Source: an uncultured Spirochaetota bacterium (GTDB taxonomy: Bacteria > Spirochaetota > Spirochaetia > SZUA-6 > Fen-1364). From it: a DNA stretch of 64,000 bases. This document shows positions 1 through 64,000 of this stretch, in pieces (position 1 is the first letter of the stretch; each line of letters starts with the position of its first letter). The stretch is from positions 64,001 through 128,000 of the forward strand of contig CAWAHW010000007.1 of NCBI GenBank assembly GCA_963781885.1, given 5' to 3'. Both the position numbers and the translations under genes were made by a program. The notes beneath the pieces are model-generated. The model worked only from the letters and a program-made list of their open reading frames with translations, was not told where the DNA came from and ran no database searches.

Positions 1-431
1 ACGTATCCTTGACAGTCTCTGGTGCCAAGGAAGATGTCTTGCCGGCCGCCCTTTTCGATTGCCCTCTGAGCCATCTCATAGTGCTTTCCATCGATTCGAT
101 CCCCCGTCAACTCTTTCCGGAATTCGTTCCATTCGAAATGCGCCTGGACCTGATACTCAACATCGGATAAAAAGGTATATATTGCGAGGTCGTTTCCGCC
201 GCCGTACTTGAGCGGCTTTGTTCCCTTTGTTTGGGTCTTGATGGGCTTCATGACCCGAACTTTATCGATCACCCAGACAAGCGTTGGTTTCCAGTAGATG
301 GATTTTGCAATACCCTTGAGCGCCTCATACGTCGGGATTTGGTACGAGCACTTTTCTCCGCCCAATTTCGTAAGTGGGTCTGTAAACAACGCATATGCAC
401 CCCAGACTTTGAACTCGACGCTGTTTTTCAC
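1..431 (-). CDS. cas5c: Type I-C CRISPR-associated protein Cas5c (Cas5d), runs off the window edge
   Basis: Not in the ORF track. Manual translation from GTG at 431 gives [19 protein letters not shown]...[21 protein letters not shown]...[21 protein letters not shown] at 438-445; directly after cas3. Confidence 0.93.
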
Positions 432-444
432 ACATGTCCTCCTT

Positions 445-2913
445 TCAACCAAACATCGCGTCCTGAAACTCAACAGGGCTCATGCTCAATCCGAATTCCT
501 CGCTGTAGTACTCCTTTTCTACGTATAGGATGCCTGAGTTTTTCTGTACTTCGTGGAGAGCTCCCTGTCTTTCGAGTTGCTGGAGTTGGTGGGGATATAA
601 ATTGACGGAATACCGCTGGGCCTTTCGGAGTAAAGCAAACTGCTTTTCGACCTCAAAAGCGGCGCACAAATCTCCAACCAATTGCCTGCCGCGCTCGCCG
701 TATTGAACGATTATGCCTCGAGTGGGCGCATCGATAGCGTGAAACGCGGTTGCTGCGCTCATGAACGATTGCCTAAAGATCCAGCGATAGTCCTTCTTGA
801 ATTGCCGCGAGTACTCTTCCAGCGACAGTTGATTCGACGCCAAAAGCGAAAGGAGAGTGTCGTCGCGGCCGACGCCCTTCTTGTCCCCTCGGCCAATCGG
901 ATAGTCCATCTCCGATTCGCGGTTAAAAAAGTAATACTTGAAAAACACTTCGGTTGCTGTGGGGCCAAGCAGGTCGTCCTTGAAATCCGTAGGTTGACGC
1001 TTGAACTCATCCATGACGCGAATTGCCTGCTCTTTTCCTTCCTTGATGTCATGGAGCATGTCGAGGTTCTCATCTGCTGGATTTACTATGAGAACACGTC
1101 CCCGTACTGGTCTCCCGTTTCGATTGCATCGGCCGGCAGATTGGGCGATCGAATCAAGACCGGCTACATAGCGAATTACGGATCCGAAATCTACGTCCAC
1201 ACCAGCTTCGATTACTTGAGTGCTGATACAAAGCACGCGCTGCGCTTTCTTAAGGCGCTGTCGAACAGCATCTAGGATGACAGCACGATGCGCCGGGCAC
1301 ATTCCCGCACTCAGATGGTAAATAGACCCTGCGTAACGACTATTGCAGCATGCATACAGCGACTGCGCTGACTTCTTCGTGTTGACAACAACGAGGCAAT
1401 TGCCAGAACGGTCCATTTCGTCGTCAACGAGGGCAGCGACCTCGGTTTCTTGCCATGCGTTTGGCCGTCTGAGGTCCGAAACGTCCACTCGTCTCAGCTG
1501 CGAAAACAGAGATTCAACATCCGGGACTATTTCGTTCTTACCTGAGAGGTCGATCCTGCCCTTTTGCTCATCCACCCCGTTCAGAAGGGGCTGTGTCGCT
1601 GTGCAGAGCACAACCGTAGAGCCGCAATGTTGTGTCAGGAAGTTTATGGCATTGCAGAACATGTGTGTGGTCCGAATTGGTAGCGCCTGTACCTCATCGA
1701 GAATAAGGACCGAATTCGAAAGCTGGTGCATGCGGCGAGCAGCTTGTGTTCCACCTCCGAAAAGGGCTTCCAGAAGCTGAACTGTCGTCGTAAACACGAT
1801 GGGGACGTCCCAGTCTTCAGATAGAATTTTGTTGGTCCACGTTTGACGCTCCGGCATGAGGTTGGAGTGATGCTCGAGGACGATTTTGCCTCGGTCAGTG
1901 TCATTCGCCTCCAGCACTTTACGAACGACCTCTGCGTTCTGATCTATGATGGTCGTAAATGGCACAAAGTAGAGGACGCGATCCATCTTGTGACGCATCG
2001 CGTGATTGAGTGCGAAGCGCAAGCTGGCAAGTGTCTTTCCGCCTCCAGTTGGTACAGTCAGCGTGAAGACGCCCTTCGGATCCTGTGCCCGAGAAAGACA
2101 GAGGTTTGAAACTTCCGCGCGGATTTTGTCGACAGTGTTGCGAATACCAAATGAAGAGAGAGTTTGATCGAGACGATCGACGAGTATTTCCCACCCAACG
2201 TATCTACCGTTCTGACGCTGCACGGCGGCTCTCGGGTTCTCGAAATCGGCGGAATCCCTTCCGTCAGCATCAGTCAAACACCCGTACAGGAATCTCACGA
2301 GCATACTTACGTTGAAATCATTGACTATCTGGGACTTGTCCGACTGAACGGATCTGCACTTTTTCACTGCAGCGGTCACCCAATCACGGTCGCTGACAAG
2401 GATTCTGAGCCGGTCATCTACAACAGAATCCAGATTCGCTACAGCCTCCGTCAGGTGAGTTAATTGGTGTGCCTTGGCGAGACGTTTTGATAACACATCG
2501 CTCCCGTTTGGTGAGATGCAGTCGATAAGGCCTGAATGGTGAGAGGCCAAGCACAGAGCGGCGATCGACCCGACGATCTCTCCCAACTTGCCTTTGGCAG
2601 ACAGCAAATCAAACGCACACTGAGCGCCCGCTGTTGAATGATCGATCTTGCCTTTCTGGGATTTTGCGTCCACGTATTCGTCAGAATCAGGGTCAAGAAT
2701 ACCTGTACTGGATTCTATGTACTTCCTAAACTCCTCGCTGTATTTGCCGAGGTCGTGTAGGAGCCCCAGCAATTGTCCCAATTCCATGAGCCCTATTTTT
2801 GCTGCACGTTCGCCAGCCTTCTCGCTGACGCCGAGTAGATGTTGGCCAACGTACTGGCTCTTGCCATCCGATTTGCGGACATGTGCGATGTAGTTCGTTC
2901 TGCTATCAGTCAT
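445..2913 (-). CDS. cas3: CRISPR-associated HD nuclease/helicase Cas3
   Basis: HD domain (HLL, HDLGK, DHS, HH, DAD) fused to SF2 helicase ([22 protein letters not shown]); precedes cas5c. Confidence 0.97.
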
Positions 2914-3233
2914 GCCTTTCGGTCCATGTAACCGCAGGTGCGCGTCTTACCATTCGGATGATGACCGAGTGGTTTTCCTTTATAAAAAGGGGGTCTTTAG
3001 CCTCTCTTTGTTCATTCTTCCTTCCCCCCTTGCCTCTTCCGCAAAAGGAACGCTCATACCGACCAGCCGTCATCCTCCTCGATCTGCTGTCGGCGGAGTC
3101 GATGCAGAATTCTGATCGGGCTCGGCCGGTGGCGACTGTCACGCCGCCCTTTCCCAAAACAAGCCAAGGCGATTTCCTCATCACAGCATTTCATCCTGGC
3201 ACCCCGCTGTTGCAGCCAACGCAACACGCCGCA

Positions 3234-4221
3234 TTATTTTCCCCCTGCGTACATCGCCGCCATCGCCTGAGCCTCTTCGGCAATGCGTTGGCGAAGATCG
3301 GCCGGTGCGAGTATTTCCACGTCGGCGCCCCAGCCCCGGATCCAGGGGAACATTTCCCGAGGCTCGGCGATCTGGGCGCGCCAGATGAGCTCGCCACTGG
3401 GCAGATCGGTGACGGCCTGGCTGGGATGCCAGACCGTCTCGCGCACCCTATGGGCCACATGCGCGGAAAAGCGAAGAACCACATCCACGGGCGCGGCGTC
3501 GGAGTACCAGATGCCCCAGGCGCCTTCCAGCACGCCCGCGATCCTTTCGTCAGGAGGAATCGCATAGGTGTCTGACGTAAGGGTGGCTTGGAGGATTCTG
3601 TCCACGCGCAACGTACGCAGGTGATCCTCGCCCGCACATTCCCCAATCGCCTGTACCGTCTGACCGACGGCATAGGGCACGATCAAATAGACGGCGAAGC
3701 GGTAGGTGTCATCGGCGTTCCGATGCACCGAGTGATGGAGCACTTCCACCATCCTGCCTTCGGACCATCCGCGCGTGAGGGTTTCCAGGACACTGAGGTA
3801 CACCGGATCGCGGCGTGCTCGCGAGCCCTCCACCTTCTCCGCTTCCGCCACGATATGTCCCGCGATGGTTGGGGAGAACGCCTGCAGCGATTGGCCGAGC
3901 TTTCTCAAGGCGGACGCCGTGTGAGGATTGAAACGATCCATCCGATCTGCCATCAGGCGGCTCGCCAAGATAGAGGGAGAGGGATTCGTGGATGGTGAGT
4001 CGGATGTGGCTGAGGTAGCTGTCGCGATTGATACCTACCAGGCCGGTATCATCCTCCGTGACCGGCAGGAAGGAACCCAGCTCCGTGACGTACCGCGCTG
4101 CGGTGGATCGGTGCACGCCGAGCCGACGTGCAATCTCTGACCTGTGAAGGCCCTGACCATGAGCCAGAAGCAGTTGCTCCAGTTGCATGAGGCGCTCTGA
4201 CTTGGTTGCTGCTGAAACCAT
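3234..4221 (-). CDS. HTH-WYL-WCX transcriptional regulator (frameshift near 3965)
   Basis: ORF 3709..4221 supplies the wHTH (SEIARRLGVHRSTAARY); ORF 3234..3968 supplies WYL/WCX (RTLRVDRI, WIRGWGADVEILAPADLR). One indel joins them. Confidence 0.9.
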
Positions 4222-4323
4222 TTGAAATTGGAAATTATGGTAGCACGATGAGAGCTACAAGTCCAATAAAACTGACGCTGACGCAAGGCATTTCAACTGC
4301 TATAAGGAAACCGCGGTCGTGAT

Positions 4324-4944
4324 ATGATGAATGCGGATATGACCGCCGCCGAAATCCTCAAGCTGAATGGCGATATGCGACAGTCCCCGCTCATGGACGC
4401 GGTCCGGCACTTTGACGCCCTGGCCCGTTCCCACCAGTTGCCGTACTGCATCGTCGGCGGCCTTGCCGTGATCAGAAACGGCTACCCGCGCACGACGATT
4501 GATGTCGATGTTCTCACTTTCAAGCAGGCGTGGCGCAATCTCCTGCCGTTGGAGGGAGAAATCACAAGCCAGGGAATCGACAACTGTGTTGACAAGGCAT
4601 CAGGGGTGACGATCGACATCCTCTTCGCTGATGACGATTGGGAGATGGTGATCCCGATGCCCGATCCGCTGAAGGCAGGGGAATACGACGAAGAGCTTGG
4701 GGCAAGATTCATCCGCCTGCACGATCTCGTGCAGCTCAAGATGGCCGTCCATCTTTCGAAGCTGCGGGAATCAGGCATGGATGTGGCAGCCAAGGACCTC
4801 AGCGACGTCTATGAGCTCATGCGCAGGAATCTTGCGGAGTTTTCCCCGGATATCATCCGCGCCTATGATCCCGCCGTAAGGAAATCCTGCATGAGGACGT
4901 TTGAAAGCGCGGCGCGCGCCTCAAAACGCGAAAAACGCCGCTGA
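4324..4944 (+). CDS. Pol-beta-superfamily nucleotidyltransferase-like protein (DUF6036/AbiEii-like)
   Basis: IVGGLAV...PRTTIDVDV motif, later IDIL and KDLSD; divergent from the WYL gene. Confidence 0.75.
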   Translation: MMNADMTAAEILKLNGDMRQSPLMDAVRHFDALARSHQLPYCIVGGLAVIRNGYPRTTIDVDVLTFKQAWRNLLPLEGEITSQGIDNCVDKASGVTIDILFADDDWEMVIPMPDPLKAGEYDEELGARFIRLHDLVQLKMAVHLSKLRESGMDVAAKDLSDVYELMRRNLAEFSPDIIRAYDPAVRKSCMRTFESAARASKREKRR

Positions 4945-4998
4945 CGGGACCGCGGCTCATGGACGTCCCGTCGCGGCGCTTTACGTCAGAGCGCGAAG

Positions 4999-5610
4999 TC
5001 AAGACCCAGCGCGAGGCTCGGAGTCTTTTCCCCCGGCTCCCAGCTCGCGTTGACGACAGGCAGGATTTCCGGCCTTTCGAAATGAGGTAGACGTCGGGGT
5101 TGCCGCGTACAGCTCCCCCGACCAGCGTGCACGCGGTCCGGTCCAGTTGATCGACTCGAATATCACCGCTCCAGCGCTGAAAACGATGCTCGTGATGAAT
5201 GCCGCAACCTCGTCGGGAATGAGGAAGCCCGCCCCGACGGCCCCGACCGTGCACCCGACGGAGAGCCACGTATAGGTCCATGCGGCCGACCGCGAGCTTG
5301 CCAGGACGTCCCCTCCCATGGCCTCGATCTGGCTCTGCCGCGCATCGAGGCAGAGGTTCCAGATCAAGCCGCCGCCCGACATGCACAGGGATCCGACGGA
5401 GAAAAGCGCCAACGACGTATAGGTGTCGGTGAAGTCATACCCTCCCACGAGAACGAGCGTGTACCCCGTCAGGTCCACCGCGATGCCGGAGACGATCGCC
5501 GCATCGAGGAGGCCCGGTCTGCCGCCGCCCACGAACGCCCTCCAGTTCTGCGCGGAGCAGGGAACCGCAATCGCGGCGCACACGACGACAATAAGAATGA
5601 CCTTTTTCAT
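4999..5610 (-). CDS. Hypothetical membrane protein with signal peptide
   Basis: MKKVILIVVVCAAIAVPCSAQ plus several hydrophobic segments; SD AAGGAG. The C-terminus may be frameshifted. Confidence 0.6.
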   Translation of the reverse strand: MKKVILIVVVCAAIAVPCSAQNWRAFVGGGRPGLLDAAIVSGIAVDLTGYTLVLVGGYDFTDTYTSLALFSVGSLCMSGGGLIWNLCLDARQSQIEAMGGDVLASSRSAAWTYTWLSVGCTVGAVGAGFLIPDEVAAFITSIVFSAGAVIFESINWTGPRARWSGELYAATPTSTSFRKAGNPACRQRELGAGGKDSEPRAGS

Positions 5611-5807
5611 GACACGACTCCTTTGTGGATGATGGGTGATGCGCGCCCATCATCTCACTATCACCGGCGTCCGACAAGGAGACGCCGTCGAGCTGTGCGC
5701 GGCCGCATCCTCCGTGGTACCTTTGTCGGGGAGGACGGGATGAAACTGACCGGGAACACGATTGTCATCTTTTCGACGCGATGAACTATTAACGAGGCAT
5801 GCGGCCG

Positions 5808-6689
5808 ATGAGGAAAATGACGGCTTTCGCCGCGAGCATTTCGGTTTTTGCGCTGCTCGTCTCCTGTGCATCGGAGCCTCCGATTCTGCCGATGCCTCCC
5901 TACTTCAACGAGCTTGCCGGCACGGGAGCTCCGCCGGAGGTGCAGGCTGCCATCGGTCGGGGAGCGGACGTGAATGGACGGGGTGAAGACGGCATGACAC
6001 CGCTGATGGCCGCCGCGGGGAAGAGCAGGAATGCCGAGGTGCTCGTCGTGCTCCTGAATGCGGGAGCGGACGTTCGAGGGAAGGGACATGTACGGTCGCA
6101 CGCCGCTCATGTACGCCGCGCAAAACAGGAACCCTGAAATGGTCGACGACGCTCCTGCGCGCGGGCGCCGATGTGAACGATCAGGACAAGGACGGGTGGA
6201 CGGCGCTCATGCTCGCCGCCGCTGACGTCGACCAGGGCCCCGAGGTCCCGCGAGGCTCCTGGCCGCCGGTGCGGACGCGAACGCGCGGAATCAGGACGGT
6301 GATACCGCGCTGATCCTGGCCGGCGAGAAACCCGAACCTGCAGGTGACTACCCTGCTCCTGCAGGCCGGCACCGACGTGAACGCCCAGAACGACATGGGT
6401 GTGACCTCGCTGATGCAGGCCGTCACCGAAAACGTGAATCTCGAGGTGATCACGACGCTCTTGAAGGCGGGCGCGGATGCGAATGCGCGAAACCTGTTCG
6501 ACGCGACACCGCTGATATGCGCCGTCACAAACGGCGCGAACCCCAAGAGTGATCGCGCTGCTCCTGGAGGCGGGCGCGGACGCAAAAGCGCGGGATGCCG
6601 ACCTCAAGACGGCGCTCGATTATGCGCGGACCGAGGAAAAGCTGAAAGGCACCGACGCCTATCGGAAGCTGGAAGCCGCCTCGCGATGA
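5808..6689 (+). CDS. Ankyrin-repeat lipoprotein (several frameshifts)
   Basis: LLVSC lipobox; repeated GADVN/TPLMxAA/TALMLAA units across frames; ends KTALDYA...KLKGTDAYRKLEAASR*. Confidence 0.8.
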
Positions 6690-6727
6690 GATGAAGCGGA
6701 GCTCCTTTGCGCAGAAAGGCGGTGACG

Positions 6728-7652
6728 ATGGATCCTCGGCGGGGCTACACCCTGGCGGTGCTGAACATGGCGATCAGCGGCGCTGGCAATCTACGTGAAC
6801 AGCCTTGGGGTGAAAATGTTCGCCGATTCCACGCTGTACACCGCGCTGAAAAATGGCGTGGTGGGCATCGTCCTCGTCGTGGTGCTCATCGCGTCGAGGA
6901 AGGCGCGCGCGCCGTACGCCCGTCTGTCCGTCCCGCAGTGGCTCCTGCTTCTTGCCGTCGCGCTGATCGGCGGCAGCGTGCCGTATGCGTTCTATTTCCG
7001 CGGCCTCCAGCTTTCCACGCCCGTGACGGCCTCCCTCGTCGACCACACGCAGTTCCTGCTCGTCGCCGGGTTTGCGGCGCTCTTTCTTCGTGAGCGATTC
7101 GGCCCCGCGGTGTGGGCGGCGCTGGGCATTCTGCTTGCCGGCCTGTGCCTGGGCATCACGGTGAGCGCCGTGCGCCTGGACGCCGGCGTCGTATTTCTTG
7201 CCGCGGCGACGGTTCTGTTTGCCGTGGATTTCGTGCTGATGAAGCATCTCCTTGCAGCGGTGCCCCCGCTGGCCGTCATGACCTTCAAGATGGCGCTCGG
7301 CTCGCTGCTCCTCATCGCCTACGTCGCGGCCACGGGCCGGATGGGGTCCGTTGTCGGCATGACGCTGCTCCAGTGGGGATTCATCGGCGTCACCGGGCTC
7401 ATCCTGCTCGCGTTCACGACCACGTCGGTGCTCGGGCTTCGCTCCGCATCGGCCACCGCGGTGACGGCCATTCCCGCCGGCGCGCCCATCGTCACGACGG
7501 CAATCGTGCTCGTCGCGCAGGGAGGCGCCATCCCGCCCGTGCGCTGGCTCGGCCTTTCCCTCATGCTGGTGGCCGTGCTCGCCGTGTTCATTTTCGGCCG
7601 ACGCCAGGAGGCGCGCCGCGCGGCCGACAACGGTCAGGGGAATGCGGCATGA
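6728..7652 (+). CDS. DMT/EamA family transporter (frameshift near 6785)
   Basis: About 10 TM segments, LFLRERF motif; N-terminus MDPRRGYTLAVLNMAISG lies in another frame. Confidence 0.8.
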
Positions 7653-8386
7653 GCGACGGGCTTCTCCTTTTCGCGCGCTATGCCTACGCGCCCAACCGGC
7701 TCGGTTACTGCGGCTCCGACGATCACCCGGCCCTGTTCTCCTATCTCACGGAGTCCCGGCCGGACCAGGGCCTTCTGGAATTGGCCCGGCAATTCGACGG
7801 CGCCTTCCCCTATCTCACCCTCATTGCCCGGGCGAACAACATCGCGGACCCCTTCGACCGCCGGGTGGTGGAAGCCTACTGGATCGGAAACGCGCTCCTG
7901 GAGCGCGTCGGGCAGGCGTCGTTTTTCGAATCCCTGTCCGCACGATTCCGACCCCGCATGAAGAGGCAGGACTTCACCTGGATGACAAGCGTCCTCCCCG
8001 CCGGCGCGAAGCCGCACCACAACTTCCACGTCTTCGACGTCTACCGCCGGGCAGGTCTCCTGCGCGACGAGCGGGCGACGGTTGCGTTGGAGCGCATGGA
8101 CCAATGCCGCATCAGTTGGGGCCGGGTCCTGTACGCGGAAGGTGCGGAGGTCGTTGTCGAGCGATCCCCCCTGGTGATGGAGCAGGGAAAACTCGCGCTC
8201 GGCGTGCCCGTCACGGTGCGCGTCCTGCGCCATATCGACGGCCGCGGCTACCTGGACGATTTCAGGCCCGGACAGACCGTGTCCATCCACTGGAACTGGG
8301 CCTGCGACCTCATGGACGGCCCTGCCCGGGCGCAGCTCTTGCGCGCCACGCGCCGCGCCATTGCCCACACGAACCTGACGCTCTGA
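7649..8386 (+). CDS. DUF6390 family protein
   Basis: FARYAYAPNRLGYCG, VVEAYWIGN, PHHNFHVF, MDQCRISWG, VSIHWNWAC; ATGA overlap with the EamA gene. Confidence 0.8.
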   Translation: MSDGLLLFARYAYAPNRLGYCGSDDHPALFSYLTESRPDQGLLELARQFDGAFPYLTLIARANNIADPFDRRVVEAYWIGNALLERVGQASFFESLSARFRPRMKRQDFTWMTSVLPAGAKPHHNFHVFDVYRRAGLLRDERATVALERMDQCRISWGRVLYAEGAEVVVERSPLVMEQGKLALGVPVTVRVLRHIDGRGYLDDFRPGQTVSIHWNWACDLMDGPARAQLLRATRRAIAHTNLTL

Positions 8387-8523
8387 TTGACGGAACGCCG
8401 ATCGAAGCGGCCGCGACCATTCGGCAGCAAACTGGACCTCGGTGCTCCAGGCCATGAAGGCGCTGCTCGAGAAGTGAGCGCGCCGGAATTGACGATACAT
8501 ATAGTGATTTCCTAATATATGTT

Positions 8524-10329
8524 ATGAAGCATTTTGTGCCCGTTGCCGTCCTGTTCGCGGCGGCAGTTATTGCGGGGGCGGCCCCGACCGTGACCGTGTC
8601 GAACTCGATCAGCCTTCACGACGCCCCCAAGTATGGACCGACGTTCACCCACTTCGACTACGTGAATCCCGATGCGCCGAAAGGCGGCACCCTGCGGCAG
8701 TCGGTCGTCGGCACGTACGACAATTTCAACGCCTACGCGCAGCGGGGCGTCGCGGAATCGAGCGCGGCGGCATTCTACGACACCCTGATGACGCCGTCGG
8801 AGGACGAGATCGAGGTCTATTACGGGCTCATTGCACAGAAGGTCGAGTATCCCAGCGACTTCACCTGGATCATTTTCGACCTGAATCCAAAGGCAAAAAA
8901 CCAGGATGGATCGCCCATCACGGCGGACGAGGTGGTCTTCTCCTTCAACAAGTTCCTGAACGAGGGCGTGCCGCAGTTCAAGCAGTACTACGCGAACGTG
9001 TCGAAGGCCGAAGCCCTGGATCCCCTGCGCGTGAAGTTTACCCTCACCCAGGGCGACAAGTCCCTGCTCGTGGCACTCGCGCAGCTCACCGTCCTCCCGC
9101 AGGCCTACTGGCAGAGCCGCAAGCTCTCCGAGCCGCTCACCGAGATTCCCCAGGGAAGCGGTGCGTACACGGTGAAGGACTACAAGATCGGGGAATATGC
9201 CATCTATCAGCGCCTGCCGAGCTACTGGGGGGCCGACCTGCCCGTGAACAAGGGCCAGATGAATTTTGACGCCCTGCGCTACGACTACTACCGCGACGCG
9301 CAGGTCGCCTTCCAGGCCTTCATTGCCGGGGAATACGACCTGTACCAGGAGAGCGTCGCGAAGAACTGGGCGACGATGTACACGGGGAAGAACTTCGACA
9401 ATGGCGCCATCGTCAAGGAGGAGATTCCGCACCAGATCCCGCAGGGCATGCAAGGGCTCGTCTTCAATATCCAGCGCCCGATATTCAAGGACGTGCGGGT
9501 GCGGGAGGCGCTCACATACGCGCTGGATTTCGAATGGATGAACAAGAATCTCTTCTACAACCAGTACACCCGCGCGCGCAGCTACTTCACCAACACTCCC
9601 TACGAGGCGAAGGGGCTGCCCGGCCCGGGGGAGCTTGCGATCCTGTCGCCCCTGAAGGGAAAGATACCGGACCGCGTCTTCACGACCGAGTTCCAGCCGC
9701 CGGTCACCGACGGCTCGGGCGAGATCGGCCCCCAGCTTGAGAAGGCGTTCGCCCTCCTGAAGGCTGCCGGCTGGGAGGTGAGGAATGAGAAACTCGTCAA
9801 TGTGCAGACGGGCGATCCGTTCGCTTTCGAGCTCCTTATCTTCGATCCCTCCGAGCAGAGGATTGCCGTGGCCGTGCAGAAGAACTTCCAGCGCATGGGC
9901 ATCGCGATGACCATCCGGCAACTCGATTCGGCGCAGTTCACGAACCGGCTCCGCTCGCGCGACTTCGACATGATCTCGGGCAGCTATGACGCCAATTTCT
10001 ATCCCAGCACCGACATGAAGATCGTCTGGCGATCGGACTACATCAGCGACACCTGGAACCAGGCCGGCGTCCAGGACCCCGCCGTGGACGCCCTGATCGA
10101 CGGCATCGTGGCGCACCAGGACGACTCCGCGGCCCTCCTGAACTGGGGCCGGGCGCTTGACCGGGTGCTCACCTGGAACTTCTACGTGATCCCCGAGTGG
10201 TACCTCAGCAAGTTCCGCGTCGCCTCCTGGAACAAGTTCTCGCGCCCCGCCGTGCGGCCGAAATACACCCTCGGCCTGGGCGCCTGGTGGCTGGACAAGG
10301 ACAAGGAAGCGCGCCTGCCGAAGAGCTGA
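8524..10329 (+). CDS. yejA: Peptide/microcin C ABC transporter substrate-binding protein
   Basis: Signal peptide, HFDYVNPDAPKGG motif; first gene of a four-gene operon. Confidence 0.9.
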   Translation: MKHFVPVAVLFAAAVIAGAAPTVTVSNSISLHDAPKYGPTFTHFDYVNPDAPKGGTLRQSVVGTYDNFNAYAQRGVAESSAAAFYDTLMTPSEDEIEVYYGLIAQKVEYPSDFTWIIFDLNPKAKNQDGSPITADEVVFSFNKFLNEGVPQFKQYYANVSKAEALDPLRVKFTLTQGDKSLLVALAQLTVLPQAYWQSRKLSEPLTEIPQGSGAYTVKDYKIGEYAIYQRLPSYWGADLPVNKGQMNFDALRYDYYRDAQVAFQAFIAGEYDLYQESVAKNWATMYTGKNFDNGAIVKEEIPHQIPQGMQGLVFNIQRPIFKDVRVREALTYALDFEWMNKNLFYNQYTRARSYFTNTPYEAKGLPGPGELAILSPLKGKIPDRVFTTEFQPPVTDGSGEIGPQLEKAFALLKAAGWEVRNEKLVNVQTGDPFAFELLIFDPSEQRIAVAVQKNFQRMGIAMTIRQLDSAQFTNRLRSRDFDMISGSYDANFYPSTDMKIVWRSDYISDTWNQAGVQDPAVDALIDGIVAHQDDSAALLNWGRALDRVLTWNFYVIPEWYLSKFRVASWNKFSRPAVRPKYTLGLGAWWLDKDKEARLPKS

Positions 10330-10347
10330 GCGGGACCGAGCCGCATC

Positions 10348-11463
10348 ATGGGTCGGTACGTCGTCCGACGGCTCCTCCTGATGATCCCCACGCTGTGGGC
10401 GATCATCACGGTCAACTTCTTCATCGTGCAGATCGCCCCGGGTGGTCCGGTGGATCAGGCGGTCGCACAGCTGCGCGGCAAATCCGCCATTGCCGCTCTG
10501 GAACGCATCTCGGGTCAGGGCAGCACGGAGGTCGCGCCGCCCGCGGGGTCCACGGGCACGACGGCGGGCGCGAATCAATCCCTCTACCGGGGCGCGCGCG
10601 GGCTGGACCCCCAGACGATCGCCGAGATCCGGAAGCGCTTCGGCTTTGACAAGCCGCTCCTGGTCCGCTACCTGGAGATGCTGTGGCGCTACATCCGGCT
10701 CGATTTCGGCGACAGCCTCTTTCGCGGCCGCAGCGTGATGGGGCTCATCATCGAGCGGATGCCGGTCTCCATCTCCATCGGGTTCTGGAGCACGCTCATC
10801 ATCTACCTCGTCTCCATCCCTCTGGGCATCCGCAAGGCGGTGCGGCACGGCAGCAGGTTCGACGTGTGGACGAGCACGGCAGTGGTGGTTGGCAACACCA
10901 TCCCGACGTTCCTCTTTGCCATCGTGCTCATCATCTTCTTTGCCGGCGGCTCCTACCTGAAATGGTTCCCCCTTCGGGGGCTCGTCTCAACGGACTTTGG
11001 CTCCTTCTCCTTTCTCCGGAAGATCGCCGATTACTTCTGGCATCTCGCCCTTCCCACCCTCGCGATGGTGATCGGCGGCTTCGCCACGCTCACGATGCTC
11101 ACGAAGAACTCCTTCCTCGACGAGATCCACAAGCAGTATGTCGCCACCGCGCGATCCAAGGGTCTCACGGAGAAACGCATCCTGCGCCGGCACGTGTTCC
11201 GCAACGCCATGCTGCTCGTGATCGCGGGCTTTCCCTCCGCGTTCATCAGCATGCTCTTCACCGGCTCCGTCCTGATCGAGGTGATCTTCTCCCTCAACGG
11301 CCTCGGGCTCCTGGGGTTCGAGGCAACGATGCAGCGCGACTATCCCGTCATGTTCGGCACGTTGTACATGTTCACGCTCCTCGGCCTCATCCTCGGGCTC
11401 GTGAGCGACCTCACGTACACCATCGTGGACCCGCGCATCGATTTCGAGACACGGGGCGGCTGA
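10348..11463 (+). CDS. yejB: Microcin C ABC transporter permease
   Basis: [21 protein letters not shown] loop ARSKGL. Confidence 0.92.
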
Positions 11464-11464
11464 G

Positions 11465-12493
11465 GTGAAAATCGGTGCGGGCGGGATCGGCCGGGAACGG
11501 TGGCGGAGATTCAAGGCGAACCGGCGCGGCTTCGTCTCGCTCTGGATATTCCTCATCCTTTTCGGCGCGAGTCTCCTTGCCGAGCTGATCGCCAACGAGA
11601 CGCCTCTCCTCGTACGCTTCAACGGCCGGCTCTACGTGCCCCTGCTGAAGACCTTCACGGGCAGGGACTTCGGCGGGGAGTTCGGCACGGCCGCCGACTA
11701 TCGCGACCCATCGCTCGTGACGCTCATCTCCGCAAAGGGGTGGATGCTCTGGCCGCCGATCCACTTCCGTTTTGACACGATCAATTATGACCTTCCCAGC
11801 CCTGCGCCGTCCCCCCCCAGCAGCGTGAACTGGCTGGGCACAGATGAGAACGGCAAGGACGTCCTTGCCATCCTGATCTACGGCTTCCGCATCTCGGTGC
11901 TCTTCGGCCTCACGCTCACCATATTCTCCAGCGCGATCGGCGTCGCCGCCGGGGCGCTGCAGGGCTACTACGGCGGACGCGTCGACATACTCGGGCAGCG
12001 ATTCATCGAGATATGGTCCGGCATGCCGACGCTCTTCCTCCTCATCATCCTCTCCAGCGTGGTGCAACCCAACTTCTGGTGGCTCCTCCTTATCACCCTG
12101 CTCTTCGGCTGGATGAGTCTCGTCGGCGTGGTGCGCGCGGAGTTCCTGCGGGCGCGCAATTTCGAGTACGTGATGGCCGCCCGCGCGCTGGGAATGAGCA
12201 ACGCGCGTATCATCTTCCGCCACATCCTGCCCAACGCAATGGTGGCCTCCCTCACCTTCATGCCTTTCATCCTCGGCGGGTCGATTACAACGCTGACGTC
12301 CCTGGATTTCCTCGGCTTCGGTCTGCCCGTCGGCTCACCGTCCCTCGGAGATCTTTTGGCCCAGGGCAAGGCGAACCTGCAGGCGCCGTGGCTGGGCATC
12401 TCGTCATTCCTGGTCCTTGCCGGCACGCTCAGTCTCCTTGTCTTCATCGGGGAGGCCGTGCGGGATGCCTATGACCCGCGGCGGGCGGTGTGA
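11465..12493 (+). CDS. yejE: Microcin C ABC transporter permease
   Basis: [23 protein letters not shown]. Confidence 0.92.
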
Positions 12494-14125
12494 TGGCGCC
12501 GAACGGGCGTGAGGCGTCGGCCGGCGCGGCGCTGCTTCGCATCAGCAATCTCCACATCGGATTCCGACGGGCAGGAGAGGTCAGGCGCGTCGTGCACGGC
12601 GCGGACTTCGAGCTTGCGGCAAAAGAGACGCTGGCGCTCGTGGGGGAAAGCGGGTCGGGAAAGACCGTGACCGCCCAGGCGGTCCTGCGCCTGATACCGG
12701 AAAGCCTCATTGCGTATCCCGAGGGAACGGTGGAGTTCCTGGGTCGGGACGTACTTGCGATGAGCCCGCGCGAGCTCCTGGGCATCCGCGGCAGCGAGAT
12801 CGGCATGATATTCCAGGAGCCCATGTCGTCCCTTAATCCCCTCCATACCATCGAGAAGCAGATCGTGGAGACCCTGACCCTCCACCAGGGGCTCGCGCGG
12901 AACCGCGCCACGTCGGTTGCACTGGAGTGGCTCCTGCGCGTGGGTCTGCGCGATCCCGAGAAGCGCCTCAGGGCCTATCCCCACCAGCTCTCCGGCGGGG
13001 AGCGTCAGCGCGTCATGATCGCCATGGCCCTTGCCAACAGGCCGCGGCTTCTCATTGCCGACGAGCCGACGACGGCGCTGGACGTGACGATACAGGCGCA
13101 GATACTCGGGCTCATCAAGGCGCTGCAGCGGGAGCTGGGCATGGCGGTGCTCTTCATCACGCACAATCTCGGCATCGTGCGCCGGTTTGCCGACAGGGTC
13201 GCCGTCATGCACGACGGAAGGATCGTGGAGACGGGCCCGACGGACGCGATTTTCCGCTCCCCGGCGGACGCCTACACGAGGTCGCTCCTGGCCACCGAGA
13301 CGCGCGGCGACCCGCCCGCGGCCGATCCTGCACGGCCGATGCTCCTGGCCGCGGAGAATCTCAAGGTCTGGTTTCCCGTGCAGACCGGATTCCTTCGCCG
13401 CACAAAGGGCTACGTGAAGGCTGTCGACGGCGTGTCGTTCGCGCTGCGCCGCGGGGAAACGCTGGGCATCGCGGGGGAGAGCGGGTCGGGCAAGACGACG
13501 CTGGGCCGCGCCTTGCTGCGCCTCGTGCCCAGCACGGGTACGATCGTCTTTGATACGTCGCGTGTCGACCGTCTCTCCGCCCGCGAGATGCGCCCCTTGC
13601 GGCGCCGCCTGCAGATCATTTTCCAGGATCCGTTCGGAAGCCTGAGCCCGCGCATGTCGGTGGAGCAGATCATCGGCGAGGGGCTTTTTGTCCACGATAT
13701 CGGCGATCCGGGCGAGCGGGAGAAGCGGATCGTCGATGCGATGCAGGAGGTGGGACTGGATCCCGCGCAACGCCACAGGTACCCGCACGAGTTCTCCGGC
13801 GGGCAGAGACAAAGGATCGCTCTGGCGCGGGCGCTCGTTCTGAAGCCGTCCATTCTCGTGCTCGACGAGCCGACCTCATCGCTGGACCGGACCGTCCAGT
13901 TCCAGGTCATCGAGCTCCTGATCAGGCTCCAGCGGGAGCACGGCCTCACCTACATCTTCATCAGCCACGACCTGTCGGTGCTGCAGTCGATCTGTCACGA
14001 GCTTGCCGTCATGCGCAACGGGGTGATCGTTGAAGTCGGGCCCCGCGCGCGAGGTCTTTGCCGCCCCGCGGCATCCCTACACGCGGGAGCTGATCACGAC
14101 TGCGTTCGAGACGCTGGCAACCTGA
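12493..14125 (+). CDS. yejF: Dual-domain ABC ATPase (frameshift at CCCC, 14041-14044)
   Basis: Two GESGSGKT Walker A motifs, LSGGERQR and FSGGQRQR signatures; shifted frame ends [10 protein letters not shown]...*. Confidence 0.9.
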
Positions 14126-14133
14126 CGCGATAG

Positions 14134-16578
<2,445 letters not shown>

Positions 16579-16581
16579 GTT

Positions 16582-16624
16582 ACGGGCCCTAAGGGCGCAC
16601 CTTCGGCGCGCCCTTAGGGCCCGT
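16582..16624. terminator. 17-bp perfect hairpin with C(TTCG)G loop after katG
   Basis: ACGGGCCCTAAGGGCGC / GCGCCCTTAGGGCCCGT. No U-tract, so it may be a stabilising or U-less terminator hairpin. Confidence 0.6.
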
Positions 16625-16738
16625 CTCGCGGCGACATGACCAAGCATAAGGTACGCCAGAATACCGGTCGTTCTCATCGTATGCCGACCAAGCACCGACG
16701 AAGAGACGATACGACCCCACCCGCAAAGGAAATCATCG

Positions 16739-16790
16739 CCAGGGGTCATCACCCGTTCACGGGAATGGGAGAGGCGGACTCCATCGCCTC
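16739..16790 (-). promoter_or_regulatory. Second, divergent fluoride-riboswitch-like motif
   Basis: GAGGCGATGGAGTCCGCCTC...CCCGTGAACGGG TGATGACCCCT: P1, P3 and pseudoknot with one mismatch. Confidence 0.6.
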
Positions 16791-16938
16791 ATGAACAAAA
16801 ACAGTGGGCTGCTTTCAGCCCGTTGCCAATCTTCTCTTCGACTTTCGTGAGAATGTGTCTATTGTCCTCGTGCCGGGCCCCAACCGTCTCCGTCCTTGAC
16901 TTCGTTCGGCGGCCCAAGTACCTTGGGTTTGCATATTT

Positions 16939-16988
16939 GGCGATGGAGTTCGCCGTTCAACCGCCCGTGGAGGGCTGATAACTCCTAC
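16939..16988 (+). promoter_or_regulatory. Fluoride (crcB) riboswitch
   Basis: GGCGATGGAGTTCGCC-GTTCAACCGCCC...GGGCTGATAACTCCTAC matches the crcB consensus; GGAGTT/AACTCC pseudoknot. Confidence 0.92.
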
Positions 16989-17019
16989 ACACCAACTCGT
17001 TGTGTAAGGAGGACTGCCC

Positions 17020-18225
17020 TTGGAACCCATTTTTGTTCTCGCCGGCATTTGGCCTCTCATCGCGGTCGTTGCGGCGATAATCGCGTATCACCTGGACATC
17101 TCGATCGCGCTCGTTGAGATCATCATTGGCGTCGCCGCGGGAGCCGTTGCCGACCATTTCTTCGGAAAAGACTCCCTCGGGAGCACTCAGCCCTGGCTGC
17201 AGTTCCTTGCTTCCATTGGCGCGGTTCTGCTGACTTTCCTCGCGGGAGCGGAATTGGATCCCGCTGTGATGCGGACCAAGCTGAAGGAAGTCTCGGTCAT
17301 CGGGATCATCGGCTTTGCAGCTCCGTTTGCTGGCGGCACGGCTGTCGCCCGTTTCCTTCTGGGATGGACCATTCCCTCGAGTCTTCTTGGCGGGATCGCC
17401 CTTTCTACCACTTCCATGGCCGTCGTGTACGCGGTCATGCTCGAGACGGGGCTTAACAAGACCGACTTCGGCAAGGGAATTCTCGGCGCCTGTTTCGTCA
17501 ACGACCTTGGCACCGTCATCGCCCTGGGCCTGATGTTTTCGCCATTCACGTGGAAGACTCTCGTGTTCATTGGTGCAAGCGGGGTCGTCATCGGCACGCT
17601 TCCGATCGTGACGCGGTTCCTGACCCGGGTATACGGAAACCGCACCGCCGCCATAAGGACAAAGTGGATTCTCGCGGTCCTGCTGGGATTGGGGGGCCTG
17701 GCGTACTGGTCGGGCAGCGAGGCAGTTCTTCCGGCCTACGTCGTCGGGATCGTTCTCGCGGAGTTCGCCAACGCGGAGCACCAATGGCTTCGGCGGCTGC
17801 GCACGCTCACAACTGGCTTCCTCACGCCCTTCTATTTCATCAGGGCAGGTTCCTTCGTTTCCGTCCCGGCCCTGATAGCGGCGCCGGCTGCTTTTCTTCT
17901 GCTCTTCCTTGCCAAGATTCTCTCAAAGATCTTTGGCCTCTTCCCGGTCATCTCGCGTTTCAAGAAGCAGCCCCAGGAGCGGTGGTACTACACGCTCATG
18001 ATGTCGACCGGGTTGACCTTTGGCACGATTTCTGCCCTGTACGGTTTCAGCCACGGCATCATTGATCAAGCGCAGTATTCCGCTCTCGTGACGACTGTCA
18101 TTGGAAGCGCGGTGATTCCCACCCTTATCGCAGGGCGCCTGTTCCTGCCCCGCCACCTCCTGACGCCCGTGGAGCTCAAGAGGCACGTGGTGCGGGTCCC
18201 TGAAGGGAGCCCTGCCGACGAATGA
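17020..18225 (+). CDS. Cation:proton antiporter (CPA2 / Na+/H+ exchanger family)
   Basis: About 12 TM segments, FLAGAELD, STTSMAVV, FVNDL motifs; SD AAGGAGG before TTG. Confidence 0.88.
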   Translation: MEPIFVLAGIWPLIAVVAAIIAYHLDISIALVEIIIGVAAGAVADHFFGKDSLGSTQPWLQFLASIGAVLLTFLAGAELDPAVMRTKLKEVSVIGIIGFAAPFAGGTAVARFLLGWTIPSSLLGGIALSTTSMAVVYAVMLETGLNKTDFGKGILGACFVNDLGTVIALGLMFSPFTWKTLVFIGASGVVIGTLPIVTRFLTRVYGNRTAAIRTKWILAVLLGLGGLAYWSGSEAVLPAYVVGIVLAEFANAEHQWLRRLRTLTTGFLTPFYFIRAGSFVSVPALIAAPAAFLLLFLAKILSKIFGLFPVISRFKKQPQERWYYTLMMSTGLTFGTISALYGFSHGIIDQAQYSALVTTVIGSAVIPTLIAGRLFLPRHLLTPVELKRHVVRVPEGSPADE

Positions 18226-18260
18226 CACGTTGCTGCGCCCCGTCGCGTCGCTTTCGCTGT

Positions 18261-18345
18261 TGCCGGCGGTCGGACTTGAACCGACACGGGCGTTGCCACC
18301 CACCAGATTTTGAGTCTGGCATGTCTGCCATTTCATCACGCCGGC
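18261..18345 (-). tRNA. tRNA-Leu(CAA)
   Basis: Cloverleaf GCCGGCG...CCAGA-CTCAAAA-TCTGG, long variable arm, GGTTCAAGTCC; CCA not encoded. Confidence 0.95.
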
Positions 18346-18355
18346 GTAGGGGTCG

Positions 18356-18384
18356 AGCATAGACGGGGCCCGGCGGGGTGTCAA
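18356..18384 (-). promoter_or_regulatory. sigma70-type promoter of tRNA-Leu
   Basis: TTGACA-N17-TATGCT. Confidence 0.7.
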
Positions 18385-18476
18385 CAAAGCCGCCGGTTGG
18401 AGGCAGACCGCCGGCATCTGGCCGCAACGTCTGCGCGCTTGCCTCCGTATGCCGATTCCGGTAGGGTAGGGAATCG

Positions 18477-18550
18477 GGGCCCATAGCTCAGTTGGTTAGA
18501 GCGGCGGACTCATAATCCGTTGGTCCGGGGTTCAAGTCCCTGTGGGCCCA
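18477..18550 (+). tRNA. tRNA with CAT anticodon, probably tRNA-Ile2 (alternatively elongator Met)
   Basis: GGGCCCA acceptor stem, GCGGA-CTCATAA-TCCGT; fully paired 1:72, so not an initiator. Confidence 0.9.
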
Positions 18551-18585
18551 CTATTCTCGCGGCGCCCTGCGCGGACCGAAGCGGA

Positions 18586-21500
18586 CTATTTCTCCATCAT
18601 CGCCTTCACGCGCGCCAGCAGGTCGTCGGGCCGGAAGGGCTTGCTCAGGAAGGGGAGCGATGAGGCGCTTTCAGACGAACGGAAGCGCGCATCGTCCGTG
18701 TAGCCTGACATGTAGAGGATGGGGAGCTTCGGCCGGGTGCGTGCAAGGCGCTCGCCCATCTCGATGCCGCTCATGCCGCCGGGCATGACGACGTCGGTCA
18801 CGACCAGGTCGAGCGCGGCGTTGCCTTCCGCGACAAGAAGCGCCTCGCGGGCCGATGCCACGGGCGTCACCGTATAGCCGCCGCGCTCCAGCACCTTGCG
18901 GGCCAGCTCGCGGACATTCGTTTCGTCCTCCACCAGAAGGACGGCGCCGCTGCCGGCCGAGAGGACGCGCGGCGCTTCCTCGACCGCGGCCGCGGCCCGC
19001 GAGGCGGGGATGTGCGGAAGAAACACGGTGAACGTGCTTCCCTCGTTCTCGGCGCTCTGCACCCTGATGCCGCCACCGGACTGCGTGACGATTCCGTAGA
19101 CCGTCGAAAGCCCCAGCCCCGTGCCCTTTCCCTCGTCCTTCGTCGTGAAGAAGGGCTCGAAGATGTGCGCCCGCGTGTCCTCCGACATTCCCACGCCAAA
19201 GTCCTGGATCCGCAAGATCGCCCACTTGCCCGGCGGCACGTCAGGGGGAAGCTTTGCGCGCGCGGCGAGCCCCCCGTCCGCCTGTGTGACGACGCCGGAC
19301 GGCCCCACTTCAACCGGGCCGGTCTCCATGATCAGCCTCCCTCCGTGCGGCATTGCGTCGCGCGCGTTCACGGCGAGATTCATGAGGATCTGGTCGATCT
19401 GCGCGTGGTCCGCGCGGATGCACAGTTCGTCCTGCGCGAGGCGCACCTCCAGGTCGATGTCCTCGCCGATGAGGGGACGCAGCAGCGTGACGGAGGTCGC
19501 CACGAGCTTGTTCAGGTCCAGGACCGCGGGCTGGAGGATCTGCTTGCGGCTGAAGGCGAGCAGCCGGCTCGTGAGCGCGGAGGCGCGCTTGATCGTCGTG
19601 CGGATCTGGCCGAGGTCCGCGAGCGCCGCCTCATTGTCCTGCAGGTTGTCGGACAGGAGGCTCGTGTACCCCGAGATCACGGTCATGAGGTTGTTGAAAT
19701 CGTGGGCGATGCCGCCTGCCAGCCGGCCGATGGCCTCCATCTTCTGCGACTGGAGGAGCTGTTCCTGCGTCTGGCGAAGCTGCTGGATGGTCCCTTCCAG
19801 ATCGCGCATGAGCCGCGTCTTGCGCCACGCGGCGGCCGCCTGGTGCGTGAAGGCCGTGAAGATCTGCAGGTCCTCGGGGCCCAGGTCCTCACCCGAGATC
19901 GCCAGGAGCCCGAGCGGGGCATCGCCGACGAGCAGGGGCGCGAGAATGACGCCGTAGGCGGGTGCCGCCTCCCCGACGGGACCCGGCGCCGCCGGGCAGC
20001 TCGAAGAGCAGCTCGATTGCCGCTCCTCCGAGCGTCGTGAAGAGCGCCGTGCGCCCCTCCATGGCCTGGGCGACCTCGGGGATGCCCTCCGTGGGAAGCC
20101 AGGGGCTTTCGTCGTCGGCCGCGCCGACGGTGACCTCGGTCGTGCGTCCGCTGCCACGGCAGTGCACGCGCAGCGATGGGTCCGAATCGGACTCGATGAT
20201 GAACACCGCCGAATCGAAACCGAGCCCCGCCAGGACGCGCACCGCGGAGGGGAAGATCTCCGCTGGCGTGAGCGCCTGTTCCATGGCGAGGGTGGCGGCA
20301 TTCAGCGACTGCAGGAGGCGCTCGGTGCGCTTGCGGGCGGAGATGTCCGTGACGATGCCGAGGATGGCGGGCCTGCCGTCGTAGTGGATGAGCTTCGTCG
20401 TGAGGATGGCGTCGATGTTCTTGCCCCCATGGGCGACAAACACGCATTCGTAGGGGGGGACCTCCTCGGCGCGCAGGTGCCGGTCGAAGCCCTGGACGAT
20501 GACCGAGCCGTAGCCGGGCGCGGTGAGCCTGCGGAAGTCGAATCCCGGGGCGTATATCTCGGCGCGCGTCCAGCCCAGCATCGTCTCGCACTGCTGGTTG
20601 GCATAGACCATGCGCCCGTCGGCGTGGATGAAGATCATGTTCGGCGACTGCTCGGCGAGATTGCGGAACTTCTCCTCCGACTCGCGGAGCACCTTCTCCG
20701 TCCGCTGGCGCACGGAAAGCTCCGTGCGGACCTCCTCGTACAGCCGCGCATTCTCCACCGCGATCGCCACCTGGTCGGCGATCGTGGAGGCCAGGAGCAG
20801 GTCGTCGGCATCGTAGCGGTGGGCGCGGTAGGTCTGCACGCTCATCACGCCCGTGATGCGCTCCCCGATGAGCATCGGCACGCCGATCCACGAGGTGGGG
20901 ATCTTGCCCGTGCCCCAGGCGCGCGGCGTCGAGCCCTGCGTGGTCTCCCGCGTGACGTCGTTCACCAGGAGGGGAGAGCGAGCGGCGACGACGCGCGAGG
21001 TGAGGCTCTTGCCCATGGGCTCGCGGACGGGCGGCTCCCTCTTTCCCTCGTCCACCTGGATGCGGAAATCCAGCACGTCCGCCGGGGCGTCATAGAGGGC
21101 GATGAAGAAGGCGTCCGCCTCGAAGATGCGCGCGACCTCGCGGTAGACGATCTCCAGCAGGTCGTCGAGGTCGAGCACCGCTCCTGCCGCCGATGCGATG
21201 CGGTTGACCAGGGAGAGGCGCTCGGCGCGGCGCCGGGTCTCGTCGTACAGACGGGCATTCTCGATCGCGCTGGAGAGCTGGTCCGCGATGGTCTGGAGGG
21301 TGAGGAGGTCCTTGTCGCCGAACTGGTCGAGGTTGGCGCTCTGGACGTCGATCACGCCGATCACCTTGTCGCCGCGCACGATCGGCACGGCGAGCTCGGA
21401 CCGGGTCTTTCCGGGAAGGAGCTCCACGTAGCGCGGCTCCTTGCGCACGTCGCCCACCAGGAGGGGCTGGCCGGAGCCCGCCACCCATCCGCAGATACCC

Positions 21501-22414
21501 TCGGCGCCGACCTTCAGACGGTGGACGCCGGGCGTGAGGGCCGCGGTTGGCAGGGTGGTCGAGCGCAGGACGAGGTCCTCGCCGTCGACGAGCAGGATGG
21601 CAACGGTGTAATAGTCGAAGGTGTCCCGGATCCGCATCGCTGCCTGGTTGAAAAGCTCGTCGAGCTCCAGGAGGTTCGCGGTGCGGCGGCTGATCTCGGA
21701 GATGAGCTCCTGCCGATGCGCCCGTTCACGGAGGTCGGCGGTCAGGTCGTGCAGCGGGTTAAAGAGGCGCCACCGCATGATCCTCCAGCCCATGATGCCC
21801 ATGCTCGCCGCGCTCGTGACCGGCAGCAGGGAGAGCGAAGGGGAGATGATGCCGCTCACGAGGCACCCGACGAACAGGAGGATCGCGCCCGCGGCGAAGT
21901 AGGGGTCGCTCGCCTGCCGACGGCCGGAATAGAGAACGACGATCGACGTGAGGAGCACCGCGGCGGAGGCGAAGGCGGTCGCATAGCCCCAGGTCGTGAA
22001 GGAATAGACGATGCCGCCGGCAGCGGTCATCGCGGGAGCAAAGACAAGGCGGCCCTGGAAAAGCGGCCGGAGATGCACGACGAGCGCGGCGAAAGCCGCC
22101 CCGGCGACGAACAGAGGCCAACGTCTGCGCGCGCGCATGTAGTGCGTGGAGAAGACGAGGAGGGAGATGCCGAGCAGGGCGAAGAAGATGATGCTGAAGG
22201 AGAGAAAGACGGGGGGACGGCCGACGTGGAACCAGAGCGAGAGGCGCAGGAGGATGAAGCTGACCGACCACCCGGTCTCAGAAAGCGTGAAGAGCACGAA
22301 GGCGCGATTGAGCCTCTTGCGGATTCCGGCCCCGCCGACGATGAGCAGGAGCGCCGTGGAGAGCGACAGGGCGAGAGACAGGCAGACAATGTCGAGCACA
22401 AGCAGGGCCGGCAT
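18586..22414 (-). CDS. Membrane hybrid sensor histidine kinase (multi-TM, GAF, GAF, PAS, GAF, HisKA, HATPase, REC); frameshift near 19975
   Basis: AGGIAHDFNN H-box, GTGLGL G-box, VVTDVVMP receiver; two ORFs joined by one indel. Confidence 0.88.
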
Positions 22415-22478
22415 CGGGAGAATCTTCCTTAGTTAATGATCGGCACGGGCCGGCTTAATCTTCCCCGGAGACGGGGCT

Positions 22479-22964
22479 TTACCCCACCCTCTTGCCGCAG
22501 AGCGTCTCGACGCGGATGGCAATCACGCTCGTGCGGGCCAGTGACCCCGGCTCGTAAGAGGGCCTGCCGGGAGCGCCGGTGTAGTGGCGCATGATCGCAT
22601 CCAGTCCGCGTCGGCGCTCCTCGTCGTCTTCCACGATGCGCGCGGTTCCCGTTCCGACGATGCTCCGCCCCGTGCAGGAAAAGCCGCACGCCGCGTTTCC
22701 CGCAACCACGCTCATCTCGGTTGCCGCGCTGAAGCCGACGGAGGCGTGCGCGGTCAGGAGATCGATCTTCGCTCCCTCCCGTGCGCCGTGCACATACAGG
22801 ATGCCGTCCACGACGCCGAAGCAGACGGGCAGCACATACGGGGCAGGGGTGTCGGCGAGCGCAAGAAAGAGGAGCTTCGCCTCGGAGAGGATGGCGTCCA
22901 ATTCGCCGGGTTCAGTGATCTCCCGCGCGGAACGCCGCAGGGGTCGGGTGTGCGTGCCCTTCAT
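22479..22964 (-). CDS. Pyridoxamine 5'-phosphate oxidase-like (NimA-type) flavin-binding protein
   Basis: LRRSAREI, PYVLPVCFG, YVHGAREGAK. Confidence 0.85.
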   Translation of the reverse strand: MKGTHTRPLRRSAREITEPGELDAILSEAKLLFLALADTPAPYVLPVCFGVVDGILYVHGAREGAKIDLLTAHASVGFSAATEMSVVAGNAACGFSCTGRSIVGTGTARIVEDDEERRRGLDAIMRHYTGAPGRPSYEPGSLARTSVIAIRVETLCGKRVG

Positions 22965-22976
22965 GCCGCGCGCCGC

Positions 22977-23946
22977 TCAGGCGAAGCGTTCCTGCTCTTC
23001 CGCGGGGTCTTCGCAAAGGAGGCTGTCGAGCCGGCGCAGCGTGCGGAAATAGTCCTTCTCCTCGAATATGCCGCCGAACCGGAAGATGGACGCCATGCGC
23101 GGCGGGAGCGCTTCCACGACGGCGCGGGACACGGAGATCGTCCCGGGTCGCGTCGCCATCTTTTCCAGGTGCGCGGCATAGTTGATGACGTCGGAGACAA
23201 TAGTACCAGTATCGATGGCGAATTTCACGCGGCCGGTGTCGATGCCGATCCGCAGGGCGACGTCGCTGGCCGGAGAGCCCGAGGCGGCGATGTTGAACAC
23301 CGGCACGGTGCTCTGCACCTCGATGGCAAAACGCACGGCGCGCGCGGCGTGATCCTTCATGGCGAACGCGATGATGCCGCCGTCACCGGCCCACGACCAG
23401 ATGCGCCCGTCCACCGCCTGGAGCTTCTCCCGCACGAAGCTCCAGAGCGTGTACACCATTTTCTCCGCGCGCTTCACGCCGAGCTTCCGCGTCTTTTCGG
23501 AGTTGCCGACGATGTCGATGCTCGCGATGGTGATGTCGTACTCCCGGCCGCTCTTGAGACAGCCCCAGTTGGGAAGGTCGTGCGGGTCCGACCGCATGGG
23601 CACGACGGCACCGGTCTTGAAGTCGTAGTGGAGCCCGGCCCGGACCAGCCGGCCCAGGAACTCCTCCAGGCCGTCCACCTGCACGGTGCGTCCCTGCACG
23701 GAGCTCTCGTCCAGCTCGACCACGAGCTTGATGAGAGACTCGAACCCGGTCGCCTCGGTCGCACTCGTTTACCAGCAGCCCCGCGCACTTGTGCGCGGAC
23801 AGGGAGATGTGGTTGCGTTTCCCCGCAACCTCGTTCGAGTCGAAGCATCCCAGTACGAGGCGCCCGAGCTCGTTGACCTCCGCCGTCTTGAAATTGGCGG
23901 CGATCAGCTCGATCAGGTCATTGCGTATCGCCGGCTCCAGCTGCAT
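22977..23946 (-). CDS. Class III nucleotide cyclase domain protein with an unknown N-terminal domain (frameshift near 23745)
   Basis: SIDIVGNS, WAGDG, LRIGIDTG, VINYAAHLE. Confidence 0.78.
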
Positions 23947-24038
23947 GCGCTCGTTCCTTCGTCAGTTGAGTGATATTCAGCTTATTCTATATATCTACGA
24001 TATGATTGCGAAAAAATGGAACGATTGGAGATATTGTG

Positions 24039-24066
24039 ATTATACACACGCGGCACGAGTTGTCAA
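24039..24066 (-). promoter_or_regulatory. Consensus sigma70 promoter upstream of the cyclase gene
   Basis: TTGACA-N16-TATAAT followed by an AT-rich leader. Confidence 0.75.
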
Positions 24067-24106
24067 TGAAAATCTGCGGGATGATGCGGCACGCATGCAG
24101 CAGGCG

Positions 24107-25158
24107 CTAGAACTTGACCTTCACTGCCGCTTTTTTCTCGTCTGAGATGAAGCTCGCGTCGAGATACGCCTGCACCTTCGCACCGTTGCGGAAATCCGAG
24201 ACATCGCTTTCACCGGTGCGTACCGCGGTGATGAATCTCTGGAATTGCGTCGGCGTGGGCCGGCAGCGGACATCCTTCCATTCCGCCTTGAGGATGGATT
24301 TGCCGCGGGTCACCCTGTAGAGGTCGTAGGAGGTGTCCAGGTCCACCTCCACGGCTCCTTCGTCGCCGTAGGCGCGCACGCGAAGGCTGTTCATTTGCCC
24401 GGTGGCCCACCTCGACGCGTGCACGGTGCCCAGGCCGCCGCCGGCGAATGTCACCGTGGAGACGAAGCTGTCGTTCGCGTCAAGGACGTAGGGCCCGATC
24501 CGGTTTCCCTTGACGCCCTTGTCGAAGGTTTTCAGGGTGCAGGCGATCTGCGCGATGTCGCCGCAGAGCAGCGCGGTGAGATCGTAGATGTGGCAGCCGA
24601 TGTCGCCCAGCGTGCCGGCGCTTCCGTGACGGATGGACAGCCGCCAGATGAGCGAGTCGCTGGTGCGCCAGTCTCCCCATGCGTCCTGCACGAGCCAGCT
24701 CTGCAGGTAGCTCGATTCGACGTGCAGGACGCGCCCGATGCCGCCCTTCTGGATCAGCGCCGCGGCTGCTTGCGCGCCGCTGGAGTTGCGGTAGGAAAAG
24801 TTGACCTGCGTGACGACCTTGCGGCGCTGCGCGGCATCCCGCATTGCGCGCGCATCGGCGAGCGTCGTTGCAAGCGGTTTCTCGCAGAGCACGGGCAGGC
24901 CGCGCGCGATTGCCGCAAGCGATATGGGCGCGTGCATCGCGTCCACGGTCACGTTGGAGATGGCATCGAGCTTCACCGCGTCCAGCATTTCACTGTAGTC
25001 GGTGAACCAGCGCGGATCTTCCACCGTGCGGCGAACGCTGCCGCTCTCTTCCCGTCGATGTCGCAGCAGGCCGCCAGCGCGACCCCCTTCATCTGTGCGA
25101 AACTCCGGGCATGCCCGGCGGCCATGCCGCCCGTGCCGATGATCCCCAACCGTATCAT
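24107..25158 (-). CDS. Gfo/Idh/MocA oxidoreductase (frameshift near 25012)
   Basis: IIGTGGMA, LCEKP, GTLGDIGCH. Confidence 0.88.
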
Positions 25159-25272
25159 GGGCGCCACTGTAGTCCCCGCACCGCACGGGGTCAATCCCGG
25201 CCCGTTCCTCTTGCGCCGCCGTGCAAACCGGACTATGCTCCTCGGGCTGCTTGTTTTCGCGAAGGAGAGATA

Positions 25273-25821
25273 ATGAAGAGGATACTGACGGGCGTTGTGC
25301 CCCTGGCGATCCTGCTTGTGCTGGCAGGGTGCGGCAGCCCGACTGTCGCGGCCAAGAAGATGGTGTCGATGGACTACAAGGGCACCCTGGCCGACGGCTC
25401 CGTGTTCAGCGAATCGCCCGCCGGACAGCCGATGGAGTTTCTTGTCGGCGGCGGCACAATCATCCCCGTGCTGGAAAAGGGGATGATGGGAATGAAGGTG
25501 GGAGACAAGAGAACCATCACCGTGAAGGCGGCCGATGCATACGGTGAATACAACAAGGCCGCGCTCCAGGAAGTCCCCAAGGGCCAGTTCCCCAAGGATT
25601 CCAAGCTCGAGGTCGGTGCGCGGTTCCAGGTGTCCGGTCCATCGGGACAGATCGCGGTCGTGACGGTCACCGCGGTGAACGCGACGACGGTGACACTGGA
25701 CTTCAACCACCCCCTGGCGGGCAAGGACCTCACTTTTGAGGTGACAGTTGTGAAGATCCGCGACGCTACCAAGGAGGAGCTCGCGGCAGCGACGCAGGCG
25801 GCACAACCCGCGCCCAAGTAG
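25273..25821 (+). CDS. SlyD-like FKBP peptidyl-prolyl isomerase with lipoprotein signal
   Basis: LAGC lipobox; DAYGE and DFNHPLAGKDLTFEV motifs. Confidence 0.88.
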   Translation: MKRILTGVVPLAILLVLAGCGSPTVAAKKMVSMDYKGTLADGSVFSESPAGQPMEFLVGGGTIIPVLEKGMMGMKVGDKRTITVKAADAYGEYNKAALQEVPKGQFPKDSKLEVGARFQVSGPSGQIAVVTVTAVNATTVTLDFNHPLAGKDLTFEVTVVKIRDATKEELAAATQAAQPAPK

Positions 25822-25836
25822 CGCGCTGTGTTGCCG

Positions 25837-25871
25837 GGCCGCGATTCCTCGTCAGGGTCGCGGCCTTTTTT
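25837..25871 (+). terminator. Intrinsic terminator
   Basis: GGCCGCGA...TCGCGGCC followed by TTTTTT. Confidence 0.7.
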
Positions 25872-25958
25872 CTCCGCGGCGGATCGCGGCCCACGCCGCG
25901 TGGCATCATCGCACCCCAACTTTACTCCCCGCCGCGCAATCCCCTATACTTCGCTCCA

Positions 25959-27065
25959 ATGCGGATCCTCCTGTGCTCCGATCTCCATCTCGGCATGAAA
26001 TTCGCCGGCTACCCCGACGTCCAGGCAAGGCTCGTGGAGGAGCGTTTTGCGTGCCTCGAGCGCATTGTCGCCGCGGCCAATGAGTCCCGCTGCGATTTGC
26101 TGGTGATCGCCGGCGACCTGTTCGAACGTGTCGCGGTGGCCCGCCGGGACGTTCAGCGCGCCGCAGCGGCGCTGCACGGCTTCCAGGGGCGGCTTGCGGC
26201 GGTGCTGCCCGGCAATCACGACTACAGCGCGCCCGACGACGAGCTGTGGCCGCGGTTCCGCGATGCCTGCGGCGACGCGGTGCTCGTGCTGGACCAGCCG
26301 CGGCCATATCCCCTCGGGCATTTCGACCTTGACGCCTGCCTGTATCCCGGGCCGTGCACGACGAAGCATTCGGATGTCAACGCCATCGGCTGGGTGGCCG
26401 CGGCGGCACGGGAACCGGCCGTGCGCCACCGCATCGGCGTCGCGCATGGAAGCGTCGAAGGCCAGTCGCCGGATCAGGACGGCCGCTACTTTCCCATGAG
26501 CCTGCGCGAGCTCGCCGACGCGGGCATGCATCTCTGGCTGCTGGGGCACACCCACGTCAGATTCCCCGCCGTCCCCGGCCCGCGCGACACCCTGTTCTGC
26601 GCCGGTACTCCCGCGCCGGACGGCTTCGACTGCCGTCACGACGGCGAGGTGTGGATGCTCGATCTGAGCGAGGAGAACGCCGTCTCGGCGCGGCCGCTTC
26701 GCACGGGCCGGATCCGGTTCCGCGAAGAGGTGCGTGACGTGCGCCAGGCTTCTGACCTGGACAAGGCGGCGCGGCTGGCGGAGGAGCCCGATTCGCCTGG
26801 CACGATCCTCCGCCTGCACCTGAAGGGAAGGGTCCCGCGGGAGATAGTGGCCACCGTGGGGGACCTGCGGGCGCGCATGGCGCCGGGCCTCCTCCACCTG
26901 GACCTTCGCAGCGACGCGCTGCAGGAAGAGATCACCCGCGATGCCATCGACCGCGCCTACCCCTCGGGGTCCTTTCCCCACACGCTGCTCGTGCGGCTTG
27001 CCGAGCGCGGGGACCAGGAGGCGCTGGAAGCGGCGAGCGAGCTCCTCGCGGAGCTGCACGCGTGA
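25959..27065 (+). CDS. SbcD/Mre11-like (YhaO-type) DNA repair exonuclease
   Basis: SDLHLG, AGDLF, PGNHD, AHG, LGHTH metallophosphoesterase motifs. Confidence 0.9.
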   Translation: MRILLCSDLHLGMKFAGYPDVQARLVEERFACLERIVAAANESRCDLLVIAGDLFERVAVARRDVQRAAAALHGFQGRLAAVLPGNHDYSAPDDELWPRFRDACGDAVLVLDQPRPYPLGHFDLDACLYPGPCTTKHSDVNAIGWVAAAAREPAVRHRIGVAHGSVEGQSPDQDGRYFPMSLRELADAGMHLWLLGHTHVRFPAVPGPRDTLFCAGTPAPDGFDCRHDGEVWMLDLSEENAVSARPLRTGRIRFREEVRDVRQASDLDKAARLAEEPDSPGTILRLHLKGRVPREIVATVGDLRARMAPGLLHLDLRSDALQEEITRDAIDRAYPSGSFPHTLLVRLAERGDQEALEAASELLAELHA

Positions 27066-29504
27066 TCGTCACCCGAGTGCGTCTCCATCCCTTCGGCTGC
27101 TTTGCCGACCGGCAGCTGGAGCTGTCACCCGGCCTGAACGTCGTGCTCGGTCCTAACGAGGCGGGCAAGTCCACGGTCTTCAAGGCGGTGCGTCACGCGC
27201 TGTTCGTCCCGACGCGCCTCACGAAGCCCGACCAGGCGCGCCTCCTCTCTCCCTACCTCCCCATCGGGGGCGGCGATGCGGTCCAGGTGGAGCTTGCCCT
27301 CCTGGTTGACGGCGCGGCCTGGACCCTGCGGCGGCGCTGGGGCGCCTCTGCCGGCGCGGAGCTCGTTTCCCCGGCAGGCGTCTCCCTCACGGACGAGACG
27401 GCGCTCAAGACGGAGATCGCGCGTCTGCTCCCGGCGACGCCCGCGGTCGTCTCCAGCATCCTCATGACGGGCCAGTCGGAGCTCGCGGCGACCGTGGCAT
27501 CGCTGCGCGCGCATCGGCAGGATCCCCTTGCCGATCTTGCCGACATACTGCGCCGCACCGTGCAGGAAACCGGCGGCATCTCCGTCGACCGGTTCACCGC
27601 GCGCGTCGCCCGCGAGCTTGCGAAATCCTTCGCGCACTGGGACGACGTCCACAACGGTCCCCAGAAGGACGGCAACGGCCGCGACCGGGGCATCGAGCAG
27701 CCGTGGAAACAGGACATCGGTGCCATCCTCCAGGCCTGGTACGCCGCGGAAAGCGCGCGCGTTCTCTGGCGCAAGGCCGTTGCCTGCGAGGCGGAGCTCG
27801 ACGTCGTCAACGGCCGGCTGCGCGCGACCGCGGATCGCCTGGCGGCCTGCAGCGCGTACCTGGCCGCGCACGAGGCAGCGGCGCGCGACGCGCGCGAACG
27901 ACGCGGCCTGGAAGCAGAGCGGGCCCGCATCGGTGCGGAGGCGGATGCACTGCGCGCCGCCGCGGCGGAATGGCAGCTTGCGCTCGGCAGGACCGCGGAG
28001 ATGCGGGGCGCGCTCGCCGCACTGCAGGCAACGGTCGCGCGCGGGGAGAAGGAGCTGCAGGCCGCGCGCAGGGCGGAGGAGGGCAGGAGTCTGCGGGAGC
28101 GGCATGCAAAGGTGCTCCGCCGCGTCGCCCAGGTCGAGGAGGCCCGCGTGAAGCTTGCCGCGGTGCCTCCCCTGGAGGCAAAGACGCTGGAGGAGATTCG
28201 CCGCGCAGCCTCTGCCGCGGACAAGCTCCTGGCCGGCACCGAGGCGGGGAGGATTGCCGTCACGGTGACGGCGCGCGCGGAAACGGACCTCCTCATCCGC
28301 GAGGACGGGAAAGCGGAGAGCCGCCGCGTGCTCGGCCCCGGCCAGACGACGGACGTGCAGGCTGCCGGGCAGGGTGAGGATCGTCCACAAGGACATGGAG
28401 ATCGACGTCAGCACCGGAGATGCCGACGCCGCGGCCCGGGCGGAAAAGCTCGCCGCGGCACAGCGCCTGCTGCGGCAGCTCTTAGAGCACGCGGGGGCTG
28501 CGGACGCGGCCGATGCCGAGGCGCGGAGCCGCGAGTATGAGAAGAGAGCCGCGGACCTGGCTTTAGCCGAGCGGAACCTGGCGGAGGAGCTTGCCGGGGA
28601 TGCCGTGGAAGAGCTCCAGGCGCGCGTTGCGGCATTGGGCGCCGAAGAGCCGCACCGGCCGTCCGTGGAAATCGCCGCGTCGCTTGCAACGGACGCTGCC
28701 CGGGCCGATGCCCTCACGCGCGACATGGAGTCCCTGCGCGCGCGCATCCTCGCCTGGGAACAAAGCCATGCCTCGGTTGAAAAGCTCATGGACCAGTTCG
28801 CGGAGAAAAGGTTCCGTCACAACGAGCTTGCCGCCAGGGTCGAATCGTTCGCACCCCTGCCTTCCTCCTACCGCGACGCGGAGGAGTTTCTGCAGGACTT
28901 CGAGCACGAGCAGAGGGAACAGACCGATCTGCGCGTCGCGCGCGAAAGGCTGGAAGGGGACAAGCGCGCGCTCACGGCGCAGGCACCCGACCAGTCATCG
29001 GAAGAGCTCGCCAGCCTCCTGGGGGAGGCAGAGGAGGCCTTGCAGGCCGCCCGGCGCCGCGGGGCCGCGCTCCAACGCGTGGAAGCCGCGCGCGTGGAGG
29101 CGCTGGGGGCCGGAGAGGCGGCGCTGTACGACGGCATGCGCGGGCGCCTCCAGGAAACGCTCGCGGCGATGACCGCGGGGCGCCACGCGCGCGTCACGTT
29201 GGAAGGGGCGATGCCGGCCGCGCTCGCCGGCCTGGACGGGTCTGCCCTTCCCTGGAACATGCTTTCCGCCGGGACGCAGGACGCGCTGGCCCTTGCGCTG
29301 CGCCTTGCGATGGCGAGCTTCTTCATTGAAGGCTCCGATGGATTTCTCATGATGGACGACCCGCTGGTCGACATGGATCCCGATCGACAAAAGGCGGCCG
29401 CGCGGACGCTCGGCGCTTTCGCCGAGCGCCGGCAGCTGATTGTGTTCACCTGTCATCCCGCCACCGCGGACCTCCTGGGTGGCAGGCGGGTCACCCTGTC
29501 CTGA
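27062..29504 (+). CDS. SbcC/Rad50-like (YhaN-type) coiled-coil ATPase (frameshift near 28372)
   Basis: GPNEAGKST, long coiled coil, LSAGTQD signature, MMDDP, FTCH. Confidence 0.87.
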
Positions 29505-29543
29505 AAGACCCGCGGGGCGCGGCCGCCGTGCGCTCTGGCGGCT

Positions 29544-30446
29544 TCAGTCGCGACGCGGGCGGCGGGATGCATCCTCCGCGTCAACGTCCTTTTCGGCCTG
29601 CGCGAATTGCGCCGCGAATGAGGCGGGATCGACCCTGTCGCGGCTGCGGCCCCGGTTCAGCAGATCGACGATGCCGGCCGCATCCCGGATGCCTTTCTCC
29701 ATCACGCGTGCCATGTCCTGCTTCGATGCGACCCGCGCGGGCGGCACGTCGTGCGCACGGCCGTAGTATTCGCGCGCGTACCAGAGGATCCGCGCGTGAC
29801 GCCTCTCCTGCCAGGGCAGCCTGTTGTAGCCGGGGATGCGCGTGAAGTTCGCAAGCGGATTCCACGTGCGCGTCGCGTTCTGCTGCTCGAGGTTGCGCGC
29901 GCGGAACGCCTCGCCCAGGCCCTTTGTCTCCAGCTCGGCCAGGAGCTCGTCGGCGAGCGGGAGGAGCTCGAGGACGTCGGAGATGGCATAGTCCAGAAGC
30001 GCGCGGGAGAGGGGCCGACGCAGCCAGTTGGAGCGCTGGAACCTGTCCTTTGCCGAAGCGGACCCTGCCTGGCCGGTGTGCTGGTGGAGCCCGCCGGTCT
30101 TTCCGAGCATGCGCGCGGCAAGCGCGAGGTCCAGGATCGGCGACGGCCGGATGCCCATGGCGTGCTGGAAGGAGAGGAGGTCATTGCCCGCGTCGAACCA
30201 GACGAGCGTCCAGGGCGCGTCCTCCAGCAGACCCCGCAGGATCGTGCGATCGCGGCTGGCGAGCGGGTCCACGATGTAACCCCGCGTGCCGTCGAAGAGC
30301 TGGATCAGCCCGACGTGGATCCCATACCGGTGGAGGTTGTTCTCCCCCTCCACGTCGATCGCAAGGCGCGTCACTTTCACGTCACGCAGGCGTTGCGTCA
30401 GCGCGGCGATCCCCGGGTCCGTGTCGATGTAGTCGTATGGCGTCAC
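29544..30446 (-). CDS. Ribonuclease D-like 3'-5' exonuclease with HRDC domain
   Basis: AIDVE, LIQL, SNWLRRPLS, YAISDV (DEDDy). Confidence 0.85.
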   Translation of the reverse strand: MTPYDYIDTDPGIAALTQRLRDVKVTRLAIDVEGENNLHRYGIHVGLIQLFDGTRGYIVDPLASRDRTILRGLLEDAPWTLVWFDAGNDLLSFQHAMGIRPSPILDLALAARMLGKTGGLHQHTGQAGSASAKDRFQRSNWLRRPLSRALLDYAISDVLELLPLADELLAELETKGLGEAFRARNLEQQNATRTWNPLANFTRIPGYNRLPWQERRHARILWYAREYYGRAHDVPPARVASKQDMARVMEKGIRDAAGIVDLLNRGRSRDRVDPASFAAQFAQAEKDVDAEDASRRPRRD

Positions 30447-30734
30447 GCGCTGGTGCCGATCGTGGCTGTGCTCCGCAGGAGCCCCGCTTCGAGCGGCGCG
30501 AACGCCGCGTCCAGGGGCGGCTCTTCCTTTGCGGCGGGGATGCTCACGCCGCTATAGTACAAGGCAGGCTTTTCTCCCACAAGGCCCGGCTGCTCTCCCG
30601 CAGCGCGGGCACGTCCCGCCGGCGGCAATGGTGATTGCGGACAGCTCCCATCATTTCTTTGAGCCTGGCGATTGACGGGAAACAGAGGTGGTACTTATAC
30701 TATAGTAAGTTGATCCACTAAGGAGGGATTACTG

Positions 30735-31220
30735 ATGGGCGAGCTCCTCGGCAAGGTCGATCATTCCTCGCTCCGGGTGAATCAGGCGCTGATCATTCTG
30801 GGGCTCCTGGCAGCCTTCATCTTCGAGCTTCCGTGGCTCGTTGCAGCAGTCGCGCTCGTGATGCTCCTTGGCACAGCCATTGGGCGGCCTGGTTTCTTTC
30901 CCGTCTACACGCTGCTTCTTCGCCCGCTGAGAATCGTGAAGCCCCACGTGCTTGCGGACAATCCTGAGCCGCACCGATTCGCCCAGGGCTTTGGCGGCGT
31001 CGTTGCCGCGATCGCCGCGGCCCTCCTGCTGCTGGGCTCCCCCGTGCCGGGCTGGGCGCTTTCCTGGCTCGTCATTGTCCTGGCGGCACTGAACCTTTTC
31101 GTCGGCTTCTGCGCGGGGTGCGCGGTCTACTACTGGCTGCATCGTTTGCAGGTCCCGGGCTTCCTCAAGGCCCCGCCGGCAGGCACGTTCCCCGGCATGC
31201 GCCCGAGGTCCCGCGCATGA
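30735..31220 (+). CDS. DUF4395 membrane protein
   Basis: PHRFAQGFG, LNLFVGFCAGC. Confidence 0.85.
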   Translation: MGELLGKVDHSSLRVNQALIILGLLAAFIFELPWLVAAVALVMLLGTAIGRPGFFPVYTLLLRPLRIVKPHVLADNPEPHRFAQGFGGVVAAIAAALLLLGSPVPGWALSWLVIVLAALNLFVGFCAGCAVYYWLHRLQVPGFLKAPPAGTFPGMRPRSRA

Positions 31221-31627
31221 GTGCAACCCTGGTGCGCCTTCTTGCTGCCGCCGCGATCATCGCGGTGCTGCTCGGCGCCTACAGGGCGGTCACCTCGATC
31301 GTCCTTGCACGCGCGCGCCGGGTGGCGCACGGGCTGCCCTTCACGCCGGGCATGCCGGGCGTCGTGTTCTTCACCACGCCGGACTGCGTGACGTGCAAGG
31401 CGGCGCAGAGACCGGCGCTGGAGGCGCTTTCCGCCCGGTTTGCCGGCCGGGTCCAGGTGATAGAGATCGATGCGTTGGACAACGCGGCGCTTGCAAAAAG
31501 GTGGAGCGTCCTGAGCGTCCCCACGACGTTCGTTCTTGACCGGGACGGCACGCCGCGACAGGTGAACCACGGCTTTGCATCGGCGGAGAAGCTTTTCGGG
31601 CAGATCGACGCACTCGGCCGGACCTGA
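31217..31627 (+). CDS. Membrane-anchored thioredoxin family protein
   Basis: N-terminal TM, CVTC, SVPTT; ATGA overlap with the DUF4395 gene. Confidence 0.85.
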   Translation: MSATLVRLLAAAAIIAVLLGAYRAVTSIVLARARRVAHGLPFTPGMPGVVFFTTPDCVTCKAAQRPALEALSARFAGRVQVIEIDALDNAALAKRWSVLSVPTTFVLDRDGTPRQVNHGFASAEKLFGQIDALGRT

Positions 31628-31726
31628 CAATCGGGGGCGGCCGCTCACCGCCTCTCGCACACCGCGGTGCTGATTTTTATTGTGCCCGGGCCGGAGGCGG
31701 GTGTACAATCGCACCCGAGCACACCC

Positions 31727-33175
31727 ATGAACACGACACCCGAAAAGCTTCCCGGCTGGAAACTCGTCATCTTCGCCTTGGGCCAGCTCGGCTGGTCCCT
31801 GGCCTCCTACGGCGTGAGCAACCTCATCATGTACTTCTACATGCCGCCCGAGACGGCCTCCGCCACGCGCATCTTTCCGCCTTTCATCTATGAGGGCTCG
31901 GTGCTGGGGCTTTTCACGATCATCGGGCTCATCAACTTCGGGGCCCGATTCTTCGACGCGATCACCAACCCGCTGATCGCCTCCTGGTCGGACCGCTCGA
32001 AGGCGAAGATGGGTCGGCGGCGATTCTTCCTTGCCATAAGCGCCATACCCTTCGCCGTTTTCGCCTTCCTCGTCTTTCTTCCGCTGCGGCACTTCACGGC
32101 CAATCCGAGCCTGACCGCGAGCTGGATCAATGTCGCCTGGCTCTCCGTCACGATACTCGTTTTCTACTTCTTCTTCGTGATGTATTTCGCCCCCTACAAC
32201 GCCCTCATCAGCGAGTTCGGCCACAATCCCAAGGAAAGGCTGATGATCAGCACGGTCATCGGCGTGACCTGGTCGCTGGGTTTCGCGGTGGGCAATTTCG
32301 TCTACGACTTCCAGGGCAGCCTGGAACGGTCGGGCATGGGTCCCGTCAAGGCATTCCAGACCGTGGAGGCGATCTTCGCCATCGCCGCGGCGGTGCTCAT
32401 GCTCCTGCCGGTGCTCGTCATCAACGAGCGGCGTTACGCCGCCTATTCCGTCTCCAATGAGACCACGCTCCAGGCGCTGCGCTCCTCGCTGCGCAACAAG
32501 AACTTCGTGCGGTTCCTCATCTCGGAATTCCTCTATAATGTCTGCCAGACCATCATCCAGATGGGTATCGTCTACTACGTCGTGACGCTCCTGCGCCTGG
32601 AGAAAGAGCTCACCTCCTTCCTTATGATTGTGATGTTCGTCCTGTCGTTCGTCTTCTACTTCCCCATCACGGCGATCACGGTAAAAGTGGAAAAGAAGAG
32701 GGTCCTGCTCGTCGGGTTCGGCCTCCTTGCGCTCTTGTTCGCCCTGTTCTCCCTCATGGGCCTTGTCCCCCTGCCGCCGCTCATCTTCGCCTACATCACC
32801 GTGGCCGTGGCGGCCATCCCGATCGCGATATTCACCATTGTGCCCAATGCGGTTGTCGCCGACATCGCGGAGGCGGACGGCATCGAGACGGGCAACTTCA
32901 AGGCCGGCATGTTCTTCGGCGTGCGCTCCTTTGAAAGCAATCTCGGCGTCTCCGTTGCCAACATCCTCTTCCCGTCGCTCCTCATCCTGGGAATGTCGGT
33001 GGATCACCCCATCGGCATACGCATGAGCGCCATCGTCTCCATCGTCATCTGCGCCGCGGGGCTGTTCGTCTTCTTCCTCTACGACGAGCACGCCGTGCTG
33101 CGCAGCCTTGCGAAGAAGGAGAAGCTGAGCACCGACGAGATGAAGGCGGTTGGCGACGCCCCGGACAAGACGTGA
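31727..33175 (+). CDS. MFS/GPH family sugar transporter
   Basis: DAITNPLIASWSDRS..GRRR; about 12 TM segments. Confidence 0.88.
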   Translation: MNTTPEKLPGWKLVIFALGQLGWSLASYGVSNLIMYFYMPPETASATRIFPPFIYEGSVLGLFTIIGLINFGARFFDAITNPLIASWSDRSKAKMGRRRFFLAISAIPFAVFAFLVFLPLRHFTANPSLTASWINVAWLSVTILVFYFFFVMYFAPYNALISEFGHNPKERLMISTVIGVTWSLGFAVGNFVYDFQGSLERSGMGPVKAFQTVEAIFAIAAAVLMLLPVLVINERRYAAYSVSNETTLQALRSSLRNKNFVRFLISEFLYNVCQTIIQMGIVYYVVTLLRLEKELTSFLMIVMFVLSFVFYFPITAITVKVEKKRVLLVGFGLLALLFALFSLMGLVPLPPLIFAYITVAVAAIPIAIFTIVPNAVVADIAEADGIETGNFKAGMFFGVRSFESNLGVSVANILFPSLLILGMSVDHPIGIRMSAIVSIVICAAGLFVFFLYDEHAVLRSLAKKEKLSTDEMKAVGDAPDKT

Positions 33176-36081
33176 GCGACCCGGCGCGACACGCTCGCGA
33201 AGGCCCGTCCGCGACGCTCTTCTGGATCGTCCCGCACACCCACTGGGACCGCGAGTGGTACCGCACTTTCCAGGACTTCCGCTGGATGCTGGTCGACGCG
33301 CTGGACAGGATCGTCGACACGCTCTGCGCGGACCCTTCCTTTTCGCACTTCATGCTCGACGGCCAGACCGTGCTCCTGGACGACTACCTGGCGCTGCGAC
33401 CCGAGCGGCGCGCCACCCTCCAGGCGCTCGTCAGGGCGGGAAGGCTTTCCGTCGGGCCCTGGTACGTGCAGCCTGACGACATCCTTGTCAGCGGTGAAGC
33501 CCTGATCCGCAACCTCACATGGGGACTCGCGACCGCGGGCCGGTTCGGCGCGCCGATGATGGTCGGATACCTGCCGGACAGCTTCGGCCACATCGGGAGC
33601 CTTCCGGCGATCCTGGCGGGTTTCGGCATCGACGCGGCCGGGCTGATGCGCGGCCCCGGCCCCGCACTGGACAAGGTGTTCTTCCGGTGGTCGGCAAAGG
33701 ATGGTTCCACGGTCCTCGTCGTGCACCTCATCGACGGCTACGGTAATGGCGCGGAGCTGCCGATGGATGCGGCATCCATCGGTGCCGTGATGGACGAGCT
33801 GCGCACGCGGCAGGAAGGCGCTCTCCTCCCCGGCGTGCCCCTCCTGGTCATGAACGGCATCGACCACCGCGCCATCGATGCGGAGCTGCCGCGCGTGCTC
33901 GCGGATGCGGGCCTCAGCGCCGTGACCACGATCGGCCCGTTCGCGACCTACATCGATGCCGCCCGGGTCGCGTTGACCGACGCAATCCCCCGATGGCAGG
34001 GCGAGCTGCGCTCCGTCTACCGCTGTCCGATCACCGTCGGGTGCACGTCGACCCGCCACTGGATCAAGCGCGAGGACCAGGCCGTCTCCACGCTCCTGGA
34101 GCGCCGCTCCGAGCCGCTCGCCGCGATGGCGTCCCTGCTGGGCGCGTCTTATCCCCAAGCGGCGCTCGACATGGCCTGGCAGTACCTGCTGCTGAACCAA
34201 CCGCACGACTCGATCTGCGGCTGCTCCATCGATGCCGTGCACGACGACATGAGGTACCGCTACGCCCAGGCGCGCGGCCTGGCCGCGCATATTGCCGACG
34301 ATGCCGCGCGTTTCATTGCCGGGCGGCTTTCAGCCCCGCCCTCTCCGGGCGCGGCGGTCGTGGCCGTGAACCCGGGACCGGCTCGTCGGGGCGGCGTGCT
34401 CGGCTTCACGGCCTCCGACGTGCCGGACCGTCCCGTGCTGCAGGCGGCAGACGGCGAGCTTTTCCCCGTGCAGGCAGTATCGGAATCCGGCGAACCCGCG
34501 CTCTTTTTCGACGAGAAGTTTCGTCCCGCCCAACTGCGGCTCGCCCTGGGGCTCGTCCGAAACGGCGAGATCATGTCGTATCGCATCCAGGACGCCCGCA
34601 CCTCGTGGGAGTCCGACACCGTGCTGCGCGTCGACCTGACGCTTGCCGAGAGCGGGACTCGCGAGCTTCGACTGGAACGGCTGGATCGCCGAGACGATGC
34701 CGCTCCTGAGCCGCAAGGGACTCTCCACGATCCATGCCGTCGGCATGAGGTTCGGGAAGAAGACCGTTCTCTTCTCCGCCCCCGTGCCCGGCTTCGGCGC
34801 TCGCGCGTTCACGCTCCGGTCCCTTCGTCCCGATGAGGACGCAGCGCGCGCGGCGTCTCTTCGCACCGGGAGGGGATTTCTCGAGAACGAATACTATCGC
34901 GTCAGCGTCGAATGGGACGGCAGTCTCCAGGTCTACGACAAGAGAGGCAACAGGCATTACCGCGGCCTGGGAAGGCTGGTCGACGGAGGGGACCGCGGCG
35001 ATGAGTACAGCTTCGACTCTCCGGCAAAGGACAGGATCGTCGACGGGCCGCGCGGCCGTCTGCCTCTCCTGCGGCCCGTGAAGACGCGGGTCACCGAGCA
35101 GGGGCCCGTGCGCGCGACGCTTCGCATCGAGGCAGACTATCGCGTGCCGATCGCGCTCGCCCGCGACCGCGGCAGCCGCGCCCGCAAGACCGCGCCGATG
35201 CACACCGTGCGCTTCGTGAGCATCGCGGCGGGCGCGTCGCGCATCGAATGCCGCACCGAGATCGACAATGCCGCCTGTGACCACCGCGTGCGCGCGCATT
35301 TCCCCCTGCCCGGCCGCTGCGCGGCGAGCGAGGCGGGCGGCACATTCGAGACGGTACGCCGCGACGCCCGTCCCGAGGTCCTGCCGCCTCGCCCCGCGCG
35401 CGGCGGCGTCGCATCGGACCTGAGCCAGGAGCTGCCCGCCGCCACACACCCCTTCAACGGTTTCGTCGCCGCGCCGTGGACGGAGGCAGAGTCCGGGGCG
35501 CAGGGCACGCTCGCCGTATTCTCCCGTGGCAGCCGCGAGTTCGAGATCGTGGAGGGCCGCGGCCGCACCGAGCTCGCTATCACGCTTTTCCGATCCGTGG
35601 GATGGCTGTCGCGCGCGGACCTCGTTTCCCGCACGGGTCATGCCGGCATCGACATCCCCACCCCGGCGGCCCAGGAGCAGGGGAGGCTGGTCTTCGAGTA
35701 TGCCGTGACGACGTGCACCGACGGTGTCGCGCATCTGCCCGAAGATTGGGAGGACTACCGATGCGCCCCCGATATCGTCACGCCGGCTCAACTCACGGGT
35801 GAAAGGGGAGGCGCGTTCGGTCTCCTCGACTTTGAAGGGGAGGGGGTGACGTTCAGCTCGCTCACGCGGACGGACAAGAGCTGCCTTTCCCTGCGCCTCT
35901 TCGAGCATCACGGCGCCGCCGGTATCGTGACGCTGCGCTTTGAGTCTCCCGCCCGTGCCGTGCGCAAGACGAGGCTGGACGGCACACGGCTGCAAGATGC
36001 CCGGCTTGCAGACGACGGCAGGTCCGCGCAGGTGGATGTCGCGCCTTCGAGATCGTCACCGTGGAGATCGAGCCCGCGTAG
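33172..36081 (+). CDS. GH38 alpha-mannosidase (MngB-like), frameshifts near 34655 and 36045
   Basis: HTHWDREW, YLPDSFGH, NQPHDSICGCS. Confidence 0.88.
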
Positions 36082-36174
36082 CGCGATGTAGCGTGACGCG
36101 GGCGCCTGCCACACGCGCGCCTGCCGCGCGTTGACACCCCGCGGTGGCCTCGGTACTCTGGCCCGGGAAAGCCA

Positions 36175-37104
36175 GTGAAGCAGCAGCCGTTCGACCCTGG
36201 CATCACGCAGAGCTTCGACGGGAGGATCCGGCGGATCGTCAACAGGGACGGTACGTTCAACGTCCACCGGCGCGGCGCACGGCTGCGGGATTTCCATCTC
36301 TACCAGTTCCTGCTGGGTCTTTCCTGGCCGGCGTTCCTGGGCATCGTCCTGCTCCTGTTCATCACGATAAACGCCGCGTTCACCTTCCTCTATTTCCTCG
36401 TCGGCATCCAGGGGCTGCAGGGCATCGACGCCGACCTGCGGGGGCAGCCATTCCTGCACGCTTTTTTCTTCAGCGTCCAGACGCTCACCACGGTCGGGTA
36501 CGGCACCATCTCCCCGCGGGGCATGGGCGCGAACGTCGTCGCAAGCCTCGAGGCGATGATGGGCGTGATGGGCTTCGCATTCGGCGCGGGGCTCCTGTAC
36601 GGGAGATTCTCGCGGCCCACGGCGCGCATCCTCTTCAGCTCCCACGTGCTGGTCGCACCCTACCAGGGAGGACAAAGCCTCCAGATGCGCATCGCGAACC
36701 TGCGCGCGAGCGCGCTGGTGGACCTCGAAGCCACCGTTGTGCTCATGATGGTGGAGGGGGACGGCCCCGAGGCACGGCGCACATATGCCCGGCTGGAGCT
36801 GGAAAGGCCGAAAATCTTCTTTCTGCCCCTCACGTGGACGATCGTGCATCCCCTCGATCCCACAAGCCCTCTCTTCGGAAAGACCCCGGAGGAGCTTGCG
36901 GCGCGGTCCGCGGAGATCATGGTGCTCATCCGGGGATTCGACGACACGTACAACCAGCTCGTGAATGCCCGCTCCTCGTACCGCTACGATGAGATACTGT
37001 GGGGCTACAAGTTCCGGCCCGCCTTCGTGAACGACGACCAGGGCCATCTCGTGCTGGACCTGGCGAAAATGGACGACGTCATCAAGGTTCCGGAGGTGCA
37101 GTGA
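36175..37104 (+). CDS. Inward-rectifier potassium channel (KirBac)
   Basis: FFFSVQTLTTVGYG selectivity filter, cytoplasmic Kir domain (WTIVHPLDPTSPL). Confidence 0.92.
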   Translation: MKQQPFDPGITQSFDGRIRRIVNRDGTFNVHRRGARLRDFHLYQFLLGLSWPAFLGIVLLLFITINAAFTFLYFLVGIQGLQGIDADLRGQPFLHAFFFSVQTLTTVGYGTISPRGMGANVVASLEAMMGVMGFAFGAGLLYGRFSRPTARILFSSHVLVAPYQGGQSLQMRIANLRASALVDLEATVVLMMVEGDGPEARRTYARLELERPKIFFLPLTWTIVHPLDPTSPLFGKTPEELAARSAEIMVLIRGFDDTYNQLVNARSSYRYDEILWGYKFRPAFVNDDQGHLVLDLAKMDDVIKVPEVQ

Positions 37105-37900
37105 TGGGGGGAATCGAACGTGCCAGGGCCGCCGCCCTCATTCTCGGCCTGCTGGCGCTCGCAGCGGCGCCCGCGGCGCAGGCACAGACAGCCTCCCCGG
37201 TGCTGGTTCCTGACGGGCTTGCGCTTGCCGGCGACCTTTTCCTTGCGGGATTCAGCCAGGCTCTTCCCACGGCCGTGCATCCGGACGTCGTGAATCCGAT
37301 GGATGTCAACGGATTCGACCGGTTGCTCTTTTTCCTTATTCGAAGGGATTCGACGTGGCCAGTGACGTCACCGAATACACGACACTCGCCATTCCGTTCG
37401 TGTTCGCTTTTCTCCTGAGCCTCGACCAGGCATCGACGGTCGGCTTCATCTACGCGGAGGCGCTGTCACTTGCACTCTTTGCAAAAAACGCCGGCAAGTT
37501 CCTCGTTCCGCGGGCGAGGCCGTGGGTCTATTTCGCCGCCGACACGGGCCGGATGCCCACGGCGGCGGATGAGCTCGGCGGCGACGATTCATTCCCGTCG
37601 GGTCATGCCTCGATGTCGTTCGCGGCGGCGGCGTTCAGCGTGTCGGTCTTTTCCCTCTATTTCCCGGGCTCTCCGTGGACCGTTCCGTTTGCGCTCCTGA
37701 ACTACGGCCTGGCCGGCGTCACATCGGCGCTCCGGGTTTTCGCGGGCATGCATTTCATGACCGACGTCATCGCGGGGGCAATACTGGGAACCGTCATCGG
37801 CAACGCAATTGTCCTCACGCGGCAGACGACGACCGGGGCAACGGGCAAGTCGCTGGAGCCGTTCCGCCTGGAGGTCCCCGTTCTCAGCTTCGCGCTCTGA
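37104..37900 (+). CDS. PAP2 family phosphatase (frameshift in T-run near 37330)
   Basis: KFLVPRARP, SFPSGH, RVFAGMHFMTD. Confidence 0.82.
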
Positions 37901-37912
37901 TTTCCTGCCCGC

Positions 37913-38940
37913 CTATGGCACGATCACCGTGCGGATGCCGGGGTCGTTCCGTTCCAGGCCGTCGATGGCCGCGTTGATCGCGGCGGCGTCCAGCGGGATG
38001 GTGCGGGTGACGACCCGCGTCGTGTCCAGGATGCCGCGCCGGGCAAGCTCGATCACCGTGGGAAGCTCCGCGAGCAGGTGATCGTTGGAGCCGACAAGCT
38101 CTGCCTCACCGCCCAGTATCTCGTGGTAGGTGTCGAGGACCAGCGGCTCGTTGCCGATGCCCACGATCACGGCCCGGCCCAACGGTGAGAGGCAGCGGAC
38201 CGCCTGCTGCATCGTCCTTGCGCGGCCGAGCATCTCCACCGCCACGTCCACGCCGCGACCGCCCGTGCGCTGCCGGATTTCCTCCACCGGGTCACGTGAG
38301 CCGGCATCGATCGGTATCGCGCCGTAGCCGGCCGCGAGATGCAGGCTTTCCTGCCTGATGTCCACGGCAAACACGTCCAGGGCTCCGAAGTACCGCGCGA
38401 GCTGCACGGCGGACATGCCGAGGCCGCCCACGCCGATGATCGCCGCCGTTTCGCCCGCGGCAAGACGGGACTTGCAGAGCGCGTGGTAGGCGGTTGCGGA
38501 CGCGCACATGAGAGTTGCACCCTGCTCGAAGGGAATATTCTCCGGCAGGCGCAAGGCGTTGCGCGCGGGAACGGCGATCAGCTCCGCAAATCCGCCGTCG
38601 GCATGGTGCCCGATCATGAGACCCGTAGGACAGAACTGCTCGTTGCCTGACGCGCACGACGGGCAGGAACCGCAGGTGATGTTGTAATGCAGGCAGACCC
38701 GGTCCCCGGCGTCAGCCCCCTGACGGCGTCGCCCACCTGTTCGACGATGCCGGCCACCTCGTGGCCCAGCGTCAAGGGCAGGGGCCTCACCGGCGAGGTG
38801 CCCGCGCGATAGTGGGCGTCCGAATGGCAGATCCCTGCCGCCCGTACGCGCACCAGGACGTCACCCGGCGCGACGCGCGGGCTCGGCACTTCCCTCATCT
38901 CAAGCGGCGCGCCAACGCGCACCAGGCGTATCGCTTTCAT
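37913..38940 (-). CDS. Zn-dependent alcohol dehydrogenase family (two frameshifts, near 38700 and 38620)
   Basis: GICHSD, LGHE, structural Zn cysteines, GVGGLG. Confidence 0.85.
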
Positions 38941-38947
38941 GCCCCGC

Positions 38948-39607
38948 CTAAAGCCTTCGCACCCTGCCGGAGCCGCTGATATGCGTGTCCACGCGCGGCT
39001 CCCCGGCATAGGAGACGCGTCCCGAGCCGCTTATGCCGACGTCGAGGCTCTCCGTCGCGTGCACGGAGATGTCCCCGCTCCCGCTGATGCGCGTCGCGGC
39101 GCGCCTGCATTCCAGGCCTTCCGCCCGGATCCGGCCCGATCCCGAGATGCGCGCCTCGAATGCCTGCGCGGCGCCCGAACAGGTGATGTTTCCCGATCCC
39201 GAGATGCGCGTCTCCACCGTGCCCTCATCCAGCCCGCCCACGACGATCCTGCCCGAGCCGCTGATGCGCATGCGGCACGCGCTTCCCCGCAGCCCGTTGC
39301 AGGAAATGGCACCCGAGCCCTGCAGCGCCATTTCCTCGAGGTTGCGCACCTTGAGGTGGTAGCGGACGCGGTGGTCTGCAAGGAATATCCAGCTGAACCA
39401 CCACGTGATCCATTCGTACCACGGCATGCCCAGGCCGAGCACGAGCCTGCGGCCGATCACCTCCGATGAGATGCGCGGCATGAGGCTTTCATCCGCCTCG
39501 ATTGTCACTTCCTCCGTTGCCTCCGGTGCCTGCTCGATGATGAGCTCCCCGTGACCCCTCAAGGCGACCTCGGAAAACGTCCCCAGTCGGCGCGTTTCTG
39601 TCGTCAT
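38948..39607 (-). CDS. Head GIN domain (DUF2807) protein
   Basis: Repeated ISGSG beta-helix motifs. Confidence 0.85.
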   Translation of the reverse strand: MTTETRRLGTFSEVALRGHGELIIEQAPEATEEVTIEADESLMPRISSEVIGRRLVLGLGMPWYEWITWWFSWIFLADHRVRYHLKVRNLEEMALQGSGAISCNGLRGSACRMRISGSGRIVVGGLDEGTVETRISGSGNITCSGAAQAFEARISGSGRIRAEGLECRRAATRISGSGDISVHATESLDVGISGSGRVSYAGEPRVDTHISGSGRVRRL

Positions 39608-39706
39608 TTCACTTCCTCCCTTGCACCAATTAAATCCCGCACAGGCCCGGTCGTGTCACTTCGGGATTTCCGCGCGAAGCGTGTGCAGGTGTTCGGCGCG
39701 AGCGCC

Positions 39707-41101
39707 CTATTCCGCCAGGGAGCCCATGGGATCCCACGCGGGCAGGACGATGGGCGGCTGGTCAAGCGCGGCGCGCAGCTTCGCGGGGAGGGCGCTCTTG
39801 CGCACCGCGATCTCGAACATATGCTGGTCGAACCAGGAATCGTTCATGACGTAGAAGCCCTTGCCCTCTCCCTTGTCACCCCAGCTGTTTTCCACGCGCC
39901 ACTTCTTCGGCTTCCCGCCCTCTTCATCCACGCCGGTGAAAAGCATCGCATGATTCATGCTCGTTCGCTTGTACAGGAGCCGGTCTTCCTTTGACGCAAG
40001 CTCCAGCGGCGCCCCGTAGAGCGTCTCGAAGTCGAACATCCGGGCGTCCCATACCGAGAGGTCCCGGTGCAGCATCTTGCTGCAGTCGCACCCGAACCAG
40101 ACCGCTTCGCCGCCCTTGAGGGCCTTCATGGCGAGGTCCTTCATGGTGGCGATGTCGACGTTCAGGTACGTGACGATCCCGCCCTCGACGACGTTTCCCA
40201 GGTATTCGACGGTGTATGTCCGGCCCTGCGGGCTCGTTGTGCGCGGATCGTGCACGAGTGCGACATAGTTGCGCAGCGGAAGGGTCACGTACTTCTTCGT
40301 GAATGATAGCGGCGTGAGCCCCTTTTCCCGGTGGAACTTCTTCTTGTCGTCCGTCCATTGCCAGTCGAACCGCGTCGGCGGGTTGCCCATGTGGAGCCGG
40401 AGGATGGTGTGGACGTCGCCCATGATCTTCTGCTTCGCCGCGCGCAGCTCCTCCACCGGCCTGCCCGCCGCGTGGAGGGTGCGCAGGTCGTAGGCGCCGA
40501 CGCGCAGTCGTCCGACGAGCGCGTGGTTCATGCTCCCCGTCGCGGAGGAGCTCAGGGTCTCTGGCATCGCGGTCTTCGGCACAAGCCCGTATTTCAGCGC
40601 GATGTTGACGAACATGTTCCACTGGCCGCCGTCGGCGACGCAGTTCTCCATGATGGTGACCACGGTGCGGTCGTCGATGTCTTTCTCCGCGGTGGCAATG
40701 ATCGCCTCCAGGAAATAGTTGGCCTTCTCCAGCTTGTCCCAGAACATGAGCCAGCTCTGGCTGAACTCGAAGGTCTTCAGCTTCAGCTTCTTCATGACGC
40801 CGACGCGCAGGAGATTGGTCGCGGCGAAAAGCCAGCAGCGTCCCGAGCTCTTCTGGTCCGTCGGCCCCCAGTCGTCCAGGCGCGTGGAGAAGTTGCGGTC
40901 GACCGTCAGGGCGACGCGCTGGTTGAGACCGAGCTTGGCCGCGTCCGACTCGGCCATTGCGTTCTGTCGGATCGTGTTGAGGGGGTCGGCGTCGAAGCTT
41001 TTGCCGCGCTCGTCGATGAAAGCGCGCGTGACGGAGATTTTTTCATCCGCCGGCGTCGACAGTGCCGGCGCGCGTCGTGGGGAACGTGTTGTCTGTGCCA
41101 T
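39707..41101 (-). CDS. pepC: Aminopeptidase C / bleomycin hydrolase (peptidase C1B)
   Basis: QKSSGRCWLF, NHAM, VENSWG, C-terminal WDPMGSLA. Confidence 0.93.
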   Translation of the reverse strand: MAQTTRSPRRAPALSTPADEKISVTRAFIDERGKSFDADPLNTIRQNAMAESDAAKLGLNQRVALTVDRNFSTRLDDWGPTDQKSSGRCWLFAATNLLRVGVMKKLKLKTFEFSQSWLMFWDKLEKANYFLEAIIATAEKDIDDRTVVTIMENCVADGGQWNMFVNIALKYGLVPKTAMPETLSSSATGSMNHALVGRLRVGAYDLRTLHAAGRPVEELRAAKQKIMGDVHTILRLHMGNPPTRFDWQWTDDKKKFHREKGLTPLSFTKKYVTLPLRNYVALVHDPRTTSPQGRTYTVEYLGNVVEGGIVTYLNVDIATMKDLAMKALKGGEAVWFGCDCSKMLHRDLSVWDARMFDFETLYGAPLELASKEDRLLYKRTSMNHAMLFTGVDEEGGKPKKWRVENSWGDKGEGKGFYVMNDSWFDQHMFEIAVRKSALPAKLRAALDQPPIVLPAWDPMGSLAE

Positions 41102-41119
41102 GTGTGGAGTGCCTCCGTC

Positions 41120-41196
41120 GCGGCCACGGTATGCCGTGGCATTCTGGGCGGCCACGGTATGCCGTGGCATTCTGGGCGGCCACGGTATGCCGTGGC
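41120..41196. repeat. Tandem 28-bp palindromic repeat (2.75 copies)
   Basis: GCGGCCACGGTATGCCGTGGCATTCTGG twice plus a 21-nt partial; internal GCCACGG-N4-CCGTGGC hairpin. Confidence 0.9.
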
Positions 41197-41259
41197 CGTG
41201 GTGGCGGCAATTGTAGGTGCCGCTGGCCCGACGGTCAAGGCAAGAGAGAGGGGGGGCGG

Positions 41260-43248
41260 TCAGCGCGCGGGTTTGAAGACGTCGCGCAGCTTCTTTTCCA
41301 GCATCGCAAGCTGGTACGGCTTCTGGAGGAAACCCGCCAGTCCCTTGCCGACGAAGCGCTGCACCGCCTCCTGCTCGTTGTAGCCGCTGGAGAGGAGCAC
41401 GGGGACATGTGCATCGATGCGCCGGATTTCGCGGAAGGCTTCTTCACCGTCCATCTCGGGCATCGTGAGATCCATGAGGACGCACGTCACCTCGCCCCTG
41501 TGCGCCGTGAAAAGATCGATCGCATGCCGGCCATTGGTGGCCAGGAGCACGGTGAAGCCGAGGCGCTCGAGCATCTGCCTGCCGACGTTGCGCACGCTCT
41601 CCTCGTCATCGGCGAGCAGGATCAGGCCGCTTCCCTGCCATTTGCCGCCGCGCAGCGGCGTCTCCGCGGGAGTCACGGGCCCGCTGCCGGCCGGGAAGAG
41701 CACCTTGAAGGTGCTCCCCTTGCCTTCCTCGCTGTAGACCTTGATGCCGCCCTTGTGTCCCCGCACGATGCCGAGCACCGCCGCCAGGCCCAAACCGCGC
41801 CCGGCAAACTTCGTCGTGAAGAAAGGCTCGAATATGCGTTTCTGCGTCTCGGCGTCCATTCCCTTTCCCGTGTCGGCGACCTCCAGGTAGACGTAACGCC
41901 CTTCGGCAAGGCCCTCTTCGAGGCTGAGGCCGCGCAGGTAGGCGCGGTCGCAGGTGACGGTCCCCGTGGAAAGGGAGATGACACCCGTGGATTCCTGCAG
42001 CGCCTCGGAGGCGTTGATGACGAGGTTCATGATGATCTGCCGGAGCTGCGTCGCGTCGGCCTCCACCGGGGGCATGCCGGGGCTGAAGCTGAAGCGGAGC
42101 GCGGCCTTCTTGGACACGGAGACCTGCAGCATCTCTTCCATTTCACGGACCACGTCGTTGATGTCCAGCGACGCGATCACGAATCGCCCCTTGCCCGAAT
42201 AGGCGAGCATCTGCCGGCAGAGGTCCGCGGCGCGGCGGGCCGCTTTTTCTATCTCCGTGATGTTCTCACGCGCCGGCGACGACGGCGGAAGGACGCCCTG
42301 CGCCAGGTCGGCGTGGCCCAGCACCGCCATGAGGATGTTGTTGAAATCGTGCGCGATGCCGCCGGCCAGGACGCCGAGGCTCTCCAGCTTCTGGGTCTGC
42401 AGCATACGCGCTTCCAGGGCCTCGCGCTCCGCCTCCGCCCGTCGGCGTTCGGTGATGTCCAGGACGGTGAAGGTCACGCCGGCGGCGCGATTGTCCGGCG
42501 AGAGCGGCGCCGTCCCCATGAAGATGTCGATGAACGAGCCGTCCTTCCGGAGCCACCGCGTTTCCGTGAAGCCGACCCCCTGCGCGTCCTCCGACTCACC
42601 CAACACCCGCCCGACCCGCTCGTACTCCTCCTCCGTGGCATAGAGCAGGCGCGTCGGCATGTCCCGCAGCTCTTCCCGCGCGTAACCGGTCATCGCGCTG
42701 AGGCGCTCGTTTGACTCCTTGATGACGCGGAAAACCGACATGCCGATGCCGACCGGCGCCGCGCGAAAAATTCCCGCCAGGAGGTGCTGCCTCTCCTCCA
42801 GCTCCTCGGTCTTTTTCTGCAGCGCTTCACGCGCCTGCAATCGTTCCGTGACGTCGCGGAAGAGGACGGTCGCCTGGCGCGGGGCGGACTGGAACGCGTG
42901 TATCTCCAGGCCACGCGAAATCCGACCGTCCTCGAAGAAGACCTGCTCGTCGTACACGCCGCCCTCCCGGGCGACGCGCGTGTAGGCCTGCGGAAGAGCG
43001 GTCACGGCGAGCATCGGGAAGGCCAGTTCGATGGTCTTCCCCCGCAGGGCGGCGTGGTCGATGGAGAATATGCGCGCCGCGGTTTCGTTCCCATCGACGA
43101 AGATCAGCTCCCCCTGCGGGGAAAGCTCGAAACGATGCACGCCGAAGTGCGCGCTGTGAATGAGGTCCTGCAGAGCCGCGCGTGTCAGCTCCAGCTCGCG
43201 CGCCATGCCCGTCGTCGATGTGTCGTTCTGCGGGGGATCCGTGCTCAT
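41260..43248 (-). CDS. Cytoplasmic PAS-PAS hybrid histidine kinase
   Basis: AGGIAHDFNN, GRGLGL, LMDLTMP. Confidence 0.9.
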   Translation of the reverse strand: MSTDPPQNDTSTTGMARELELTRAALQDLIHSAHFGVHRFELSPQGELIFVDGNETAARIFSIDHAALRGKTIELAFPMLAVTALPQAYTRVAREGGVYDEQVFFEDGRISRGLEIHAFQSAPRQATVLFRDVTERLQAREALQKKTEELEERQHLLAGIFRAAPVGIGMSVFRVIKESNERLSAMTGYAREELRDMPTRLLYATEEEYERVGRVLGESEDAQGVGFTETRWLRKDGSFIDIFMGTAPLSPDNRAAGVTFTVLDITERRRAEAEREALEARMLQTQKLESLGVLAGGIAHDFNNILMAVLGHADLAQGVLPPSSPARENITEIEKAARRAADLCRQMLAYSGKGRFVIASLDINDVVREMEEMLQVSVSKKAALRFSFSPGMPPVEADATQLRQIIMNLVINASEALQESTGVISLSTGTVTCDRAYLRGLSLEEGLAEGRYVYLEVADTGKGMDAETQKRIFEPFFTTKFAGRGLGLAAVLGIVRGHKGGIKVYSEEGKGSTFKVLFPAGSGPVTPAETPLRGGKWQGSGLILLADDEESVRNVGRQMLERLGFTVLLATNGRHAIDLFTAHRGEVTCVLMDLTMPEMDGEEAFREIRRIDAHVPVLLSSGYNEQEAVQRFVGKGLAGFLQKPYQLAMLEKKLRDVFKPAR

Positions 43249-43318
43249 GGGTGCTCCGGGCAAGGGCAATATTCAAGAAAAGCTATCACAGCAAGATAGA
43301 GAATGCAAGCGCGTGCCG

Positions 43319-44104
43319 TCACGCTGATGCGCCCGCGTACCGCCGCAGGCCGGCGCGCCAGAAAATCCGCGAGACGATGAAAAGCCCGATTGCCAGGCCG
43401 CCGGCCCCCAGCAGCGTCAGCCAGCCGAGCCTTCCCGCCAGGGCTTCCGCCGGGACCGTGACGGCGAAAGTCACGGGCACGAGGAAGGTGAGCGCGAAGC
43501 GCAGCCATCCCGGGTAGAGCCCCACGGGCCAGCGGCCGGCATCGTACATGCTCTGGAATATGACAAGGATGTTCTCCACCCGTACGAACCAGAAGGCGAG
43601 CGTCGCGAGGATCAGCCAGAAGCTGTAGACGATGACGCCCCCCGCGACGAGGGCGGCGACGAACTGCACGACGTGCATCGCGTCGATGCGGGACCCCATG
43701 CGTACGACGCCAACGGCGATGACCGCCAGACCGAGGGCCACGTCCGCGAGCTTCCAGATCTCCACGCGCTGGATGCTCGCGAGCACCTGGGCGTCCTCGG
43801 GCTTCGTGAGCGTGAAATCGAGCGTCCCGTCGCGGACCGATTCGATCAATTGCTGCATGCTCGGCTGGATCAGGAGCCGGATGCACCCGCCGGCCAGGAA
43901 GTAGACCCCCACGAGCGCCACCACCTCGTCGGGCTGCCACCCGCCCAGGGAAGCCGTATAAGAGAAGACGATGGCGAGGCCTGCCAGCGCGGTGCCCAGC
44001 TCGATGAGCGACTCCAGGAGCTGGAAGAAGAAGTTCGCCCGATACGCGAGCTCTCCCAGGACGCCGACGCGAAGGAATGTGGCAAGAAGGCGCAGGAATC
44101 TCAT
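43319..44104 (-). CDS. ABC-2 family permease
   Basis: YRANFF, GTLDFTLTKP. Confidence 0.85.
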   Translation of the reverse strand: MRFLRLLATFLRVGVLGELAYRANFFFQLLESLIELGTALAGLAIVFSYTASLGGWQPDEVVALVGVYFLAGGCIRLLIQPSMQQLIESVRDGTLDFTLTKPEDAQVLASIQRVEIWKLADVALGLAVIAVGVVRMGSRIDAMHVVQFVAALVAGGVIVYSFWLILATLAFWFVRVENILVIFQSMYDAGRWPVGLYPGWLRFALTFLVPVTFAVTVPAEALAGRLGWLTLLGAGGLAIGLFIVSRIFWRAGLRRYAGASA

Positions 44105-44904
44105 GCGCCCACCGCCCCGTAGGACCGCACACCCGCACGCCACACGAGGCGCAGGAGAAGGAGGCAGAGCCCCAGCCACGCCACCTGCGCGGCAAGGCCT
44201 TCGAGCGCCTGCGGGAAGCTGAGCCTGCCGAGGAGCAGCTCCACGGGGAAGCCGACCGTCCAGCGGAAAGGAAGGATCAGGCCCGCCGCCTGCACACCCC
44301 GGGGCAGGAGCGCGAGGGGAGCGATCTGGCCCGAGAGAAAAAGGGAGACGACGAAATAGATCTGGTTCACCGCGGAAACGCGCGTGGTCCAGAAGGCCGC
44401 CAGGGCGAGGGTCCATTCCATGAGGAATCGCACGAGAAACGCCAGGAACACGGCGGGCAGGAACGCCACGGTGCTCCATGCGCTGAAATGGAAGGCGGGC
44501 CGGAAACCGACGGCGATCACCGCGGCCGCGACGAGGATGAGGGGAAAGGTGAGCAGCTTGAAAGCGACGTTGTCGGCGATGTCGGAATGGATCGGGTGCA
44601 CGGGTCGCAGGAGGGCCATCGAAAGGGAGCCGTGGCGCACGCGGTATTCCAGCTCGAACATGATCCAGGTGAACGTGAGCTGGTTCACGATCATGAGCAC
44701 GATGTAGTACGCGGCAAAATCGGACGGCGTATAGCCGCCGGCCTGTCCTCCGCCGGATGCAGTGACGGCGGTCCAGACGGAAAGGGTGACCAATGGTCCC
44801 AGCACCTGGCCGATGAGCCAGATGACCAGCGCGGCGCGGTACTGGAGCTGGATGGCAATGGTGGTGCGGAACTGCTGCCGATAGAGCTCGACCATGCCGT
44901 TCAT
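44101..44904 (-). CDS. ABC-2 family permease
   Basis: QYRAAL, GSLSMALLRP, LSGQIAPL. Confidence 0.85.
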   Translation of the reverse strand: MNGMVELYRQQFRTTIAIQLQYRAALVIWLIGQVLGPLVTLSVWTAVTASGGGQAGGYTPSDFAAYYIVLMIVNQLTFTWIMFELEYRVRHGSLSMALLRPVHPIHSDIADNVAFKLLTFPLILVAAAVIAVGFRPAFHFSAWSTVAFLPAVFLAFLVRFLMEWTLALAAFWTTRVSAVNQIYFVVSLFLSGQIAPLALLPRGVQAAGLILPFRWTVGFPVELLLGRLSFPQALEGLAAQVAWLGLCLLLLRLVWRAGVRSYGAVGA

Positions 44905-45881
44905 GTCGTCGCCCCCTGCGCGAAGACGCTCACGATGGCATCCTCGATCGGCGGATCCTCGACCGTGAGGTCGATGACCGGCAGGTCGACGAGCAGTCTG
45001 CCCGTGACCCGGGCCGTCTCCTCCTTGGCGACGCGCAGCGTCGCCACCCCATCGACGCACGACACGAGCTCTCCATAGCGGGAGAGATCGGCGTCGCAGT
45101 CCCCCAGGTGCACGACGATGGTCTTGTGCGCGGTGAAGCGCCGGACCAGGGCGGCCAGCTCCCCGTCGAAGAGGAGCCTGCCCTCGTGGATGACGATCAC
45201 CCGCCGGCAGAGCGCTTCCACGTCCGCCATGTAGTGGCTCGTGAGGAGCACGGTGGCGCCGCTCCTCCTGTTGTAGTCGGCGATGAATGCCCTGATGCGC
45301 CGCTGCATGGTCACGTCCAGGCCGATGGTCGGCTCGTCGAGAAACACCATGCGCGGGCGGTGGAGAAGGGCAAGGGCGATCTCGCACTTCATGCGCTCGC
45401 CCAGCGACAGGTTGCGGACCGGCTTTTTCAGGAGCGGCTCCAGGTCCAGGAGGGCGACAAGCTCGTCGAACGACGCGCGGTAGTCGGCGGCGGGGATGCG
45501 GTAAATGGCGCGGTTCAGCTCGAAGGAATCGGCCGCGGGGATGTCCCAGTTGAGCTGATTGCGCTGGCCCATGACGAGCGTGATCTGCCGCAGGAACGCT
45601 TTTTCCCGGCGCGCGGGAACGTGCCCGAGCACCGCCGCCTCTCCCGCGCTTGGGTGCAGGAGCCCGGCGAGCATCTTCAGCGTCGTGGTCTTGCCCGCGC
45701 CGTTCGGCCCCAGGAAGCCGACGATCTCGCCGGGCGAAAGGTCGAAGGAGATGCCTTCCACGGCGTGCACCTGGCGGGTGCGTCGATGGAGAAGGCTCGC
45801 AAAGGCGGCGCGCGCGCCCGCTTCGCGCTCGGGCACCACGTAGGTCTTTCGCAGATCGCGGACGTGCACGGCGGCTGGCAT
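44901..45881 (-). CDS. ABC transporter ATP-binding protein
   Basis: GPNGAGKTT, LSLGERMK, LDEPT. Confidence 0.9.
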   Translation of the reverse strand: MPAAVHVRDLRKTYVVPEREAGARAAFASLLHRRTRQVHAVEGISFDLSPGEIVGFLGPNGAGKTTTLKMLAGLLHPSAGEAAVLGHVPARREKAFLRQITLVMGQRNQLNWDIPAADSFELNRAIYRIPAADYRASFDELVALLDLEPLLKKPVRNLSLGERMKCEIALALLHRPRMVFLDEPTIGLDVTMQRRIRAFIADYNRRSGATVLLTSHYMADVEALCRRVIVIHEGRLLFDGELAALVRRFTAHKTIVVHLGDCDADLSRYGELVSCVDGVATLRVAKEETARVTGRLLVDLPVIDLTVEDPPIEDAIVSVFAQGATT

Positions 45882-46002
45882 GTCCTCAATATACGAACCG
45901 CGCGCTTCCCGGCGCAAGCGGACGGGCAGCCGCACGCGCTTTCTTGACAGCGCGCAAGACAGTCCGCTATGGTCTGGGTGCAGGCAACCCAAGGAGAATC
46001 TC

Positions 46003-46635
46003 ATGGAGCGTGACGAATCGGGGGCCTACTGGGCCCTGTTTGGCTTGACAATCGCCTTCAGCATTCTTGCCGTCGTGACGATGATCCCCAACCCGTCAGC
46101 CCCGAAGCCCAACGTGCTGGGCTACCGGTCCGTGTGCAGCTTCGCCCCGGCGGCGAGCGCACTCTGCGGGCTCCTTGCCGGCATCACGTGCACGATCCGC
46201 AACCGCTGGGCGTCGCGCCACGCGGCGGCCCGGCGTTTTCAGCCCCCGATCCTTCCCGTTGCCGTCGGCATCCTCCTCCTCACGCTTGCGGCGGTCTTCG
46301 GCATCCGGTTCGGCATCGCGCAGGCGCGCTTCGGCGACGTGATTGCACGCACGGGACAGGCGTCGGCTACCCTGGCAGGGCTTGCCGACGGGAAGGGAAG
46401 CGCCACGGTCGCGGAAGGCGACGTGGCGGCGACCGTGGAGCTCTCCATCAAGGGTGGGACAATTGAAAGCCTGCGCCTCGCGGCGGGCCGGAACGTCAGC
46501 GCCGCGCTTGCCGATGAGATATTCGCCCGCGTGAAGAAGGCGGGCTCCGTGCAGGTTGACGCGGTGAGCGGCGCCACGGCGTCGAGCGAGGTGCTGCTGA
46601 AAGCGATCGCTGCCGCGGCCGCTGTCGTGCGCTGA
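46003..46635 (+). CDS. Membrane protein with C-terminal FMN-binding (flavinylation) domain
   Basis: Three TM segments, VDAVSGAT motif. Confidence 0.75.
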   Translation: MERDESGAYWALFGLTIAFSILAVVTMIPNPSAPKPNVLGYRSVCSFAPAASALCGLLAGITCTIRNRWASRHAAARRFQPPILPVAVGILLLTLAAVFGIRFGIAQARFGDVIARTGQASATLAGLADGKGSATVAEGDVAATVELSIKGGTIESLRLAAGRNVSAALADEIFARVKKAGSVQVDAVSGATASSEVLLKAIAAAAAVVR

Positions 46636-46666
46636 AAGAGACTGCCGCCCGCCTGAACGGCCGGCG

Positions 46667-47119
46667 TTACTTCGGCAAGGTCCCGAATACCTTCGCGAAC
46701 CAGCGATGCATGCCGTGTATCGACGAGACCGGTTCGGCGAACATCATGACGCACCGGCCCCACACCGCGGTGAGCCCTTTTTCCTTGCAGGCGACGATGG
46801 CCGCGTCGCTCTGCGCCCCCTGCTGCAGCCAGACCCGGGTGATCCCCGCGGCCGCGGCGTCCCGGACGACCTTCTCGCTCTGCGCCGGCTGGGTCACGAC
46901 TAGCACCGCCCCCACCTTGCCAGGGATCGCGGCGAGGTTAGGGTAGCACTTCTCCCCGCCGATGTTTTCCGCATTCGGGTTCACGGGCACGATCCGGTAC
47001 CCCTTCGCGACGAGCTCCTTCTTGATATTCGCGCTGAACGCCTTTTCGTCCCGGGAAAGGCCCGCCATGGCGATTGTCTTCTGCGAGAGAAAGTCCTTGA
47101 TGTCTGCCAGAGTGTTCAT
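46667..47119 (-). CDS. CoA-binding protein
   Basis: GYRIVPVNP, VWLQQG. Confidence 0.87.
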   Translation of the reverse strand: MNTLADIKDFLSQKTIAMAGLSRDEKAFSANIKKELVAKGYRIVPVNPNAENIGGEKCYPNLAAIPGKVGAVLVVTQPAQSEKVVRDAAAAGITRVWLQQGAQSDAAIVACKEKGLTAVWGRCVMMFAEPVSSIHGMHRWFAKVFGTLPK

Positions 47120-47163
47120 GTCTGCTCCTGTCCTCCCATTAAACACCGCGCGGGGGAAAATCG

Positions 47164-48003
47164 CTACTGAGTCTTTGTCCCTGCGCGACCTGTCTTCAAG
47201 CGCTTTTCCAGCAGCCGCACGAGCATGGAAAGCGTGATGGTGAGGAAGAGGTAGAGGAAGGCGACGACATTGTAGGTCTCGAAGAACTTGAAGGTGCTCG
47301 CGGCGTAGACCTTTCCCATCTGCGTGACGTCCTGCACGCCCAGCGCGCTTACCAGGGCGGAGTCCTTGATCATGGCGACAAACTCGTTACCCAGGGGCGG
47401 AAGGACATTGCGCACCGCCTGGGGGAGCACGATGCGCACCATCACCTGGCGCTTCCGCAGTCCCAGCGCGTACGCGGCCTCCCACTGGCCGGCGTGTATC
47501 GATTCGATGCCCGCCCGGAAGATCTCCGAGATGAACGCTCCGTAGCCGAGCGTAAGGGCAATGATCGCCCGCCCGGAAAAGGGGATGCTGCGGATGCTGA
47601 GGGGAGCGATGATGCCGCGCGTCACGAGCGGGGAGAGCAGGAAGTTCACGGCTTCCACCATGCCCGGCGCGCCGATGAAGGCGATGTAGTACAGGATCAC
47701 GAGCATTGGGATCCCGCGCATGATTTCCACCCAGAACGTGGAGAGCTCGCGCACGACCCGGTGGCGCGACGTGCGGCAGAGCCCCAGTCCGAGGCCGATG
47801 ACCACGGAAAAGGAGAACGCCACCAGGGAGACCCACAGCGTCGTGACGAGGCCCCGGGCCGTCGCCTGGAAGATGATCCGGTTGTCCGCGCGGCTGGTGA
47901 TGCTCCACAGGACGAGGATGCCCAGCAGGATGATGCCGAGGAGCCAGAACGGGAGCTTCTTCAGCCGGTCGGCGATGGGGAGAAAGTGCTCACGGGAGGA
48001 CAT
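47164..48003 (-). CDS. Polar amino acid ABC transporter permease
   Basis: RGIPMLV, SEIFRAGI, GQWEAA, IKDSAL. Confidence 0.9.
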   Translation of the reverse strand: MSSREHFLPIADRLKKLPFWLLGIILLGILVLWSITSRADNRIIFQATARGLVTTLWVSLVAFSFSVVIGLGLGLCRTSRHRVVRELSTFWVEIMRGIPMLVILYYIAFIGAPGMVEAVNFLLSPLVTRGIIAPLSIRSIPFSGRAIIALTLGYGAFISEIFRAGIESIHAGQWEAAYALGLRKRQVMVRIVLPQAVRNVLPPLGNEFVAMIKDSALVSALGVQDVTQMGKVYAASTFKFFETYNVVAFLYLFLTITLSMLVRLLEKRLKTGRAGTKTQ

Positions 48004-48014
48004 TGCGCGTCACT

Positions 48015-48061
48015 GCCGCCGGGAGCGCGGGGCAGGGATGCCCCGCCCCGCGCCCGGCGGC
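48015..48061. other. GC-rich intergenic hairpin between the binding-protein and permease genes
   Basis: GCCGCCGGG...CCCGGCGGC stem; position typical of an mRNA-stabilising hairpin. Confidence 0.55.
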
Positions 48062-48074
48062 TGGTGCCGGAAGG

Positions 48075-48857
48075 TTACTTCGCGTTGTATTCGTAGAACC
48101 ATTTCGTCGTGAGCTTGTCCAGCGTGCCGTCCGCCTTCAGGGCCGCGATGGCGGCGTTGAAGGGGGCGACGAGGTCCGAGCCCAGCCGGAAGATGAAACC
48201 GTAGTTGTCGGTGCCCAGCGCATCCCCCACGACCTTCAGCTTGTCGGGGTTGGCGCCGATGTAGCCCCGGCTGGACGCGGCGTCCATGAGCACCGTGTCG
48301 ACGTCCCCCGCGAGCAAGGCCTGGACGGTCGCGCCGAACGTCTCGAAGAGCTTGATCCGCGGGTTGTCCTCCTTGCCGTCGAGCACGTTGTAGACGGCGA
48401 CGTAGAAGTTGGTGGTTCCCGCCTGCGATCCGATGAGCAGCTTCGGGTCGGCGGCGAAATCAGTCGCGTTTTTGAAGCGCGTCTCATCCTTGCGCACGAG
48501 CATGAACTGCTGGCTCACCATGTAGGAGTCGGAGAACGCGACCTGCTTCTTGCGCTCGTCGGTGATGGAGATCCCGTCCATGCCGACGTCGAACTGCCCG
48601 TCGCGCACGGCCTGGATCATGGTGTCCCACGAGGTGATGTTCCAGACGATCTTCGCGTTCAGGCGCTTGCCGATCTCGTTCACGGCGTCGTACTCCCAGC
48701 CCACGGCCTTGCCGTTCTTGTCGACGAAGTTCAAAGGGGTGAATGCGTTCTCCGTGACGGCCCGGATGACCCTGCCCTTGAGGTCGGGCAGCTTGGCCTG
48801 GCTGAAAGCCGATGCCGCGATCAGCACGACGAATGCCGCGCATGCGAACCTTTTCAT
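48075..48857 (-). CDS. Polar amino acid ABC transporter substrate-binding protein
   Basis: Signal peptide, ISITDERKK; SD AAGGAGG. Confidence 0.9.
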   Translation of the reverse strand: MKRFACAAFVVLIAASAFSQAKLPDLKGRVIRAVTENAFTPLNFVDKNGKAVGWEYDAVNEIGKRLNAKIVWNITSWDTMIQAVRDGQFDVGMDGISITDERKKQVAFSDSYMVSQQFMLVRKDETRFKNATDFAADPKLLIGSQAGTTNFYVAVYNVLDGKEDNPRIKLFETFGATVQALLAGDVDTVLMDAASSRGYIGANPDKLKVVGDALGTDNYGFIFRLGSDLVAPFNAAIAALKADGTLDKLTTKWFYEYNAK

Positions 48858-48907
48858 GAGCTCCTCCTTGAGGCGCCCAAGGTAATCCAATTGCCGGGTG
48901 CGTGCAA

Positions 48908-48962
48908 GGCGGCCACGGTACTCCGTGGCATTCAGGCGGCCACGGTGCGTTTGGTGGCATTT
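48908..48962. repeat. Second locus of the GCGGCCACGG palindromic repeat (2 degenerate copies)
   Basis: GCGGCCACGGTACTCCGTGGCATTCAG followed by GCGGCCACGGTGCGTTTGGTGGCATTT. Confidence 0.75.
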
Positions 48963-48989
48963 GCGCGTCATGTGTCGTATCTTAGGCGT

Positions 48990-49616
48990 ATGATCGTCGA
49001 ACCGCGGATTGAATCGTACATCGCCTCCCTCGGTGCGCAGCCCGACCCGGTGCTTGCCGCCATGGAAGCCCTGGCGGAGCGCCGGCATTTCCCCATCGTC
49101 GGAAGGCAGACGGGGTCGCTCCTCAGCCTGCTGGCGAAGACCGTCGGCGCGCGCCGCGTCCTCGAGCTGGGCTCGGGCTACGGGTACTCCGCGTTGTGGT
49201 TCGCGCGCGCCCTGCCGGAGGATGGCGTGGTGATCTGCACCGACCACTCCAGCGACAACCGCGACCTCGCCCTGGGGTACTTCCGCACCGCCGGTCTCGA
49301 GAAGCGCGTGGAGTTCCACGTCGGCGACGCCCTTGCAATCGCGCGGGATCAGAAGCCGGGTTTCGACGTGATCTTCAACGACATCGACAAGGAGGCGTAT
49401 GCCGCGAGCGTGCCGCTTGCGGTGTCGCTCCTGCGGTCGGGCGGTCTTTTCATCACCGACAATACCCTGTGGAAGGGAAAGGTCGTGGAGGCTGACACCT
49501 CGGACCCGCTTGTGGAAGGCGTCCGGTCATTCAACAAGCTCGTCTTCTCCCGGTCCGACCTGGAGGCGGTCCTCCTGCCGGTGCGGGACGGCATCACCGT
49601 GTGCCGCAAGAAATAG
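48990..49616 (+). CDS. O-methyltransferase (COMT/CCoAOMT-like)
   Basis: VLELGSGYGYS, FNDIDK, TDNTLW. Confidence 0.88.
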   Translation: MIVEPRIESYIASLGAQPDPVLAAMEALAERRHFPIVGRQTGSLLSLLAKTVGARRVLELGSGYGYSALWFARALPEDGVVICTDHSSDNRDLALGYFRTAGLEKRVEFHVGDALAIARDQKPGFDVIFNDIDKEAYAASVPLAVSLLRSGGLFITDNTLWKGKVVEADTSDPLVEGVRSFNKLVFSRSDLEAVLLPVRDGITVCRKK

Positions 49617-50297
49617 GGGCGGGCGCCGCGGATCGCATCCTGTCCCTCGTGCAGGCGATCCTGCGCGAGGATGCCGCGGCCCGACCGCTCGTCACCGTGA
49701 CCTGGGCGCAGACGGCGGCAGGCGCCATCGCCGCAGTCGGCGGGGCGCGCGCGGCCATCAGTGGACCCGAGTCGATGACGCTCACGCATCGCCTGCGCGC
49801 CCTGCACGATGCAATACTGGTCGGCATCCAGACCGTGCTTTCCGACGATCCGCTGCTCTCGGTGAGACTCGTCGAAGGGCTCCAACCCCAGCCCGTCGTG
49901 CTCGATTCCCGGTTGCGCTTCCCCCTCGGCGCCCGGCTCCTGGCGCGCGACGACAGGAAGACCTGGATCTTCCACAGCGCAGCCGATCCCGCGCGCGAAA
50001 GAGAGCTGGAGAAGCGCGGCGCAAGACTCTTTCGAAATCAAGGGCTCGTCCGAGGGCCTGGACCTCGTGGAAATGCTGCATGCGCTGGCGGACCAGGGCA
50101 TGCAATCGCTGATGGTGGAGGGGGGCGCGAGGGTCCTGGCCGCCTTCATGAAGCAGGGGCTCGCGCGCCAGGCCGTCGTCACCATCAGCCCGTCGCAGAT
50201 GGATGGCGTGCCCGGGCCGGGCATTCCTGCGCTGCTTTCTCCCGCGCGGGAAACCCTTGGCCCCGATACCGTGCTCTGGGGAAGGCTGGAGGTCTAG
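49601..50297 (+). CDS. RibD C-terminal (reductase-like) domain protein (frameshift near 50035)
   Basis: HDAILVGIQTVLSDDPLLSVR, VLDSRLR, LMVEGGA. Confidence 0.8.
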
Positions 50298-50379
50298 AAA
50301 GAGGTCACGGCGATGGATCGATGATCGTACGCGGTCGGCGATCGCGATGGAAGCGGAATGAATGCTGCCGACCGAGCCG

Positions 50380-50904
50380 TCAAGGCCCGCGGAGCTTCTT
50401 CCGCATGATGAAGTCGGTCTGGAGCTCGCCTCCCATCCGGAAGGCGTGCGTGCCCGCGGGCGCGAAACCCATTGCCGTGTAGAACCCGATTGCCGCGGTA
50501 TTCTTCTCCCAGACGCCGAGCCAGAGAGCGTCCTTTTTCCGGCGCCGCGCCCTTGCCTCCGCCTCCTGCAGCAGGATGCGTCCGAGCCCCCGGCCCTGGT
50601 GTTCTTTCCCGATGTAGATCCGCTCGATCTCCATCGACCGCGGCTCTTTCAGGTCGGTCTGCGCGGCGCCAACGTTCAGCTTCATGAATCCCGCGATGTG
50701 CCGGTCGACGAGCAGGAAGAAAAACGCCGAATGGCGATTGCGAAGCTCGCACGCAATGCGCGCGGGGGAAAAGGCATCGGCGAGGTATTCGTCCATCACG
50801 GCGGGATCGTTGAGGTGCCGGAACGTCTCGTCGTAGGTCCGTCGGGCGAGGGCGCGCAAGGTCTCGAGGTCCCTCATACGGCAGCGTCGGATGCTGATGG
50901 CCAT
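50380..50904 (-). CDS. GNAT N-acetyltransferase (PaiA-like)
   Basis: EIERIY, QGRGLG, WLGVWEKN..AIGFY. Confidence 0.88.
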   Translation of the reverse strand: MAISIRRCRMRDLETLRALARRTYDETFRHLNDPAVMDEYLADAFSPARIACELRNRHSAFFFLLVDRHIAGFMKLNVGAAQTDLKEPRSMEIERIYIGKEHQGRGLGRILLQEAEARARRRKKDALWLGVWEKNTAAIGFYTAMGFAPAGTHAFRMGGELQTDFIMRKKLRGP

Positions 50905-51224
50905 CAGCGCAGCGCGTTGAGCGAGATCACGGCCTTTCCGTCCCGGACGATGAGCAGGCAGACGCCGTCGGCGATGTCGTAGGCGTCGAAGGCCTGCCGC
51001 ACCGCGTTGAAGGGGAAGTTCCTTGTCACCGACGATTCGGGGCTCACGTAGCTTTCGCGCAGCTCCCCGTGCTCCACGAGCGCGATCACGGCGTGCTTCT
51101 CCCCGCCGGACTGGCTTTCTTCCAACGTGCGCATGAGCACGCGATCCGAAAGAACGCGCGAGGTCACGCTCCAGTCGAGGCCGCTCTCCTCCGGGGCCAT
51201 CTCTTCGTATACCACCCCTTCCAC
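50904..51224 (-). CDS. Hypothetical protein
   Basis: SD GAGGAGG; stop overlaps the GNAT start. Confidence 0.6.
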   Translation of the reverse strand: MEGVVYEEMAPEESGLDWSVTSRVLSDRVLMRTLEESQSGGEKHAVIALVEHGELRESYVSPESSVTRNFPFNAVRQAFDAYDIADGVCLLIVRDGKAVISLNALR

Positions 51225-51233
51225 GCGACCTCC

Positions 51234-51773
51234 TCAGGCTCCTGCGGTGCGCCGCACGGCAAAGGCGAGTATCATCTTTAGCATGTAGACGGGCCCGAAC
51301 CACGCGAGAAACGGGGTGGCAAGTCCGATGGGGAGCGCGATCACCGTTCCCACCACGACGAGAGAGACGGCTGTCGCCTGCTGCCTCCCGCCATCGGGCA
51401 TGACGTTCACGAGGCACGCCGCGGCGACGGTGTAGACGTAGAGGAAAGCCCAGTAGCCCGGCCTGCCGCCGAAAAGGAGAAAGAGCAGGAGAGGCTCGAC
51501 GATATGGCCGAATATAAAGAGCCACCGCAGGCCGGCGCGGGAGGCATAATAGCGGTCCGTGCCCGGCGCGAAGCACATCACCGCCCCGCCGCTCACGTCC
51601 GCCGCCACCAGGAAAAGAAGCAGCGCCTTCCACCAGGCAAGGCCTTCCACCCGCGACCACGCGAAGACGAGCGCAAGGACGCCGAAGACGGCACCAACGC
51701 CGTACGCGAGAAGCAGATCGAACGCAGTGGCACTCTCCCCGTGCAGGAGGTGCAGGATTCGCGGAACGCGCAT
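51234..51773 (-). CDS. Hypothetical membrane protein
   Basis: About 6 TM segments with a DxxGG motif. Confidence 0.65.
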   Translation of the reverse strand: MRVPRILHLLHGESATAFDLLLAYGVGAVFGVLALVFAWSRVEGLAWWKALLLFLVAADVSGGAVMCFAPGTDRYYASRAGLRWLFIFGHIVEPLLLFLLFGGRPGYWAFLYVYTVAAACLVNVMPDGGRQQATAVSLVVVGTVIALPIGLATPFLAWFGPVYMLKMILAFAVRRTAGA

Positions 51774-51860
51774 TTCTCTCCCCGGCAGTGCCACGGTGCT
51801 CCCTTCTGCTGCGAGTGTAGCGGCGTCGGTCCGGAGCTGTCAACGAAGTGTCCGACCTCA

Positions 51861-51889
51861 TTGCCGCCGGTGGCGGCTGGCGGTATACT
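51861..51889 (+). promoter_or_regulatory. sigma70 promoter for the uORF-secA2 transcript (predicted leaderless)
   Basis: TTGCCG-N17-TATACT, 6 nt before GTG at 51896. Confidence 0.65.
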
Positions 51890-51895
51890 GGTGAG

Positions 51896-52129
51896 GTGAA
51901 GGGCTCGCGCAGGATTTCCGTCATTCTCGTCAACACGATGCTCGTCTTCTGCGCGCTCTTCCTGATCGCCGCCCTGAGCACGGGGGGAATGGCCGTACTG
52001 GCCATCCTTTCCGTGGTCATATCGCTTGCGGCTCTCATCTTTGTCTCTTTCCGCCCCCGCACGCCCGCACTGCTTTCCCTGCGCGCCGCGCATCGGCGCT
52101 TCTCCTCCCGCTCGCCTCCGCGTTTCTAA
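51896..52129 (+). CDS. 77-aa two-TM leader protein ending RSPP; candidate translation arrest peptide
   Basis: MKGSRR-TM1-TM2-RPRTPALLSLRAAHRRFSSRSPPRF*; ends 53 nt before secA2. Confidence 0.7.
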   Translation: MKGSRRISVILVNTMLVFCALFLIAALSTGGMAVLAILSVVISLAALIFVSFRPRTPALLSLRAAHRRFSSRSPPRF

Positions 52130-52182
52130 ACCTTCGCTTCACGCTGCTTTCGCGGCAGTCTGCGCAAAAACACGGAGGGTTT

Positions 52183-54530
52183 ATGAAGAACGGGAAGAAG
52201 CGCGGCGTGACGCCGCGGCAGAAGCTTGCCTACACGCTCAGCACGGCGCGCGGCGTTCCGATCGAATACGACCTGCGGCCGTACCAGGCGTCGGTCCGGG
52301 CCATACGGGCGCTCGCGATGGAGAACGAAAGCGATGCATCGATTGGGAGAAGGGCGGAGGCGCTTCGCGTCCGGCTGCGCGGGGGAGGCGACCCGCAGGC
52401 CGAGCTGCGCGAATGTTTCGCCCTCGCGGCGGAGGCCTGCCGCCGCCGGTTGGGCATGCGGCCGTTCGACGGGCAGCTCGTGGCGGGGATTGCCCTGCAC
52501 GCCGGCAAGCTCGCCCAGATGCCCACGGGGGAGGGCAAGACGCTCGCCGCGGTTTTCCCCGCCTGTCTGGTCGCGCTTGGCGGCCTCCACGTGCACGTCC
52601 TCACCGCGAACGACTATCTGGCGGGAAGGGACGCGCAATGGATGGGGCCGATCTACGGGCTGCTCGGCGTGCGCGTCGCGTCGATCGCCGCGGATTTCTC
52701 GCCCGCTGAAAGGAGGGCGGCATATGGCGCCGAGGTGACCTACCTCACCGCGCGCGAAGCGGGCTTCGACTACCTCCGCGACGGCCTGTGCTTCTCACCG
52801 GCGGACCTTGTGCAAGGGAGCCGGGAACGGGCGATCGTCGACGAGGCGGACTTTCTCCTCATCGACGAGGCGAGGGTCCCGCTCGTGATCGCCGGTGAGG
52901 CGGACCTCGACGTGGCTGCCCCGCTCCGCGCGGATGAGGTGGCCCGCTTCATGCACCGCGGCCGCGACTACGACGTGGACCGGGAAGCCAGGCGCATCGC
53001 GCTTCTCCCCGCGGGGCATCGTGCCGTCGAGGCGGCATTCGGCGTCGCCGGCATCCACGAGGAGACAGGGGCGCTGTGCTTCGCGCGCGTCTACGCGGCG
53101 CTTCATGCCCGCGAGCTCCTGCAGCGCGACGTCGATTACGTCGTCAAGGACGGCGCCATCGGCCTGGTGGACGAGCTCACGGGCAGGATCGCCGATCGGC
53201 GCCAGTGGCCCTGGGGGATCCAGGCAGCGCTGGAGGCGCGCGAGGGCCTTTCTCTCCGGGTCGAAGGCACGGTGTACGGGAGCATCACCATCCAGCACTT
53301 CATGGGGCTCTACGACTCCATCGCCGCCATGACCGCGACCGCCGTTCCCTCTGCCGTCGAGCTTTTCGAGGTCTATGGCCTTTCGACGGTGATCGTGCCG
53401 GCGGAGAAGCCGCTCCGCCGCATCGATGAGCCCGACGTCGTCTGCGCCACGCGCGCCGAAAAGACCGCGGCGCTCGGGCGGGAGATTGTCCGCTCCCACG
53501 CGGAAGGCCGTCCCGTGCTCGTGGGCACCGCATCGGTGCGCGAGTCGCGCGAGCTTGCGGAGCTGCTGCGCGCGGCGGGAGTCGCCTGCGACGTGCTCAA
53601 CGCAGCGGATGACGCGCGCGAGGCGGAGCTGATCGCGCGCGCCGGCGCCGGGGCGCCGTGACGATATCCACGAACATGGCCGGACGCGGAACGGACATCC
53701 GTCTCGACGCGGACCCGGCCGTCCTGGCCGCGGGGGGGCTCCTGGTGATCGGCACGAACCGGCACGAGAGCAGGCGCGTGGACGACCAGCTGCGCGGCCG
53801 GGCGGGCCGTCAGGGCGAGCCGGGCGCGTCGCGGTTCTTCGTGAGCCTCGAGGACCCGCTTTTCGAGCGCTACGGCGTGCGCGATTTCCTGCCGCGCGGC
53901 TGCCCGCTTTCGGACCCGCGCGTGCTGCGCGAGATCGACCGGGCGCAATCGATCATCGAGGCCCGTCACCATTCCATCCGCCGGTTGCTGCGCAAGTATT
54001 CCGCTCTCGTGGAGATGGACAGGCGTCACGTGCGCACGCTCCGCGACGCGGCGGTGCAGGAGGGCGCGCTCCCCGACGGCGTCGAACGGAGCCTGTCGAC
54101 CCCGGATGCCAGGCCTGCGGCGGTGGCGGCGTGGATCGCGCTCCTGGACTCGTTCTGGTCGGATCATCTCCTGCTGGTGGAGGAGGTGCGCGAAGGGATA
54201 CACCTCGAGCGCTACGCGGGACGCGACCCCGGCCTGGAGTATATTCACAGGGTCGGGGGGGCATTCGATCGGGGGCTTGCCGCCGTCGAGGAGAAGCTTT
54301 CCGCGGCGTGCGCCCGACTTGCCGACGATCCAGACGCCCTGGGCTTCCCGAGCATGGGAATCCGCGTTCCTTCGAGCACCTGGACCTACCAGGTCGACGA
54401 CGAGGTGCCCGTCCGGTTTTCCATCGCGGCAGATCTGGGCGGGATGGGCGCCGCACTGGCCGCCGGCCCGATCATGATCATCGAGAGGGTGGCGCGCGCA
54501 ATCAAGGAAGCGCGCGAGCGGCGCCGGTGA
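52183..54530 (+). CDS. secA2: Accessory SecA2-type translocase ATPase (frameshift near 53650)
   Basis: [34 protein letters not shown]; about 780 aa; C-terminal PSSTWTY resembles actinobacterial SecA2. Confidence 0.85.
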
Positions 54531-54562
54531 CAAAGCGTCCGCGGCCTATGGAAGAAGGCATT

Positions 54563-57500
54563 CTACCCCGATTTTTCCGGCGAGGGTGGAAGCGCCAGGA
54601 CCAGCCGCACCGTTTCGCAGAGGCGCTCGGCCGTGTACGGCTTCATGAGGAGGGCCTTGACCTCCTGCGCCGAGCTGCGGACCCATTCCTCGTCGATGAG
54701 GCCCGACGACAGGATGATGCGGACGTCGGGGTCAATCCGTTTCAGGATGCGGGCGGCTTCGATCCCGCTCATCTCGGGCATCGACATGTCGAGCACCACG
54801 GCACTGATGCTCCCGGCCGCCATCCGAAAGCGCTCGATGCCTTGCTCCGCGCTGACGGCCGTGATCACCCGGTAACCGCCGCGCTCGAGGATGCGCTCCG
54901 CGAGGCGGAGGATGGTCCGCTCGTCGTCGATCACGAGGATTGTCCCCGTGCCCGCGGGAGTCGCCGGCGCCTCCGCCCGTTCCCCCTCGCCGGACGCGTC
55001 CGCCTCGATCTCGGGGAGGTAGATGTCGAAGCTCGTGCCGATCCCGGGCGAGGAGAACACGCTGATGAACCCCCCGAGCTGCCGCACCGTGCCATCGGTC
55101 ATGGAGAGACCCAGGCCCGTGCCCACGTTCGCGCCCTTCGTGGTGAAGAAGGGCTCGAAGATGCGGCGGCGCGTCTCCTCGTTCATCCCGACGCCGGTGT
55201 CGGTGATCGACATGCGCACGTAGCGCGGCGCGCTGCCCGCCTCGGGTACGGTTTTCCGCAGCTCCGCGCTGTTCTCCACGCGCATGCATTCGATGAGGAG
55301 CGTTCCGCCCTGGCGCGCATCAGGCGCCCGCATGATCGTCATCGCGTGCATCGCATTGAGGCAGACGTTCAGGAGCGCCTGTTCCAGGCGCGAGGGCTCG
55401 GCGCGCACCCACATCCGCTCCTCGGTATGGCCGACCTCGATCACGACGCTCTTGGGAAAGCCGTTGCGGCAAAGGGCTTCGACGCTCCGCAGGCACGCAT
55501 TCACGTCCACGGCGGCAAGCTCCATCTCCTGTTTGCGGCCGATCGCCAGGAGCTGCTTGATCAGGGCCGCCGCCCTTGAGGCCGCCTGGAGCGCCGTGTC
55601 CAGGCACTCCATTGCCTCTTCGGTCTGGCCGATGCTCTCCGTCGACAGGATGGCTCGCAGGAGGCTCAGGCTGCCGGTGATACCGACGAGGATGTTGTTG
55701 AAGTCGTGGGCGATGCCGCTCGTGAGGGTGCCGATGGCCTCCATCTTCTGCGCGTGGAAGAGCTTCGCCTCGATGCGCTTGTTCTCCTCCTCCGCCCGCA
55801 CGCCCTCGGTCACGTCCTGCGCAATGGCGGCGAAGCGCTTGCCCCGCGCCGTGCGCACCGCGAAGGACACCTGGCGCGCGATGATGCGGCTCCCGTCGGC
55901 CCGCTCCATCTCGACCTGCGCCGGCGGCGCGGTGCCGGGGCCCTCCCGGCGCATCGTTTCCCAGAGATGCCCGCGGAGCGCCGCCACGCCGGAAGGCGTC
56001 CTGCGCTCGCGCGGCAGCAGCCGCACCATCATGTCCACGTAGCGCGCGCCCACCGCCTCGCCCCGGGGAATCAGCGTCATCTGCTCCGCCGCGGGGTTCC
56101 ATTCGACGATGCGCCCATCCTCGTCGGTCATGGTGACCGCATCCAGCGTCTGTTCGAAGAAAGCGCGCAGGCGTTCCTCGCTGTCGGCCACGGCGCGTTC
56201 GGCGATCCGACGCTCGGTGATGTCGCGCGCGATGCCCTGCGTGCCCACGAACGCCTTTTTTCCCGACTGCGCGTCGGCGACGTAGAGGCCCTCCGCCTGG
56301 ACGAGAAAGACGGGAAGGGGAGAGACGGTAGCGGCGGCAGCCGTTTCTCCCCGCGTCTCCGCGGCGAACAGGCGGAGCTCGAGGGAACGGGTGCTGCGTG
56401 GGCCGGTCCGCCGCTCGTTCAGCCGATAGACCGCGTTGCGGCGATCGTCGGGGTGGACGTAATCGAGGATCGGCCGTCCCAGCATCTGGACCGGGTCGTG
56501 ACCGTAGCGGCGCACCGCGTCGTTCACGAACGTGATGGCCCCTGCGCGGTCCAGGCGATAGATGATGTCGTAGGCGGAGAACAGGATGGAGGCGATCTCC
56601 TTCTGCGACTGCGCGAGCGCGCTGCGCGCCTGCTCCAGCGCCCTGTTCTGCGCCACTGCCTGCGCCGCCTGCTCCCGGATCTTTTCCTCCGCGTCCACGA
56701 GCGCCGTGATGTCCCGGCTCTCCGCGACCATGAACTCCACGCTTCCGCGGGCGCCCCGCACGGGGGACAGGGAGAAGGCGAATGTCCGTATGCTCCCGTC
56801 CCTGGCGGCGTGGCGCGACTGCCGTTGCACCGACTCGCCGTTGCGGACGCGCGCCACGGCCTTTTTAAGGGCCGCCTGCTCCTCGGGAAGGCTGCTCCAC
56901 ACGGGAAGACTCCACGCCGGGGTCCCCTTCATCTCCGCGAGACTGGCCCCCGCGAAACGCAGCGCAGCCGCATTTGCCGAGATGACCCGTCCCTCCGTGT
57001 CCCAGAGCCCGATGAGCTGGACGGTGCTGTCGAAGATGGCGGCGAGCCTCCTCTCGGTCCGGTCGACGCGGTCGGAAAGAGCCGCCGTGTTGGCCATCTC
57101 GTCGGCGGCGCGTACGCCGAGGATCACGAGCGTCGCGGTGAGCGCCGTTTCCCGAAGGGGCAGCGAGCGCAGGTGGAAGGCGATCAGCGCCGCGTCGTGC
57201 ATCGTCGCGAGGAAGAGCACGAGAAAGGCCGCCAGGGCGCGCCAGGCGGGGGCCTTGTCGGCGCGGGAAAGCTGCCGGCAGGCCATCGCGAATAGGGCAA
57301 CGAACATGCCAAGCACGAGCGCGGCGAATGCATACCCGGCGACGCCATAGTCCCCGTCGAGCATCGACAGCCGTTCTCCCCAGGGGAGCTGCAAGGCGAC
57401 GATGCCCCTGACGGTGCGGTAGACGAGCGAAGGGGAGATGAGCTGCCCGATGCCGAGCGCGGTGAAGCACGCGCCGAATGGCAGGAGAAGACGCGGGAGG

Positions 57501-57775
57501 CGGATCCTCGTGGGTAGCGCAAAAAGCCAGAGCAGGCAGAGGCAGAAACCCTCGGTCGCGAACATCTGCAGCCGGCCGAGGGCGAGAGAGCCGGCGGCGC
57601 TCGCGGCCTGGTAGAGCGCGATGCTGAATATAATGGAGGCAACGAGCAGGAACGACGCAAGGGCGAGCGCGCCGGAATCAGCCCTGCGCGCCCGCAATGC
57701 GAGCTGCGCCTGATAGACCCCTGAGATGAAGCTGATGCCCGCCAGGGCGCTGAGATACATGAGAAAGGGAGACAT
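54563..57775 (-). CDS. Membrane multi-PAS hybrid histidine kinase
   Basis: About 7 TM segments, three PAS domains, IAHDFNN, GTGLGL, VLDMSMP. Confidence 0.9.
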   Translation of the reverse strand: MSPFLMYLSALAGISFISGVYQAQLALRARRADSGALALASFLLVASIIFSIALYQAASAAGSLALGRLQMFATEGFCLCLLWLFALPTRIRLPRLLLPFGACFTALGIGQLISPSLVYRTVRGIVALQLPWGERLSMLDGDYGVAGYAFAALVLGMFVALFAMACRQLSRADKAPAWRALAAFLVLFLATMHDAALIAFHLRSLPLRETALTATLVILGVRAADEMANTAALSDRVDRTERRLAAIFDSTVQLIGLWDTEGRVISANAAALRFAGASLAEMKGTPAWSLPVWSSLPEEQAALKKAVARVRNGESVQRQSRHAARDGSIRTFAFSLSPVRGARGSVEFMVAESRDITALVDAEEKIREQAAQAVAQNRALEQARSALAQSQKEIASILFSAYDIIYRLDRAGAITFVNDAVRRYGHDPVQMLGRPILDYVHPDDRRNAVYRLNERRTGPRSTRSLELRLFAAETRGETAAAATVSPLPVFLVQAEGLYVADAQSGKKAFVGTQGIARDITERRIAERAVADSEERLRAFFEQTLDAVTMTDEDGRIVEWNPAAEQMTLIPRGEAVGARYVDMMVRLLPRERRTPSGVAALRGHLWETMRREGPGTAPPAQVEMERADGSRIIARQVSFAVRTARGKRFAAIAQDVTEGVRAEEENKRIEAKLFHAQKMEAIGTLTSGIAHDFNNILVGITGSLSLLRAILSTESIGQTEEAMECLDTALQAASRAAALIKQLLAIGRKQEMELAAVDVNACLRSVEALCRNGFPKSVVIEVGHTEERMWVRAEPSRLEQALLNVCLNAMHAMTIMRAPDARQGGTLLIECMRVENSAELRKTVPEAGSAPRYVRMSITDTGVGMNEETRRRIFEPFFTTKGANVGTGLGLSMTDGTVRQLGGFISVFSSPGIGTSFDIYLPEIEADASGEGERAEAPATPAGTGTILVIDDERTILRLAERILERGGYRVITAVSAEQGIERFRMAAGSISAVVLDMSMPEMSGIEAARILKRIDPDVRIILSSGLIDEEWVRSSAQEVKALLMKPYTAERLCETVRLVLALPPSPEKSG

Positions 57776-57803
57776 ACCTTCCGGGTGGCCTACTATACCG
57801 TAC

Positions 57804-60639
57804 TCATGCCTTCTGGAGCCAGCCCGTCCCGCAGATGCCGGTGAAAGGACAGCGCGGGCAGGCCGCCTTCAAGTCCGCGGCGGGCAAGAAAGGGACATCG
57901 GGTGAGACGATCTCGGCGAGCAGCCCGTGTATCACCCCTTCCAGGAGAGGCCAGCCGGTCTCTGCCTCCTGGGGTGATGCGAACAGGGGGAGCTCGATCT
58001 GGTCGTCCATCTCCGTCCTGCCCAGGAGCAGGAACATCGCCGTCACCTCGGCGGGATTCCTCCCTGTCTCCGCCGCATGGAGGAGCACGTACAGGGGGAG
58101 CTGGAGCGTCGGGATGGCAAGGCCCCAGGTGGTGCGATCGCCCGGCACGAGCTTCTTCATCCTGATGGCGTAGGCGCCGCGGTGCGCCGAGGTCTTGTAG
58201 TCGACGAGCACCGGCCGCCCGTCCCTGCTCTCCACGGCGTCCAGCCTGCCGCGCAGCTTGAAATCACCCGTCGATGCGGCGGTCGTGTGCTCCAGCGATG
58301 CGATCGTCACCGCGTGTTTCCGCAGGAGCCCGGCCATGTAGCCGGTAAGGAAAGCGGCGAGATGCCCGCGTATCTGGTCCCTCAGGAGACGGTTGCCGCC
58401 GGAGTCCGCGGAGCCGAAACGCTTTTCGAACATCACGTCCACCAGGTGCGTCATGGCCGCGGCATCCAGGTCCTCGGCCGTCAGGGGGCGGCCCGTGCGG
58501 GGGGAGAAATAACGGAACAGAACGTCGTGGACGAAGATGCCGACGTCCACGGCCTCCACGTCCCCCGTGTTCTCCTCCCGCTCGCCCAGGTCGAGCACCG
58601 TCTGGTAGTAGAAACGCAGGGGGCACCGCAGGTAGGCATCGAGTGAGGTCGCACTGTAGGTGCGCGCACGCAGCCACGCCACAACGGCGGGAGTCTTCGC
58701 GATGGGCGTCGGGGGGGCGTGGGCCAGGGTGACGCGATACTGGATGGGCTGGACGAACGCCGCTTCCTCCACGGTTGATTCCGCCTTCTGCCTATCCCAG
58801 AGCAGGCGCTCCACGAAACGCGACCTTTCCGCGTCGCCGCTCGTCCTCGAATAGAGGTGCAGCTCCCGCGCCCCCGCCGTCATGAGCGCGAAGTGATACG
58901 CGGCGATATCCTCCCTGTCCTGGTACGTGGAGAGTCCGAGTGACTTCCGCACGCCAAAGGGCAGGAGCGAGCTCTCGGCGCCGGTCTCGGGAAGGCTTCC
59001 CTCGTTGGCGTCGAGGATGAAGATCCGGTCGAACAGGAGATTGCGCGTCTCCAGGGCGCCGAGCACCTGCAGCCCGTGCAGGGGAGTCCCGGGAAAGGGG
59101 AGGTAGCAGGCGGCCAGGTACCGGCGCAGGAGCAGGAAGTAGCTTCCCGTGTCGGTGAAGGATTTCTCCGCCATGAGCGACCGCGCGATCGCTTCCAGCG
59201 ATCGCACGAATGCTTCCGAGAAGGGCGTGAAGTAGGGATGATCGCGCGCCGTGCTCTGGTCGTGCACCCAGGAGATGAGCGAGATGCAGCGTTCCGCGAA
59301 GACGCGCACGCGGGGAAAGGAGCGGAAGCTGCGGATCGTCCGCTCGTGGATGTCGGCGAGGTGCGCGCGGAGCGCCCGCGCGGCGGCGGCCGCGTCCCCC
59401 TCGGCCAATCTCCCGGCGGCATCGTCGAACAGCGCGCTGTCGGATTCGATTTCTTCCAGCGTCGCGAACCGTCTCGTCCGCTCCGCCGCGAGCCTCTCTT
59501 CCAGGGTGTGGAAAAGGACGCGCGTCGCTTCCGCCGACTGCCCGAGGCGTATGTTTTTCACGTAGGGATGCAGCGCAAAGGCAAGGTACGCCGGGCAGGT
59601 AGACACGCTCCCCGTCCATTGTGCCGACCAGCTCCATGAGATCGTTCAGGAATCCATAGAGCGGCGTCCTCTGGAGCGGGTAGGGAAGCGAGACATTGTA
59701 GCTTTCGGGCTCGAAACGGGACAGGCAGTGGCGCAGGAGGGGGAAAAGCGTGTCAGGCCGGGGAAGGACGATCAGCGTTCCGTCGTCCGGCCCCGAGAGC
59801 GCGGCGTTCACCGCGAAAACCTGGCCATGCGTGTCCGGGCTGCTGAAAAACCGGGTCGCGAGGCTCCTCGGGGCTTCCGCCTCCGCCGCGCGGGGGGGAA
59901 GGCCGAAGTCCTTCATCGTCTCGCGCAGGAGCGGGCCCTCCTGGAGCACCATCGCCACCGCCGGCCAAGCGCCCAGGACCCGGAGGAGGCGGCGCTCGGC
60001 ATTGGTGAGCGCGCAGAAGCCGGCGAGGATGATCGGCCCTGTCCCGGGAAGATCGTCGGGGCCCAGACGCTCTCCCGCCTCCCGGTAGCGCATCGAGCGG
60101 GTCGAAAGCTCCTGTTCTGCCACCACCCGGTAGAACGCGGCATAGAAACGGGCCATGCCGAGCAGGCGCTCCCGGGAGCCGGCAGGCACCTCCTCTTCCA
60201 CGAGGGGCTGGACGTCGGCCACGGCGCGCTCAGCGACACCCTCGATGAGGAGCTCCTCCAGGTCTCCGTAGATCCGTGTTCCCAGCGAGAAGAAGCTGTC
60301 GAGGGTCATGAAGTTGGTGCCGCCGAGGGGATGCGGCGATGAAAGCTGGATGTCGTAGAGGATCGCCACCGCGTCGAGAAGCTCCAGCCGCGGCAGAAGC
60401 CTGCCCCGGCGCTCCTCCTGGCGCTCGAAGACATCGTCCACGAGCTCGTCCATCGACTGGATGACCGGCGGGATGAAGCTCCCCCCGGCATTCCGGGCGA
60501 GCCGTCGGCGGAGGAAGTGGGCGGGGCGCTTGCCGGGGAACACGACGCGCGCCTCGGCGAGCGGCGTTCCCGGCTGCTCCAGCATCAGCGCCACCTCGTC
60601 GATGAGAGACGCGCCGGCCGCAAGCACGGTGATGCTCAC
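57804..60639 (-). CDS. AddB-like inactive helicase plus PD-(D/E)xK nuclease with Fe-S cysteines (frameshift near 59595)
   Basis: SATSLDAYLRCP, GRLDAVE, VDYKT, CPRCPFTGIC. Confidence 0.85.
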
Positions 60640-63600
60640 GCCACCCTCCGCACGATGCCCCGATCGACATAGGCAAGGAGCGCGCCAATCGGCACGGCGG
60701 GATAGACGCCGGCGAGCACGTGCACATAGTCGCGGATTTGCGCCTCGTGCTCCCCGGGGTTCTCCGCTCCCGTCTTCCAGTCGATGACCGTCACCCCCTC
60801 GGCATCACACACGACCCGGTCCATCCGCACCAGCCGGCCCGTCGCGTCGCAGAACTCCTTTTCGACGAACGCGGTCCGGCCCGGTCGACGCGCAAAATAG
60901 CCCGCCAGCTCGGAGCCTTCGATCATGGCGGAAAGCTGCGCGGCGAGCTCCCGCGCCGTCGCGGGGTCGCTCCGCGTCTCGCGCGCCGCGCGTCGGCCGG
61001 CCGCCATGAGCGCTTCGCGGATGTCATCGGGCGCCTGCCCCAGGAGCTGCAGCATCCGGTGCACGAGCTCGCCGCGCAGCCTCTCCTCCCGGCCGAGGCT
61101 TCCGCCCTGAAAGGCGATGGCAACGGGACGGGCGGCGTGGGAGAGCGTCGCGACCGTCTCCCGGCGGGGGGACGCGCGGGCGATCGGTCCCTTGTCCGCG
61201 CACGGTGCGAAGCCGTCGACGGGAATGATGTCGAACGGGTACGTGTCCCGGTCCCTCTTCACGCCGATGACGTAGGTCTCGCGGAGAGCGCGGGTGAGCG
61301 TGACGTACAGCCCATTGAGCCGGTTCACTTTCTCTTTCATGACCTCCTGGTCGTACAGCGCCTGGAGCGTGGGGTCCTTTGCGGCAATGTCGCGGCTTAT
61401 CTTCACCATGCGCCGCGCGCCGTCTTCTTCCAGGATGGTATGGCTGAAGCCCCTGCTGGATTCCCCGTAGAGGAGGGCCACCACGACGGGAAAGCCGAGA
61501 CCCTTTGCCTTGTGCACCGTCATGGCCCGCACGGATTGCGCGCTCCCCGGCACGTCGATTGTCCAGATGCTCTCGTCGCCCCCGGCCTTGGAGAGGAAAT
61601 CCCGCAGGCTGTTTGCCCCCGAGCCTTCGAAGTCTTTGACCGCCTCCAGAAGCTTTGCCAGCGTCGCCTCTTCCTCGCCCGCGCGCGCGAAGACGGCGAA
61701 ACGCACGGAGATCTCGCTCACGAGATCGTACAGCGGAAGATACCCGGCGGACCGGAAGAGCCCCGCGAAACATTCCTTCCAGAGCGCGGGGAAGGCCTTC
61801 TGGAAGGACTTGTAGAGCGGGCGCTCGCCTCGCGCGTGAAAGAGGAATTCCCGCACGCGCTCCGTCTCGTCGGTGGCGCCCCGGGCGGCGAGCGTCCGGC
61901 AGAAGAGCTCACCGAGGATGAACGTGGCGAAGGAAAGGTCGTCGGGGGGGGAGTCGAGAAACGAAAGCAGGGCGAGGATCTCCTGCGCCAGCCGCCTGCC
62001 GCGCACGTCGAGATTGCTGAAGGAGATGAAGGGGATGCCCGCCTCGTTGAGCCACGACGTGGCCCGCACGATGTGCTCGTTCTTTGTCGCCAGGAGCGCG
62101 ATGTCCCCCCATCCGTAGCCGCGGCCGGAGAGCTCACGCATCACCGCGAGCAGCTTGTCCTTCTCCGGCGGCTGCTCGTCGTCGCGGGGAAGCACGACGA
62201 CCTCGGCGTAACCGGGGTCGTCCCCGGGGAGCGGTCGCTGGGTCCAGGAGTCCAGCCCGCTCCGGCGGACAGCCTCGCGGTACGCCGGCATTGCGGCGGC
62301 GTTGCGCATGAAGACGGCTTCCGCAAGGGCAAGCACGCGCGGCCTGCTGCGCCGATTCGTGTCCAGCTCCAGGAGGAGATGCTCCGCGGACGGGAAGGGG
62401 TTTTCCGCCTCCAGCGACTTCATGATCCTGTAGTCGGCCTGTCGGAACCCGTAGATGGCCTGCTTGGTGTCCCCGACGGCAAAGAGGCTGCCGCCCGAGG
62501 CGAGCGAGTTTTCCAGCAAGGGAAAGAGGGTGCGCCACTGCAGCGGCGACGTGTCCTGGAACTCGTCGATGAGAAAGTGCCACACCCGCTCGCCGATGCG
62601 GAAGTAGATGTCGGGCACGATGTCGCGCGACAGGAAATCGCCCAGCCTCCGGCCGATGTCGCCGATGAAGACGGCTGCCTGCGCGCGCTTCACCTTCTCC
62701 AGCGTGGCCTCCATCTCCGCGTACACCCGCAGCGCCGACTCGTGGAAGGAGCGCGCCCAGCAGCCGACATAGGCGGAGACCGCCGTCTCCACGTCCGCCC
62801 AGGCCGCCTCGACCTGCTCGAAGCCGGCGCGCGCGCCCGGGTCCCGCAAGGGCGGCTTCTTCACCGGCAGCGTCAAACCGCGTCCGATCAGGTCGCTGAA
62901 GCGCCCCGCGCGCGCCCGGGCGAGCAGGTCGGGAAAGGGCGAACGGCCGCGGTACGCAAGACCGGAGGCTGCCGTGAGTGCCTCCACCCGCTGGAGGGCG
63001 GCGAGGACCCGCGCCTCGCGGGCACGAAGGTGCGCCAGCGCATCCCCCGGCGCGAGGGGAGCATCGAGGGAAGCGCTGCGGGCGTCGATTCCCTTGATTT
63101 CGGCGAGAAGAGGCGCGACGGGGTCCCAGTGATACACGTCCGCGCTTGCCTTGAAGCTGAGCGCGTCGCGCACGGCCTCATCGATCACGCGCGCGCGGGT
63201 GCTCCCCGGCGGGGCGTCCCGCAGGAAGAGGCTGAACGCATAGTCCAGGAGGGGCGCGGGATCGAGCAGGATCTCGAACTCGGGGCTGAACCCGAAGTCC
63301 AGCGCCGAGGCGCGAAAGACCGTGGACATGAAGCTGTCGATCGTCTGCACCTGGAAGTCCGTGTAGCGGTCGAGGATCCTGTCCACCAGGGCGCCGGCCC
63401 CGCGCGCGGCGCGCGCGTCGAAACCCGCGATGACGGCCTCCATGTCTGCAAGCCTTTCGGGGTCGCCGAAGGAGAGCTTCTTGAGCCACTGAAGGACCTT
63501 GTCGCGCATGTCGCGCGCGGCATTGTGGGAAAAGGTGATGGCGAGGATGCCGCGCAGATCGTTGTGGGGCACCCGACGCGAGAGGAGGAACTGGACGAAG

Positions 63601-63698
63601 CGCTGCGTGAGCGCGTAGGTCTTTCCCGACCCCGCGGAGGCCTTGAGGACGGTCACACTCGGGAGCGAGAGCTGCGTGTCCCCAGGTATCGCGGGCAT
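60636..63698 (-). CDS. AddA-like UvrD helicase-nuclease
   Basis: ASAGSGKT, IDEFQDTS, VGDTKQAIYGFR, MTVHKAKGL, C-terminal IDWKTG. Confidence 0.9.
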   Translation of the reverse strand: MPAIPGDTQLSLPSVTVLKASAGSGKTYALTQRFVQFLLSRRVPHNDLRGILAITFSHNAARDMRDKVLQWLKKLSFGDPERLADMEAVIAGFDARAARGAGALVDRILDRYTDFQVQTIDSFMSTVFRASALDFGFSPEFEILLDPAPLLDYAFSLFLRDAPPGSTRARVIDEAVRDALSFKASADVYHWDPVAPLLAEIKGIDARSASLDAPLAPGDALAHLRAREARVLAALQRVEALTAASGLAYRGRSPFPDLLARARAGRFSDLIGRGLTLPVKKPPLRDPGARAGFEQVEAAWADVETAVSAYVGCWARSFHESALRVYAEMEATLEKVKRAQAAVFIGDIGRRLGDFLSRDIVPDIYFRIGERVWHFLIDEFQDTSPLQWRTLFPLLENSLASGGSLFAVGDTKQAIYGFRQADYRIMKSLEAENPFPSAEHLLLELDTNRRSRPRVLALAEAVFMRNAAAMPAYREAVRRSGLDSWTQRPLPGDDPGYAEVVVLPRDDEQPPEKDKLLAVMRELSGRGYGWGDIALLATKNEHIVRATSWLNEAGIPFISFSNLDVRGRRLAQEILALLSFLDSPPDDLSFATFILGELFCRTLAARGATDETERVREFLFHARGERPLYKSFQKAFPALWKECFAGLFRSAGYLPLYDLVSEISVRFAVFARAGEEEATLAKLLEAVKDFEGSGANSLRDFLSKAGGDESIWTIDVPGSAQSVRAMTVHKAKGLGFPVVVALLYGESSRGFSHTILEEDGARRMVKISRDIAAKDPTLQALYDQEVMKEKVNRLNGLYVTLTRALRETYVIGVKRDRDTYPFDIIPVDGFAPCADKGPIARASPRRETVATLSHAARPVAIAFQGGSLGREERLRGELVHRMLQLLGQAPDDIREALMAAGRRAARETRSDPATARELAAQLSAMIEGSELAGYFARRPGRTAFVEKEFCDATGRLVRMDRVVCDAEGVTVIDWKTGAENPGEHEAQIRDYVHVLAGVYPAVPIGALLAYVDRGIVRRVA

Positions 63699-63847
63699 GC
63701 CGCCGGATAGTAGCCTCCGCGCCGCCCGTTGACAAGCAGAAGCCGTGCGACGCCTGCACGCACTTGAATTCGAGCCTCTTTCCGCGCACATTGAGATCAA
63801 ATAGCTGCGTGCTTTCCGCGGTGCGATCTACAAGAAGGAGCGATGCG

Positions 63848-64000
63848 ATGCGTCTCCATTCCCCGGCAAAGGCGGCCCTGGCCTCGGTCGCGGTCCTGTT
63901 CCTGCTTTCATGCGCCGGGTCGCCTCCCCCGGCGACTCCGCCGGACGTGAGCGCTCCCGTGGACTGGGCCACCATCCTCCGCTTCTCCGAGGTATACCAT
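63848..64000 (+). CDS. Lipoprotein, N-terminal fragment only
   Basis: SD AAGGAG, MRLHSPAKAALASVAVLFLLSC lipobox; open to the window end. Confidence 0.6.
   Translation, partial: MRLHSPAKAALASVAVLFLLSCAGSPPPATPPDVSAPVDWATILRFSEVYH

Follow-up and report, generated by a model that had tools for sequence, protein, structure and literature searches.

A RAPP-like leader peptide as a candidate ribosome-stalling regulator of a divergent SecA paralogue in an uncultured Spirochaetota bacterium

The window analysed here, a 64,000-nt stretch of contig DNA, contains a short upstream open reading frame (uORF) that ends in Arg-Ser-Pro-Pro-Arg-Phe, lies directly before a gene for a SecA-like ATPase, and carries in its last codons a complement to the ribosome-binding site of that gene. 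[quoted passage not shown] The original prediction had answered yes and had put the circuit forward as a candidate new one. Here, the locus was compared with its relatives at the levels of peptide, RNA and target gene, and the features on which the argument draws are collected in Table 1.

Table 1. Features of the uORF–SecA unit and its surroundings (positions within the window).
Feature	Position	Strand	Remarks
Divergent promoter-like site, TTGACA-18-TACACT	51814..51843	-	for the 186-aa membrane-protein gene 51234-51794 (minus strand)
Sigma-70-like promoter, TTGCCG-17 nt-TATACT	51861..51889	+	-10 ends 6 nt before GTG 51896
uORF, candidate arrest peptide	51896..52129 (stop included)	+	GTG start, 77 codons, VKGSRRISV...FSSRSPPRF, TAA 52127-52129
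TM1, I7-S28	51914..51979	+	hydropathy script; basic N-tail VKGSRR before it; predicted N-in
TM2, M32-F52	51989..52051	+	hydropathy script; 3-residue loop from TM1; basic tail after it; predicted C-in
Predicted arrest motif, R72-S73-P74-P75	52109..52120	+	conserved R, P and P columns
Anti-SD arm 1, CCUCCGCGUUU	52115..52125	+	Pro-Pro-Arg-Phe codons; supported by fold and CCU bias
Alternative anti-SD arm 2, UAAACCUUC	52127..52135	+	stop codon plus 6 nt; complementarity only, unused in the MFE structure
Inner hairpin, GCUGC-UUUC-GCGGC	52143..52156	+	in MFE and centroid structures; closes the loop of the long-range stem
SD region, 3′ arm of the stem	52168..52185	+	GGAGGG 52174-52179; ATG 52183 of the SecA paralogue
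SecA-like ATPase, N-terminal 492 aa	52183..53661	+	Pfam, NCBIfam; DEAD-like motor, preprotein cross-linking domain, start of second P-loop domain
Frameshift site	53647..53657	+	11 nt, against 12 in the 81%-identical orthologue
SecA-like ATPase, C-terminal 290 aa, other frame	53658..54530	+	rest of P-loop domain, wing/scaffold

The uORF, its start and its conservation

The 77-aa reading frame predicted from GTG 51896, with its two hydrophobic segments and its RSPP-RF end, was recovered exact to the base, and so was the 53-nt gap between it and the SecA-like ATG at 52183. A hydropathy script assigned to the peptide a 49-residue hydrophobic block of two transmembrane (TM) segments behind the basic N-tail. 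The distance from the end of TM1 to the prolines, given beforehand as about 46 residues, is 46 from S28 to P74, while the end of TM2 at F52 is only 22 residues before P74, so that TM2 would lie inside the exit tunnel at arrest; the assignment of the P and A sites at RSPP on which this placement depends is borrowed by analogy from the ApdA/ApdP structures (PMC10951233). No Pfam or NCBIfam family matched the peptide, and a profile search with an alignment of 27 related peptides (see below) returned 10 proteins, none of them named, the database relatives being either unnamed or labelled 'hypothetical protein'.

Just two promoter-like sites were found in 51500-54800, against 0.1 expected from shuffles, one facing the uORF and the other the divergent membrane-protein gene. 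The end of the conserved promoter is 6-7 nt from the start codon, which makes a leaderless uORF probable, with a predicted transcript start at or beside GTG 51896. A TAnnnT hexamer beginning 12-13 nt ahead of the predicted start, with no SD, recurs at 16 of the 27 unique loci described below (three could not be evaluated). An alternative 93-aa reading from GTG 51848 is possible, but its start lies upstream of the promoter.

Conservation was assayed first of all by orthology, with no pre-selection for the motif. Each of the seven orthologous loci, with SecA-like proteins of 55-81% identity, has a uORF on the same strand whose N-part is hydrophobic, and these uORFs end in RAPPRF, RAPPLC, RAPPLA, RAPPVF, RAPPLS, RGPPLHA and RGPPLNS, followed by the stop. 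Of 161 loci, 30, among them 27 unique ones (18 RAPP, 7 RSPP and 2 RGPP), had a TM-bearing uORF with R[AGS]PP in the 300 nt before the SecA-like start, a codon picked by eye; L009 and L010, both RGPP, are positives left outside the 27-locus statistics. The conservation of uORF, TM segments and motif in homologues, which had been proposed as a check of the original prediction, is therefore borne out. The unique loci share a common build, in which a short basic N-tail leads into a two-TM hairpin followed by a basic stretch and R[A/S/G]PP, with a peptide length of 66-81 aa, a hydrophobic block of 31-57 aa, a distance of 10-30 residues from the end of the block to the P-site proline, and 1-6 residues between motif and stop in 26 of 27, the stop being lost in L113. 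Mean column identity is 23%, and R, P and P are the sole invariant columns of alignment A2, an invariance given by construction, as the loci were picked by the motif. The motif is also retained in members of 37-50% G+C and is thus not a by-product of G+C-rich coding. Among 65 loci without a TM-bearing uORF, a single one (L098) has a motif-bearing, non-hydrophobic ORF.

In the tree, the subclade around the window has 30 leaves, and 27 of them carry the uORF. It is missing at four loci with a close SecA paralogue (L055, L121, L125 and L161, L055 being a duplicate of L121) and also at L199, and Acidobacteriota relatives without the uORF have an HMA/CopZ-like gene in its place. No such uORF stands upstream of the canonical SecA of the same genome, and a phylum-wide sample (E <= 1e-130) yielded the paralogue in a single further genome, where the uORF is absent. 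Collectively, motif, architecture and spacing are kept while the remaining peptide drifts, a pattern which supports an arrest leader as the best explanation of the comparative data.

Pairing between the arrest codons and the SD region

Both complementarities that had been proposed between the end of the uORF and the SD region were found: CCTCCGCGTTT (52115-52125) complements AAACACGGAGG (52168-52178) with one C/A mismatch, and TAAACCTTC (52127-52135) complements GAGGGTTTA (52175-52183) with one U.G pair. RNA folding, also proposed as a check, upheld the first of them, since the MFE fold of 52090-52200 includes the CCTCCGCGTTT/AAACACGGAGG pairing, but left the second arm unused and gave an energy with no excess stability over shuffles (z = -0.38; 65 of 200 shuffles as good). 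As the fold is no better than shuffles and ORFs of such size are common, the window locus alone is not convincing. An Rfam search of 51700-52400 at E <= 1 matched nothing, and transcription attenuation was ruled out, no terminator-like site lying between the uORF and the SecA gene.

The pairing was then evaluated over the 27 unique loci, whose mutual kinship means that the P values given here overstate the significance. The first proline codon of the motif is CCU at 18 of the 27 loci, compared with 4.2 expected from the proline codon use of the adjacent SecA gene, and none of 200,000 simulations reached 18. At the window locus, the probability that the SD pairs with the ribosome footprint is 0.71, compared with a null mean of 0.06, and none of 60 synonymous recodings reached 0.71. 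Pairing of the SD window with the -15..+15 footprint reaches P >= 0.5 in 17/27 loci, and in 10/27 the SD is predicted to be paired mainly elsewhere; mean SD–footprint pairing is 0.47 vs 0.25 in synonymous recodings (Wilcoxon 4e-6). Supportively, duplexes between arrest site and SD are more stable for cognate partners (mean -16.4 kcal/mol) than for non-cognate ones (-13.9 kcal/mol; 0 of 100,000 permutations), and the two loci with CCG-CCG arrest codons, L036 and L117, have a matching SD, GGUGGAG, so that the covariation of the anti-SD stem, another proposed check, was found as well. These comparisons point to RNA-level selection for complementarity between arrest site and SD, which supports the SD hairpin, and suggest that the arrest codons CCU-CCN may serve also as the anti-SD.

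A chance ORF beside a chance hairpin in G+C-rich intergenic DNA would fit the many spurious ORFs of similar size in the window, where frames of 77-93 aa are frequent by themselves at 68% G+C, and would fit the unremarkable fold energy. It is refuted, and retains only a vanishing probability, by the conservation at seven of seven orthologues and at the 27 unique loci, the 37-50% G+C members included, by the codon bias and covariation, and by the solitary motif-bearing ORF among loci lacking the TM-bearing uORF. The conservation of uORF and motif, the first-proline codon bias, the recoding null and the cognate vs non-cognate energies thus indicate more than chance at this locus.

The selection on the RNA also bears on the reading in which the uORF encodes a small membrane protein with a role of its own, for example a partner or substrate of the SecA paralogue, with R-x-P-P as a functional C-terminal motif. 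Such a protein would always accompany the paralogue, as the uORF product does, and would enter the membrane once terminated; however, an interaction partner would not be expected to conserve R, P and P only while its TM sequences and loop vary, the CCU selection and SD covariation act on RNA and not on protein, and RxPP is known to stall ribosomes and to be under-represented (PMC12992588). We consider this reading very unlikely.

How far a stalled ribosome would open the SD was modelled by masking. With the footprint masked, the unpaired fraction from SD to AUG went up from 0.36 to 0.43, and 4/27 loci gained at least 0.2; with everything 5′ of P+15 masked it reached 0.49, and 10/27 loci gained as much. 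No SD opening was predicted in L034, L035, L036, L038, L114 and L116. The predicted opening is therefore modest in this model. The proposal that stalling frees the SD has on its side the anti-SD selection on CCU-CCN, the SD covariation and the conserved build, and against it the unremarkable fold energy, the 10/27 loci with the SD paired mainly elsewhere and the modest modelled opening. That modest opening suits a rival in which the uORF is a constitutive opener, passage of the ribosome or a fixed pause at Pro-Pro coupling translation of the two genes with no insertion sensing and no force release. With the anti-SD in the last codons, every passing ribosome would melt the stem, and a non-arresting mutant of a uDF_RQH uORF kept some induction (PMC10987492). 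Such coupling leaves unexplained the conserved two-TM hairpin at a narrow distance from the motif despite sequence drift, and the invariant Arg at -2, since Pro-Pro by itself would pause; it therefore appears an unlikely account.

The SecA paralogue and the break in its reading frame

Pfam identified the downstream product as a SecA_DEAD/SecA_PP_bind protein. The genome has two SecA_DEAD loci, a canonical one of about 900 aa on contig 5 (412 bits) and that in the window (277 bits). The best NCBIfam match of the paralogue is the mycobacterial SecA2 model, but its intact orthologue L033 falls below every cut-off of the SecA2 equivalogs TIGR04221, TIGR03714, NF012136 and TIGR04397 (629 vs 725, 460 vs 930, 419 vs 1100 and 554 vs 1085 bits) and below the SecA cut-offs too (619 vs 814). 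The name 'secA2', used in the original prediction, is consequently descriptive only. The paralogue belongs to a clade of its own, with relatives in Acidobacteriota, Bacillota and Planctomycetota, and is a divergent second SecA, accessory in a loose sense. It resembles the accessory SecA2 of Actinobacteria and Firmicutes in standing beside a canonical SecA and in its lesser length (the intact orthologue has 786 aa), and differs from it in its scores under the SecA2 cut-offs, its separate clade, and the absence of SecY2 or conserved genes among the neighbours seen.

The distribution of the paralogue is patchy: it was found in 7 of 40 related genomes and, among 400 genomes sampled from the phylum, in 1. 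Downstream of six orthologous loci nothing is common beyond the SecA C-terminus, except in close pairs, and the divergent 186-aa membrane-protein gene is shared only with the nearest relatives, L113 and, partly, L033, which places it outside the conserved unit. Conserved partner genes were therefore rejected for both the divergent and the downstream side, and the unit consists of the uORF and the SecA gene only.

In the assembly, a 1-nt deletion leaves the target gene in two frames (52183-53661 and 53658-54530), a break absent from the original prediction, while the 81%-identical orthologue is one 786-aa ORF. Three public runs contained exact pieces of the contig at 52776-52926, 53272-53508 and 54195-54527, none of which spans the frameshift or the uORF; one DNA run contained 0.16 of the sampled words, and no RNA run was listed for the locus. 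A neighbouring gene for a PD-(D/E)XK nuclease (57804-60639) is also split, and is a single ORF in a relative. Taken at face value, the deletion would make the SecA paralogue a true pseudogene and the circuit a relic in this genome, and the paralogue is evidently dispensable in most relatives, given its patchy occurrence. Against this, each half shares 81-86% identity with the orthologue and retains every motor motif, promoter, uORF, stem and SD are undamaged, and the similar split of the nuclease gene, whole in a relative, indicates indel errors in this 7-contig assembly. A relic is thus doubtful, though it keeps some weight.

The proposed circuit and its place among known arrest peptides

Of the readings weighed above, a RAPP-like ('RQH'-type) regulatory arrest peptide that governs the SecA paralogue, with its SD freed by stalling, is judged probable from the sequence comparisons, and the RSPP leader is very probably a ribosome-stalling sensor. 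The locus would then form a two-gene unit of a promoter, a leaderless uORF, an SD-hiding stem and an accessory-type SecA. The uORF would yield a 77-aa N-in/C-in two-TM hairpin with a basic C-tail ending in R-S-P-P-R-F, and at arrest TM1 would be just out of the tunnel, 46 residues from the P site, with TM2, at 22 residues, still within it. Once TM1 is targeted and inserted, the chain would be pulled and the arrest released, termination would follow three codons on, and the CCUCCGCGUUU/AAACACGGAGG stem would re-form over the SD. If insertion is slow, the ribosome stalled on the 5′ arm, that is on the Pro-Pro-Arg-Phe codons, would keep the SD free for longer and the SecA paralogue would be made. 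We infer in this scheme the stalling itself, its insertion-dependent release, the pathway sensed, and the rise in translation upon SD opening. Release by insertion is suggested by the conserved geometry of the peptides. A two-TM hairpin with a 3-residue loop is no obvious SecA substrate.

Neither the principle nor the motif class is new. Fujiwara et al. 2024 (PMC10987492) catalogued RAPP-like uORFs that precede secA ('uA_RQH', eight groups) and follow an SD stem-loop logic, had RSPP among their search motifs, and described stalling of such uORFs in vitro and in vivo; in ApdA/ApdP, an Ala-to-Ser exchange, which gives RSPP, leaves partial arrest activity (PMC12992588). The claim of a new circuit was thus overstated, as both the uORF class and its RSPP variants are in print. 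The lineage and its SecA paralogue were not found described: the main text of PMC10987492 names the uA groups Pseudomonadales, Myxococcales, Bacteroidales_1 and _2, Desulfurobacteriales and Fimbriimonadales and contains neither Spirochaet-, Treponemat- or Acidobacteri- nor the word 'leaderless', two further uA groups and orphans being given only in its supplements, where the present group may already be listed. No paper connecting arrest peptides to Spirochaetes, SecA2 or leaderless starts came up in a literature search, and the matches to 'SecA2' were superscript artefacts.

Held against the 'RQH' criteria for Sec/YidC-associated arrest peptides (PMC10987492), the locus has a small same-strand uORF of unassigned function directly upstream of a secA homologue, N-terminal TM segments by the hydropathy script in the window and at all 27 unique loci, and a conserved C-terminal RAPP-like motif; the spacer exceeds 30 residues when counted from TM1 (46) but not from TM2 (22). 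It is thereby like the published uA_RQH uORFs, which are likewise small and unannotated, stand directly before the gene of a SecA homologue, begin with a TM segment or signal and carry a C-terminal R-x-P-P near the stop, and which form patchily distributed groups without overall sequence similarity. It differs in its spacers, which are short and narrow (roughly 37-53) where those of uA_RQH are typically long and variable, in its target, a second and divergent SecA, and in its apparently leaderless start.

Among the known systems, SecM-secA of Enterobacteria offers the logic proposed here, of an arrest, at R-A-G|P, upstream of secA with a stalled ribosome that disrupts an SD-hiding stem. SecM itself is about 170 aa, has a cleavable signal and the motif FxxxxWIxxxxGIRAGP, governs the housekeeping SecA, and is not inserted into the membrane but exported, whereas the present peptide is unrelated to it in sequence and has no Pfam match, the motif RSPP and a two-TM hairpin at its N-terminus, and is not a SecM. 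ApcA (Sakiyama et al. 2021, PMC7897499) is alike in its one or two N-terminal TM segments, short extracytoplasmic part, cytoplasmic C-terminus and RAP-type motif, and in governing a secondary paralogue of a localisation factor, YidC2; it differs in having RAPG and not RxPP, in acting on YidC2 and not SecA, and in belonging to Actinobacteria. ApdA and ApdP share the motif class with its partial tolerance of Ala-to-Ser (PMC12992588) and differ in being RAPP peptides encoded before secDF, in coming from Actinobacteria and Alphaproteobacteria, and in their greater length, with the RAP motif at residues 131-133 in one of the two whose structures were solved (PMC10951233).

A further and tentative proposal, which we hold possible but do not favour, is that the group represents an ancient lineage of its own, made up of RxPP monitors that are leaderless, are built as two-TM hairpins, sense YidC-type insertion and travel with one divergent SecA paralogue. 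The phyla concerned would be Spirochaetota, Aminicenantes-type Acidobacteriota and a Clostridia-labelled MAG, and the short, narrow spacing from signal to arrest would argue for a sensor of membrane insertion (YidC-type) rather than of secretion. If this were true, the SecA paralogue would be induced by membrane-insertion stress and act in membrane-protein biogenesis, and the leader would open a first way into the function of a SecA clade that is uncharacterised.

The finding leaves the concept of Sec-associated arrest regulation unchanged, its principle and motif class being in print, and enlarges its catalogue by a natural and well-supported RSPP/RAPP/RGPP series of 27 unique sequences, in a phylum unmentioned in the main texts surveyed on these peptides. 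It ties such a peptide to an uncharacterised SecA paralogue that is found without the leader in Acidobacteriota, Bacillota and Planctomycetota. With its regular geometry, its apparent leaderless start and its Pro-Pro codons as the putative anti-SD, the locus may offer a clean system for the wiring of a RAPP stall to initiation, and is also suited to asking for what purpose a second SecA is induced.

Conservation of the upstream frame

The original prediction placed an arrest-peptide leader at 51861-52185, and the uORF, its coordinates, the 53-nt gap and both complementarities to the Shine-Dalgarno (SD) region match the sequence exactly. The downstream ORF carries the Pfam domains SecA_DEAD (3e-82), SecA_PP_bind and P-loop_SecA. 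The minimum-free-energy fold contains the first of the expected anti-SD pairings, but its energy is no better than that of shuffled sequences (z = -0.38), and because uORF-sized ORFs are also abundant in this G+C-rich DNA, the window locus alone proves nothing.

Features of the window locus and its surroundings
Feature	Position	Strand	Remarks
186-aa multi-TM protein gene	51234-51794	-	divergent
Promoter-like site of that gene	51843..51814
Promoter-like TTGCCG-17-TATACT	51861-51889	+	6 nt between its end and GTG 51896
uORF VKGSRRISVILVNTMLVFCALFLIAALSTGGMAVLAILSVVISLAALIFVSFRPRTPALLSLRAAHRRFSSRSPPRF	GTG 51896 to TAA 52127-52129	+	77-codon frame read from sequence
CCTCCGCGTTT with AAACACGGAGG	52115-52125 with 52168-52178		pairs, one mismatch
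TAAACCTTC with GAGGGTTTA	52127-52135 with 52175-52183		complement
SecA paralogue	ATG 52183; 52183-54530	+	starts 53 nt after uORF; in two frames
1-nt deletion in SecA paralogue	53647-53657		relative to 81%-identical orthologue L033
Hybrid sensor kinase gene, 1070 aa	54563-57775	-	convergent; 33 nt beyond SecA paralogue
PD-(D/E)XK nuclease (AddB-like) gene	57804-59606 and 58792-60639	-	split into overlapping ORFs

All upstream frames of seven orthologous loci were enumerated without a motif filter, and a same-strand uORF with a hydrophobic N-terminal part was found in 7/7, ending before the stop in RAPPRF, RAPPLC, RAPPLA, RAPPVF, RAPPLS, RGPPLHA or RGPPLNS. With 160 further loci from scans of genome and metagenome contigs, a TM-bearing uORF with R[AGS]PP was present directly upstream of the SecA-like start in 30/161 loci, 27 of them unique (RAPP 18, RSPP 7, RGPP 2). 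Carriers include Aminicenantes-labelled loci, one Clostridia-labelled locus and loci with a G+C content as low as 37-50%. On the SecA tree the subclade surrounding the window has 30 leaves, 27 of them with the uORF; four loci in or beside the spirochaete subclade (L055, a duplicate of L121; L121; L125; L161) lack it, as does L199. In the 64%-identical relative L113, the uORF (643-834) keeps RAPPRF and has lost its stop, reading 59 codons further into the start region of the SecA-like gene.

Peptide architecture and pairing of the arrest codons

The uORF peptides are 66-81 aa long, with a basic N-terminal tail of 3-9 residues and a hydrophobic block of 31-57 residues that comprises two TM segments joined by a tiny loop; a basic tail follows, so that the block ends 10-30 residues ahead of the P-site proline (P74 in the window). 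In the window, 46 residues separate the end of TM1 from the P site, the distance originally proposed; across loci, hydropathy gives roughly 37-53 residues, so that TM2 would not yet have left the tunnel when the ribosome stalls. Spacing this short and narrow is closer to that of YidC-type monitors (MifM, median 54) than to the 71-133 residues of Sec-type monitors (PMC10987492). Mean identity is 23%, and R72, P74 and P75 are the sole invariant alignment columns, by construction since the loci were picked by motif. Two promoter-like sites, TTGCCG-17-TATACT among them, occur in 3.3 kb, against an expectation of 0.1, and a TAnnnT hexamer stands at the same distance ahead of the predicted start, with no SD, in 16/27 loci (3/27 not evaluable). 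This promoter spacing and the missing SD indicate that the uORF is probably leaderless.

At the RNA level, the first proline codon is CCU in 18/27 loci, against 4.2 expected from the proline codon usage of the adjacent gene, and thereby forms CCUCC, the complement of GGAGG; the CCG-CCG loci L036 and L117 carry the matching SD GGUGGAG. Cognate arrest/SD duplexes were stronger than non-cognate ones (-16.4 vs -13.9 kcal/mol), with 0/100,000 permutations as good. All P values at the RNA level are generous, because the 27 loci are related and the start codons of the SecA-like genes were chosen by inspection. Partition-function folding pairs the SD window at P >= 0.5 with the footprint of a ribosome stalled at RxP|P (-15 to +15) in 17/27 loci; mean pairing was 0.47 vs 0.25 in synonymous recodings, and 0.71 vs 0.06 in the window, where 0/60 recodings scored as high. 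Masking the footprint raised the modelled unpaired fraction of the SD-to-AUG region only from 0.36 to 0.43 (by at least 0.2 in 4/27 loci), and removing all RNA 5′ of P+15 gave 0.49 (a rise of at least 0.2 in 10/27). The SD pairs mostly elsewhere in 10/27 loci, which, like the masking and removal results, counts against a simple reading.

The SecA paralogue and its surroundings

The gene behind the uORF is a second, divergent SecA; the canonical SecA of the same genome lies on another contig, without a comparable uORF. The intact orthologue L033 (786 aa) matches the mycobacterial SecA2 model best, at 629 bits vs a cut-off of 725, and falls below the SecA cut-offs too. In a phylogeny built from 152 SecA N-domains, the paralogue belongs to a long-branched clade apart from canonical SecAs, with the nearest loci in MAGs labelled Spirochaetaceae, Treponemataceae or Spirochaetia and further members in Acidobacteriota, Bacillota (Cohnella, Paenibacillus and Sporomusa included) and Planctomycetota. 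Its distribution is patchy, with strong matches in 7/40 related genomes (same genus 2/20, same family 3/4, same order 2/16) and in 1/400 genomes sampled evenly across the phylum.

The Acidobacteriota-labelled sister clade (L040-L047, L052-L054, L119-L148 and similar) lacks the arrest uORF throughout, and several of the loci inspected have a CopZ-like gene upstream instead. In L044, L052, L119 and L140 this small heavy-metal-associated gene (MTCGGCE) shares the strand of the SecA paralogue and ends 11-68 nt before it, pairing the paralogue with a copper-chaperone-like gene. The RxPP uORF is likewise absent from the Bacillota loci L056-L060, L063, L068-L071, L073, L075, L078 and L084 and the Planctomycetota loci L061, L064, L077 and L097; L056 has a hydrophobic ORF upstream.

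The deletion in the window paralogue falls behind ARAG, and the gene is either a genuine pseudogene or broken by an indel of the assembly; no public contig spans the site. A further frameshift within 6 kb lies in the nuclease gene, which is one 946-aa ORF in the relative L193 (1827-4664). Two genes split so close together suggest indel errors in the 7-contig assembly. The sensor kinase (multi-TM N-terminal part, PAS domains, HisKA, HATPase_c, receiver) was not seen beside the paralogue in the loci of five relatives, L193 not among them. The 186-aa protein matches no family in Pfam or NCBIfam, and only the closest relatives have it too (L113, and L033 in part).

Proposed mechanism and relation to published arrest peptides

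The comparative evidence supports the proposed arrest-peptide interpretation and makes it quite likely that the uORF is a stalling leader exposing the SD of the SecA paralogue. A ribosome halted at RxP|P would cover the anti-SD arm and keep that SD free; insertion of TM1, through whichever pathway is sensed, would pull on the nascent chain and release the arrest, and after termination three codons further the stem would re-form.

SecM, MifM and VemP are the founding cases of this logic, and the RAP(P/G) motif is known from ApcA, ApdA and ApdP (PMC7897499). RAPP-like uORFs of the RQH family occur in nine phyla, eight groups of them upstream of secA, with RSPP among the query motifs (PMC10987492). 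In ApdA/ApdP, RSPP supports partial arrest, and the motif is under-represented in proteomes (PMC12992588). A planctomycete class, uA_LPPP, is also published. The main texts and preprint on such catalogues do not mention Spirochaetes, Treponematales or Acidobacteria, and a further two uA groups, like the orphan list, are given only in supplements, where the present group is possibly already catalogued. The kind of circuit is published and not new as first supposed. The literature search found no paper joining arrest peptides to a SecA2, and the word "leaderless" was counted 0 times in the two catalogue papers. What the candidate leader would add are variant features: its target is an accessory SecA, its two-TM hairpin is set at a short distance from the motif, and its start is probably leaderless.
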